This document shows, one piece after another, positions 1-32,000 of a DNA stretch of 32,000 bases. The translations under genes were made by a program, and so were the position numbers. The DNA is taken from assembly GCF_003367075.2 (NCBI RefSeq), contig NZ_CP065936.1, positions 810,001 through 842,000 of the forward strand. Direction: 5' to 3'. Under the pieces are notes generated by a model that was given only the letters and a program-made list of their open reading frames with translations, was not told where the DNA came from and ran no database searches. The first letter of the stretch is position 1. Each line of letters opens with the position of its first letter. The stretch is from Cylindrospermopsis raciborskii Cr2010 (GTDB taxonomy: Bacteria > Cyanobacteriota > Cyanobacteriia > Cyanobacteriales > Nostocaceae).

Positions 1-247
1 AATTTAAGTTTAATTGAGTTAGCTTTTATCTATACTTTATTATAAGAATTGTGATAAGAAGCGCGATCTGGCGAGTGCTAGTGCTTTCCGATCTCCCATA
101 GGGAGTGCTTTGTAATCGCGTCTTGATATATAGTGGGTTTACAAAGCTGTGGTATAATGGGTAGAAAAAGTATGAGAACTATAAAAGGCTACGGCACTTC
201 CAGAGATTTTTTTGTGAAATTCTTATTCTTATTTTAGGATAATGGCA

Positions 248-282
248 GAAACTAAAATAAGATTAAATCTTATTTTAGTTTC
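248..282. repeat. Perfect 35-nt palindrome with 16-bp arms and a 3-nt loop, just upstream of the Fic-like fragment
   Basis: GAAACTAAAATAAGAT (248-263) / TAA / ATCTTATTTTAGTTTC (267-282), read directly. A third partial arm copy, TCTTATTTTAG, lies at 227-237. Confidence 0.8.
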
Positions 283-285
283 AAG

Positions 286-486
286 GTGGAGCAAATGAAA
301 CGAGGGATTCAGGGACATTATGTGACCATTTCCACAGCAGGTGAGAGGGCGCATGCTTTTATTCCCAAGCCTTTACCTCCTCATCCCGCCATTGAGTGGA
401 CACAGACACTATCTAGCAAATTTGATCAAGCACTTGTTAGCCTTGGTCGTCGGTGCGATCGCACTCTCAAATTATATAATCCATAA
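286..486 (+). pseudogene. N-terminal fragment of a Fic/DOC-family protein, 3'-truncated
   Basis: 'GHYVTISTAGERAHAFIPKPLPPHP...ALVSLGR' matches the usual N-terminal region of Fic family proteins (G.Y...AFIP.PLPP). No Fic core motif follows. The reading frame degenerates at the HIP1 site 455-462 and stops at 486. Confidence 0.5.
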
Positions 487-561
487 ATGCGATCGCACAT
501 CCTTGGTTAAATAGCAGTATAATGTCAAAGATAATCTTGAGCAAAAGAATGAGATAGTGCA

Positions 562-987
562 TTATAATATATTCAGGTTCCTGTCAGTAACATCCTTGAG
601 AGTGTAACAGCAATTAACTGGTATCTCCATACCTGTTTCAGCGATCGCATCCAAACGAGCTTTTTGGTAAATCCTATTTAAAAACTCGTCCGTCATATAT
701 TTTTTAAGACTCGGACTATCGATTAAATAATCCTCAATATTGCTCCTTTCTCTTTGAACAGTCACCAACCAACTTCGCGATCGCAATTCAGGTTGATAGT
801 CCCACTTGAGTAAGTGATGCAATATTAGTCGCATACTACTTAATAACCGATCTCGTTCTCGTTTCGACAAGTCTCTAATTTCTTCCACTAAGTTTATGAT
901 ATCTAGCTTATCAAAATGCCCGTTAGCAATTAGATCAGCCATCTTTTCTGACCAGAGAGCAAAATCTTGTTCATACAAGGTTGTCAT
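562..987 (-). CDS. DUF29 family protein
   Basis: 141 aa. 'LYEQDFALWSEKMADLI...FDKLDIINLVEEIRDLSKRERDRL.S....ILHHLLKW.YQP' is the typical DUF29 pattern. It is paralogous to 13545..14012 and to the fragment at 3688..3975. Confidence 0.85.
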   Translation of the reverse strand: MTTLYEQDFALWSEKMADLIANGHFDKLDIINLVEEIRDLSKRERDRLLSSMRLILHHLLKWDYQPELRSRSWLVTVQRERSNIEDYLIDSPSLKKYMTDEFLNRIYQKARLDAIAETGMEIPVNCCYTLKDVTDRNLNIL

Positions 988-1092
988 AGTTTGTATATCT
1001 GTTCATAGAAATTATCTGTCCCGTCATCATAATTAAGAAATTCCGTCATTTTTTAGCAGTTGCAATTATCATGACTATGACTCCTATAAAAT

Positions 1093-1122
1093 GCTGACTT
1101 TACTATTTTAACAAGCGATCGC
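1093..1122. repeat. 30-bp perfect direct repeat, copy 1 (GCTGACTTTACTATTTTAACAAGCGATCGC)
   Basis: Identical 30-mer at 1227-1256. Both copies end in a HIP1 site. Confidence 0.85.
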
Positions 1123-1226
1123 GAAGTACTCGCTGTGGGCGATCGCATTTATGGTGGGGTAGGTAAGGTGGAAAAAACTGATGGGGGAGTAAACTTTTAG
1201 TTGGGATGAAACCAAATCAAAAAAAA

Positions 1227-1256
1227 GCTGACTTTACTATTTTAACAAGCGATCGC
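1227..1256. repeat. 30-bp perfect direct repeat, copy 2
   Basis: Identical to 1093-1122. Lies in the intergenic region between the DUF29 gene and the alkaline phosphatase gene. Confidence 0.85.
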
Positions 1257-1306
1257 CCAGTGATAGGTTAGAGTACATAGGAAATCATTGCTGAAGAAAC
1301 TAGTTT

Positions 1307-3292
1307 TTAAGGATTAGAACTCGTTATGGCTCTTTTCATGGTTTGAAATATGTGGGTTTGATCCACTAAACCACGTCCACCTGGTATAGTATAGGTAGAC
1401 CCAGTACTGTCTGTAAATTTTACGTTCTGTCCTGCATATATGGTTAAATTACCAGAATAAGCTCCCTGATAATAAACAGGTACAGGTCTTCTAGTATGAT
1501 TGCCCCACAGATACTTTTGGGTGGGATCTGACCCCCAAAAATGACCAGCATCTCTGGGGTTGTGCTTGATAAAGGTAATATCCTTGGCATTATATTTCAA
1601 TCCCCTAGCCATTTTTCCATCTTGGGGAGTTAATTTCTGGGGAAAATCATCGTTTAGTGTCAGATAGTGGTCATGGTCAGCAGTCACAATCAGCAAATTT
1701 TTCTTCCATCCACCATTAGTGTTAATCCAATCAACCACACTTTGAACGGCTTTGTCAAAGTCATTGACTGTACCAATTAAATTATCCATATTATTGTCAT
1801 GAGCTGCCCAGTCAATATCACCACCCTCTACCATTAGCCAGAAACCATCCCTATCTTTACCAAGGACAGTTAGAGCTGCTTTGGTCATTTCCTCTAAGGT
1901 GGGATTTTCGTTGATTTCTCTAGCAATAAAGGAAGCATTGGTTTCACCAGGAGCCAAAGGACGAACAGTATCTGTATTAGCTGAGTTAGCAGTGGTAGGG
2001 TTCCCCGATTTATCAATTACTGGTATACATTCATTGGTAGAAGCAGTAATTATTTTCCCGGAAGCGCAACTAGAAGTAGTTCCAGTTTTCACCACCGAGC
2101 TATACAAACCAAACTGTCCTAACCCTGTGAGACTATAATCTCCCTTAGAAGAACTGACAGGTATATTACCATCTTGACCACGGGCCCCATACAGACCAAA
2201 CAGTTTATCACCATTGTTTGGATTAGTATTTGCAGCAGTCTGTGCTAGGATTTCACTGGCATTGGGACCTCGTTCCAAAAAAGTATAACCATAGCGATTC
2301 TTGAGGTTAGGTTTGGTAAGGTGATTAACTGCACAAGCAACTGTGTCGGAGATTTCTGTTTTGCCACTTAAATTCTTATAAGTATCTCCAGTAATATAAG
2401 TATATTTACATACGTATCCAGTAGCTGTAGAATTGGATAAATCCAGAGGGTGTCCACCACCCAACAAAACATTGGGTTGAAAATCTAACAGTGTTTGTTG
2501 CAATATGCTATCCTGGTTGGTCTTTTTGGGGTCATAAGTACTGTCATATTTGTTGCGACGATTAACAAAGGAAGCTGCTGCTCCAGGAGTCGCATGGCTC
2601 ACAGGTACTGAGGTTACTAAACCTGTGGACTTACCTTGCTGTTTAGCAATTTCCAGAATGGTGGTTAGTTTCTTCTCATAAATATCCACACCCATGGCGT
2701 TATTATAACTCTTTACGCCTGTATATAAGGTTGTAGCCGTGTTAGCGGAATCAGGATAGCTATATTTAATGTACTCCTTATTGTAACTACTAGGACGAGC
2801 AGGAGTCAGAGGGATCCAGGGAGTAGGTCCCCCTTGAGATATGTCGTATCCAACAACATTGCCAGGGTTTGTACTGTTGCCATCGGAGCGATTACCAGGA
2901 TTAAGTGGGGAGGAATTAAATGAAAAGCCCTCAATTACCTGACTAGCTCCTGTGACTGGATTACTACCGTCCAGGGCAGAGTTTCCAGTAGATTTAGTTC
3001 CATTACCCCTCTGAATGGTAGTACCAAAAGTGGTTACTAGTCCATATCCGGTTAAAGTTTGCATACTTAAACCAGATCCTTTGCCTGCAGTATAAAAAGC
3101 CCCACCTCTAGCTACTGCAGCAGCACGGGTCATATTCCAACCCATGCCATCACCAATCATGAGAATGACGTTAATGCCATTACCAGTGGCTAAGACAGTT
3201 TGAGGATAACTAAAAGCCACTATAAAGACCGAGAAAATTAGGGAAAGACTGAAGGATATAAGTCTTCTGCACCTGTTTGATAATGATGGCAT
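1307..3292 (-). CDS. Secreted alkaline phosphatase (PhoA family) with low-complexity N/S/G/T-rich insertions
   Basis: 661 aa with an N-terminal signal-like hydrophobic segment. Motifs: 'MIGDGMG', 'DSANTATTLYTG' (D-S-A nucleophile region), 'SHATPGAA', 'EGGDIDWAAHDNN', 'TADHDH', 'GNHT'. Confidence 0.85.
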   Translation of the reverse strand: MPSLSNRCRRLISFSLSLIFSVFIVAFSYPQTVLATGNGINVILMIGDGMGWNMTRAAAVARGGAFYTAGKGSGLSMQTLTGYGLVTTFGTTIQRGNGTKSTGNSALDGSNPVTGASQVIEGFSFNSSPLNPGNRSDGNSTNPGNVVGYDISQGGPTPWIPLTPARPSSYNKEYIKYSYPDSANTATTLYTGVKSYNNAMGVDIYEKKLTTILEIAKQQGKSTGLVTSVPVSHATPGAAASFVNRRNKYDSTYDPKKTNQDSILQQTLLDFQPNVLLGGGHPLDLSNSTATGYVCKYTYITGDTYKNLSGKTEISDTVACAVNHLTKPNLKNRYGYTFLERGPNASEILAQTAANTNPNNGDKLFGLYGARGQDGNIPVSSSKGDYSLTGLGQFGLYSSVVKTGTTSSCASGKIITASTNECIPVIDKSGNPTTANSANTDTVRPLAPGETNASFIAREINENPTLEEMTKAALTVLGKDRDGFWLMVEGGDIDWAAHDNNMDNLIGTVNDFDKAVQSVVDWINTNGGWKKNLLIVTADHDHYLTLNDDFPQKLTPQDGKMARGLKYNAKDITFIKHNPRDAGHFWGSDPTQKYLWGNHTRRPVPVYYQGAYSGNLTIYAGQNVKFTDSTGSTYTIPGGRGLVDQTHIFQTMKRAITSSNP

Positions 3293-3687
3293 CCTGGTAT
3301 CTCTTAAAACTAGTGAGTTGAGTATTTACTGATAAAAATTGGGTTCTAAGTGCGTAGCGGTAAATTCTGAAACAATGGGTGTTATGTTATCGTTAGTGAG
3401 CTGATAGGGCGTATCCGGTTTTTCGTTGAACCCACTTAAAGACATTAATATGAAGGCGATTAGACCAGATACAAAGCAGATCACAGGTTTGTAATACTTT
3501 CGTGGTAACAATGAAATCATGTTTCTCTGGAAAAGAATCACTCCTATTCTATATTCTGGAGGTTGAGTTCGGGTTAAGTTTTTGTTAAGATTTGAAGGGG
3601 GCAACTGTTAGATTGCTACAATCAGAAGTGGCGACCTACTCCTAATCATCTCATAGCTTCTTAGTACAGCTAATAAACCGGCTAGAA

Positions 3688-3975
3688 ATGACAAGTCTTT
3701 ATGAAAAAGATTTCTGCCAATGGGTTGAGCAGACTACCCATTGTCCCGTTAATGGTGATTTTGCAGCAATTGATGTTGAGCATTTAGTTGAGGAATTAAA
3801 GGATCTGGGTAACTCCATTAAGCACTCTTTAGAGAGTAACTTAACTATCTTGCTAGCCCATCTACTAAAGCTGATGGTTCAGTCTGATGCACCCCCTAGT
3901 ATGAAGAACAATTGGTATAATTCCGTCAAAGAGTTGCAAAACTCCTACACAAGAATCCTTGAGAATTATTATTGA
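3688..3975 (+). pseudogene. DUF29 family gene, 3'-truncated (95 aa versus about 140-155 aa in the paralogues)
   Basis: 'LYEKDFCQWVEQT...IDVEHLVEELKDLGNS.KHSLESNLTILLAHLLKL' aligns with the DUF29 protein at 13545..14012. It ends early, where it overlaps the convergent TetR gene end by 7 nt. Confidence 0.6.
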
Positions 3976-4595
3976 ATTGTGGATTCCTTCACCAAAACTC
4001 CATTTAAGAATATATCTGCTAAACCTTCGGCCATTTGTTGCATTTCCTGGGGAGATGCATTTGGTTCAATTAGAGTGTGATCAGAAAAACCTGCGATCGC
4101 GAACATTCCTAAAAATACTTTAGCAACCAATTTAGCATCCATTTGGCGATAGATACCCCTATCCATGGCGGTTTGGAAAAATGCTTCTGCAACACTGGTC
4201 ATTTTATCAATCACCTCAGTTTGGATGCGATTCTGCAAATCTGGATGAAACTGCACCTCCATGAAACAAACTCGCATCAAATCAACATTCTTTTGCATGT
4301 TCCACATTCTGCGACGCATAACCTGAGCTATGGCTTTATAACTACCCATTTCACTCAATTCTGTCAGTAGGTCCGTGAGAATTTCTACCCAACCATTGGT
4401 TGCTACCTCTACCAGAATTGCCTTTTTATTGGCAAAATGACGAAAGAGTGTACCCTCAGCAACTCCTGCAGCGTGGGCTAAATCACGGGTAGTAGTGCTA
4501 TCAAATCCCCTGGAAGCAAATAAACGCAATGCTGCTATAACAATGCGGCTACGGGTTTGAGCTTCTGAAGGGGAGGAATAATGAAAAACTGGCAT
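3969..4595 (-). CDS. TetR/AcrR family transcriptional regulator
   Basis: HTH region 'IVIAALRLFASRGFDSTTTRDLAHAAGVAEGTLFRHFANKKAIL'. I chose the start at ATG 4595 (MPVFHY...); the ORF extends to 4640. Divergent from the M16 peptidase pair. Confidence 0.85.
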   Translation of the reverse strand: MPVFHYSSPSEAQTRSRIVIAALRLFASRGFDSTTTRDLAHAAGVAEGTLFRHFANKKAILVEVATNGWVEILTDLLTELSEMGSYKAIAQVMRRRMWNMQKNVDLMRVCFMEVQFHPDLQNRIQTEVIDKMTSVAEAFFQTAMDRGIYRQMDAKLVAKVFLGMFAIAGFSDHTLIEPNASPQEMQQMAEGLADIFLNGVLVKESTIQ

Positions 4596-4748
4596 AGTAG
4601 TTATTCGGTGTGTGTTAGGGAACACGAATTTTATCTGCATTGTCTAACATGAAAGTTAGGAAGTACGGAAAGCTTAATAGAAGATTAATGCTTTGTTTGC
4701 TATCTGACCGGAATTTTAAAGAATTGTAAATTTAGTTGGATTTTTGCT

Positions 4749-6296
4749 ATGACCCATTGGATTTTTACTTGTATGAGGCGTTTTCTGGTAATAACCCTAG
4801 CATTTTTCTTATTTTGTGGTAATTTTCCCATTCAAACAGCGATCGCCCTACAAGGTAATCAAAGTTCGATTAAGCCCTATTTAGACCGAGTTGTTAAGCA
4901 ACTAACAGAGTTCACTTTAGATAATGGTTTAAAGTTTATTGTCTTGGAAAGACATCAAGCACCCGTGGTTTCTTTTCTGACTTATGCAAATGTTGGGGGG
5001 ATAGATGAACCAGATGGACAAACAGGAGTAGCTCATTTTTTGGAACACTTAGCTTTTAAGGGAACTAAGCGTATTGGTACAACAAACTACAAAGAGGAGA
5101 AGCCCTTATTAGATAAATTAGAGCAATTAGATAGTCAAATTAGAGCTGCCAAGAGTGAAAATAGAACGGAAGAGCTAGAAAAGCTAAAAAAAGAGTTCAA
5201 AACCGTAGAAGCTCAAGCTGGGAAATTGGTGAAACAAAATGAAATGGGTCAAATAGTTGAACAAGCTGGAGGTGTGGGTTTAAATGCTAATACTTCTAGT
5301 GAAGCAACCCGTTACTTTTATAGTTTTCCCGCCAATAAATTGGAGCTGTGGATGTCTCTGGAATCAGAAAGATTTTTAGAACCGGTATTCCGAGAATTTT
5401 ATAAAGAAAGGGATGTGATTTTAGAAGAAAGACGAATGCGGGTAGAAAATTCTCCCGTAGGGTTAATGGTTGAAAAATTCACCGATGTTGCTTTTAAAGT
5501 TCACCCTTACCGGAGACCTGTTATTGGTTATGATGAAGATATTCGTAACCTTTCTCCAGCTAATGTGAGGGAGTTTTTTAACAAGTATTATGTTCCCAGT
5601 AATTTAACCATTGCGGTGGTTGGTGATGTTAACCCTAATCAGGTTAAAAGATTGGCCAAAATTTATTTTGGTAGATATCCAGCTAAACCGAAAGCACAAG
5701 CTAAAATTAACCCCGAACCTAAACAAACCAGCACCAGAGAAATTACCGTAGAACTACCCTCACAACCTTGGTACTTGGAGGGCTATCATCGTCCTAGTAT
5801 CACTGACCCCGATAACGCTGTTTACGATATTATCAGCAGTTTACTAAGTAATGGTAGGACTTCACGACTGTATAAATCTTTGATTGAAACCCAAAGAGTG
5901 GCTTTGGTGGCGGAAGGGATTAGTGGTTTTCCAGGAGACAAGTATCCTAATTTAATGTTATTTTATGCTCTGACAGCACCAGGTCATACAGTAGATAAAT
6001 TGGCGATCGCCCTAGGTCAGGAAATTACCAAATTGCAAACCCAGCTCGTATCTGAGAAAGAATTAGAGCGAGTCAAAACACAAGCTAGAGCAGGTTTACT
6101 AAGGAGTTTAGATTCCAATATGGGTATGGCACAGCAACTATTGGAATATGAAGTGAAAACAGGTTCTTGGCGGAATTTATTCAAGCAATTGGATGACATT
6201 ACAAAGGTTACCCCTGCGGATATTCAAAGAGTAGCACAATCAACCTTCACAGCGGAAAATCGCACAATTGGTAAATTACTTTCCCAAAAATCATAG
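4749..6296 (+). CDS. M16 (pitrilysin) family zinc peptidase, catalytic-type subunit, with N-terminal signal/TM
   Basis: 515 aa. Inverted zinc motif HxxEH is present ('GVAHFLEHLAFKGT'). N-terminal hydrophobic segment 'FLVITLAFFLFCG'. Confidence 0.85.
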   Translation: MTHWIFTCMRRFLVITLAFFLFCGNFPIQTAIALQGNQSSIKPYLDRVVKQLTEFTLDNGLKFIVLERHQAPVVSFLTYANVGGIDEPDGQTGVAHFLEHLAFKGTKRIGTTNYKEEKPLLDKLEQLDSQIRAAKSENRTEELEKLKKEFKTVEAQAGKLVKQNEMGQIVEQAGGVGLNANTSSEATRYFYSFPANKLELWMSLESERFLEPVFREFYKERDVILEERRMRVENSPVGLMVEKFTDVAFKVHPYRRPVIGYDEDIRNLSPANVREFFNKYYVPSNLTIAVVGDVNPNQVKRLAKIYFGRYPAKPKAQAKINPEPKQTSTREITVELPSQPWYLEGYHRPSITDPDNAVYDIISSLLSNGRTSRLYKSLIETQRVALVAEGISGFPGDKYPNLMLFYALTAPGHTVDKLAIALGQEITKLQTQLVSEKELERVKTQARAGLLRSLDSNMGMAQQLLEYEVKTGSWRNLFKQLDDITKVTPADIQRVAQSTFTAENRTIGKLLSQKS

Positions 6297-6319
6297 GTAG
6301 AGAGGAAGAAAGCAGAACC

Positions 6320-7837
6320 ATGGTCAGGAGTAAAAAATTGAAATTTTCACGTAATATTTTCCCCAAGTTGGGTAGAACTTGGCAATTATTTTTCGCGGTA
6401 GTAATTGCCTTAGTATTGACCTTGAATTTCTCAAGGGTAGCAACAGCAGCAGCGAAGCATTATACCGACTTACAATTCAATTCTTTACCGGGAATTAAAC
6501 TGCCAAAGTATGAGCGATTCCAATTAAACAACGGTTTAGTCGTCTATTTAATGGAGGATCATGAATTACCCTTAGTTAGTGGAACAACTCTAATTAAGAC
6601 TGGTAGTCGTTGGGAAGCAGGAGACAAAGTTGGTTTGGGTGACGTTGTAGGTTCACTAATGCGCATTGGAGGAACTAACAAACACTCCCCGGATGAACTA
6701 AATGAAATTTTGGAGCAAAGAGCAGCATCCGTAGAAACTGATATTAATGAAAGCACTGGAACTGCGAGTTTTGAAAGTTTAACTGAAGATTTAGAAACTG
6801 TGTTCGGGTTGTTTGCAGAAGTCTTACGAGAACCAGCTTTTGCTCCAGAAAAGTTGGAATTGATTAAAACTCAAATTAAGGGAAGTATTGCCCGTCGCAA
6901 TGATGATTCTGACAATATTGCCAGTCGGGAGTTTCGCAAATTAATCTATGGTCAAAATAGTCCCTATGCACGCACTATAGAATATGCAACTCTGGATAAA
7001 ATCCAGCGAGAAGATGTGATTAACTTCTATCGGAAATATTTCCATCCCAATAACATAATCCTGGGAATTGTGGGGGATTTTAACCCGAAAAAAATGCGCT
7101 CTCTGATTCAGACTAAACTGGGTGATTGGCAACCTAATCTCAACATTGCTAAAACTCAATTACCACCAGTGCAGCAAGCTAATTTAAGTGGGTTATTCTT
7201 TGTCAATCAACCACAACTGACACAGAGCAGCATTTTGATGGGACATTTGGGGGGAAAATTCAATAGTCCAGATTATGCAGCATTAGATGTGATGAATGGT
7301 GTGCTAAATGGGTTTGGAGGAAGACTATTTAATGAAGTGCGATCGCGCCAAGGTTTAGCCTACTCTGTATATGGTTTATGGAATCCCCGTTTTGATTATC
7401 CGGGTGTGTTTATTGCTGGTGGACAAACTCGTTCTGATGCTACCGTACAGTTTATAAAATCCATTCAATTAGAGATTGAGCGCATTCAAAAGCAACCAGT
7501 AACAGCGAAAGAATTAAGGTATGCTAAGGAGTCCACCCTAAATTCTTTTGTATTCAATTTTCAGGATCCAGGTCAAACCCTGTCACGGTTAATGCGTTAT
7601 GAATATTATGGTTATCCTGCTGACTTTCTGTTTCGCTATCAAAAAGCGGTGACAAAAACCACAGCTGCAGATGTGCAAAGAGTGGCTCAGAAATATCTCA
7701 AACCAGAGAATTTAGTTACTTTAGTCGTAGGAAATCAAAGTGCCATTCAACCACCGTTAACCCAGTTAGCAAGTAAAATTACACCAATAGATATCACCAT
7801 TCCCGGATCTCAAGACACAGGCTCAAAAATCAACTGA
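6320..7837 (+). CDS. M16 family peptidase-like protein lacking the HxxEH motif (non-catalytic-type partner)
   Basis: 505 aa, paralogous in layout to the upstream gene. The equivalent position reads 'GDVVGSLMRIGGTNKHS'. There is a 23-nt gap from the upstream gene, so an operon pair is likely. Confidence 0.8.
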   Translation: MVRSKKLKFSRNIFPKLGRTWQLFFAVVIALVLTLNFSRVATAAAKHYTDLQFNSLPGIKLPKYERFQLNNGLVVYLMEDHELPLVSGTTLIKTGSRWEAGDKVGLGDVVGSLMRIGGTNKHSPDELNEILEQRAASVETDINESTGTASFESLTEDLETVFGLFAEVLREPAFAPEKLELIKTQIKGSIARRNDDSDNIASREFRKLIYGQNSPYARTIEYATLDKIQREDVINFYRKYFHPNNIILGIVGDFNPKKMRSLIQTKLGDWQPNLNIAKTQLPPVQQANLSGLFFVNQPQLTQSSILMGHLGGKFNSPDYAALDVMNGVLNGFGGRLFNEVRSRQGLAYSVYGLWNPRFDYPGVFIAGGQTRSDATVQFIKSIQLEIERIQKQPVTAKELRYAKESTLNSFVFNFQDPGQTLSRLMRYEYYGYPADFLFRYQKAVTKTTAADVQRVAQKYLKPENLVTLVVGNQSAIQPPLTQLASKITPIDITIPGSQDTGSKIN

Positions 7838-8073
7838 AAAGTAAATCTTCTCAGGAGATAGGAAACCAGTTCAAAGTTCTTACCTCACTCGTAAATCCCA
7901 GAGTTTCTAGCTTATAGAGTGGGGTAATTTAGAGACAATAAGCCTGAAGTTATGTCTATAAACTTGATATTGAAAGGTTGCAATTTTGAGAGATTATCTC
8001 AGAACATGAGAAAAAGAATTTAAAATTCTAAGTCAATTCTCCGTAACCCAAGATCTCACGAGGTGATGCAAAA

Positions 8074-8310
8074 ATGGACATAAAAATCAGTGATCTATAC
8101 CCTAATGGTGATGGCGACCTTTTGCAAGAAGTTACTCCTGGCGAAATGGTTAATATCCAAGGAGGTGTAAGACGAAGAAGGAGAAATTCCAATTCGGTTG
8201 AGAGTGGTGATATTTCCCAAATTTTAGGACGTGTCAACGACAACCTAGAAAGATGGAGAGTGGAGATTGATGACACACTAGATCAATTGAGAGATTCAGT
8301 CACCTTCTAA
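8074..8310 (+). CDS. Small peptide (78 aa) with a double-glycine type leader ('GEMVNIQGG') and a highly charged core beginning VRRRRRNSNS
   Basis: SD-like GAGGTGA at 8060-8066, 7 nt before the ATG. The leader 'MDIKISDL...DLLQEVTPGEMVNIQGG' fits the bacteriocin-type GG leader pattern (L..L....E(L/M)..I.GG). Confidence 0.55.
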   Translation: MDIKISDLYPNGDGDLLQEVTPGEMVNIQGGVRRRRRNSNSVESGDISQILGRVNDNLERWRVEIDDTLDQLRDSVTF

Positions 8311-8555
8311 CCTTTGAGTTAAGTTTTTACTAATTCTTATTATTCCTCCCTTGGTCAAGGGGGGATTTATTATATATTCAGGTAGCTGTTTTTAAAAACA
8401 GAAGGACATTAAATCATGACTAATGTCCAATCAACACAGTTCAAACCCTTGATTTTTTAAATTTTCTCCCATAAAAATAGGAGTATGGGTTGAGCAAACG
8501 TCAAACGCTCCCATCCCATATTCACCAATAAGAACAAGTATTCTAGGAGGAAATT

Positions 8556-8786
8556 ATGGCAAGTATTAAACTGGATCAGTTACAAACTACTGGTTCTGAA
8601 CTATTTCAAGATTCTGAAAGTTTTCTCAATGATATGAGTGATATCAACTCTATTTCTGTTCATGGAGGATTCGGATCCAATGTGAGTGACATGTCCATAT
8701 TCACCAAATTAGCAGAAGCATTTGTCAATACCTACGGTATTGGTCATATTGCCTATTTGGCTAAGTCCTACAGCAGTGGAGTATAA
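8556..8786 (+). CDS. GG-leader precursor-like peptide, tandem paralogue 1 (76 aa; leader to ...SISVHGG, 38-aa Cys-free core)
   Basis: RBS AGGAGGAAATT immediately before the ATG. The 38-aa leader 'MASIKLDQLQTTGSELFQDSESFLNDMSDINSISVHGG' is near-identical in paralogues 2 and 3. Core: FGSNVSDMSIFTKLAEAFVNTYGIGHIAYLAKSYSSGV. Confidence 0.75.
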   Translation: MASIKLDQLQTTGSELFQDSESFLNDMSDINSISVHGGFGSNVSDMSIFTKLAEAFVNTYGIGHIAYLAKSYSSGV

Positions 8787-8849
8787 AACTAAAACACTGT
8801 TGATTTAGGGAATGTTTATCACTAGCAATCAGTCTTTGAGGAGGAAATT

Positions 8850-9086
8850 ATGGCAAGTATCAAATTGGGTCAATTGCAAACCACTGGTTCTGAACTATTT
8901 CAAGATTCCGAAAGTTTTCTCAATGAAATGAGCGATGTCAATTCTATCTCTGTTTATGGTGGTGGGTCTGATGTTAGTGACATGTACACTCTCACTAAAT
9001 TAGGAGAAGCATTTGTAAATACCTACGGTATTGGTCATATCGCCTATTTAGCTAAGTCTTATAGTGATCATGATTATTATTGGTAA
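8850..9086 (+). CDS. GG-leader precursor-like peptide, tandem paralogue 2 (78 aa; C-terminal tail DHDYYW)
   Basis: RBS GAGGAGGAAATT immediately before the ATG. The leader differs from paralogue 1 at 4 residues. Core: GSDVSDMYTLTKLGEAFVNTYGIGHIAYLAKSYSDHDYYW. Confidence 0.75.
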   Translation: MASIKLGQLQTTGSELFQDSESFLNEMSDVNSISVYGGGSDVSDMYTLTKLGEAFVNTYGIGHIAYLAKSYSDHDYYW

Positions 9087-9163
9087 GAAAATTACCAGAT
9101 CATTTCCTGGTCACTTCTGGTTCACTCATACTAAGTTAATAAAAAATCCTTGAGGAGGAAATT

Positions 9164-9397
9164 ATGGCAAGTATCAAACTGGGTCAATTGCAAACCACCG
9201 GTTCTGAACTATTTCAAGATTCTGAAAGTTTTCTCAATGAAATGAGCGATGTCAATTCTATCTCTGTTTATGGTGGTGGATCTTATGATTTCAGTGATAT
9301 GTCCATATTCACCAAATTAGCAGAAGCATTTGTCAATACCTATGGTATTGGTCATATTGCCTACTTAGCCAAGTCCTACAGCGACTACGACTACTAA
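9164..9397 (+). CDS. GG-leader precursor-like peptide, tandem paralogue 3 (77 aa; C-terminal tail DYDY)
   Basis: RBS GAGGAGGAAATT immediately before the ATG. The leader is amino-acid-identical to paralogue 2. The core centre is nucleotide-identical to paralogue 1 over 43 nt. Confidence 0.75.
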   Translation: MASIKLGQLQTTGSELFQDSESFLNEMSDVNSISVYGGGSYDFSDMSIFTKLAEAFVNTYGIGHIAYLAKSYSDYDY

Positions 9398-9419
9398 TAC
9401 GCTGAAATAATTAGCCAGT

Positions 9420-9469
9420 TTGGCTCTCCTGGAATCAAAGGTAAATTATTAATACCACAGGAGAGCCAA
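9420..9469 (+). promoter_or_regulatory. Long-stem hairpin (12-bp perfect stem TTGGCTCTCCTG/CAGGAGAGCCAA, 26-nt loop) between the tandem peptide genes and the distal genes
   Basis: Read directly. It lies 23 nt after the stop of paralogue 3. It is followed by TAAAAAAGG rather than a U-tract, so it is not a canonical intrinsic terminator on the + strand. Confidence 0.35.
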
Positions 9470-9510
9470 TAAAAAAGGCTCTAGAATACCCTTAATACCT
9501 ATTAAGATCC

Positions 9511-9720
9511 ATGGCTAAAATTATGATCAATGATCTGGAGCCTATTAACTCAGAAACATTCATTAATGATCTGAATAATCAAAATTCTCAAGCTATTTTT
9601 GGTGGTGAAGATCCTTATTTTGATGGACTGATAAATTTTGGCATCAAAACTCTTGAGTTTATGGTTGTTATCACAGCTATTAATGCCATTTCTTTTCTAG
9701 TATATTCCTTTCAAGAATAA
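9511..9720 (+). CDS. Divergent GG-leader peptide (69 aa; leader ...NSQAIFGG, hydrophobic 37-aa Cys-free core)
   Basis: 'MAKIMINDLEPINSETFINDL....AIFGG' follows the same leader pattern as paralogues 1-3 (I.L..L...SE.F...). Core: EDPYFDGLINFGIKTLEFMVVITAINAISFLVYSFQE. The stop is 17 nt before the kinase-like gene. No obvious SD. Confidence 0.5.
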   Translation: MAKIMINDLEPINSETFINDLNNQNSQAIFGGEDPYFDGLINFGIKTLEFMVVITAINAISFLVYSFQE

Positions 9721-9737
9721 CATATCTCCTAAAAATT

Positions 9738-10901
9738 ATGCCATTTGTTTTAAGTTCTGAAAACGTTTTTTCTTACCTGATTTCTCAAAGAATTTGCACT
9801 CAAGAAGAGCAATCAGCAAGCAAGATTGATCTCAAATCTGCTAAAAATTTTAATCTATTACTTACTTTACCCGATAACCGTCAATTATTGGTGAAACAAG
9901 AACGTATTAATCGAGAGGGTAAAACCAGCGGTGAGTTTATAGATGAATGGCAAGTTCATAATTTTTTTCAGACATTTTCAGCAGTAAATCATCTTCGTTC
10001 ATCCCTATCAGAAGCAATACATTTTGATCAGGCAAATTCCATCCTTGTCTTCAACTATCTCAGAGAATATCGGGATATAGGTGAGTTTTATGCCCGAGAA
10101 AATTTATTTCCCATGACAATTGCTCGCTCCCTAGGGGAAATATTGGCATCAATTCATCAGTTGACTTTAGATCGTCCAGAATATGAAAATTTCTTTCAAA
10201 ATTCTCAGATCACCAGAAAACATAAAAATTCTCACGTACATGAGGGAATCCCTAGAATTACACCGGAACTATTTGGTCAACTGACTGCAGATGATTTAAA
10301 ATTCTTTTCCCTGTATCAACGTTATGACAATTTGGGGAAAGCAATTTCCCAATTGGGTCAATCCTATCATGCTTGTTGTTTGACCCATAATGACCTAAAA
10401 CTCAATAATATTCTCCTGTCTTTAAATTGGGAATCTACAATAAGTCAATCATCCGGTAATATCCGGGGGGAAAAAATAATTCGCCTCATTGACTGGGAGC
10501 GTGGTAATTGGGGAGATCCAGCAAGTGATTTAGGTTCCATAATTGCCAGTTATTTACAAATTTGGCTATATAGTATGGTAACCAGTCGAACTATACCAAT
10601 TGAAGAATCACTACGATTAGCAGCTATTCCTTTGCACTTGATACAACCTTCTATAGCAGAACTAGTAGGTGGTTATTTAACTACCTTTCCAGAGATTTTA
10701 GAGCGTCGACCTAATTTTTTGCAATTAGTTGTACAGTTTACTGGCTTTTCATTAATTACCTCCATTCAAGCTAAACTGCAACACGAAAAGACCTTTGGTA
10801 ATTCTGGTATTGCTATTCTTCAGTTAGCCAAAACTCTCTTGTGTCGTCCCCAAACATCCCTCAGCACAATCTTTGGGGAGGATATTAGATTTGAGATCTA
10901 A
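9738..10901 (+). CDS. Protein-kinase-like / APH-fold phosphotransferase (387 aa)
   Basis: Candidate beta3 Lys in 'QLLVKQ' (K53). Catalytic loop 'HNDLKLNN' (aa 217-224, nt 10386-10409) fits HxDxxxxN, and the D-L-K-x-x-N form is typical of Ser/Thr kinases. Metal-binding 'LIDWERG' (D252, nt 10491-10493) resembles the IDxE of APH/MTR-kinase/CotS-type enzymes. Confidence 0.8.
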   Translation: MPFVLSSENVFSYLISQRICTQEEQSASKIDLKSAKNFNLLLTLPDNRQLLVKQERINREGKTSGEFIDEWQVHNFFQTFSAVNHLRSSLSEAIHFDQANSILVFNYLREYRDIGEFYARENLFPMTIARSLGEILASIHQLTLDRPEYENFFQNSQITRKHKNSHVHEGIPRITPELFGQLTADDLKFFSLYQRYDNLGKAISQLGQSYHACCLTHNDLKLNNILLSLNWESTISQSSGNIRGEKIIRLIDWERGNWGDPASDLGSIIASYLQIWLYSMVTSRTIPIEESLRLAAIPLHLIQPSIAELVGGYLTTFPEILERRPNFLQLVVQFTGFSLITSIQAKLQHEKTFGNSGIAILQLAKTLLCRPQTSLSTIFGEDIRFEI

Positions 10902-10962
10902 TTAAGGCGTCAAAAGGTCAGTCAAGGGGATTTTGTTGTTTTTATCTATAGGTGACAAAACT

Positions 10963-12060
10963 ATGCAATTATTAAATTCTCGCAAATTTCAGCTGACACA
11001 ACTCCCTGAGCAGTTGCAAGATTCTCTGCAGGATATGGTTAGTCACATTCAAATTGAGTCTTATTACTCTATTAAGCATACACGCTACAAGCATTCAATT
11101 CTACCAGATTCTGTAACTTCTCAGTTTGAAAGGCTACCTTTAGAGATACAGCAGCAACATTTAAAATTACAATTGCGTAACTTTATATATAACAACTATT
11201 ATAACGTTAACATAAAGAATAAATCAAGTACAGATGAGAACATAGACAGCAGTAAATTGAACAAACAGCTTGAAAACAATAGTTTGTTTGGGGTAGATCT
11301 AGAATTTTATGATCGTCTACACAATGGGAACAAAGGTAAAGGTTACTGGAGTCATAATTGGGAGATTGTCAAGGAAGAGACAGATGGTACCTTAGCAGTC
11401 TATAAGAACGGCTTAACACTGCACATTGACCCCAATTTACATTTATCACCAACAACTCAAGGTCTCAGTGCTGGAAAGACTATATCCGTTAAAATGCCGA
11501 AGAATTTGGTACAAAACGGCTTTTATATGGCCGTAGCTAATGCGGGAACTCAAAACAATCAGGAGATTACCCGCATCTACTTTAATATAGCAGCTGAAGG
11601 AGCAGCAACAGTGATGGAAAGTGTAACGGAATATCTTAATGATCTTGACATTTCATTCTCTTTTAAAGCATTATATAATCCCGGTGATTATCAACGTTAC
11701 GATTCAGCTGTTCTCTATTTTAATAAAAGTCAACATCAGATAGTCTGGCCTGTTTTGCAAAAAGTCTATGCAGAAAATGAATTATACTTTCAGCAACAGG
11801 TTCCCATGTTCACTAAAATACTAGCACCTGGGTTAGGCTGTGCGGAAGAACCAGAGCAAAAATTTGGCGACCAAGAGAGCTTCGGTACTCACCGCTGTCA
11901 AATTATTGCTAATGGATTAATTGAAGCCTGGCTAGCGGGTGATCATACTCCAGAGTACCGCATAAGTGCTATCTTTAAACAGTTTGCATTACAAAACATC
12001 CAGTTACAACATCCTTATCTCAATCCCCATTCTCAGGATATTTATACTCCCTTTTTTTAA
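10963..12060 (+). CDS. HopA1-effector-like protein; putative phospho-Ser/Thr lyase partner of the upstream kinase
   Basis: 366 aa from ATG 10963 (SD-like AGGTGA at 10950-10955); the ORF opens at TTG 10933. The central block 'GFYMAVANAG....ITRIYFNIAAEGAATVMESVTEYLNDLDISFSFKALYNPGDYQRYDSAVLYFNK' matches my recollection of the HopA1 family core (R.Y.N...F.FK....Y.R.D..V.Y). I could not run an HMM search. Confidence 0.5.
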   Translation: MQLLNSRKFQLTQLPEQLQDSLQDMVSHIQIESYYSIKHTRYKHSILPDSVTSQFERLPLEIQQQHLKLQLRNFIYNNYYNVNIKNKSSTDENIDSSKLNKQLENNSLFGVDLEFYDRLHNGNKGKGYWSHNWEIVKEETDGTLAVYKNGLTLHIDPNLHLSPTTQGLSAGKTISVKMPKNLVQNGFYMAVANAGTQNNQEITRIYFNIAAEGAATVMESVTEYLNDLDISFSFKALYNPGDYQRYDSAVLYFNKSQHQIVWPVLQKVYAENELYFQQQVPMFTKILAPGLGCAEEPEQKFGDQESFGTHRCQIIANGLIEAWLAGDHTPEYRISAIFKQFALQNIQLQHPYLNPHSQDIYTPFF

Positions 12061-12204
12061 AAAGGGTTTAATTTCAACTGTGAGGATTATTTCCTCACTA
12101 TCCCAAAACATCACTACCAGTCTCATGTCCAATTTTATGGGGTGTTTAACACGAAACTTTAGTAACTGACAAAATAACTATTTAATGACTGATAGAGGTG
12201 ATAA

Positions 12205-12462
12205 ATGATTCCAGAGAATTTTGAACAAAAGCAAGAGTCAGAAAAGATAGATATAACATTCCAGCATATACAAATTCAGCAAATTATTCATGCCATTATT
12301 GCAGGCAAATATGCTTGGGCCTGTATTTTATTTATTTACTTTTCAGGAAGGGATCCCCTCCACTATATACCTCAAGAAATTTACACTAAGTTAGTGAGAG
12401 ATAATTTTCCACCAGTATCAACTAATCGGGAGTTGACAACTGACAAAAAATTGAGTAGTTAG
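12205..12462 (+). CDS. HetP-family-like small protein (85 aa)
   Basis: SD-like AGAGGTGA sits 3 nt before the ATG. 'IIHAIIAGKYAWACILFIYFSGRDPLHYIPQEIYTKLVRDN' resembles the conserved N-terminal core of HetP and its short paralogues in Anabaena PCC 7120, which I recall as A.LAGKYSWAC.L..RFAGYNP.HYIP.R.YNRL. Confidence 0.55.
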   Translation: MIPENFEQKQESEKIDITFQHIQIQQIIHAIIAGKYAWACILFIYFSGRDPLHYIPQEIYTKLVRDNFPPVSTNRELTTDKKLSS

Positions 12463-12518
12463 ATTTACTGACCCAGTTTGGAAGATTTAGGTGTGAGGGC
12501 GATCGCAATTTTCCCTGC

Positions 12519-12886
12519 AAGCTGAACAAAAACGTCTATCTCAAGAACATCAACAGGAATATGAACAACGCCAAAGAAAACATGAAGAAGAGATGGACCA
12601 ATTCCGTATATTTATGGAAGAAACCAGGAAGATGGTGGCTGAAACTAATAAAAATATGGGATCCATCACTAGCAGATGGGGTGAGTTTGTAGAAAACTTA
12701 GTTAGACCTGCTGCGGCGCGATTATTTAAGGAGCAGGGTATTAATGTACACTATACCTCTCTTCAGGTAAAAGCTCATGATTATAAAGGTTCCATAGAAA
12801 TTGATATTTGGGCAGAAAATGATGGTGAAATTGTAGCCATTGAAGTTAAGTCTCACTTACCTCTGGTATCCCAAACTAGACACTAA
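12519..12886 (+). pseudogene. Fragment 1 of a DUF3782-like (coiled-coil plus PD-(D/E)XK-like) gene, truncated at both ends
   Basis: Homology to fragment 3 begins at about 12519, just after HIP1 12499-12506 ('AEQKRLSQEHQQEYEQRQRKHEEEMDQFRIFMEET'). It continues into '...GEFVENLVRPAAARLFKEQGINVHY...IEIDIWAENDGEIVAIEVKSHL' and stops early at 12886, 8 nt before HIP1 12895-12902. Confidence 0.6.
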
Positions 12887-12965
12887 ATGGACAGGCGATC
12901 GCATGTCTATTTGGTAAACAGGATAAGTTATAATAGAAGAAATTTTTACCTAATATTATAGAATT

Positions 12966-13133
12966 ATTAGCAATGAAACTATTACAATCGCAGATATTTT
13001 TGCTTTATTCAAAGAGAGTGAAAGACAAAGAGAAGCGGAACAAAAGCGTCTATCTCAAGAAATTGAACGGGAACGTGAAGAACGTCAACGGGAAAATGAG
13101 GCCCGTCAGCGAAAACATAAGGTTTATTTTTAA
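12966..13133 (+). pseudogene. Fragment 2 of the same gene family: N-terminal part with the start codon mutated (ATG to ATT)
   Basis: In frame from 12966: 'ISNETITIADIFALFKESERQREAEQKRLSQEIERE...RQRKHKVYF*'. This aligns with 'MSNETITLADIFALFKESERQREAEQ..KRLSQE' of fragment 3. The upstream sequence 'GGATAAGTTA(T/G)AATAGAAGAA' is also duplicated. Confidence 0.6.
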
Positions 13134-13301
13134 TTCGTCCAGCAGGAGACTCGGTAGCTATTGACATGAAGGAGGATTTTCAAGCCAAGGTGTGGTAAGT
13201 CTATAAATAGATATGCGATCGCATTTATCGTGTCTATACTACTAGTTGGTAACGTAGGATAAGTTAGAATAGAAGAAGTTTTTACTGAAGGTTATAGACT
13301 T

Positions 13302-13532
13302 ATGAGCAACGAAACAATTACGCTCGCAGATATTTTTGCCTTATTCAAAGAAAGCGAAAGGCAAAGAGAAGCTGAACAAGCTGAACAAAAACGTCTATCT
13401 CAAGAACGTCAACAGGAATATGAACAGCGTCAACGGGAATACGAGGAACGCCAAAGAAAACATGAAGAAGATATGGAGCAATTCCGTATATCTATGGAAG
13501 AAACAGCGATCGCCTTAATGTCTAGTGATTAG
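13302..13532 (+). pseudogene. Fragment 3 of the same gene family: intact start, coiled-coil N-terminus only (76 aa)
   Basis: 'MSNETITLADIFALFKESERQREAEQAEQKRLSQERQQEYEQRQREYEERQRKHEEDMEQFRISMEET'. It then diverges at HIP1 13508-13515 and stops. The nuclease-like domain seen in fragment 1 is absent. Confidence 0.6.
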
Positions 13533-13544
13533 GACTTGGATAAT

Positions 13545-14012
13545 ATGTATAATAAACTGTATGATAGCGATTTAGAATTATGGATCGAACAAACAATTCA
13601 ACAATTGCAAAATCGTGAGTTTGTATCTTTGGATGTTGAGCATTTAATTCAGGAGTTAGTAGATTTGGGTAAGTCCCAGAAGAATACACTTAAAAGTAAT
13701 CTTAAGATATTATTAGCTCACTTACTCAAACTAAAAATTCAGCATGATGCACCTGATATGATGAAAACAAGTTGGTACGGTTCAGTTGTAGAACATCGTC
13801 AACGGGTACTGGATAATTTAGCAGATACTCCATCTCTAAAAGGTTTTCTCGTGGAAGCAGTGGAAAAAGCCTATCCTGATGGACGAAAATTGGCAATTAA
13901 GGAGAGCAAATTTGCTAAATTGGGAGTCCGTCTACCAGAAGAGAGTGAGTATCCCATAATTTGTCCTTTTCAAATAGAGGAAATTCTGGATGAGGACTTT
14001 TATGGAGACTAA
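13545..14012 (+). CDS. DUF29 family protein
   Basis: 155 aa from ATG 13545 ('MYNKLYDSDLELWIEQT...LDVEHLIQELVDLGKSQKNTLKSNLKILLAHLLKL'). The ORF opens at TTG 13536. Confidence 0.85.
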   Translation: MYNKLYDSDLELWIEQTIQQLQNREFVSLDVEHLIQELVDLGKSQKNTLKSNLKILLAHLLKLKIQHDAPDMMKTSWYGSVVEHRQRVLDNLADTPSLKGFLVEAVEKAYPDGRKLAIKESKFAKLGVRLPEESEYPIICPFQIEEILDEDFYGD

Positions 14013-14022
14013 CCATTATAAC

Positions 14023-15033
14023 CTAGTTGGGAATTTTACCTACAACTTCCCTAACCCGATATATTGGCCTCCCCTGAGACTCATGATAGGTACGCATTAG
14101 CATTTCCGCTAATAGTCCAAAACAAAATAACTGTACTCCGGTAACCAGCAATAATACCGCTAAAATTAGTAGGGGACGACTACCAATGTTGAGATAAAAA
14201 AACAACTTGAGAATGGTGAGATAAATACTTAGTCCCCCACCAATAATGATTGAACCTAAACCTAATAACCCAAAAACGTGCATTGGACTAGTAAGAAACT
14301 TTTTCATAAAAAGAATAGTTATTAAATCCATTAATACACGAAAAGTCCGATATATACCATATTTACTTTTACCAAAACGTCTTGCGTGATGACGTACGGG
14401 AATTTCTGCAATTCTTGCTCCTTCAATATATGCTAATGCAGGTAGAAACCTATGTAGCTCTCCATATAGATTCATATCTGCTACTAATTCTGCACGGTAG
14501 GCCTTGAGAGAACAACCATAGTCATGAACATAAACACCAGTAGCACGACGAATTAACCAGTTAGCAATTTTGGAGGGTATGAGGCGATTTATTGCTCCAT
14601 CCTGGCGATTTTGCCGCCAACCAGTCACTAGGTCATAACCCTCATCTAGTTTAGCTAATAGTGCGGGAATATCCATGGGGTCATTTTGTAAATCCGCATC
14701 TAAGGTAACAATGGTTTCACCTGTGGCATAATTAAAACCAGCGGACATAGCAGCTGTTTGTCCATAATTCCGTCGCAAAATTATTACTTTTAGATCATTG
14801 CGCATTTGAGCCTGGGTCTTGAGAAACTCTGCTGAACCATCCTTAGATCCATCATCTACGCAAACAATTTCATAATTTAATCTATTTACTTGTAAAGCAT
14901 GACAAATTCCCTCTAGCAATAATGGCAAACTTTCTAGTTCATCTTTAATCGGTAAAACTACTGAAATGTCAAGTGCTTTATATTGACTACTAGATAATTT
15001 TTCATTAGTGGCTGGCAGTGGATAATTAGTCAT
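14023..15033 (-). CDS. Family 2 glycosyltransferase (polyprenyl-phosphate glycosyltransferase-like) with C-terminal TM helices
   Basis: 'ISVVLPIKDE...YEIVCVDDGSKDGS', DxD region 'TLDADLQNDP', and hydrophobic C-terminal segments. Confidence 0.85.
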   Translation of the reverse strand: MTNYPLPATNEKLSSSQYKALDISVVLPIKDELESLPLLLEGICHALQVNRLNYEIVCVDDGSKDGSAEFLKTQAQMRNDLKVIILRRNYGQTAAMSAGFNYATGETIVTLDADLQNDPMDIPALLAKLDEGYDLVTGWRQNRQDGAINRLIPSKIANWLIRRATGVYVHDYGCSLKAYRAELVADMNLYGELHRFLPALAYIEGARIAEIPVRHHARRFGKSKYGIYRTFRVLMDLITILFMKKFLTSPMHVFGLLGLGSIIIGGGLSIYLTILKLFFYLNIGSRPLLILAVLLLVTGVQLFCFGLLAEMLMRTYHESQGRPIYRVREVVGKIPN

Positions 15034-15095
15034 AAGTATTACTAAATGTAGAAATAAGTAGGGTTAGAATTAGTAGTGGTTAATGTAGTTAATAT

Positions 15096-15809
15096 TTACC
15101 ATTCTTGGGAAATGGGGATGTAACTTCTCACAACCCTACCAGATCCACGCAGTTGTTTATAGTATAACTGACTAATGCGATCGCCATCTGGTGATAATTG
15201 ATCAATTCCGATTCCGTTGCGTCCCTGGTCTTTTCCCGAGCTGTGAATATAATATCCATTTCCTAAATATAAACCCACATGGGTGGCTTTTTGGTTAGTA
15301 CCAAAAAATACTAAATCTCCTAGCTGTATCTCATTAATATCTATAGTTTGAGTAAATGCTTCTTGTTGATAAGCGTCCCTTGGTATCCACACACCAACGG
15401 ATAGAAAAGCAGCCTGCACTAAACCGGAACAATCATAATTGGGCCCTACGGTTCCGCCCCATAGATAATAATTGGTTTGTCTCATGGCTTTTTGAGTAAA
15501 TTCAATTACTTCTGGTACAAGTTTCTCGATTTCTAAGGCGGTAAAATTAGCTGGTTGATAGGGTTTTGTGGCAAGTTTTAATAAGCGCAAATCATTGGGA
15601 TCAATCCATCCTCGGTACTGATCTTCACACAAATAAACTTCAACACAAGTATCTTGAATTTGTCCTTCCTGGGGAATTCTTAAATTCCTTCCCCTAGCAG
15701 CTTGGGTTGCTAATCGGACACATTCAGGAGAATCATAAATGTTTAGGTTGCTTATACATTGATATTCAATCATTTCCATAATGTTTTCTTGGGCAAGTTC
15801 ATGGTCCAT
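15096..15809 (-). CDS. NlpC/P60 (C40) family cell-wall peptidase
   Basis: 'YLWGGTVGPNYDCSGLVQAAF' carries the catalytic Cys. 'ATHVGLYLGNGYYIHSS' carries the His. There is an N-terminal SH3-like region. Confidence 0.85.
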   Translation of the reverse strand: MDHELAQENIMEMIEYQCISNLNIYDSPECVRLATQAARGRNLRIPQEGQIQDTCVEVYLCEDQYRGWIDPNDLRLLKLATKPYQPANFTALEIEKLVPEVIEFTQKAMRQTNYYLWGGTVGPNYDCSGLVQAAFLSVGVWIPRDAYQQEAFTQTIDINEIQLGDLVFFGTNQKATHVGLYLGNGYYIHSSGKDQGRNGIGIDQLSPDGDRISQLYYKQLRGSGRVVRSYIPISQEW

Positions 15810-16020
15810 ACAAAAAATTCCCAGTATTTTACGTGTCAGTTAATAAACTGTCACCATCCAGGTTGGTTACTCACTTTGTAGGGAATATTCTAAATTACAT
15901 GCAAGGAGTGATACCTCTTTACTCAGGTTTGTTATTGACTTCGCTCTGCTCCGTGTAATGGAAATGTTTGAAGTTCTCCATACCAAGTCTGGAGTAAGTT
16001 GGTGAAACTTATACGGGGGA

Positions 16021-16059
16021 GTGCCTGAGTACCTTAAAGAAACTCAGGTGCTTTTTTTT
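16021..16059 (+). terminator. Rho-independent terminator-like hairpin plus U-tract with no preceding annotated + strand gene
   Basis: GUGCCUGAGU (16021-16030) pairs with ACUCAGGUGC (16042-16051): 10 pairs, two of them G-U. The loop is 11 nt, followed by T8 at 16052-16059. Confidence 0.6.
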
Positions 16060-16144
16060 GACTGCTTATGGCTAAAGCTATATACTTATACTACTGCAAA
16101 AGTTAACCTATTTGTTAATCTCTTTTTTGGGTAAGCGTGGATAA

Positions 16145-16513
16145 ATGGAAGCAGAAGACTTAAAACGGCTTTATGGCACAGGCGAGAGGTACTTTGTATC
16201 TGCTGATCTGATTGGGGCTAGACTTATTGATGCCTATTTGCCGGGAATCAATTTGTGGGGGGCAAACTTGAGCCAAGCTAATTTGGCTAGGGCCAAACTT
16301 TGGGGGGCAAACTTGAGCCAAGCTAATTTGGCCAATGCGAACTTAACCAGAGCTAACTTGTGTGGGGTGAATCTTTCTCATGCCAATCTTAGAGGAGCTA
16401 AACTACACTACACCAAGTTCTATGGTGCTAACCTGAATGGTGCTATGTATGACATGAGCACTAGACTGCCTAGGGGGTTTGACCCACTCAGTCATGGTAT
16501 GCGCAAAGTATGA
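16145..16513 (+). CDS. Pentapeptide repeat protein
   Basis: 'ANLSQANLARAKLWGANLSQANLANANLTRANLCGVNLSHANLRGAKL' shows A(D/N)LXX repeats. Confidence 0.85.
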   Translation: MEAEDLKRLYGTGERYFVSADLIGARLIDAYLPGINLWGANLSQANLARAKLWGANLSQANLANANLTRANLCGVNLSHANLRGAKLHYTKFYGANLNGAMYDMSTRLPRGFDPLSHGMRKV

Positions 16514-16524
16514 GATGCTAGGAG

Positions 16525-16598
<74 letters not shown>

Positions 16599-16809
16599 TT
16601 AACTCCGATCTAACCATATCATACATGTTTGATTTGAATTTTCCGGCTCTAAAGAGACGTAGATTCATTAGGACCGTTTTTGCATAGAGGTCTGTTATGC
16701 CAAACGTTTTACAATAGCGATCCAATTGGCGCAGTCAAAAACGCCCTACTGACTCCATCTAGAACAAGTCTAGATATTGTCCATACCTTTTTGTATCTTA
16801 CCACCTTGA

Positions 16810-17481
16810 TCAGTAGATGTCAATACTTGACTGCGGATAAATCCGCCTCCTGGCTCCCTCTACCACTTCTAATAAACTCCTGAGCATTAAATAAGCAGAA
16901 GTACCTCCAGGATCTTGATGTCCAATACTACGCTCTCCTAAATAACTGGCTCTGCCTTTTTTTGCTATCATGGGTATGGTATCTCTTAGTCCCTGCTCTG
17001 CTGCATCCACGGCTATTTTCAAGGCTAAGATTGTCTCCTTGTCCTCTGCTACAGCTTTTTCAAAGGCTAACACAGCAGGATATATTACATCTACCATTGT
17101 TTTATCCCCTAGCTGAGCCTTACCTCTTTCTATTACTCCATCTAAACCAGCTTTCAAAAAAGCTAATATGTCCTTTGTACTTAGCTGGGTCTTCCCCATG
17201 GTGATGTCACTACCTCTTAAAAACCAGGTTCCGTATAACGGACCACTAGCACCTCCCACACTGGATATGAGGGTCATGCTCACTGTTTTCAAAATGCTGC
17301 CAATATCTTTTCCCTCAATGCTTGGTAGAATGCTACTGACTCTTTTGAAACCCCTGTCCATGTTAATTCCATGGTCTGCATCACCAATGGCAGCATCTAG
17401 TTCAGTTAATTCTTGCTTGTGATGTTCAATGACGGAACTAAACACTTGCAACCATTCAACAATTTGCACCTGAGTAACCAT
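16810..17481 (-). CDS. dhaL: Dihydroxyacetone kinase, subunit L (ADP-binding)
   Basis: 'LTELDAAIGDADHGINMDRGF' is the DhaL signature. I chose the start at ATG 17481, 1 nt after the dhaK stop; the ORF extends to 17523. Confidence 0.85.
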   Translation of the reverse strand: MVTQVQIVEWLQVFSSVIEHHKQELTELDAAIGDADHGINMDRGFKRVSSILPSIEGKDIGSILKTVSMTLISSVGGASGPLYGTWFLRGSDITMGKTQLSTKDILAFLKAGLDGVIERGKAQLGDKTMVDVIYPAVLAFEKAVAEDKETILALKIAVDAAEQGLRDTIPMIAKKGRASYLGERSIGHQDPGGTSAYLMLRSLLEVVEGARRRIYPQSSIDIY

Positions 17482-17482
17482 T

Positions 17483-18556
17483 TTAAACTCCCCAGCGTAA
17501 ACTCGCAGTTTTAACTGGTGCATCCCATAGGTCTAACATTTCCTCATCTAGTTTGAGTAACGTAATAGAACAACCTTGCATCTCTAGGGATGTCATGTAA
17601 GGTCCAATCAGATTTCTCACAATTTCTAACCCCTCTTGCTCGCAAAGTTCTACTAGTTTACGGTAGACGAGATAAAGTTCCGAAATAGGAGTACCACCCA
17701 TACTATTAACAAATGCTAGTAGGCGATCGCCTTTTTCCCAGGGTTTATTTAACAGTTCTACTTCTTTCCACTCCTCCTGCTTTTCATCCCATTCCCGCAT
17801 TGTTCGACAATAATCCGTATCATCAAAGAGCGATCGCGCTAGAATTTCGGTAACCTCATCACCACGCATTAGGGGAACTCTCTCTCTTCCTGGTTCTCCA
17901 TGAATGCCAATACCCAACTCTATTTGGTCATCTCCCAGGTCAAAGGTTGGTGTTCCCCTAGCTGGTACTGTACAAGAACTTAAGGCCACTCCTATGCTTC
18001 TTCCTAGAAGATTTACCTTTTTGCACAAATTGGCAACCTGAGGTAAATCGTAACCTTGCTCTGCTGCTGCTCCACAAATTTTTTCTGCTAGTACGGTTGT
18101 TCCCACTCCTCTTCTTCCTTGGGTGTAGGAACTATTTTTCACGGCCACGTCATCATCGATTATCATATTTAAGGTACGAATTCCTTGACTTCTAGCTAGT
18201 TCGGTGGCCATTTCAAAATTCATTATATCGCCGCTATAATTTTTTACAATATACAGGGTCCCTAAACCGCTATCAACCTTTTCTGCTGCTGCTAACATTT
18301 GATCGGGGGTTGGCGAGGTAAAAATTTCTCCCGGACAAGCAGCGTCTAACATTCCTTTGCCTACAAAACCCGTGTGCATTGGTTCATGTCCACTACCACC
18401 ACCAGAAATAATTGCTACTTTACTTTTGTCAGGAGTTTCTGCACGATAAACAAAAGTAGGGTCAAAGTTTACTTTTATTAAACCACTGTGTGCCCTAGCC
18501 ATGCCCATGAGACTTTCTTTGACAAAGTTTTCTGGTTGATTAATCAGCTTTTTCAT
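17483..18556 (-). CDS. dhaK: Dihydroxyacetone kinase, subunit K (DHA-binding)
   Basis: 357 aa. '[26 protein letters not shown]' is the typical DhaK motif. Confidence 0.9.
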
Positions 18557-18647
18557 AATTGATGTTATTAAGGATAAATATAAGGTTTAATTCTACGATT
18601 AATGTGGCCATTCAAACTGATGACTAGGCCCAAATTAATCTCTCAAG

Positions 18648-19490
18648 ATGAAAATGAAAATTGGTATTCTGGGTTTAGGATTGATTGGTGGTTCTTTGGG
18701 TTTTGACTTACGCTCCCAAGGACATTATGTTTTGGGGGTTAGTCGTCGAGAACTAACCTGTCAAAAAGCTATGGAAATTGGCAGTGTAGACCAAGCTAGT
18801 GTTGATTTGAGTTTATTGGTAAGTTCAGAACTAATTTTTGTCTGTACTCCTATAGGATTAATTGTACCTCAGATAAAAGAGTTAATACCCTACCTACATA
18901 AGAATACTATTATTACTGATGTTGGTTCTGTGAAAGGACCCATTGTCCATTCTATTTCCCCCCTATGGGAGAATTTTATTGGTGGTCACCCCATGGCCGG
19001 AAATACTAGTGCGGGAATAGAAGCTGCTCAGTTTAACTTGTTTGTAAATTGTCCTTACGTAATTACTCCAGTTGCTAAAACAATCAAAAACAATTTAACA
19101 CTTCTAGAAGAAATTGTGCGATCGCTTGGATCTAATGTTTACTACTGTTCACCGGAGCAACATGATCGAGCTGTGAGCTGGATATCTCATTTACCGGTGA
19201 TGGTTAGTGCTGCTCTAATTGATGCTTGTTTAAATGAAACGGATTTAGAAATTTTAGAACTAGCTCAAAACCTTGCCAGTTCTGGTTTTCGGGATACCAG
19301 TCGGGTAGGTGGTGGCAATCCCGAACTGGGAGTAATGATGGCACAATATAATAGTCAAGCACTCGTTAATTCATTACATCAATATCGTGACCACCTGGAT
19401 TCATTTATCAAATTGATCGAAGAGGAAAACTGGGAGGTTTTGGGGGAGAAACTCCTTTTCAATCAACATAACCGTCCCAGATTTCTGTAG
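18648..19490 (+). CDS. tyrA: Prephenate/arogenate dehydrogenase
   Basis: Rossmann motif 'IGILGLGLIGGSLG' and 'GGHPMAG'. 280 aa. Confidence 0.85.
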   Translation: MKMKIGILGLGLIGGSLGFDLRSQGHYVLGVSRRELTCQKAMEIGSVDQASVDLSLLVSSELIFVCTPIGLIVPQIKELIPYLHKNTIITDVGSVKGPIVHSISPLWENFIGGHPMAGNTSAGIEAAQFNLFVNCPYVITPVAKTIKNNLTLLEEIVRSLGSNVYYCSPEQHDRAVSWISHLPVMVSAALIDACLNETDLEILELAQNLASSGFRDTSRVGGGNPELGVMMAQYNSQALVNSLHQYRDHLDSFIKLIEEENWEVLGEKLLFNQHNRPRFL

Positions 19491-19570
19491 GAAAATGCTA
19501 ATGTGGAATTAGTGGAGATTGGATTCCACCGTTGCTACCTTTTAAAATAATGATGCTCAGGAAAGAAAAC

Positions 19571-20071
19571 ATGACATCAGAATCCAACAAACTGCGTTTT
19601 TACACCCAGGAAGAGGTACAGGAAATTTTAAACCTGGCGATCGCACGTCAGAGTAAAGATCTTAGTCAAGAGTTTTCCTATCAGCAGATTTTAGAGATTG
19701 CTAAGGAGCTACAAATTGAACCGGAAGCTGTTTTACACGCCAAAACTGAATGGTTGGCTCTACAAAGCGAAACACAGCAGCGAAAGGCTTTTAATACTTA
19801 TCGTCAAAATAAATTGAAGAAACGTATAGGAAACTATATAATTATTAACACTTTTTTCGTGCTGACAAATTTAATTGGCAGTGCTGGTCTAACCTGGTCT
19901 CTATATATTTTGATGTTTTCGGGATTAGTTATCCTAGTTGAGGTTTGGAAGACCTTTCGTAATCAAGGTGAAGAATATGAAGCTGCTTTTCAAAAATGGA
20001 ATCGTCAGCACCAAATCAAACAAACTGTAAATACGGTGATCAGTACAGTGATTAATAAGTGGTTTAAGTAG
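19571..20071 (+). CDS. Membrane protein with a C-terminal 2TM-like domain
   Basis: Two hydrophobic helices, 'YIIINTFFVLTNLIGSAG' and 'WSLYILMFSGLVILVEVW', follow a charged N-terminal region. The start at ATG 19571 (AGGAAAG upstream) is uncertain; the ORF opens at 19532. Confidence 0.5.
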   Translation: MTSESNKLRFYTQEEVQEILNLAIARQSKDLSQEFSYQQILEIAKELQIEPEAVLHAKTEWLALQSETQQRKAFNTYRQNKLKKRIGNYIIINTFFVLTNLIGSAGLTWSLYILMFSGLVILVEVWKTFRNQGEEYEAAFQKWNRQHQIKQTVNTVISTVINKWFK

Positions 20072-20249
20072 GGAGGATAGATTTAAAAACTATTTACAGG
20101 AACATTATAGAGCTTTAACAACTTGTTAACAGATAGACCTGATTTTTGGTTTATGATATTGTATAACTAGAAAGAAGTAAGTAGGGGGCACAATTGTTTG
20201 TAAGATAGATTCTGTTGATTTTTATGCTGTGAAATTTAATTTCAACGTC

Positions 20250-22313
20250 ATGATATGTTGTTTAAATCCCGATTGTCAAAATCCTCAAAATCCCCATGGT
20301 AGCAAGTTTTGTCAAAGTTGTGACACTCCTTTAGTACCACTGTTAAGAAATCGTTTTCGTATTATTCGTGTGCTTTCAGATGAAGGAGGATTTGGCAGAA
20401 CATATCTAGCAGAAGATACAGATAAATTAAATGATAATTGTGTGGTCAAACAATTAGCACCTAAGTTTCAGGGTACTTGGGCACAAAAAAAAGCAATGGA
20501 GTTATTCAGTCAAGAAGCAAAGAGACTGCAAGAATTAGGAGAGCATCCACAAATTCCCACCTTATTGGCTTATTTTGAGCAAGATAAATGTTTATATTTA
20601 GTACAGCAATTTATAGATGGCAATAACCTATTACAGGAGTTACAATTAAGAAAGCACTATAAAGACAGTGATATTCAATCTTTACTACTGGATTTATTGC
20701 CTATTCTTAAATTTCTTCATAGTCGGGGAATAATTCATCGAGATATCAAACCAGAGAATATTATCCGACGTAAAAGGGATGGAAGATTAATCTTAATTGA
20801 CTTTGGTTCTGCCAAACAATTAACAGTTGCAGTTCAAAAAAAATATGGTACTTCTATTGGATCCCATGGTTATTCTGCTATAGAGCAAATTAGAGATGGC
20901 AAAGCCTATCCAGCTAGTGATTTATTTAGCTTGGGTGCTACTTGTTTTCATCTCTTAACTGGTCTATCTCCCTTTCAATTGTGGATAGAACATGGTTATA
21001 GTTGGGTCAAGAATTGGCAAGATTGCCTTAACAATTCTAGGAGTGCTGAGCTAATTATTATTTTAGATAAGCTATTACAACTAGATCTGAAAAATCGCTA
21101 TCAATCTGCTGATGAAGTTATAAAAGACCTTAGTAAAAAGAATGTTTATGGTTCAAAAAAATCTGGCATATACCTTAAAAAGGGTAAACATGAAAAACAT
21201 AAACATACTATTTTGCGAAATATATTTTTGATTTTGGTAACAATTTCGGTTGTGGGGGGATTGGGATATAGGAACTTAGGTCAAATGCAAACGGCAATTT
21301 TCTCTCAATTTAATCCTTTATTAATACCAAGTAATAAATCTTCTACCAGTCCCGAGTATGGGCAAATATCTGGGAGAACTTCCTCTATTAGAACTAACAA
21401 AGTTAGTTTACTCAAAACCATAACACAAGTAGATAAATCCCTAGCAGTGGTGGCTATTACTCCAGATGGTAATACTATTGTCAGTGCGGGTCACAAAGAA
21501 ATTAAATTATGGAATAGCAAAACGGGCAAACAAATTATATCCCTACCAGGACATACACAAAATATCAACGCTCTTGCCATTAGTCCAGATGGAAATAACC
21601 TAGTGAGTGCGGGAGATGATAAAACGATTAAAGTTTGGAATTTACAAACAAAAAAACTTACTTTTAATCTAGTTGGTCATCAAGACTCAATTCAAGCACT
21701 AGCTATTAGTCAAGATAGCAAAATCCTAGTTAGTGCGGGAGATGATAAAACAATTAAAGTTTGGAGTCTATTAACAGGAAAGTTTTTAAAAACTCTCCTA
21801 GGCCATAATTATTGGGTTAGATCTTTAGCTCTTAGTCCCGATGGGTTCACTCTAGCAAGTGGAAGTTTTGATAAAACTATTAAAATATGGAATATTAATC
21901 AAACCAGTGGGCAAAAACCAACTACACTATTAGATACTACTTCCCAAACAGTCACATCTTTAGCTTTTAGTCCGGACACTAGTACACTTGTCAGTACCAG
22001 TCGCGATCGCCAAATTAAGTTTTGGGATATTAAGAATAAGGAGATAATTTTTGCCAGTAAAAAACAAAATGTTACATCTGTGATTTTCAGTCCCGATGGT
22101 AAAACCCTGATTAGCAAAGCCAAAAGTTGCCCAGATTGTTCTGAGAAAATTTCCTCTGTGATTAAATTATGGGATGTAAGCACAAAGGAAGAAATTTACG
22201 CTCTACCAGGAAACACCAAAATTGTTACATCCTTAGTTTTAAGTGCTGATGGTAAAACTTTAGTGGGTGGAACAGAAGATAATAAGATTAATATTTGGGA
22301 GATTTCTCCCTAA
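20250..22313 (+). CDS. Ser/Thr protein kinase with N-terminal zinc-ribbon, central TM segment and C-terminal WD40 repeats
   Basis: 'CLNPDCQNPQNPHGSKFCQSCDTPL', 'HRDIKPENII', 'IDFGSAK', TM segment 'IFLILVTISVVGGLG', and repeated 'GH...I.ALAISPDG..LVSAGDDKTIKVWNL' units. I chose the start at ATG 20250. Confidence 0.85.
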   Translation: MICCLNPDCQNPQNPHGSKFCQSCDTPLVPLLRNRFRIIRVLSDEGGFGRTYLAEDTDKLNDNCVVKQLAPKFQGTWAQKKAMELFSQEAKRLQELGEHPQIPTLLAYFEQDKCLYLVQQFIDGNNLLQELQLRKHYKDSDIQSLLLDLLPILKFLHSRGIIHRDIKPENIIRRKRDGRLILIDFGSAKQLTVAVQKKYGTSIGSHGYSAIEQIRDGKAYPASDLFSLGATCFHLLTGLSPFQLWIEHGYSWVKNWQDCLNNSRSAELIIILDKLLQLDLKNRYQSADEVIKDLSKKNVYGSKKSGIYLKKGKHEKHKHTILRNIFLILVTISVVGGLGYRNLGQMQTAIFSQFNPLLIPSNKSSTSPEYGQISGRTSSIRTNKVSLLKTITQVDKSLAVVAITPDGNTIVSAGHKEIKLWNSKTGKQIISLPGHTQNINALAISPDGNNLVSAGDDKTIKVWNLQTKKLTFNLVGHQDSIQALAISQDSKILVSAGDDKTIKVWSLLTGKFLKTLLGHNYWVRSLALSPDGFTLASGSFDKTIKIWNINQTSGQKPTTLLDTTSQTVTSLAFSPDTSTLVSTSRDRQIKFWDIKNKEIIFASKKQNVTSVIFSPDGKTLISKAKSCPDCSEKISSVIKLWDVSTKEEIYALPGNTKIVTSLVLSADGKTLVGGTEDNKINIWEISP

Positions 22314-22352
22314 TATGGCAAAAACCTCACAAATCATAAACTACATATTGCA

Positions 22353-23081
22353 ATGAACAATTATCTTTATCAATACAACCAATTATATTCTGGAAAATTA
22401 CTAAAAAGGTACAAGCGATTTTTTGTTGATGTGGAACTAGAATCTGGAGAAATGGTCACAGCGCACTGTGCCAATACCGGACCCATGACTGGAGTTTCTC
22501 AAATTGGCAGTGCTGTGCAGTTGTCCAAAACTGATAATCCCCAGCGCAAATTAGCCTATACATTGGAATTGATTCAAGTGGATAATGTGGATACTTCAGA
22601 ACCAACATGGGTTGGTGTAAACACCAACTTACCCAATAACATAATTAAACTAGCTTTAGAAAAACAGCTCTTTCCACAACTAGGAGAGTATAAGCAAGCT
22701 AAAGGGGAGGTGGTTTATGGAAAAGAGAAAAGAAGCCGAGTGGACTTTTACCTAACAGGAAATGAGATGCCAATTTACTTAGAAATAAAAAACACTACTT
22801 GGAGTCAGGGTAGTTTAGCATTATTTCCTGACACAGAAACCACTAGGGGACAAAAGCATCTAAGAGAATTAATGGAGGTATTACCCAAAAATCGTGCGGT
22901 GATGTTGTACTTTATCAATCGAGGGGACTGTGTGGAATTTGCTCCTGGAGATAGTGCGGATCCACTTTATGGTCAGTTACTAAGACAAGCAATAAAAGTA
23001 GGTTTAGAAGTTTTGCCGTGTAGATTTGATGTTTCTCCTCAAGGAGTTCGTTATTTGGGTTTAGCTGAATTAAAAATTTGA
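22353..23081 (+). CDS. sfsA: Sugar fermentation stimulation protein SfsA family (nuclease-like DNA-binding protein)
   Basis: 242 aa. The N-terminus 'YSGKLLKRYKRFFVDVEL..GE.VTAHCANTGPM' and 'EVKNTT'-like 'LEIKNTTW' are typical of SfsA. Confidence 0.85.
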   Translation: MNNYLYQYNQLYSGKLLKRYKRFFVDVELESGEMVTAHCANTGPMTGVSQIGSAVQLSKTDNPQRKLAYTLELIQVDNVDTSEPTWVGVNTNLPNNIIKLALEKQLFPQLGEYKQAKGEVVYGKEKRSRVDFYLTGNEMPIYLEIKNTTWSQGSLALFPDTETTRGQKHLRELMEVLPKNRAVMLYFINRGDCVEFAPGDSADPLYGQLLRQAIKVGLEVLPCRFDVSPQGVRYLGLAELKI

Positions 23082-23120
23082 GGAAGTGGGGGAAAGCTTC
23101 CCCCATAGCATCCACCGCTT

Positions 23121-25412
23121 CTAACCCAGGGACTGAGCAGTCTTGATCCTATCTAACTTGAGAATTAAAACCCCTAAAGGTGGTAAACACAAATCCAAAG
23201 AATAAGGACGATTATGTAAAGACCAGTCATCAGTCCATTTACCCCCTAAATTGCCCATATTACTACCACCATACTCACGTGCGTCACTATTAAATAGCTC
23301 TGTATAGAATCCCTTCTGTGGCACACCAATACGATAATGGGAATGGGGTTGGGGGGTAAAGTTGCAAACTACTACTACAAATTCATCGGAGTCCTTAGCT
23401 CGACGGACAAAAGAAACTACACTGTGACGATTATCACTACAGTCAATCCACTCAAAGCCCTCTCGTCCAAAGTCCTGACTATATAAAGCAGGTTCAGAAC
23501 GGTAAACACTGTTAATTTCCCTAAAGAACCCTCTTAACTGCTCATGAGGTTCATGCTGTAATAAACCCCACTCCAAATCGGCCCACACATTCCACTCACT
23601 CCATTGACCAAACTCCATGCTCATAAACATGGTTTTCTTGCCAGGGTGTGCAAACATATAAGTAAATAAAGCCCGCACATTGGCCAGCTTTTGCCATCTA
23701 TCACCGGGCATTTTACCGATAATATTGCTCTTACCATGGACAACTTCATCATGGGACAGTGCTAACATGAAGTTTTCACTGTGGTTGTACCACATGCTAA
23801 AAGTGACATTGTTTTGGTGGAATTGACGGAACCAGGGATCCATGCTAAAGTAATCCAACATGTCGTGCATCCAACCCATATTCCACTTCAGGTTAAAACC
23901 TAACCCTCCAGTGTATGTGGGCCAAGATACCATGGGCCAAGAGGTGGATTCCTCCGCAATGGATAGAACCCCTGGGAAGTAACTAAAAATGTTGTGATTT
24001 ACTTGGCGGAGAAAATCAGCAGCTTCCAGGTTTTCCCGACCACCATATTCGTTAGCTACCCATTCTCCATCTTTACGACAGTAGTCAAGATAAAGCATGG
24101 AAGCAACAGCATCTACCCTAATACCATCAATGTGGTACTTATCAAACCAAAACAAGGCATTAGCAACCAGGAAATTTCTCACCTCGTTGCGGGAATAGTT
24201 GAATACCAAGGTTCCCCATTCCTTATGTTCACCTTTACGGGGATCAGCATGTTCATAAAGATGAGTACCATCAAAGAAGGCTAAACCATGACCATCCTTG
24301 GGGAAATGACCTGGTACCCAATCCACAAGCACACCAATGCTATTTAAGTGACATTGGTCAACAAAATACATAAAGTCCCCGGGGGTGCCAAATCGGGAAG
24401 TGGGAGCATAGTAACCAGTAACCTGATAACCCCAGGAACCATCAAATGGATGTTCAGCAATAGGTAATAACTCTATGTGGGTGTAACCCAAGTCCCTCAC
24501 ATAGGGAATCAGTTTAGCTGCTAACTCCCGGTAGGTAAGGAATCGCGCTCCTGGATTCAGTTCGGAAGCAATAACTACTGGTTCTTCTGTTCCATCTGGT
24601 AACTTAGCTGGTTTCGCACTGTCATCATGTAACCAAGAACCTAAATGCACTTCGTAAACGGAAATGGGTTGCCCAAGGGGATCGCTGTTTCTTCTTGTCT
24701 CCATCCATTGTTCATCACCCCAGGGATAAGCATTCAAATTAGTGACAATAGATGCAGTTTTCGGCCGTGGTTCCTGTTGAAAACCGTAGGGGTCAGATTT
24801 TTCGTAAATATGACCGTCAAAATTCTTGATTTCATATTTATAATGTTCCCCAGGACCCAATTCAGGAATAAATAGTTCCCATACTCCCGTGTGCCCCTTG
24901 CGCATTTGGTGTTTACGTCCATCCCAGTGGTTAAAATCCCCCAGTAGAGAAACATTGCGAGCACTGGGTGCCCACACGGCAAAATATACTCCCTTAATAC
25001 CATCTATTTCGGTTAAGTGCGCTCCCAATTTCTCATAAATGCGATGGTGGTTACCCTCACCAAACAAATGTAAATCAAAATTTGTTAATCGGGGAGAACG
25101 AAAAGCATAGGGATCATAAATTACCCGCTCGTGTTCCCCTTCTTGAATTCTTAACTGGTAGTTATTAAGTTCTTCGATCTCAATGGTGCATTCAAAAAAA
25201 TGGGGATGATGTACCCTTTCCATGGCGTATTCTTTACGCTCTTGGGGAACTACTACATAAACCGCGCTGGCGTTGGGTAGGTAAGCACGTACAGCCCAAA
25301 TGTTTTTACCCTCTTGTTCTACAAGATGTGAACCTAGTACCTCGAACGGATCATGGTGTTGATTGGAAACTATGCGGTTAACCTGCTCAGGAGCAATGGT
25401 GCTGGTGGTCAT
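23121..25412 (-). CDS. glgB: 1,4-alpha-glucan (glycogen) branching enzyme
   Basis: GH13 motifs '[10 protein letters not shown]', '[11 protein letters not shown]', '[10 protein letters not shown]', '[11 protein letters not shown]'. Start at ATG 25412; the ORF opens at TTG 25430. Confidence 0.95.
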
Positions 25413-25576
25413 GGAGCTACCTACATTCAATAAGGTGACTAACTAAATTCAGTTTTTTATAACTATATATATTCTTTACATTTATTTGCATTTTTGTCCT
25501 CATGGTTCCCGTAGATCAGGATGTATCTTATATTGTAAGTATGAAATAAACATGAATTCTGGCAGCAAAGAGGAGA

Positions 25577-25900
25577 TTAAATATCTAAAAACGGGAAAAT
25601 TTGCAGTAAAATTCTGCGCATCCTGAGCAAAAATACTGTGTGTCTCAACCTGGGACTTAGCTTTCTGGGCGGAATTGTTCTCAGCTGCTCCTCTAGTTCA
25701 GCATATTCCGATGCGGTTAATATCTTACCATCAATAGGCGATCGCCCGATGGTGATGATTTCTGTACGTAGTATTTCTTCCGGAATATCTTCTGTTAGTG
25801 GTGGGACTGCTATGGTTACTCCATGGTTAATTATTCCCACCATTACAGCTACAATCACTCCCAAAACTACAAACTGGAATTTTACGGGTAGACCTTTCAT
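25577..25900 (-). CDS. Hypothetical small membrane protein
   Basis: 107-aa ORF with an N-terminal TM segment 'FVVLGVIVAVMVGII'. I recognise no family. Confidence 0.4.
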   Translation of the reverse strand: MKGLPVKFQFVVLGVIVAVMVGIINHGVTIAVPPLTEDIPEEILRTEIITIGRSPIDGKILTASEYAELEEQLRTIPPRKLSPRLRHTVFLLRMRRILLQIFPFLDI

Positions 25901-26042
25901 TTTCCGTCTTGTTGGTTTGTGTAAAGTCCCAGCGCCTACCCAAAGGGGTAGAGCGTGGGTTTGTTTATCGAACTAGCTACTGGGGGACACCCATGGGGTA
26001 GTCACAGCTTTATTGAACAAAATTAGGCGTTCCTAAAAAGTT

Positions 26043-26243
26043 CTAGGGAGTAGTAGTTGGGGTTGCTGTGGGTTCTGTAGTAGTAGCAGGGGTAGCAGTA
26101 CCACTATCAGTGGGCTCAGCGGGTGTAGTAGTAGCAGCAGGTGTGGTTGTAGCATCACCAGAGGGTTCAGTACCACCTTCACAAGCGCCCAGCATAGTAG
26201 CCAGACTTAAAACGATAGCCAAACCAAAGATTTTTGTTTTCAT
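26043..26243 (-). CDS. Small putative lipoprotein with a Thr/Pro/Ala-rich low-complexity tail
   Basis: Signal peptide plus lipobox-like 'ATMLGAC', then 'TTTPAATTTPAEPT...TATPTTTP'. Confidence 0.5.
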   Translation of the reverse strand: MKTKIFGLAIVLSLATMLGACEGGTEPSGDATTTPAATTTPAEPTDSGTATPATTTEPTATPTTTP

Positions 26244-26482
26244 AACTCCTCTTTCACCAATAAGTGCAATACAAGGGATTGCTCCTGTTGAATAAGATAT
26301 CTCATTTGTTGCTTTTTGTGAAACAATTTGTACAGAATAAATTTCTTTCCAGTTTTTTTTTGTTATGGTCGTAGCTCAAGGGAGATAGGACATTGCCAAT
26401 AGGTAATCCAGCAAGCATAATTGAACCATAATTTTTTTAGCATGCTACCTGTTCAGGACTAAATTTAGCATTCATCACCATT

Positions 26483-27058
26483 ATGTCAGCATTACCCAAA
26501 TCAGCTGTTTCCACAAAAAGCTCATGGTTTAGACCGGATTCCTCTCCTATTCCGTATGGGGAACGTTCTCCTGTGTCTTCCACCAAACCAGCACGCAGGA
26601 AAGACGAACCTAACTCTAAGTCTATGTTTCCTAATGCTCCAGTGCAAAAAGCCATATTGACTGGTCAAACTAGTAAACAGTTACCAATCTCTTCTAATAG
26701 TGAAAACTCGTGGATTATCCGCCTTAACAACATTCACCACTATTCCTCCATGACGGCATTTTTGTTTGTGGTGGTGATGTTGGCAATCTATGGTGGAACG
26801 GTGTATTGTCAACAAATTTGGAGTCATTCCTATCGCAAACTGGAAAGTTTACAACGCCAGGAACGACAGCTAACTGCAGCTAATGCTATCATTATTAGTA
26901 AAATGGCTCAGGAAGCAGAAGCAATGGGACTGGGACTATCTGCTCCAGGTAAGATGGTCTTTCTGCCCGCAGTATCAAATAATTCTCAACCACCATCGAG
27001 AGCTAAGATCCCCCCATCTCCAGGTAAACGCACCTCAATTCCACCGTTAGGATATTAA
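26483..27058 (+). CDS. Single-pass membrane protein upstream of ftsI (FtsL-like position and architecture)
   Basis: TM segment 'AFLFVVVMLAIYGGTVY' followed by the coiled-coil-like 'YRKLESLQRQERQLTAANA'. It sits directly upstream of the class B PBP. The assignment rests on position and architecture only. Confidence 0.45.
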   Translation: MSALPKSAVSTKSSWFRPDSSPIPYGERSPVSSTKPARRKDEPNSKSMFPNAPVQKAILTGQTSKQLPISSNSENSWIIRLNNIHHYSSMTAFLFVVVMLAIYGGTVYCQQIWSHSYRKLESLQRQERQLTAANAIIISKMAQEAEAMGLGLSAPGKMVFLPAVSNNSQPPSRAKIPPSPGKRTSIPPLGY

Positions 27059-27075
27059 GCTTATTGACCATTGCC

Positions 27076-28959
27076 ATGCAGAAGTTACCCAGCAAAAGCA
27101 AACCCACTAGGAGCAGATTCAGAAACTTACCCAATCTACGAGAAAATCTCCGACGGTATTTACAATTAACAGGGAGAAACAGATTTTCCCCACCATTCCC
27201 AGATAAAAATTCCCCTGGTACTCCAACTAGACTGGTCAATTTTCACTCCCGACTGTTGGTGGTTTGGGGAGTTCTATTTCTATCTGGGATGGGTCTAGTT
27301 GTAAATTTGTATCGTCTGCAAGTTGTGGATGGACCAAAACTTACCAAAAGGGCTAGAAACCAACAAGCAACAGTATTACTTCCTTTTATGCCCCGCCGTC
27401 CATTAGTGGATCGCAATAAAACTTTGTTGGCTATTGACCGTCCTGTTTATACACTCTATGTTCACCCTAAATTATTCAGTAAATCTAATCAGGCAATAGC
27501 GGAAAAAATAGCACCTTTTTTGAATAAAGATGTTACAAACCTAGTGAAGCTATTTAAAACTAGGAAAAGTGGTATTCTTTTAGCTGATAAGGTATCTGAA
27601 AATATTGCTGACCGATTAATATCATTTAGACTAGATGGTTTAGAATTTATTGAAAAATACTCTCGTTTCTACCCCGAAGAGGATTTAGTAGCAGATGTGG
27701 TGGGTTATGTAAATTTAGAAAGACATGGTCAAGCTGGGGTAGAATATAGTCAGGACAAACTGTTGGAGCGTTCCAGAGAAACCGTGCGTCTGACGCGAAC
27801 TGGTGCAGGAGATATTATGCCAGATTATGCGCCAGATGAGTTTTTATATTCCGATGATTTTAAATTGCAGTTAACCATAGATAGTCGCTTGCAAAGAGCT
27901 GTTCGTAGCGCCCTGAAACAACAGGTGGAAAAGTTTCAGGCTAAACGCGGTGCTGTAATTGTTATGGATGCTAAAGACGGTTCCCTATTGTCTTTAGTGT
28001 CCCAACCCAGTTATAACCCTAATGAGTATTCTAAAGCTAATATTGCGTCTTTTAAAAATTGGACCGTGACTGATCTTTACGAGCCCGGATCTACTTTTAA
28101 ACCCTTAATTGTAGCCGCTGCTTTAGAAAGTGGTGTCATCACTCCCGATGATAGATTTAATGATCCAGGTACTATCAAGGTTAGCGACCATGTCATCAAG
28201 AATGCAGTTATCAATAGTTTTAGACAAATTAACATTGCTGAAATTTTACAGACATCCAGCAATGTGGGTATGGTACAAATTGTCCAACGTCTCGAACCAA
28301 AAATCTACTACAGTTGGTTACAAAAACTAGGTATTGGTCAAAAAATGCATACAGATTTACCATTTAGCACCCGTGGTAGTCTGAAAAATCAAGATCGATT
28401 CTTATCATCTCCCCTAGAAATGGCAACCGCTTCTTTTGGACAGGGTTTCTCCCTCACACCCTTACAATTAGTACAGATGCACGGTGCCTTGGCTAATGGT
28501 GGTAAACTGGTCACACCTCATGTGGTTCAGGGATTAATAGATAGTGAGGGAAAAGTACATTTTTCTCCCGAAATACCAGTCCCTCGACAGATTTTTTCCC
28601 CTAGTACTACCCAAACAGTTGTAAACATGATGGAAACCGTGGTTACTCAGGGTAGTGGAAAGGCGTCACGCATTCAAGGCTATGCTGTAGCTGGTAAAAC
28701 TGGTACAGCCCAAAAAGCTAGTCCCAATGGCGGATATATTCCCGGTGCCCGAATTACCAGCTTTGTGGGTATTTTCCCTGTTGAGGCTCCCCGTTATGTC
28801 ATTTTGGCGGTTGTTGATGAACCAAAGGGAGGGCATGCCTATGGTGGCACTGTTGCTGCCCCTATAGTCAAGTCTGTCTTAGACGTACTTATACCAATAG
28901 AAGAAATACCACCAATAGACGGTGGAGAAAGCGGGCGGCGGGAATCGAACCCGCATTAA
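27076..28959 (+). CDS. ftsI: Class B penicillin-binding protein (FtsI/PBP2-type transpeptidase)
   Basis: 'STFKP' (SxxK), 'SSN' and 'KTGTA' motifs, plus an N-terminal TM segment. Start at ATG 27076; the ORF opens at TTG 27064. The last 30 nt overlap tRNA-Gly on the opposite strand. Confidence 0.85.
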   Translation: MQKLPSKSKPTRSRFRNLPNLRENLRRYLQLTGRNRFSPPFPDKNSPGTPTRLVNFHSRLLVVWGVLFLSGMGLVVNLYRLQVVDGPKLTKRARNQQATVLLPFMPRRPLVDRNKTLLAIDRPVYTLYVHPKLFSKSNQAIAEKIAPFLNKDVTNLVKLFKTRKSGILLADKVSENIADRLISFRLDGLEFIEKYSRFYPEEDLVADVVGYVNLERHGQAGVEYSQDKLLERSRETVRLTRTGAGDIMPDYAPDEFLYSDDFKLQLTIDSRLQRAVRSALKQQVEKFQAKRGAVIVMDAKDGSLLSLVSQPSYNPNEYSKANIASFKNWTVTDLYEPGSTFKPLIVAAALESGVITPDDRFNDPGTIKVSDHVIKNAVINSFRQINIAEILQTSSNVGMVQIVQRLEPKIYYSWLQKLGIGQKMHTDLPFSTRGSLKNQDRFLSSPLEMATASFGQGFSLTPLQLVQMHGALANGGKLVTPHVVQGLIDSEGKVHFSPEIPVPRQIFSPSTTQTVVNMMETVVTQGSGKASRIQGYAVAGKTGTAQKASPNGGYIPGARITSFVGIFPVEAPRYVILAVVDEPKGGHAYGGTVAAPIVKSVLDVLIPIEEIPPIDGGESGRRESNPH

Positions 28960-29000
28960 TAGCTTGGAAGGCTATAGTTTTACCACTAAACTACGCCCGC
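28930..29000 (-). tRNA. tRNA-Gly: tRNA-Gly (anticodon UCC), 71 nt, CCA not encoded
   Basis: Manual cloverleaf on the reverse complement: acceptor GCGGGCG/CGCCCGC, D-stem GTTT/AAAC, anticodon stem ATAGC/GCTAT with loop CTTCCAA, T-arm GCGGG-TTCGATT-CCCGC, discriminator T. Confidence 0.9.
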
Positions 29001-29069
29001 AGGTTGGTTTGGAGTTTGTTTTTTCCAACTTTGGCAATAGTAACAGAGTCTGTGGGAAATTGCAAGTCC

Positions 29070-30092
29070 CTAGGGAGAATTTTTTGGAGAACTTGTTGGA
29101 GAATCCCTGGGAACGATGGTTACTCTCAGATATAAGTTACTCTTTTCTGGTTGGGAACCATTCTTGTCATAACCACCTACAAATTTCTCCTGCTGAAAAA
29201 GCTCCCGGAGTGGTGGCTCATAAACACTTTGATCTTTTTCAGATATGTTGGGGTCAATAATAAAAACTTGCTCTAACTTGCCGTGCTGATTAACTATTAG
29301 GCTAACCAGTATCGTTATCCGTTTTGATGGTTGTGTTTGAGCAGAAGAAAAAGTAATTGTTAGCTCCTTCGTACTACTACCTTGGTACTTGGGTAACACA
29401 TCGGGGGGAATATCCCCTGCTATCAAATCTTGTTTTCTTAGCTCCTGTATCTCATCTCTGTTGAGGGGTTCAATAGTGAGAGTAAATAATTGAGGAAATA
29501 ATTGAGGTTGGGAATTTTCCCCCACTGGAGTGGTTTCCGGGGTAGGATTTTCACTCAGTGATGGGGAAGAGATGGGTTTGGGCAACTTATCGGGTGCAAT
29601 TTCCGGTAAGGGGTTTGATTTCTCCGATTCCACTTTAACTTCCTCTCGAGGAGAGTTCCAAGGAAGATCATTTGGTGGAGGACTTGATTTAGGTGGAAGT
29701 AGAAATTTTCCAGGTGTAGGTTTAGGTATTAATGGAGTATTGGGCTGATTTTGCCTGGGGGGGGTAACTGGGAATCTATTTAAATTGGAGTTAATAGGTT
29801 TAGCAACAACAACCTGTTCAGCCACTTTCTTAGTAGTGTTATAATTAGCTTGCTTTGGGGTAGATGGAGAAGGATTTGGTTTGGCTAGAGCAGGTTTAGA
29901 CTTAGGAACTTGTTTTTGCGGCTCTACTGAAGCGGGAATATCCACCAGTTCCACCACCACATTGTCTTGACCAGACTGGGAGGGAGGAACCCAAAAACCG
30001 AATAGTTTGGAAGAGCTTAACCACCAAAAGAGTAAGACATGTAGAGAAATAGAACCCAAAAATGCTAGTGTCCACAAACCAGGGGAATCCAT
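29070..30092 (-). CDS. Proline-rich membrane-anchored protein (TonB-like architecture)
   Basis: N-terminal TM segment 'LWTLAFLGSISLHVLLFWWL', a long P/K/S-rich linker and a C-terminal globular region. I chose the start at ATG 30092; the ORF opens at TTG 30143. Confidence 0.45.
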   Translation of the reverse strand: MDSPGLWTLAFLGSISLHVLLFWWLSSSKLFGFWVPPSQSGQDNVVVELVDIPASVEPQKQVPKSKPALAKPNPSPSTPKQANYNTTKKVAEQVVVAKPINSNLNRFPVTPPRQNQPNTPLIPKPTPGKFLLPPKSSPPPNDLPWNSPREEVKVESEKSNPLPEIAPDKLPKPISSPSLSENPTPETTPVGENSQPQLFPQLFTLTIEPLNRDEIQELRKQDLIAGDIPPDVLPKYQGSSTKELTITFSSAQTQPSKRITILVSLIVNQHGKLEQVFIIDPNISEKDQSVYEPPLRELFQQEKFVGGYDKNGSQPEKSNLYLRVTIVPRDSPTSSPKNSP

Positions 30093-30324
30093 CACCCTTT
30101 GGCTTTTAGGTGAGAGATTCTTAACTGTTAGGGAGTCCAACAACTTTACCTCCTAATTGATAACTGTAGTTGTGCTTTTTTCATTTTCCGCTACGGGGGT
30201 GTCTGTTTTTACAGGTATCTCTCGATTTTTCGCCATCTCTCCATTTTTCAGTTACACTATTTACCTATCGCTCTTCATTTTAGTCTAAACTTCAGTAACT
30301 AGGGTGTAGGGTAGAGTTAATTTT

Positions 30325-32000
30325 ATGAATCAAGGGCGCACTTACGATTATATTGACTTAATTGAGTTGCTGATAGGAACCATTTTTGAGAGCAAGGGGG
30401 ATAGCCAAGTAATTTACCCCCTGTTGGAAAACAATCTCCATCTTTTAGATGCAACCTTTATTGACCAACTACAATCCTGGGGCGGTCATCAGGTAAATAA
30501 ACAAGCAACTCCCGAGCAAAATGCTCAACTGGGAGCATCACTATACCTCCTGGCTCGGATTTTTTATCATTTTCCCGGAGGGGATCCGCTAATTAACCTC
30601 GCTATAGCCATCTGTGGATACGAATTTTGCGCCGCCATAGAACGCCAACTGGGACTCGAAAAAGAATTGGCTCAAGTTCTCAATCATCTAGGTGCTGCTT
30701 ACCAAACCCAGGCCCAAATGGGTACGGACTCCCACTCTAACCTAGAAAAAGCGATCGCAGCTTATAATGAGGCTATTACCATCCGTCGTCAACCCGGGTT
30801 AGAAAGGGAATTGGCTCAAGTTCTGAATAATTTAGGTGCGGCTTATCAAATCCAAGCTCAAATGAGTAAGGAAGCTAATCTGGAAAGAGCAGTGACTGCT
30901 TATGCAGAAGCCATTTCAATTTTACGGGAATTGGATTTAGAAAGGGATTTAGCTCAAACTCTTTACAATTTAGGGAGCGCCTACCAAACCCAAGCTCAAT
31001 TAGGTAAGGACTCGCAAGCGAATCTACAAAAGGCAATTCCACCCTATACAGAAGCGATCTCCATTCTACGGGAACTAGGTTTAGAAAGGGACTTGGCTAA
31101 AACCTTAACCAGTGTGGGTAGTGTTTATATTAGCCAGGGTAAACTAGAAAGAGCAATTACTCCTTTTAGAGAAGCTATTACCATGTTCCGCCAATTGGGA
31201 CTGGAAAGAGACTTGGCCGAAACTCTCAATCAACTGGGAATTGCCTACCTAAACGAAGTAGAACGGGGTAAGGATCCAGATGCTAATCTACAAAGAGCAA
31301 TTATTGTCTTTACTAAAGCTTTAACTATTCTCCGTCAACCAGGATTAGAACCAGATCTGGCTCAAACCCTTCACAATCTAGGAAAAGCTTACCAAACTCA
31401 AGCTGAACTGGGAACCGAGTCCCAGTCTAACTTAGAAATGGCGATCGCCCATTATCGAGAAGCTCTGGCAATTGCTACCCCGGAGCTTTCTCCAGCAGAC
31501 TATTTAAAATTTGCCAGTCATTTAGGAGATCTGGGGTTTGAGCAGGGTTGGTGGGATATCGCTCTAGAGGGTTATGAACAGGGAATCAAAGCACTAGAGA
31601 CAATCCAATTTTGGCGGGATAAATCTCCTGGGGAGATCCAACACTCCCATATTTACCAGTCAGCAGTGCGTGCTTGTATTGAGTTGCATCAATATGGAAA
31701 AGCAGTTGAATTAGTAGAGCGCAGTAAATCACGAAATTTAGTGGAGCTACTAGAGAATAAACATCTATATCCAAAAGGAAATATTCCCTCTCGTATTTAT
31801 GGGGAATTAGATCGTCTTCGTCAAGCAATTCGCAATGAAGTAAGACTACTGGAAATCCAAGGAGAAAAAAGAAGCCATGGTCAACTCAATACGCTCATAG
31901 AAGAATTAGATCAATTTATTACTAGCCAGGTCAAACCCCTTGATCCCCATTTCTCCCTTACCCAGAGGGTGGAACCAATAACCATATCTAAAATACTCAA
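30325..32000 (+). CDS. TPR-repeat protein, probably a TPR plus CHAT domain protein; 3' end lies outside the window
   Basis: Open frame from ATG 30325 to the window edge; it is missing from the ORF track because it has no stop in the window. It has about 34-40-aa repeats ('LERELAQVLNNLGAAYQ.QAQ....NLE.AI.AY.EAI.I.R') and then 'AVELVERSKSRNLVELLE', the linker typically seen before CHAT domains. Confidence 0.75.
   Translation, partial: MNQGRTYDYIDLIELLIGTIFESKGDSQVIYPLLENNLHLLDATFIDQLQSWGGHQVNKQATPEQNAQLGASLYLLARIFYHFPGGDPLINLAIAICGYEFCAAIERQLGLEKELAQVLNHLGAAYQTQAQMGTDSHSNLEKAIAAYNEAITIRRQPGLERELAQVLNNLGAAYQIQAQMSKEANLERAVTAYAEAISILRELDLERDLAQTLYNLGSAYQTQAQLGKDSQANLQKAIPPYTEAISILRELGLERDLAKTLTSVGSVYISQGKLERAITPFREAITMFRQLGLERDLAETLNQLGIAYLNEVERGKDPDANLQRAIIVFTKALTILRQPGLEPDLAQTLHNLGKAYQTQAELGTESQSNLEMAIAHYREALAIATPELSPADYLKFASHLGDLGFEQGWWDIALEGYEQGIKALETIQFWRDKSPGEIQHSHIYQSAVRACIELHQYGKAVELVERSKSRNLVELLENKHLYPKGNIPSRIYGELDRLRQAIRNEVRLLEIQGEKRSHGQLNTLIEELDQFITSQVKPLDPHFSLTQRVEPITISKIL

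Follow-up and report, generated by a model that had tools for sequence, protein, structure and literature searches.

A conserved Family 1A cluster of Cylindrospermopsis raciborskii that probably makes exported, dehydrated linear peptides

A 32-kb stretch of the Cylindrospermopsis raciborskii genome, hereafter the window, carries a cluster of GG-leader peptide, kinase and HopA1-family genes that is real and conserved across the sampled Nostocales loci. The locus is the C. raciborskii copy of Family 1A; relative to the Group II cyanobacterial bacteriocin cluster, its form is reduced. We consider it probable that this conserved cluster makes exported, dehydrated linear peptides by means of a LanK/LanY-like dehydratase. 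The earlier note on this DNA had described a block of eight same-strand genes, and all eight ORFs were found on the + strand exactly at the coordinates it gave. Its GG motifs and spacings were also reproduced on re-reading, with gaps of 17 nt between pepC and the kinase gene, 61 nt between the kinase and HopA1-like genes, and 144 nt between the HopA1-like and HetP-like genes. The features of the locus are as follows.

3969-4640, - strand: TetR-family regulator (Pfam TetR_N, E 7.7e-17), divergent from the M16 pair
4749-6296, + strand: M16 peptidase subunit, M16a (Pfam Peptidase_M16 and M16_C; dN/dS 0.12)
6320-7837, + strand: second M16 subunit (Pfam; no HxxEH; signal/anchor-like N-terminus; dN/dS 0.09)
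8074-8310, + strand: pepA, 78-aa GG-leader ORF of a separate family (dN/dS 0.32)
8344-8365, + strand: putative terminator-like hairpin (promoter/terminator scan; consensus match only)
8556-8786, + strand: pepB1, 76 aa, ...SVHGG; leader MASIKLDQLQTTGSELFQDSESFLNDMSDINSISVHGG, core FGSNVSDMSIFTKLAEAFVNTYGIGHIAYLAKSYSSGV
8850-9086, + strand: pepB2, 78 aa, ...SVYGG; core end ...YLAKSYSDHDYYW; dN/dS 0.12
9164-9397, + strand: pepB3, 77 aa, ...SVYGG; core end ...YLAKSYSDYDY; dN/dS 0.16
9511-9720, + strand: pepC, 69 aa, ...AIFGG; core EDPYFDGLINFGIKTLEFMVVITAINAISFLVYSFQE; stop 17 nt ahead of the kinase start
9738-10901, + strand: LanK-like APH-fold Ser/Thr kinase, 387 aa; HNDLKLNN, IDWE
10963-12060, + strand: LanY-like HopA1-family phospho-Ser/Thr lyase, 365 aa (Pfam HopA1, E 2.3e-67)
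12205-12462, + strand: HetP-family small protein, 85 aa, no GG motif

Two details of the gene calls required revision. The HopA1-like ORF is present, but its product has 365 aa rather than the 366 claimed, the latter being the number of codons with the stop; the ORF is extendable to a TTG at 10933, and the 365-aa length of the homologues indicates the ATG at 10963 as the start. The picture of a single compact block holds for gene order and strand but not for pepA, which belongs to another family and is set apart by the hairpin and a 245-nt gap. After the NIQGG that closes the pepA leader come VRRRRR and an acidic, helical tail in which a Trp is conserved. In 49 related loci the corresponding position is taken by homologues, whose consensus is I.ISDL.P......ELT..EMK.V.GG ahead of the poly-Arg patch. 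The hairpin 3' of pepA has a 9-bp stem with 5 GC pairs and a T-rich tail, and pepA is probably its own transcription unit.

The comparison set comprised the top 80 related-species loci, almost all from Nostocales. The kinase gene immediately precedes HopA1 in each of these loci (80/80), and tandem GG-leader peptides (1-10 per locus) lie upstream in every one, such that the co-conservation anticipated for peptide, kinase and HopA1 genes was borne out by the neighborhood comparison. The locus had been put forward as undescribed, a claim that does not stand: the cluster was already catalogued by Eyles et al. 2021 and the wider architecture by Wang et al. 2011. The former defined a cyanobacteria-only Family 1A of 570 GG-leader peptides in 183 clusters, for which a dehydratase reading was already proposed, and its dataset lists C. 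raciborskii peptides almost identical to pepB1 and pepB2 (PMC8153245), the near-identical pepB1 peptide being a supplementary entry for strain CENA303. In the same work 96% of 1,340 HopA1 proteins were paired with a phosphotransferase, typically near short peptides (PMC8153245). The Group II bacteriocin clusters of Wang et al. 2011 combine M16 peptidases, HetP-like genes, multiple GG precursors and long C39 exporters (PMC3140520). The literature searched yielded no experimentally characterized product of a Family 1A cluster.

The precursors form one family of 313 homologues across 81 loci, in which the leader and cleavage site are strongly conserved (G in 299/313; G or A in 308/312). By clustering, pepC groups with the pepB leader superfamily, and its core is more hydrophobic than the B-type cores. 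The ribosome-binding site GAGGAGGAAATT-ATG is strong and identical across the three pepB copies. This shared site, the size of the conserved family and the peptide dN/dS values of 0.11-0.32 argue that the array did not arise by chance. More broadly, dN/dS is 0.09-0.32 for every locus gene in comparison with Raphidiopsis brookii D9; the locus is under purifying selection, which is among the points new here. Ser/Thr residues occur in every family core (median 8), and K-S-[F/Y]-[S/T/N] is found in 215/270 peptides when loci without a reductase gene are counted. An independent published dataset contains AKSFS in 70 peptides and AKSYS in 45. In most cores the C-terminal motif A-K-S-[F/Y]-S is conserved, which is also new here. 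Conservation of such strength is unusual among RiPP core peptides, and the block at the C-terminus could serve enzyme recognition instead of being the region that is modified. In related loci the peptide without KS[FY]S is the kinase-nearest one in 49/55 cases, a further new observation that points to a distinct peptide type adjoining the kinase.

What chemistry would the two enzymes perform? The 387-aa protein is indeed a kinase homologue, of APH type by Pfam (E 1.5e-8, exceeding the gathering score) and most LxmK-like by NCBIfam and fold search. It scores 79.5 bits against the NCBIfam LxmK model over residues 37-377, well short of the equivalog cutoff of 315. Its best PDB folds are the LxmK chains 9dk3_A, 9dk2_A and 9dk1_A (E 9e-7 to 7e-6), with a poor structure model (pLDDT 60.6, TM 0.37-0.42 to LxmK) of low confidence across the catalytic lobe. 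Residues K53, E70, H217, D219, K221, N224 and D252 do not vary across sets of 32 and 36 homologues, and the kinase is predicted to phosphorylate Ser/Thr of the peptide cores. For the lyase, profile search together with structure prediction and fold search upheld the HopA1-family assignment. By phmmer it matches 9dk1_B (LxmY; E 8e-8) with R/K/R/Y aligned, and its AlphaFold model (pLDDT 74.8) returns the same chain as top Foldseek match, over the full length (E 2.4e-16, TM 0.64/0.72); the next matches are to the HopA1 effector, to lyase domains of LanKC and to SpvC/OspF. R204, K235, R245 and Y252 are conserved without exception in 38 homologues and have the spacing of the experimentally critical CaoY residues R187/K219/R229/Y236. 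The resemblance to the split dehydratase of class V lanthipeptides and thioamitides is therefore sustained, with LxmY the best solved-structure match and the CaoY-type R/K/R/Y invariant, and the reaction predicted for the lyase is beta-elimination of phosphate, which would yield Dha/Dhb. CaoK/CaoY and LxmK/LxmY are homologous pairs with biochemistry, and the characterized homologues all modify adjacent precursor peptides (PMC9486802, PMC12141560).

We hypothesize that three B-type precursors and one C-type precursor are expressed from a peptide-kinase-lyase operon, and that kinase and lyase, given their homology and catalytic residues, would assemble into a heterodimeric dehydratase like LxmKY/CaoKY. 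The conserved leader (SELFQDSESFLN..) would guide the kinase to core Ser/Thr, after which the lyase would eliminate phosphate to leave Dha/Dhb; the two Ser of A-K-S-[F/Y]-S are the likeliest fixed targets. None of the five window peptide cores contains Cys, and the function scan, which covered window ORFs from 100 aa upwards, turned up no cyclase, decarboxylase, YcaO/TfuA or ABC exporter, in agreement with the earlier reading. Because Cys and a cyclase are both missing, no lanthionine would form, and the product would be a linear, partly amphipathic peptide of ~38-40 residues with dehydro-amino acids. Linear dehydro- or phosphopeptides, as the earlier note suggested, are plausible products, and for the exported peptides both a bacteriocin and a signal role were considered.

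A C39-peptidase ABC exporter would cut the leader after GG during export. That no exporter was recognized holds within the window, where the scan of ORFs of at least 100 aa returned no rotamase, HlyD, PCAT or leader peptidase, but most relatives encode one adjacent to the cluster: among the 68 with enough downstream sequence, 53 have a cNMP-C39-ABC exporter and HlyD just downstream and 58 have a PpiC rotamase. This module (Pfam cNMP_binding, Peptidase_C39, ABC, HlyD_3 and Rotamase) lies convergent to the cluster; it is lost from the C. raciborskii locus and is likewise missing from that of R. brookii D9. For this reason, a PCAT encoded elsewhere would have to act in trans. Strain CS-505 has five listed C39-transporter clusters (Wang et al. 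2011, PMC3140520). The absence of hetC from CS-505 has also been reported.

The 85-aa protein is HetP-like as proposed (NCBIfam HetP_family, 81.4 bits versus a cutoff of 45) and matches a protein of C. raciborskii at 100% identity. The gap ahead of its gene contains the hairpin GTGAGGA-TTATT-TCCTCAC, and the gene probably has its own promoter. Its membership of the block holds only in part, since it adjoins HopA1 here but an orthologous + strand gene lies directly 3' of HopA1 in only 27/79 related loci. We regard it as a recurrent neighbor, with nothing here to place it in the peptide chemistry.

Could the dehydrated peptides instead be developmental or cell-to-cell signals in heterocyst formers, and not antimicrobials? 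This idea is compatible with the same chemistry and is the best of the alternatives, though we think it improbable; HetC-type (cNMP-C39-ABC) export into the shared periplasm would feed a HetP-family commitment circuit. The near restriction of the top 80 loci to Nostocales, with lyase identity of 52-69% and flanking synteny kept, suggests old vertical inheritance. Antibiotic clusters typically show patchy spread. The cores are conserved and not diversifying, HetP-family genes occur in 41/81 loci at two distinct positions, the cluster exporter shares its domain architecture with HetC, and R. brookii D9, non-heterocystous and described as non-N2-fixing, lacks the HetP-like gene at its locus. However, the same strain keeps peptides, kinase and lyase under purifying selection, HopA1/phosphotransferase pairs also occur in non-heterocystous Moorea and Microcystis, per the Eyles methods (PMC8153245), the HopA1-adjacent gene is a minority arrangement, and no connection was found between the locus and the studied PCC 7120 paralogue alr3234. 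The association itself comes from gene neighborhood in related genomes, which are non-independent samples.

Less likely again is that the products are essentially unmodified class II-type pore-forming bacteriocins, possibly two-component (B + C), exported through their GG leaders while the kinase and lyase serve immunity, regulation or another protein. GG leaders, ~40-residue Gly/Ala/aromatic-rich cores that are amphipathic or hydrophobic, multiple paralogues in a fixed B...B-C order and the bacteriocin classification by Wang 2011 (PMC3140520) all fit such peptides. Yet the kinase-lyase pair accompanies them in all 80 loci, in a position fitting RiPP tailoring enzymes and here starting only 17 nt past the pepC stop; the pairing of HopA1 proteins with phosphotransferases near short peptides, the adjacent substrates of all characterized homologues and the lack of an evident immunity-like membrane protein within the block also argue against it.

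We give slightly less weight to an end product other than a simple linear dehydropeptide, either a stable phosphopeptide or a Dha-derived form such as a Lys-Dha (lysinoalanine-type) crosslink through the conserved Lys or reduction to D-amino acids. A Lys adjoins the conserved Ser of A-K-S-F-S in 232/296 peptides, and a second conserved Lys lies further upstream in 248/311. In addition, an aldo/keto reductase directly follows the lyase in 14 related loci with very different Ser/Thr-rich cores, which hints that dehydro residues are intermediates there. However, the invariant lyase catalytic residues make a phosphopeptide end point unlikely, the window holds no reductase or crosslinking enzyme, and motif inspection is the sole basis of the proposal. 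It is very unlikely that the locus is a non-functional remnant left by loss of the exporter module, as the missing module and the degenerate DUF3782 gene fragments at the right-hand boundary, where R. brookii D9 similarity stops, might suggest, because all ORFs, catalytic residues and GG sites are intact, the proteins are conserved at 99-100% from strain to strain of C. raciborskii, the low dN/dS was obtained against a strain itself without the module, and the C39 transporters listed for CS-505 could act in trans.

Under the preferred dehydropeptide reading, the M16 heterodimer encoded upstream, if exported, might trim the peptides outside the cytoplasm, as its synteny hints. M16a retains the HxxEH zinc motif (HFLEH at residue 96) intact, and its N-terminal segment is hydrophobic and signal-like, making it a candidate extracytoplasmic processing protease; the second subunit, separated from it by a 23-nt gap, is probably the non-catalytic partner in an M16B-type heterodimer. 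The pair lies upstream in 36/58 loci having enough upstream sequence and does not adjoin the cluster in Dolichospermum/Aphanizomenon loci, and it could be a housekeeping neighbor kept by synteny. The earlier note had missed this pair as well as the downstream exporter module of the relatives. The divergent TetR-family gene, syntenic in 36/80 related loci, may act as a local regulator and is peripheral to the system.

The eight plus-strand ORFs of the locus appear in the ORF listing at exactly the coordinates assigned to them in the earlier note, and direct reading of the sequence agrees with its double-glycine motifs and its gaps of 17, 61 and 144 nt. The HopA1-like protein also lies where it had been placed, but its length of 366 aa is corrected to 365 aa from the ATG at 10963, as in its homologues. 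The features of the gene block are as follows.

4749-7837: M16 peptidase pair, M16a and M16b (Pfam)
8074-8310, plus strand: pepA, GG-leader peptide gene (ORF listing)
8344-8365: terminator-like hairpin in the 245-nt gap 3' of pepA
8556-8786, plus strand: pepB1, B-type GG-leader peptide gene (ORF listing)
8850-9086, plus strand: pepB2, B-type GG-leader peptide gene (ORF listing)
9164-9397, plus strand: pepB3, B-type GG-leader peptide gene (ORF listing)
9511-9720, plus strand: pepC, C-type GG-leader peptide gene (ORF listing)
9738-10901, plus strand: kinase, 387 aa (ORF listing, Pfam APH)
From the ATG at 10963, plus strand: HopA1-like lyase, 365 aa (start fits homologue length)
12205-12462, plus strand: HetP-like protein, 85 aa (NCBIfam HetP)

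The genes pepB1, pepB2 and pepB3 are tandem duplicates that have one strong ribosome-binding site in common, GAGGAGGAAATT-ATG. No Pfam or NCBIfam model matches any of the five peptides at E values up to 1, and an Rfam scan of the window returned only two unrelated tRNAs. A perfect 7-bp hairpin, GTGAGGA-TTATT-TCCTCAC, is found at 12081-12099 inside the 144-nt gap between the lyase and HetP-like genes; it has no T-run on its 3' side, and a processing site, an operator or a weak terminator are candidate roles for it.

What chemistry would the two enzymes of this block perform? The kinase scores above the gathering score of Pfam APH and matches the NCBIfam LxmK model (class V lanthipeptide kinase) along its full length at 79.5 bits, a score far short of the equivalog cutoff of 315. 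Residues K53, E70, H217, D219, K221, N224 and D252 are invariant in all kinase homologues aligned, and the protein is predicted to be a LanK-type enzyme, namely an APH-fold Ser/Thr kinase with intact catalytic residues. A search of its profile against PDB sequences gave weak APH and PsiK matches only and missed LxmK. Three LxmK chains are the top fold matches of its AlphaFold model, which is taken as weak, supporting evidence only because that model is poor, with a pLDDT of 60.6 overall and below 50 across residues 186-258.

The lyase matches Pfam HopA1 with an E value of 2e-67 and aligns by sequence to LxmY, chain B of PDB 9dk1 (E 8e-8), with the R/K/R/Y set conserved; this PDB entry is the LxmK-LxmY lexapeptide dehydratase complex (PMC12141560). 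Mutagenesis of CaoY has revealed that a class V lyase needs Arg187, Lys219, Arg229 and the conserved Tyr236 (PMC9486802), and in the window lyase R204, K235, R245 and Y252 (365-aa numbering) are invariant in 38 homologues. Foldseek of the AlphaFold model (pLDDT 74.8) places LxmY (9dk1_B) as the top match over the full length (E 2.4e-16, TM 0.64/0.72), followed by the HopA1 effector, class III LanKC lyase domains and SpvC/OspF. Judged by alignment and predicted structure, the protein would be a LanY, a HopA1-fold lyase with the catalytic Arg/Lys/Arg/Tyr.

The best-supported reading of the locus is that a LanK/LanY-type split dehydratase acts on the adjacent GG-leader peptides and would convert Ser/Thr to Dha/Dhb. 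The analogy to a split dehydratase drawn in the earlier note holds, in that both enzymes are homologous to such pairs, their catalytic residues are kept and their genes are co-linear with those of the peptides. According to the proposed sequence of events, the kinase and lyase would form a complex that modifies these peptides at predicted Ser/Thr positions, a PCAT (an exporter of the cNMP-C39-ABC type seen in relatives) would cleave the leader and the M16 pair may trim the product.

A scan for the lyase in one genome per species recovered 284 relatives, and the best 80 of these 284 loci, almost all from Nostocales, were compared by clustering of ORFs and tblastn. The nearest relative among the matches is that of Raphidiopsis brookii D9, with 93% identity in the lyase; proteins of the window itself are 99-100% identical to those of Cylindrospermopsis raciborskii. 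In 80/80 related loci, the kinase gene immediately precedes that of the lyase, and a comparison of gene neighborhoods of the kind proposed in the earlier note found peptides, kinase and HopA1 together in all 80.

The pepB/pepC family comprises 313 peptides, with 1-10 per locus (median 4), and these are located upstream of the kinase-lyase pair in every related locus. Their leader consensus, derived over the 313 peptides, is MA.I.LSEL..G.SELFQDS..ESF..LN[ED]L[SN]D.D.I..., and the leader ends in GG in 251 peptides and in GA in 31 (n=313). The motif is conserved, and the leader would be cleaved after GG by the C39 peptidase domain of a PCAT during export. The cores are approximately 42 residues long, and every one contains Ser/Thr (median 8). 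Cys occurs in only 4/313 family cores and in 0/5 of the window cores, in line with the Cys-free cores described previously. Within the subfamily sampled here, mostly from Nostocales, most cores share the block K(248/311)..E(242/306)...[YF]AI.H....LA-K(232/296)-S(261/297)-[F/Y]-S(217/295), which stops a few residues short of the C-terminus. Independently, a published RiPPER dataset contains 70 AKSFS and 45 AKSYS peptides, and the conserved A-K-S-[F/Y]-S motif is the likely modification site.

A more hydrophobic core characterizes peptides that do not carry the KS[FY]S motif, such as pepC in the window, and these peptides are the copy nearest the kinase in 49/55 cases. For this reason, the conserved layout can be described as several B-type peptides, one C-type peptide, the kinase and the lyase. 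This fixed B...B-C order suggests a two-component product.

In most relatives, a convergent module is positioned just downstream of the lyase and encodes a PpiC-type rotamase, HlyD, an exporter and an HTH protein (Pfam), where the exporter is a 1016-aa cNMP-binding/C39-peptidase/ABC protein. Of the 68 relatives whose sequence extends 8 kb or more downstream, 53 encode the transporter, 53 encode HlyD and 58 encode the rotamase. No part of this module is encoded in the 32-kb window; there, the HetP-like gene comes next after the lyase, and beyond it are degenerate DUF3782 fragments, a DUF29 gene and unrelated genes. The earlier statement that the locus has no exporter is therefore accurate for the window but does not describe the system, given the exporter in 53/68 informative relatives. 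Its absence here is a lineage-specific loss or relocation. Similarity between the window and R. brookii D9 extends up to position 12070 and stops there.

A DUF3782-like gene is represented at window positions 12519-13532 by three degenerate, partial copies of its 5' region, accompanied by HIP1-like GCGATCGC sequences. They lie just downstream of the HetP-like gene, where relatives have the rotamase-HlyD-PCAT module 3' of HopA1, and the patch looks like a rearrangement scar. In R. brookii D9 (L001), the 3' end of HopA1 is duplicated, at L001:10969-11138 and L001:11894-12050.

Upstream, the M16 pair is present in 36/58 loci with enough upstream sequence, usually alongside a divergent TetR gene; it does not adjoin the cluster in Dolichospermum/Aphanizomenon loci. 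The HxxEH zinc motif is present in M16a and absent in M16b, and both proteins have hydrophobic N-terminal segments, a combination that, by sequence, corresponds to an exported heterodimer of the M16B type. M16 pairs occur in other RiPP pathways, such as those of subtilosin (AlbE/AlbF) and PQQ (PqqF/PqqG). Synteny is the sole basis for assigning the pair to the peptide system, in which it may trim the product.

One explanation for a cluster without its exporter is that the locus is a decaying remnant or pseudogene. This is rejected because all ORFs are intact and dN/dS is low. Measured against R. brookii D9, which likewise has no exporter module, it ranges over 0.11-0.32 in the peptides and 0.09-0.18 in the kinase, the lyase and the M16 pair. 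Wang et al. list five C39-transporter clusters in C. raciborskii CS-505 (PMC3140520), which makes export in trans plausible. The gene hetC is reported missing in C. raciborskii (PMC2821919). The idea of an anti-phage defence system was dropped because PADLOC gave no match for the kinase, lyase, HetP-like protein, pepB1 or pepA.

A second question is whether the locus belongs to a known class of RiPP cluster. The systems closest in enzymology are LxmK-LxmY (lexapeptide) and CaoK-CaoY (cacaoidin), in which an APH-fold kinase and a HopA1-fold lyase are likewise encoded side by side after precursor genes, with the same lyase R/K/R/Y set and with LxmY and LxmK as the best solved-structure matches. 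However, sequence identity to the window enzymes is only 16-18%, and the window differs from these systems in that it contains no LanX-type cyclase, LanD decarboxylase, methyltransferase or reductase, its cores have no Cys, its leaders end in GG for PCAT cleavage and its host is a cyanobacterium rather than an actinomycete. Unlike in class V lanthipeptides, no lanthionine or AviCys can form from such cores. The thioamitide enzymes TsaC/TsaD (TvaC/TvaD) also constitute a kinase and HopA1 pair that dehydrates Ser/Thr of a ribosomal peptide, and the closest database relative reported for TsaD is a Cylindrospermopsis HopA1 protein (97% coverage, 31% identity), whereas the YcaO/TfuA pair, HFCD decarboxylase and Cys-containing core of thioamitides have no counterpart in the window. 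Pfam searches of window ORFs of at least 100 aa detected no cyclase (LanX-type or kinase-fold) and no HFCD decarboxylase, nor were these found among conserved neighbors in the 80 loci, and YcaO/TfuA had no Pfam match in the window or among conserved neighbors; the earlier note had recognized no cyclase, decarboxylase or thioamide-forming enzyme by eye, and Pfam concurs. A lanthipeptide or thioamitide cluster is ruled out because each of the defining features, namely Cys-containing cores, a cyclase, a decarboxylase and YcaO/TfuA, was looked for and found absent.

LanKC/LanL and OspF/SpvC resemble the predicted window pair in phosphorylation followed by beta-elimination, and their lyase domains are weaker fold matches. 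They differ from it in that LanKC/LanL combine several domains, including a cyclase, in one enzyme, and in that OspF/SpvC are secreted effectors acting on host MAP kinases. Nostolanthin, a cryptic Nostoc lanthipeptide described in a 2026 preprint, derives from a class II LanM cluster and is unrelated.

The locus had been proposed as undescribed, and this part of the proposal does not stand: the feature is real and was annotated well, but the family and the peptides of this species were catalogued in 2021 and the wider architecture in 2011. Eyles et al. 2021 mined 1,340 HopA1 proteins, 96% of which were paired with a phosphotransferase, and defined a "Family 1A" of 570 GG-leader peptides in 183 clusters found in Cyanobacteria only; their supplementary dataset includes C. 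raciborskii CENA303 peptides near-identical to pepB1 and pepB2 (PMC8153245). Going by its sequence features, the window locus is a member of Family 1A, a cyanobacterial arrangement of several conserved-GG-leader peptides co-linear upstream of HopA1/phosphotransferase. The published description differs from ours in that Family 1A cores were considered highly variable with no conserved Ser/Thr/Cys, whereas here most share K..E...[YF]AI.H....LAKS[FY]S, and Eyles et al. 2021 do not discuss HetP, M16, the exporter context or the exporter loss in Cylindrospermopsis.

Wang, Fewer & Sivonen 2011 describe "Group II" cyanobacterial bacteriocin clusters with a long C39 exporter, HlyD, SurA, M16 peptidases, adjacent HetP-like genes and ~3.8 precursors each; in the text available, no dehydratase role is assigned to the kinase/HopA1 pair (PMC3140520). 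The window shares with these clusters the M16 peptidase genes, an adjoining HetP-like gene and several GG-type precursors, and relatives add the CAP_ED-C39 ABC transporter, HlyD and SurA-like rotamase; the window differs in having none of the defining transporter, HlyD and rotamase. No experimental characterization of Family 1A was found in the literature searched.

The HetP-like call in the earlier note is substantiated by the curated HetP N-terminal domain model, with a score of 81.4 bits against NCBIfam NF037966 (HetP family; cutoff 45) over residues 8-67. A word-indexed homology search with the 85-aa HetP-like query returned only three proteins, not enough to analyse the family, and local tblastn on the loci was used instead, which placed a HetP-like gene directly after the lyase in 27/79 loci. 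The hetC-hetP region of Anabaena/Nostoc PCC 7120 is similar in that a cNMP-C39-ABC exporter gene lies beside a HetP-family gene, and 20 related loci have a HetP-like gene 5' of the PCAT gene of the cluster. It differs in that no GG-leader gene was found near hetC, while the window has a HetP-like gene and no PCAT. A link was sought between the HetP-like gene and alr3234, a studied PCC 7120 paralogue located downstream of alr3233. BLAST of the sequence between these two genes and of the N-terminal 20 residues of Alr3234 (NsiR1 paper supplement) against the 80 loci matched heptamer repeats only and gave no connection to the PCC 7120 paralogues studied experimentally. The HetP-family link is a recurrent neighborhood association, noted already in earlier literature.

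The gene in those 20 related loci (e.g. L003, L010 and L058) is a second HetP-like gene. It maps to the minus strand, approximately +9.3 to +10.6 kb relative to where HopA1 starts, and precedes a gene with an HTH_32 domain and the gene for the cNMP-C39-ABC exporter, both also on the minus strand, in an arrangement that resembles hetC-hetP of PCC 7120. The locus of R. brookii D9, a strain described as non-N2-fixing, contains no HetP-like gene, yet purifying selection still acts on its peptides, kinase and lyase.

What biological role might such a locus have? A far-reaching hypothesis is that the B/C peptides represent a new RiPP class of linear, Cys-free peptides that are dehydrated at A-K-S-[F/Y]-S by LanK/LanY, are inherited vertically in heterocyst-formers, act as an exported intercellular or periplasmic signal rather than an antibiotic, and are substrates of a HetC-type exporter coupled to HetP-family commitment regulators. 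We consider this full combination improbable; if true, these peptides would be substrates of the GG-leader type that has long been looked for in connection with HetC-type exporters. Should the link to the HetP family and the HetC-like exporter prove functional, it would bear on heterocyst commitment signalling.

The family ranks among the largest groups of clusters that contain LanK/LanY, with relatives in 284 species genomes. It offers experimental handles in the A-K-S-[F/Y]-S motif, where modification is likely to occur, in the fixed B...B-C peptide order and in a naturally minimal cluster (peptides, kinase and lyase, no exporter) from a small-genome bloom-forming species.

Several further observations concern the surroundings of the locus. 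DUF29 genes lie at window 562-987 on the minus strand, 3 kb upstream of the TetR/M16 end of the locus, and at 13536-14012 on the plus strand, 1.1 kb downstream of the HetP-like gene; these and the DUF3782 fragments belong to small cyanobacterial gene families with no assigned function. A plus-strand gene at window 20229-22313 encodes a 694-aa protein with an N-terminal Ser/Thr protein kinase domain and C-terminal WD40 repeats and is unrelated to the peptide locus.

Homologues of pepA form a separate conserved GG-leader family in 49 related loci (e.g. L016:7402-7665), with a poly-Arg patch directly after the leader followed by a helical acidic tail with a conserved Trp, and their cores are unlike typical RiPP or bacteriocin cores. 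This family may correspond to the 'KIxDLxYLE..GG' precursors labelled HetP-type in Wang 2011. In 14 related loci (L048, L050, L052, L053, L063, L066, L071-L073, L075 and L077-L080), an aldo/keto reductase (PF00248) is encoded directly 3' of the lyase, e.g. at L080:11098-12138. The GG-leader peptides of these 14 loci have wholly different Ser/Thr/Asn/Val-rich cores, e.g. FTVVGVSLSAQTVVTVNGNSVNANTVGNVNTVG, with the KS[FY]S motif in 0/43, and there the reductase may act on dehydro-amino acids, perhaps to give D-residues.

Follow-up and report, generated by a model that had tools for sequence, protein, structure and literature searches.

The locus described here is a two-enzyme operon of the RiPP type in Cylindrospermopsis (Raphidiopsis) raciborskii, which most likely removes water from serines of small, secreted, Cys-free peptides. 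It lies in a stretch of 32,000 nucleotides, analysed as a whole and referred to below as the window, where five Cys-free peptides with double-glycine leaders stand directly upstream of an APH-fold kinase gene, itself followed by the gene of a HopA1-fold lyase. The argument is built on direct observations, namely the identity of the two enzymes, the conservation of their catalytic residues, the linkage of the genes, the Cys-free cores and a conserved motif near the core end. We do not claim the discovery, as the locus and its peptide family are already catalogued in published genome-mining datasets. All five window peptides appear verbatim in the supplementary data of Eyles et al. 2021 (PMC8153245) as members of the cyanobacterial 'Family 1A', under an entry for C. 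raciborskii GIHE 2018, and the Cylindrospermopsis HopA1 protein is likewise in that dataset, so that a kinase/HopA1 pair without a cyclase is not a new architecture. The Family 1A peptides have also been named 'type-B' putative LanA (Liang et al. 2022, PMC9486802), and the cluster type is the 'group II' of Wang et al. 2011 (PMC3140520), where the kinase/HopA1 pair was not yet recognised as a dehydratase. Full-text literature searching (HopA1, class V lanthipeptide, peptide motifs) found no published characterisation of the product of any cyanobacterial member, and for this reason dehydration at the window locus is something that we infer.

The open reading frames were found where they had been predicted, with the kinase at 9738-10901, a HopA1-like protein ending at 12060 and the five peptides upstream, and the features of the locus and its surroundings are:

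3969..4640, minus strand: TetR-family regulator, a syntenic neighbour of uncertain membership (Pfam TetR_N 7.7e-17)
4749..6296, plus strand: M16 peptidase, first of a tandem pair (Pfam Peptidase_M16_C 6.7e-30, M16 6.5e-17)
6320..7837, plus strand: M16 peptidase, the other member of the pair, grouped in one family component with 4749-6296 (Pfam Peptidase_M16_C 1.2e-37)
8074..8310, plus strand: Type A peptide, 78 aa, single-copy, GG-type leader (…EMVNIQGG); homologues in 45 loci, Eyles 2021 network 8
8556..8786, plus strand: Type B precursor 1, 76 aa, leader MASIKL…ELFQDSESFL…VHGG, core end …YLAKSYS-SGV (Eyles 2021, verbatim)
8850..9086, plus strand: Type B precursor 2, 78 aa, core end …YLAKSYS-DHDYYW (Eyles 2021, verbatim)
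9164..9397, plus strand: Type B precursor 3, 77 aa, core end …YLAKSYS-DYDY (Eyles 2021, verbatim)
9511..9720, plus strand: Type C precursor, 69 aa, related leader (…AIFGG), hydrophobic core end …AISFLVYSFQE (Eyles 2021, verbatim)
9738..10901, plus strand: predicted LanK/LxmK-like peptide Ser/Thr kinase, APH fold, 387 aa (Pfam APH, NCBIfam LxmK, AF2 match to LxmK)
10963..12060, plus strand: predicted LanY/LxmY-like HopA1-fold phospho-Ser/Thr lyase, 365 aa, candidate residues R204, K235, R245 and Y252 (Pfam HopA1, LxmY match)
12205..12462, plus strand: HetP-family protein, 85 aa (NCBIfam HetP_family 2.6e-23), in the position of asl1930 in the Nostoc PCC 7120 cluster

The genes are tightly packed, with 17 nt between the last peptide and the kinase and 61 nt between the kinase and the lyase, and in all 81 related loci the kinase gene directly precedes the HopA1 gene in the same orientation. 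Type B peptides come before the pair, with this orientation too, in all but one of the 81 loci (80 of 81), and in the window the three Type B paralogues share a direct repeat unit of about 300 nt. The Type C peptide is always the last one before the kinase, at a median distance of 85 nt from the kinase start (60 matches were classed as Type C, while the Type C query matched 62 loci), and its consensus, …K.lEF.L.iyAI.sIs.La.SF…, contains a conserved Ser. The leader consensus across the family reads MA.I.LSEL..GSELFQDSESFLNEL…GG. The Type A homologues, in all of their 45 loci, are on the plus strand and upstream of the kinase, and in the window a terminator-like hairpin (8344-8365) follows the gene on its 3' side. 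The Type A core is Arg-rich and charged and has no conserved Ser/Thr, an observation that counts against the pathway proposed below.

The 387-aa kinase matches Pfam APH at 1.5e-8 and the NCBIfam model for class V LxmK at 2.4e-22 over its full length, with a score (79.5 bits) far under the equivalog cutoff of 315. Its catalytic loop reads H217-N-D219-L-K221-L-N-N224, and the ATP-binding Lys, the H-x-D-x-x-x-x-N loop and the Mg-binding Asp are all intact, with K53, H217, D219, K221, N224 and D252 invariant in 81 of 81 relatives. The D-L-K-x-x-N form that the original prediction singled out is thus present and invariant, but the argument drawn from it, that it marks the Ser/Thr-kinase variant, is weak and we have dropped it, since the protein is APH/choline-kinase-like and its match to Pkinase is poor (E 0.15). 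A comparison of the kinase profile with PDB sequences gave no match, and LxmK was found by structure-level comparison only: the best PDB match of the AF2 model (pLDDT 69.7) is LxmK, 9dk3_A (E 2e-10, TM 0.60/0.67), in a model of moderate quality whose catalytic loop is poorly built.

The frame of the HopA1-like protein, 10933/10963-12060, matches Pfam HopA1 at 2.3e-67. All homologues begin MQLL, which places the true start at the ATG in position 10963 and gives a protein of 365 aa and not 366 aa as first stated. LxmY (9dk1_B) was matched by the sequence at 8e-8 and by the profile at 8e-10, and it is also the top structural match of the AF2 model (pLDDT 82; E 3e-17, TM 0.65-0.79), followed by HopA1 itself (4rsw) and then by class III lyase domains (E ~1e-3), with OspF/SpvC only weakly matched (E 0.05-0.2). 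The likeness to HopA1 and phospholyase folds on which the original prediction hinged is therefore real. In 40 homologues there is no variation at R204, K235, R245, D247 or Y252, and R204, K235, R245 and Y252 align with residues of LxmY. Their spacing (31/10/7) is that of R187/K219/R229/Y236 in CaoY, where mutation abolishes or impairs elimination (Liang 2022, PMC9486802).

From the match to LxmK/LxmY, the invariant catalytic residues and the adjacency in 81/81 loci, it follows that on sequence and model evidence the pair belongs to the LanK/LanY-type split Ser/Thr dehydratases, and it would be expected to form a stable heterodimer and to dehydrate the precursor in an ATP-dependent manner. The dehydration reading of the original prediction is borne out to this extent, with LxmK and LxmY the top PDB matches of the two AF2 models and the lyase residues invariant. 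Lexapeptide (LxmK/LxmY) and cacaoidin (CaoK/CaoY) are likewise served by a two-gene pair of APH-fold kinase and HopA1-fold lyase (PDB 9DK1-9DK3), and both pairs dehydrate peptides in vitro, with the leader bound to the kinase. The LxmK/LxmY structures are the closest in the PDB for both window proteins and the Arg/Lys/Arg/Tyr set of the lyase is kept, but identity to the window kinase and lyase is only 16-18%. As in class V, where the leader is read by the kinase, there is no RRE protein, and its absence is to be expected because a leader of the class V type is bound by the kinase itself.

In other respects the window departs from class V: its substrates are Cys-free, the cyclase, the LanD decarboxylase and the reductase are all absent, the host is a cyanobacterium, and the peptides are of the double-glycine type as opposed to the actinobacterial type A leader. 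With no cyclase, LanD, reductase or Cys in the window, lanthionine or AviMeCys cannot form. Pfam scans of the larger ORFs of the window found no LanC-like cyclase, second APH-like protein, LanD, YcaO or RRE protein, and no cyclase or LanD occurs among the recurrent neighbours in 80 loci; the claim that Cys, a cyclase and an RRE protein are all missing thus holds for these scans and for the peptides. Class V-type pathways are commonly without a known cyclase, so the absence of a cyclase alone is not decisive against class V. However, the cores are Cys-free family-wide, and together with the absence of cyclase, LanD and YcaO this means that the window locus is not a lanthipeptide system.

The closest published description is that of Family 1A, which is the same family and the same locus. 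According to Eyles 2021 (PMC8153245), this family is restricted to cyanobacteria, its precursors are several and differ from one another, their leader is conserved and of the GG type, and Cys is not conserved in them; the window has the GG leader, several differing precursors, a cyanobacterial host and an adjoining HopA1/phosphotransferase pair, and the leader ELFQDSESFL is that of the family adjoining HopA1 proteins in the RiPPER mining of the same study. One difference is that Eyles 2021 reports no conserved core Ser/Thr, whereas A-K-S-[F/Y]-S is strongly conserved in the Nostocales subtype analysed here. The thioamitide proteins TsaC/TsaD are also a phosphotransferase and HopA1-like pair, needed for site-specific Thr dehydration; TsaD is required for Thr dehydration in thiostreptamide, and, thioamitides apart, its best match is a HopA1 protein from Cylindrospermopsis with 31% identity (Eyles 2021, PMC8153245). 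Unlike the thioamitide clusters, the window encodes neither YcaO/TfuA nor a cysteine decarboxylase, and its peptides carry no Cys at the C-terminus. OspF/SpvC and the class III lyases perform the same beta-elimination chemistry on a distantly related fold, and equivalents of the catalytic Lys136/Tyr158 appear to be conserved in the window lyase. The LanY family including CaoY is missing the acid His106 of OspF and has Arg in place of Lys104 (Liang 2022, PMC9486802), and the window lyase probably shares both of these traits. Compared with class III, the window lyase is a separate polypeptide whose partner is an APH-type kinase and not a eukaryotic-type protein kinase.

What this analysis adds is a conserved candidate modification target, suggested by sequence conservation, in the near-C-terminal A-K-S-[F/Y]-S. 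Ser and Tyr are frequent in the cores, which are also acidic, and the composition first noted for core 1 after GG (38 aa with 8 Ser/Thr and 3 Tyr) is correct, as are the tails SYSSGV, SYSDHDYYW and SYSDYDY. General Ser/Thr richness was rejected as the key signal, as the enrichment is modest (18% in Type B cores against 12% in the background) and positional conservation is more informative. Among 257 unique Type B precursors the core end reads A79%-K79%-[S/T]92%-[F/Y]84%-[S/T]87%, and where the loci belong to the window's subtype, 195 of 209 cores contain K[ST][FY][ST]. The K-S-[F/Y]-S motif is placed 2-14 residues before the C-terminus, and the tail behind it is hypervariable, has a Tyr content of 20% and ends in Tyr in 115 of 195 cases; further upstream in the Type B core, Lys51 is 78% and His64 45% conserved. 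No Cys occurs in the five window peptides, and the Type B cores of the whole family hold 3 Cys in ~10,800 residues, compared with 0.83% in neighbouring proteins. In a sister subtype an aldo/keto reductase gene directly follows the lyase and the cores are Asn/Thr-rich, and core type co-varies with the set of tailoring enzymes, this reductase included. The motif could instead be a recognition site, a processing site or a functional surface.

The original prediction had the pair and the peptides right, but missed the M16 pair, the HetP-like gene and the absent export module. Among relatives with enough flanking sequence (n = 68), 56 have a long cNMP-C39 ABC exporter, 53 HlyD and 58 a SurA-like PPIase; in most relatives the pair is followed by the HetP-like gene, PPIase, HlyD and the C39 exporter, of which the window keeps the HetP-like gene only. 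Neither the 32-kb window nor R. brookii D9, with which synteny begins at window position 3960, has the long C39-peptidase ABC exporter, HlyD or the SurA-like rotamase. The window resembles the group II clusters of Wang 2011 in its M16 peptidases (noted there for such clusters), its multiple acidic GG-leader precursors and its adjacent HetP-like gene, and differs in being without the defining exporter, HlyD and PPIase. Wang 2011 (PMC3140520) counted one group II cluster for C. raciborskii CS-505 and listed no group II precursors for it, which would fit an exporter encoded elsewhere in the genome. The M16 pair occurs in 37 of the 58 loci with enough upstream sequence and a TetR homologue in 34 of the 58 with at least 9 kb upstream; because of these counts, both were rejected as core members of the cluster and are treated as frequent neighbours. 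The M16 protein at 4749-6296 carries at its N-terminus a hydrophobic stretch resembling a signal sequence, and it may act as a second processing protease.

In 28 of 79 loci, a HetP-like gene with the orientation of the HopA1 gene lies no more than 1.5 kb away from it, and a homologue search with the 85-aa protein gave only 3 matches, all from Cylindrospermopsis. In the non-heterocystous R. brookii D9, the peptides and both enzymes are kept and the HetP-like gene is gone. Its identification as alr3234 was rejected, the published alr3234 5'UTR and N-terminus being unmatched in any locus. The group II cluster of PCC 7120 comprises asl1930 (HetP; Table S3), an unannotated 73-aa ORF and asl1933-asl1937 of 77-83 aa (Wang 2011, PMC3140520), and all1931 and all1932 are presumably the HopA1 and kinase genes of that strain. 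Deletion of the asl1930-type HetP gene in PCC 7120 leads to earlier commitment.

The pathway that we propose, and consider probable as a whole, is one of leader-guided phosphorylation, elimination to Dha/Dhb and persistence of these residues in an exported Cys-free peptide. In it, the APH-fold kinase would read the conserved N-terminal leader (…GSELFQDSESFLNE…GG) directly, making an RRE protein unnecessary, and would use ATP to generate phospho-Ser/Thr in the core. The HopA1-fold partner would then remove the phosphate by beta-elimination to leave dehydroalanine or dehydrobutyrine. The likeliest targets in the window's subtype would be both serines of A-K-S-[F/Y]-S, numbered Ser71 and Ser73 in the K-S-Y-S of the precursor at 8556-8786, with S-F as the equivalent in Type C. 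Since neither Cys nor a cyclase exists, no thioether would be formed, and the peptide would most likely be exported with its dehydro residues still in place. A C39-peptidase ABC exporter, adjacent in most relatives and here presumably encoded elsewhere in the genome, would cleave the leader at GG. The dehydration itself, the residues modified, the mode of leader binding and the route of export are steps that we infer.

Dehydration might alternatively be an intermediate step, with Dha/Dhb captured by a non-thiol nucleophile (Lys51, His64 or a tail Tyr), or with hydrolysis at Dha cutting the backbone at K-S-[F/Y]-S, so that the Tyr-rich tail is shed and a C-terminal amide is left. Lysinoalanine rings and Dha-derived C-terminal amides are known from other RiPPs. 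The closeness of the motif to the C-terminus, the hypervariable, Tyr-rich tail behind it and the conservation of Lys51 and, to a lesser degree, His64 would all suit such a step, and the aldo/keto reductase of the sister subtype suggests that further processing of dehydro residues is possible within the family. However, the window encodes no enzyme for capture or cleavage, the conservation of His64 is poor, and the Lys of the motif directly adjoins the Ser, which makes a ring between them impossible; taking capture and hydrolysis jointly, we regard it as unlikely.

A role for the peptides as unmodified, secreted GG peptides, comparable to class II-like bacteriocins or to an EbfG-like matrix or signal, with the enzyme pair acting on another substrate such as a HetP-linked protein, appears very improbable. 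The Synechococcus GG-motif peptides EbfG1-4 do work without such enzymes, HopA1 itself acts on host proteins, conservation of the core across genera is unusual for a RiPP, and a HetP-like gene follows the lyase in more than a third of the loci. Yet in 80-81 of 81 loci the genes for peptides, kinase and lyase point the same way and almost adjoin one another, the leader belongs to the HopA1-adjacent family of the RiPPER mining, core type follows the tailoring-enzyme set, and R. brookii D9 has the peptides and both enzymes without the HetP-like gene. The least probable reading, which the original prediction had entertained, is phosphorylation only, where the kinase would leave stable phospho-Ser/Thr and the HopA1-like protein would bind the leader or act as a scaffold. 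Eyles et al. 2021 (PMC8153245) did at first leave room for TsaD being non-catalytic, and acidic cores rich in Ser and Tyr could be in keeping with phosphorylation alone, but the full set of elimination residues defined by mutagenesis of CaoY is invariant in the window lyase family, and the whole-length fold matches that of an active lyase, LxmY.

More than 1,000 genomes encode HopA1/phosphotransferase pairs, and among the groups lacking a known product the Cys-free branch of cyanobacteria, for which 183 gene clusters were counted in 2021, is the largest. Solving that product would show what a lanthipeptide-type dehydratase does without a thiol; the outcome could be a dehydropeptide that reacts as an electrophile, an unusual cleavage or a cross-link of a new kind. 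The window offers a compact, minimal system for this, consisting of three short precursors and two enzymes with other tailoring genes absent, and the two serines of A-K-S-[F/Y]-S are the concrete target for experiment contributed here. A more speculative view, which we hold to be quite unlikely, is that Cys-free K-S-[F/Y]-S dehydropeptides are made throughout the Nostocales and put Dha to a role unseen in RiPPs, perhaps in filament physiology and not as antibiotics; self-cleavage could shed the Tyr-rich tail to give an amidated helix, or a non-thiol cross-link could form. In that case the Asl1930-type HetP protein encoded alongside could connect the mature peptides with heterocyst commitment, and the neighbouring asl1930-type HetP gene in itself raises a possible connection of this peptide family to heterocyst development.

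The kinase and HopA1-domain genes lie on the forward strand of the window, behind two peptidase genes and a row of small peptide genes.

Features of the locus (coordinates, strand, product)
4749-6296, +, first M16 peptidase
6320-7837, +, second M16 peptidase
8074-8310, +, type A peptide, 78 aa
8556-8786, 8850-9086 and 9164-9397, +, three paralogous type B peptides, 76-78 aa
9511-9720, +, type C hydrophobic peptide, 69 aa
9738-10901, +, APH-family kinase, 387 aa
10963-12060, +, HopA1-domain protein, 365 aa
12205-12462, +, HetP-family protein, 85 aa

The HopA1-like protein had been given as 366 aa; since its homologues all begin MQLL, the correct length is 365 aa. [quoted passage not shown] With similarity to HopA1 and to phospholyase folds this clear, the enzyme assignment stands. 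R204, K235, R245, D247 and Y252 are invariant across 40 homologues and align to K…RRD…Y in LxmY, and their 31/10/7 spacing corresponds to that of R187, K219, R229 and Y236 in CaoY of the cacaoidin dehydratase, where elimination is lost or almost lost in R187A and K219A and impaired in R229Q (Liang 2022, PMC9486802). The kinase has an end-to-end match (2.4e-22) to the NCBIfam model 'class V lanthionine synthetase subunit LxmK', at a score far below the equivalog cutoff, and K53, H217, D219, K221, N224 and D252 are invariant in 81/81 relatives. Its AF2 model is only of moderate quality (pLDDT 69.7); the closest structure is LxmK (E 2e-10), ahead of methylthioribose kinase, PsiK and antibiotic kinases. 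Both enzymes share 99% identity with proteins of Cylindrospermopsis raciborskii. As originally predicted, no cyclase or RRE protein accompanies the pair: LanC-like, second APH-like, LanD, YcaO and RRE proteins were all missing among the larger ORFs of the window, and a pair without cyclase and RRE is what is expected for this kinase/lyase type.

The window has the look of DNA from a cyanobacterium that forms heterocysts: its G+C content is ~38%, and its genes include HetP, DUF29, pentapeptide-repeat and WD40-kinase genes. The three DUF29 genes (562-987, 3688-3975 and 13536-14012, one of them truncated) and a WD40-repeat Ser/Thr protein kinase (20229-22313) are typical cyanobacterial genes, unrelated to the kinase/HopA1 finding. 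The stretch that separates the HetP-like gene from a DUF29 gene holds three partial direct repeats (12519-13504, 62-86% identity). They cover fragments (12593-12886, 13302-13532) of a DUF3782-like ORF that has a Glu/Gln/Arg-rich region, and resemble copies of a gene that were duplicated or have decayed.

Scanning species-representative genomes gave 284 relatives, the best 80 of which, nearly all from Nostocales, were analysed; with the window included, the kinase gene directly precedes the HopA1 gene in 81/81 loci. Upstream of the pair are found a TetR regulator (34/58 loci with enough flank), a DUF4332 protein (28 loci) and the M16 peptidase pair (37/58 loci with enough flank), and just downstream, on the same strand, a HetP-like gene (28/79). 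Downstream on the opposite strand are a PpiC/SurA-like PPIase (58/68), HlyD (53/68) and a cNMP-binding C39-peptidase ABC exporter of ~1,016 aa (56/68), a module absent, within the available sequence, from the window and from Raphidiopsis brookii D9. Only some two thirds of the relatives show the M16 pair in synteny with the cluster; both of its N-termini in the window are hydrophobic and signal-like, so these peptidases may act on exported peptides outside the cytoplasm. Synteny between the window and D9 runs from 3960 to 12070, ending exactly at the HopA1 stop codon. In D9 the 3'-terminal 157 nt of the HopA1 gene occur a second time, at 96% identity, ~900 nt beyond the intact gene (11864-12020 of the D9 locus, L001, against 11911-12067 of the window), and this second 3' copy suggests an insertion or rearrangement at the synteny break.

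Three homologous classes of peptide precede the kinase gene on the same strand. Type B, the class of the window's three paralogues, has 267 copies in 80 loci; over 257 unique sequences its leader is strongly conserved (MA.I.LSEL..GSELFQDSESFLNEL.D…GG), and the core ends in A79%-K79%-[S/T]92%-[F/Y]84%-[S/T]87%, followed by a variable tail of 2-14 residues that is 20% Tyr, usually with Tyr last. Core 1 of the window (38 aa) does contain 8 Ser/Thr and 3 Tyr, and the three tails read SYSSGV, SYSDHDYYW and SYSDYDY, exactly as claimed. All five window peptides have 0 Cys, and type B cores at large hold 3 Cys in about 10,800 residues, against 0.83% in neighbouring proteins. Type C, always last before the kinase, is hydrophobic and shares the type B leader, with a conserved terminal S-F. 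Type A is single-copy and Arg-rich, with a related GG leader and no conserved core Ser/Thr. Its core in the window (VRRRRRN…WRVEIDDTLDQLR) is charged and probably helical, and a terminator-like hairpin lies past the gene at 8344-8365; the peptide is conserved in 45 loci, with partner, immunity or regulator as candidate roles.

In CaoK/CaoY and LxmK/LxmY, the leader binds to the C-lobe of the kinase, Ser/Thr is phosphorylated by the kinase and the phosphate is eliminated by the lyase. By analogy, the leader would most likely dock on the C-lobe of the window kinase, and phosphorylation of Ser/Thr would most likely be followed by elimination through the lyase, the two serines of A-K-S-[F/Y]-S being the best candidate sites. 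With neither Cys nor a cyclase, no thioether is possible; the default product would be a linear, Dha-retaining peptide, cleaved after GG and carried out of the cell by a C39 exporter whose gene lies elsewhere. Wang et al. counted one 'group II' exporter cluster, their name for the type with M16 and HetP-like genes, in C. raciborskii CS-505 and listed no group II precursors there (Wang 2011, PMC3140520), which by inference supports an exporter acting in trans.

We consider it probable that the pair dehydrates the adjacent peptides. What the enzymes are, that their residues are conserved, how the genes are linked and the core motif were observed directly; dehydration, its sites, the docking of the leader and export are inferred. 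Further chemistry on Dha, whether cross-linking to a non-thiol group or hydrolysis that removes the variable tail, is a distinctly less likely outcome. That the adjacent peptides are not the substrates at all is improbable, and across related loci the type of core goes with the set of enzymes: where the lyase is followed by an aldo/keto reductase (14 loci), K[ST][FY][ST] occurs in 0/41 cores, and in the other 63 loci it occurs in 195/209 cores, with at least one such core in 62/63 loci, counts for which a Fisher p-value overstates independence as the loci are phylogenetically related. A pair that phosphorylates only is also very doubtful, its lyase carrying the invariant residues found in LxmY. 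The window itself falls into the K-S-[F/Y]-S subtype. The cores of the reductase loci are Asn/Thr-rich 'NANT' repeats behind the same leader as type B; this sister subtype (L048, L050, L052, L055, L063, L069 and 8 more; e.g. L048 11098-12138, L052 6028-8387) has its 346-aa reductase directly 3' of the HopA1 gene, and the enzyme might process dehydro residues.

In its mode of action the window system resembles the dehydratases of class V lanthipeptides and of thioamitides, but it belongs to neither product family, having no Cys, cyclase or LanD on the one hand and no YcaO/TfuA on the other. The original observation holds, and its interpretation is borne out in part. The locus is already known as a member of a described bioinformatic family, all five peptides standing verbatim in the supplementary dataset of Eyles 2021 under C. 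raciborskii GIHE 2018. Their 'Family 1A' (570 peptides, 183 gene clusters) is exclusive to cyanobacteria, with a conserved GG leader and no conserved Cys, and the nearest homologue of TsaD, of the thioamitide dehydration pair TsaC/TsaD, outside thioamitides is a Cylindrospermopsis HopA1 protein (Eyles 2021 and its supplementary dataset, PMC8153245). The authors who described the family also raised the question of chemistry on Cys-free cores, and Liang et al. named the cyanobacterial peptides 'type-B' (Liang 2022, PMC9486802). We found no report of a product of such a cluster in the literature searched.

The HetP-family gene begins 145 nt past the lyase gene, and non-heterocystous D9 has kept peptides, kinase and lyase and lacks the HetP-like gene (comparison region L001 11100-11900). 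Its equivalent in Nostoc PCC 7120 is asl1930, listed there under group II with an unannotated 73-aa ORF and asl1933-asl1937 (Wang 2011, PMC3140520). This hetP homologue, when deleted, advances heterocyst commitment. In some relatives there is another, longer HetP-like gene past the exporter gene, ~9 kb downstream (in related locus L003, 20012-20395, -), whose C-terminal …KIKDLAYLEVGG matches 'KIxDLxYLE…GG', a putative cleavage motif of HetP proteins (Wang 2011, PMC3140520). To the picture of this family the present analysis contributes a Ser motif conserved in the cores, a sister subtype linked to a reductase, an exporter that stands apart from the cluster in Cylindrospermopsis and Raphidiopsis, and a link by position between the cluster and the asl1930-type HetP gene.

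Follow-up and report, generated by a model that had tools for sequence, protein, structure and literature searches.

A short HetP-family gene at the 3' end of a GG-leader peptide, kinase and HopA1 cluster in Cylindrospermopsis raciborskii

Introduction

In Anabaena, hetP follows hetC, the gene of a C39-peptidase ABC exporter (PMC4133259, PMC10986499). Overexpression of hetP makes up for a hetC peptidase mutant, while tools of the TMHMM type predict one membrane segment in HetP at residues ~29-44 and HetP-GFP was found to be partly membrane-associated at the heterocyst poles (PMC4133259). HetP has also been described as a non-specific DNA-binding protein that is required for the ChIP peaks, or promoter occupancy, of the sigma factor HetZ (PMC13342950). 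A study of HetC from 2024 found no GG-leader gene near hetC (PMC10986499). HetP (Alr2818) promotes commitment to heterocyst development, whereas proteins of the Asl1930 type delay it. According to PMC9045159, which cites Videau 2016, commitment comes earlier when asl1930 or either of two further HetP homologues is deleted; Asl1930 is reported to delay it and to have HetR and the other HetP homologues as interaction partners.

HetP-like proteins were found by Wang, Fewer and Sivonen in 2011 to adjoin cyanobacterial bacteriocin clusters frequently, mostly those of group II (PMC3140520). The same study described a KIxDLxYLE-x10-GG motif and proposed HetP proteins in general as precursors. In its Table S3, Ava_4380 (93 aa) is placed 2.9 kb downstream of the last precursor of A. 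variabilis and listed with Ava_4376/4377, while asl1930 is grouped with asl1933/asl1934 in PCC 7120, although the printed coordinates of asl1930 look erroneous. The locus tags of the two genomes are collinear, with the Ava number and the Anabaena number adding up to 6310 for each pair. The asl1933 precursor belongs to a gene set specific to heterocyst formers and was reported as unexpressed after nitrogen step-down (PMC4365693). Eyles et al. (2021) described the same clusters as HopA1 Family 1A, comprising 570 peptides in 183 clusters of cyanobacteria only, C. raciborskii included (PMC8153245). The kinase/HopA1 pair of these clusters is the Ser/Thr dehydration couple of thioamitides and class V lanthipeptides (PMC8153245, PMC9486802).

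Here, a small HetP-like gene of C. raciborskii Cr2010 is compared with these systems. "The window" denotes the whole stretch of DNA analyzed, 32,000 nt of contig NZ_CP065936.1, and its features are listed in Table 1. An initial annotation had read the neighborhood of HetP and GG-leader peptides as a sign of a functional link and as an echo of the hetC-hetP order, which does hold for Anabaena. The association itself was already published by Wang et al. (PMC3140520), with Ava_4380 and asl1930 among the cases.

Table 1. Positions of the features discussed, counted from the first letter of the window
Feature	Position	Strand	Basis or remark
TetR-family regulator, divergent	3969-4640	-	Pfam; travels with the M16 pair, kept in loci L001, L002, L016, L163, L167
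M16 (insulinase-type) peptidase pair	4749-6296, 6320-7837	+	Pfam
Distinct GG-leader peptide, 78 aa, ...VNIQGG then VRRRRRNSNS...	8074-8310	+	
Three paralogous GG-leader precursors	8556-8786, 8850-9086, 9164-9397	+	
Fourth precursor type, 69 aa, leader end ...QAIFGG	9511-9720	+	Same-position homologues in L002, L003, L005, L033
APH-family phosphotransferase (kinase), HopA1 partner	9738-10901	+	PF01636, 35 bits
HopA1-family protein, putative phospho-Ser/Thr lyase of the kinase/lyase dehydration pair	10963-12060	+	PF17914, 226.5 bits
Weak A/T-rich terminator-like hairpin overlapping the HopA1 stop codon	12049-12066	+	Consensus scan, pattern match only
7-bp hairpin GTGAGGA-TTATT-TCCTCAC, 5-nt loop, no U-tract	12080-12098	+	
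Short HetP-family gene, Asl1930-type by synteny	12205-12462	+	NF037966, BLASTP vs Alr2818, AF2, dN/dS
5'-truncated DUF3782 copy	12520-12886	+	Directly after the HetP-like stop
Second partial DUF3782 copy	13302-13532		Downstream of the first copy; then DUF29

Results and Discussion

The HetP-like ORF starts with ATG, encodes 85 aa including the block ...AIIAGKYAWACILFIYFSGRDPLHYIPQEIYTKL... and is preceded by a Shine-Dalgarno-like GAGGTGA that ends 4 nt before the start codon. The initial annotation had recognized the core of HetP in it by eye, and two comparisons bore this out. The NCBIfam profile NF037966 (HetP_family) matched ORF residues 8-67 over profile positions 4-63 of 63 with 81.4 bits (E 2.6e-23), the curated cutoff being 45 bits. 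A BLASTP alignment with Anabaena HetP (Alr2818), the sequence of which was copied from Fig. S1 of Wang 2011 with one residue uncertain, gave 47% identity over the 45-aa core (E 6e-19). No HetP model was matched in a Pfam-A search with the 85-aa protein, and its precomputed database annotation is PF28069 HetP. An identical (100%) protein is on record as CEP10_12475 of C. raciborskii S07 and is present on 42 contigs. The wider family was represented by 275 proteins from an exhaustive phmmer search (E<=1e-3).

The core of the family follows the pattern A-I-x-x-G-K-Y-S-W-A-C ... N-P-L-x-Y-I-P-Y-R-T-Y-x-R-L. All ten of its invariant residues, defined on an alignment that included the 85-aa protein itself, are present (A30, I31, G34, Y36, W38, A39, C40, L42, P51, and P56). 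At the near-invariant positions S37, N50, T59, and R62, the protein has A, D, I, and K, respectively, and PYRTY reads PQEIY; S37A and N50D are seen in full-length orthologues too, e.g., that of Sphaerospermopsis. The profile and BLASTP matches mark the 85-codon gene as a genuine but shortened member of the HetP family.

Within the family, the protein differs from canonical HetP in length and context. Alr2818 has the conserved core in common with it but is longer, at 159 aa, and contains a linker, a KIKDLAYLE...IHGG motif and a tail of 41 aa; its gene follows hetC. The 85-aa protein, in contrast, ends at residue 85 without the C-terminal KIxDLxYLE-x10-GG extension and without a GG, and the gene upstream is HopA1 instead of hetC, the gene of a cNMP-C39-ABC exporter. 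As in Asl1930 and Ava_4380, a short protein with only the HetP core and no GG motif is encoded at the 3' end of a GG-peptide/kinase/HopA1 operon on the same strand, the Anabaena arrangement being that of Wang 2011 Table S3. A gene of this kind, encoding at most ~100 aa and lying directly 3' of the kinase-HopA1 pair on the same strand, is common to 18 other loci. The window copy has 85 instead of 93 aa and lacks the tail of other HopA1-linked orthologues; it is of the Asl1930 type by synteny. Asl1930 and Ava_4380 were sought among the retrieved proteins by the molecular weights printed in Wang 2011, and no exact match was found. Orthology to Asl1930 is suggested by Table S3 of that study and by the collinear locus tags.

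The cluster upstream agrees with the initial description of GG-leader peptides and putative modifying enzymes beside the gene, as five small GG-motif ORFs on the same strand (8074-9720) are followed by the APH kinase and HopA1. The first peptide is conserved in L002, L005, and C. curvispora, in the latter with 99% amino acid identity. The leader of the three paralogous precursors reads ...SELFQDSESFLN(D/E)MSD(I/V)NSISV(H/Y)GG, and a near-identical peptide from C. raciborskii CENA303 is contained in the RiPPER dataset of Eyles 2021. The precursor cores contain Ser/Thr, and none contains Cys. Homologues of the HopA1 protein, 887 in number and among the named ones almost all from Nostocales, begin at the ATG at 10963, while the mechanical ORF begins at a TTG at 10933.

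Two known types of clusters are close to this one. Group II or Family 1A clusters have two M16 peptidases, multiple non-identical GG-leader precursors, the kinase with HopA1 and a HetP-like gene in common with the window. The M16 pair is a hallmark of group II and lies upstream of the cluster also in L002, L163, L104, L110, L112, L167, and L170. However, group II clusters have a long-type cNMP-C39-ABC exporter, HlyD and a SurA-type rotamase as defining parts, which are missing from the window and from the C. curvispora locus. With tblastn, no C39-ABC exporter, HlyD, rotamase or exporter remnant was found anywhere in the 32 kb. The class V lanthipeptide and thioamitide systems (LxmK/LxmX, TsaC/TsaD) likewise carry an APH-type kinase and a HopA1-type lyase beside precursor genes, but they are without a HetP-like component. 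Between the peptide genes and the HetP-like gene, no enzyme gene beyond the kinase and HopA1 was present and no cyclase was found. The kinase matched the class V lanthionine synthetase subunit LxmK weakly (79.5 bits, cutoff 315). Since the cores lack Cys and the kinase stays far below this cutoff, the cluster is not a lanthipeptide cluster.

The spacer between HopA1 and the HetP-like gene has 144 nt (12061-12204), and both this gap and the 7-bp hairpin in it are exactly as first annotated. The hairpin is identical in C. curvispora, although identity within the genus is uninformative. No conservation or covariation of it was found beyond the genus, where the spacer is unalignable, and the fold stability of the intergenic region showed no excess over shuffled sequences (z -0.8). 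A sigma-70-like match at 12146-12175 reached only 9/12 positions. A promoter of its own for the HetP-like gene, as suggested initially, is plausible.

The gene order was surveyed from two sides. A HetP alignment was run against 185,579 species genomes and yielded 595 relatives, of which the best 80 were examined; on the HopA1 side, the best 80 of ~1,300 loci, which are metagenomic, were examined together with several named genomes. Among the loci examined, 19 from at least eight genera have a HetP-like ORF 70-345 bp 3' of HopA1 and co-oriented with it. This order occurs in Sphaerospermopsis, Anabaena cylindrica, Trichormus azollae, Cronbergia, Desmonostoc, Goleter, and C. curvispora. The HetP genes most similar to that of the window (T. 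azollae, a MAG, Cronbergia, and Desmonostoc) are all immediately preceded by the same set of GG peptides, kinase and HopA1. In the complete loci of Sphaerospermopsis kisseleviana and Anabaena cylindrica, the peptides, kinase, HopA1 and HetP-like gene are followed by a convergent rotamase, HlyD and a cNMP-C39-ABC exporter of ~1,015 aa. The exporter module (C39-ABC, HlyD, and rotamase) is also present in T. azollae and Cronbergia. The block of kinase, HopA1 and HetP-like gene is kept across contexts, as the upstream flank in Sphaerospermopsis is pheT and not the M16 pair. The distribution of the pair indicates that its adjacency is not due to chance.

The HetP-like gene nevertheless follows HopA1 in only 10 of the 70 metagenomic loci whose downstream sequence extends to 500 bp or more, and is absent in the other 60. 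It was found in 10 of the 33 loci whose HopA1 is at least 52% identical to that of the window, and in none of the 37 below this identity. In many distant clusters, an aldo/keto reductase occupies the slot after HopA1. The HetP-like gene is missing even from clusters with a full exporter (e.g., L087, L100, L129, and L158), while the exporter is missing and the HetP-like gene kept in the window and in L167. In Nostoc PCC 7107 and in one Anabaena strain, the peptides, kinase and HopA1 occur without the HetP-like gene and without the exporter. Judging from this pattern, the gene is dispensable for the peptide cluster.

Across the family, the link is with C39 exporters. Among the best 80 of the 595 HetP-family loci, 43 have, within 10 kb, a C39-ABC gene with an ORF that aligns over the exporter's C39 domain; in 38 of them, HetP follows this gene on the same strand at a distance of no more than 4.5 kb. 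The usual order at exporter loci is C39-ABC, HlyD, HetP, and rotamase. It is also found in the non-heterocystous Kastovskya, Microseira, Alkalinema, Myxacorys, Lyngbya, Pleurocapsales, and Leptolyngbyales, and Pfam confirmed the exporter and HlyD of Kastovskya as well as the exporter and rotamase of Goleter. The association of HetP-family genes with GG-leader and C39-exporter loci is real and old, and it reaches into cyanobacteria without heterocysts, where it implies a function predating them. The possibility raised at the outset, that HetP-family genes elsewhere never neighbor GG-peptide, kinase or HopA1-like genes, does not hold, because they recurrently adjoin such genes or C39-exporter genes. 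For the proposed echo of hetC-hetP, the C39 link stands across the family, while at this locus the echo is indirect, as the window is without a C39 exporter.

The copies linked to HopA1 are all short (85-105 aa) and form a subfamily of their own. The DLxYLE-x10-GG motif occurs in 28 of the 37 HetP copies downstream of a C39-ABC gene and in none of the 19 HopA1-linked copies, which also fall outside the canonical HetP clade in a neighbor-joining tree of the core. A sister short paralogue of 91-100 aa lies beside trpC, with no peptide genes nearby. Candidates of this length were rejected, since their context identified them as the trpC-linked paralogue. In Goleter apudmare, ~26 kb of one contig (loci L053 and L112) hold hetC, hetP, a rotamase, a second C39-ABC, HlyD, and a rotamase, and a HetP-like gene, HopA1, the kinase, the peptides and the M16 pair converge on these genes from the other side.

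Given this adjacency, the HetP-like protein might be an accessory of the cluster that controls transcription of the peptide/kinase/HopA1 operon, or gates or recognizes the substrates of the C39-ABC exporter, and would thus serve peptide production and not heterocysts. Such a role fits a gene that is always co-oriented with and close to HopA1, that stands between the biosynthetic genes and the convergent exporter module in complete loci, and whose family is linked to C39-ABC/HlyD in the non-heterocystous Kastovskya, Microseira, Lyngbya, Leptolyngbyales, and Pleurocapsales. The DNA binding of HetP (PMC13342950) is in line with it too. It is considered unlikely, however, given the many HopA1 loci that do without the gene, some of them with a full exporter, its retention where the cluster is deleted (UHCC 0172, see below) or the exporter missing, and the sister paralogue next to trpC, away from any peptide genes.

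A broader possibility is that the HetP family consists of regulators coupled to C39-peptidase ABC exporters, with long forms cleaved at the C-terminal GG and short forms without GG acting as uncleavable antagonists. In long HetP proteins, positions -4, -12, and -15 of the KIxDLxYLE-x10-GG motif are hydrophobic, as they are in classical GG leaders and in the peptides of the window. An adjacent exporter of the HetC type would cleave HetP, the N-terminal DNA-binding domain would stay in the cell and the C-terminal peptide would be exported, while expression of GG-peptide clusters would tune commitment through the short forms encoded in their operons. We hold this to be distinctly unlikely. If true, it would name the long-sought substrate of HetC, with the lack of a GG-leader gene near hetC in the 2024 study set against the motif that Wang 2011 described in HetP itself.

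The window copy has lost its tail. HopA1-linked orthologues end in a tail ...KLxFxxIKLSWIxLxxxKHSSN, and compared with 11 of them, the last ~17 residues are missing from the 85-aa protein, whose alignment ends at ...TTDKKLSS. The C. curvispora orthologue (82 aa) stops at the same point and is likewise without the tail, and the exporter module is absent from its locus too. No frame-shifted remnant of the tail was found downstream of the stop codon. The truncated DUF3782 copy there marks the rearrangement junction, at a place where other genomes carry the rotamase-HlyD-C39-ABC module. A second deletion was found in A. cylindrica UHCC 0172, which has lost the peptide genes, the kinase and the greater part of HopA1 but retains the HetP-like gene, with its tail replaced from ~codon 83 and the core and ~100 bp upstream kept. 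The two independent deletions, in Cylindrospermopsis and in A. cylindrica UHCC 0172, thus both end at ~codon 80-83 and spare the core.

The predicted fold (AlphaFold, alignment of 46 sequences) has helices at residues 21-32, 36-46, and 57-67, with a pLDDT >90 over residues 21-67, so that the core of ~47 residues is predicted as a compact three-helix domain. As both deletions end at the edge of this structured core, the core may be under selection in its own right. When the predicted fold was compared with the PDB by Foldseek, no hit reached significance (best E 4.9), and the PDB sequences, searched by profile with the HetP-like protein, likewise yielded no significant match. DNA binding is therefore without structural support here.

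Compared with C. curvispora, the HetP-like gene has a dN/dS of 0.30, which is twice that of the adjoining enzymes HopA1 (0.15) and kinase (0.16); values of 0-0.08 were obtained for the three paralogous precursors and, overall, for four of the five peptides. Its reading frame is intact in both Cylindrospermopsis species at a synonymous divergence (dS) of 0.25, and the gene is under purifying selection. These data bear on whether the ORF is only a decaying, 3'-truncated remnant at a deletion junction, conserved through recent common ancestry alone. The missing tail, the truncated DUF3782 that abuts the stop codon, the loss of the exporter module, the substituted near-invariant positions and the elevated dN/dS would agree with decay. 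A ratio well below 1 in an intact frame, the strong Shine-Dalgarno sequence, the full set of invariant core residues, the sharing of S37A and N50D with full-length orthologues such as that of Sphaerospermopsis and the truncation at the very end of the structured core speak against it, and make a remnant decidedly improbable. The activity of the protein may still be altered or weakened, because the subfamily tail is missing and near-invariant positions are substituted.

The structure also bears on whether the HetP-like protein could be a small membrane protein that confers immunity to the peptide products or anchors them. Small genes adjoining bacteriocin operons are often immunity genes, and both the membrane segment predicted for HetP and the partial membrane association of HetP-GFP (PMC4133259) would suit such a protein. 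In the AlphaFold model, however, the hydrophobic stretch is the central helix of the three-helix bundle and has only 11 residues, so that it looks like a buried core helix and not a membrane span. Since HetP is reported to bind DNA (PMC13342950) and the gene is missing from most clusters that would need immunity, this role is very improbable. The proposal of Wang 2011 for HetP proteins in general, a bacteriocin-type precursor that undergoes cleavage and export, draws on the GG-leader-like motif of long HetP proteins and the position of their genes downstream of C39-ABC genes, but is close to untenable for the short form and already contradicted by its sequence, as neither the ORF nor any of the 19 HopA1-linked copies has a GG motif, the protein ends 18 residues past the core and the window is without an exporter.

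We lean towards reading the ORF as the orthologue, in Cylindrospermopsis, of the short HetP paralogue with which the group II/Family 1A operon ends, and most likely as an Asl1930-type intracellular modulator of commitment. Its molecular activity and any coupling to the peptides we infer as follows. By analogy with HetP and Asl1930, the short protein would be a small intracellular factor that modulates heterocyst commitment. It may bind or compete with canonical HetP, or with the DNA or protein partners of HetP. As it has no GG motif, it would not itself be a substrate of leader cleavage. Its position in a peptide operon would reflect the origin of the HetP family as part of long-type C39-peptidase ABC exporter loci, and may make the dosage of the HetP-like protein track the expression of the operon. 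The initial suggestion that the cluster peptides themselves serve as developmental signals has no support yet.

Conclusions

The association of HetP-like genes with peptide clusters is known, and the finding confirms existing knowledge without breaking new ground, because the association has been in print since 2011 and NCBI curates the family. To this, the window adds that HopA1-linked copies form a separate subfamily without GG, that independent deletions remove the peptide genes or the exporter while sparing the HetP core, and that hetC-hetP and the peptide cluster are contiguous in some genomes. The link bears on what HetC exports and on the way in which HetP paralogues fix the point of no return during heterocyst development.

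HetP proteins with a GG motif

Canonical long HetP proteins of the related loci L004-L078, all outside the window, carry the motif KIKDLAYLE-x10-GG, a type of motif already pointed out for HetP by Wang 2011 (PMC3140520). Hydrophobic residues occur at positions -4, -12, and -15 of the motif, matching classical GG leaders, and a tail of 7-48 aa follows it. The cNMP-C39-ABC gene lies immediately 5' of the long HetP genes in these loci. Although Wang 2011 had noted the motif, the 2024 HetC paper (PMC10986499) states that no GG-leader gene occurs near hetC. Long HetP would be a candidate substrate of HetC.

Table S3 of PMC3140520 places asl1930, the short HetP paralogue, at 4,096,955-4,097,236. This conflicts with its locus tag, which puts the gene near 2.32 Mb beside asl1933/asl1934; the mismatch is probably a typographical error.

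Features of the window and of related loci
Feature	Locus	Position	Remark
GG-leader peptide gene	window	8074-8310	leader end ...VNIQGG, core start VRRRRRNSNS
DUF29 genes	window	562-987; 13536-14012	
Partial DUF3782 copies	window	12520-12886; 13302-13532	one without 5' end, one without 3' end
HIP1 site GCGATCGC	window	~12499	
Ser/Thr kinase-WD40 gene	window	20229-22313	694 aa
Long HetP	L007	9752-10324	
Long HetP	L053	9920-10444	
C39-ABC-matching ORF fragments	L006	8154-8927	
C39-ABC-matching ORF fragments	L030	8644-9084	
C39-ABC-matching ORF fragments	L070	7710-8435	
TetR-M16-M16 block	L016	15965-19967	Microcoleus vaginatus
TetR-M16 block	L076	6750-8288	Brunnivagina; single M16 gene visible, cut at contig end
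Aldo/keto reductase after HopA1	L124	9089-10102	
Aldo/keto reductase after HopA1	L113	4285-5346	

Gene neighborhoods

The GG-leader peptide listed for the window differs from the other GG-leader peptides there. It is kept in T. azollae and Cronbergia, and also in C. curvispora, where aa identity is 99%. Kinase/HopA1 clusters that are more distant have an aldo/keto reductase of ~350 aa after HopA1 in place of a HetP-like gene, an arrangement found in L124, L113, and some 15 further HopA1 loci from metagenomes. Dehydro-amino acids could be the substrate of this enzyme.

HetP-family genes also occur within 2-10 kb of a TetR-M16-M16 block, even without the kinase/HopA1 cluster (L016, L076). A Nostoc-specific clade of HetP paralogues has no exporter nearby; short ORF fragments ~1 kb upstream still match the C39-ABC protein with 88-163 bits and may be what is left of a hetC-like gene that has decayed.

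Possible rearrangement and duplication

Within the window, the partial DUF3782 copies, the two DUF29 genes, and the HIP1 site together look like rearrangement scars, and the same position holds the rotamase-HlyD-C39-ABC exporter module in other genomes. The window also encodes a Ser/Thr protein kinase fused to a WD40 beta-propeller, which is unrelated to the HetP-like gene.

Both hetC-hetP and the kinase/HopA1 peptide cluster were found contiguous within ~26 kb on one Goleter apudmare contig (L053 and L112), as well as in L002 and L005. C39-ABC exporters and HetP-family genes are each present twice in this region, alongside three or four rotamase genes. The arrangement suggests that the paralogues originated from local duplication.
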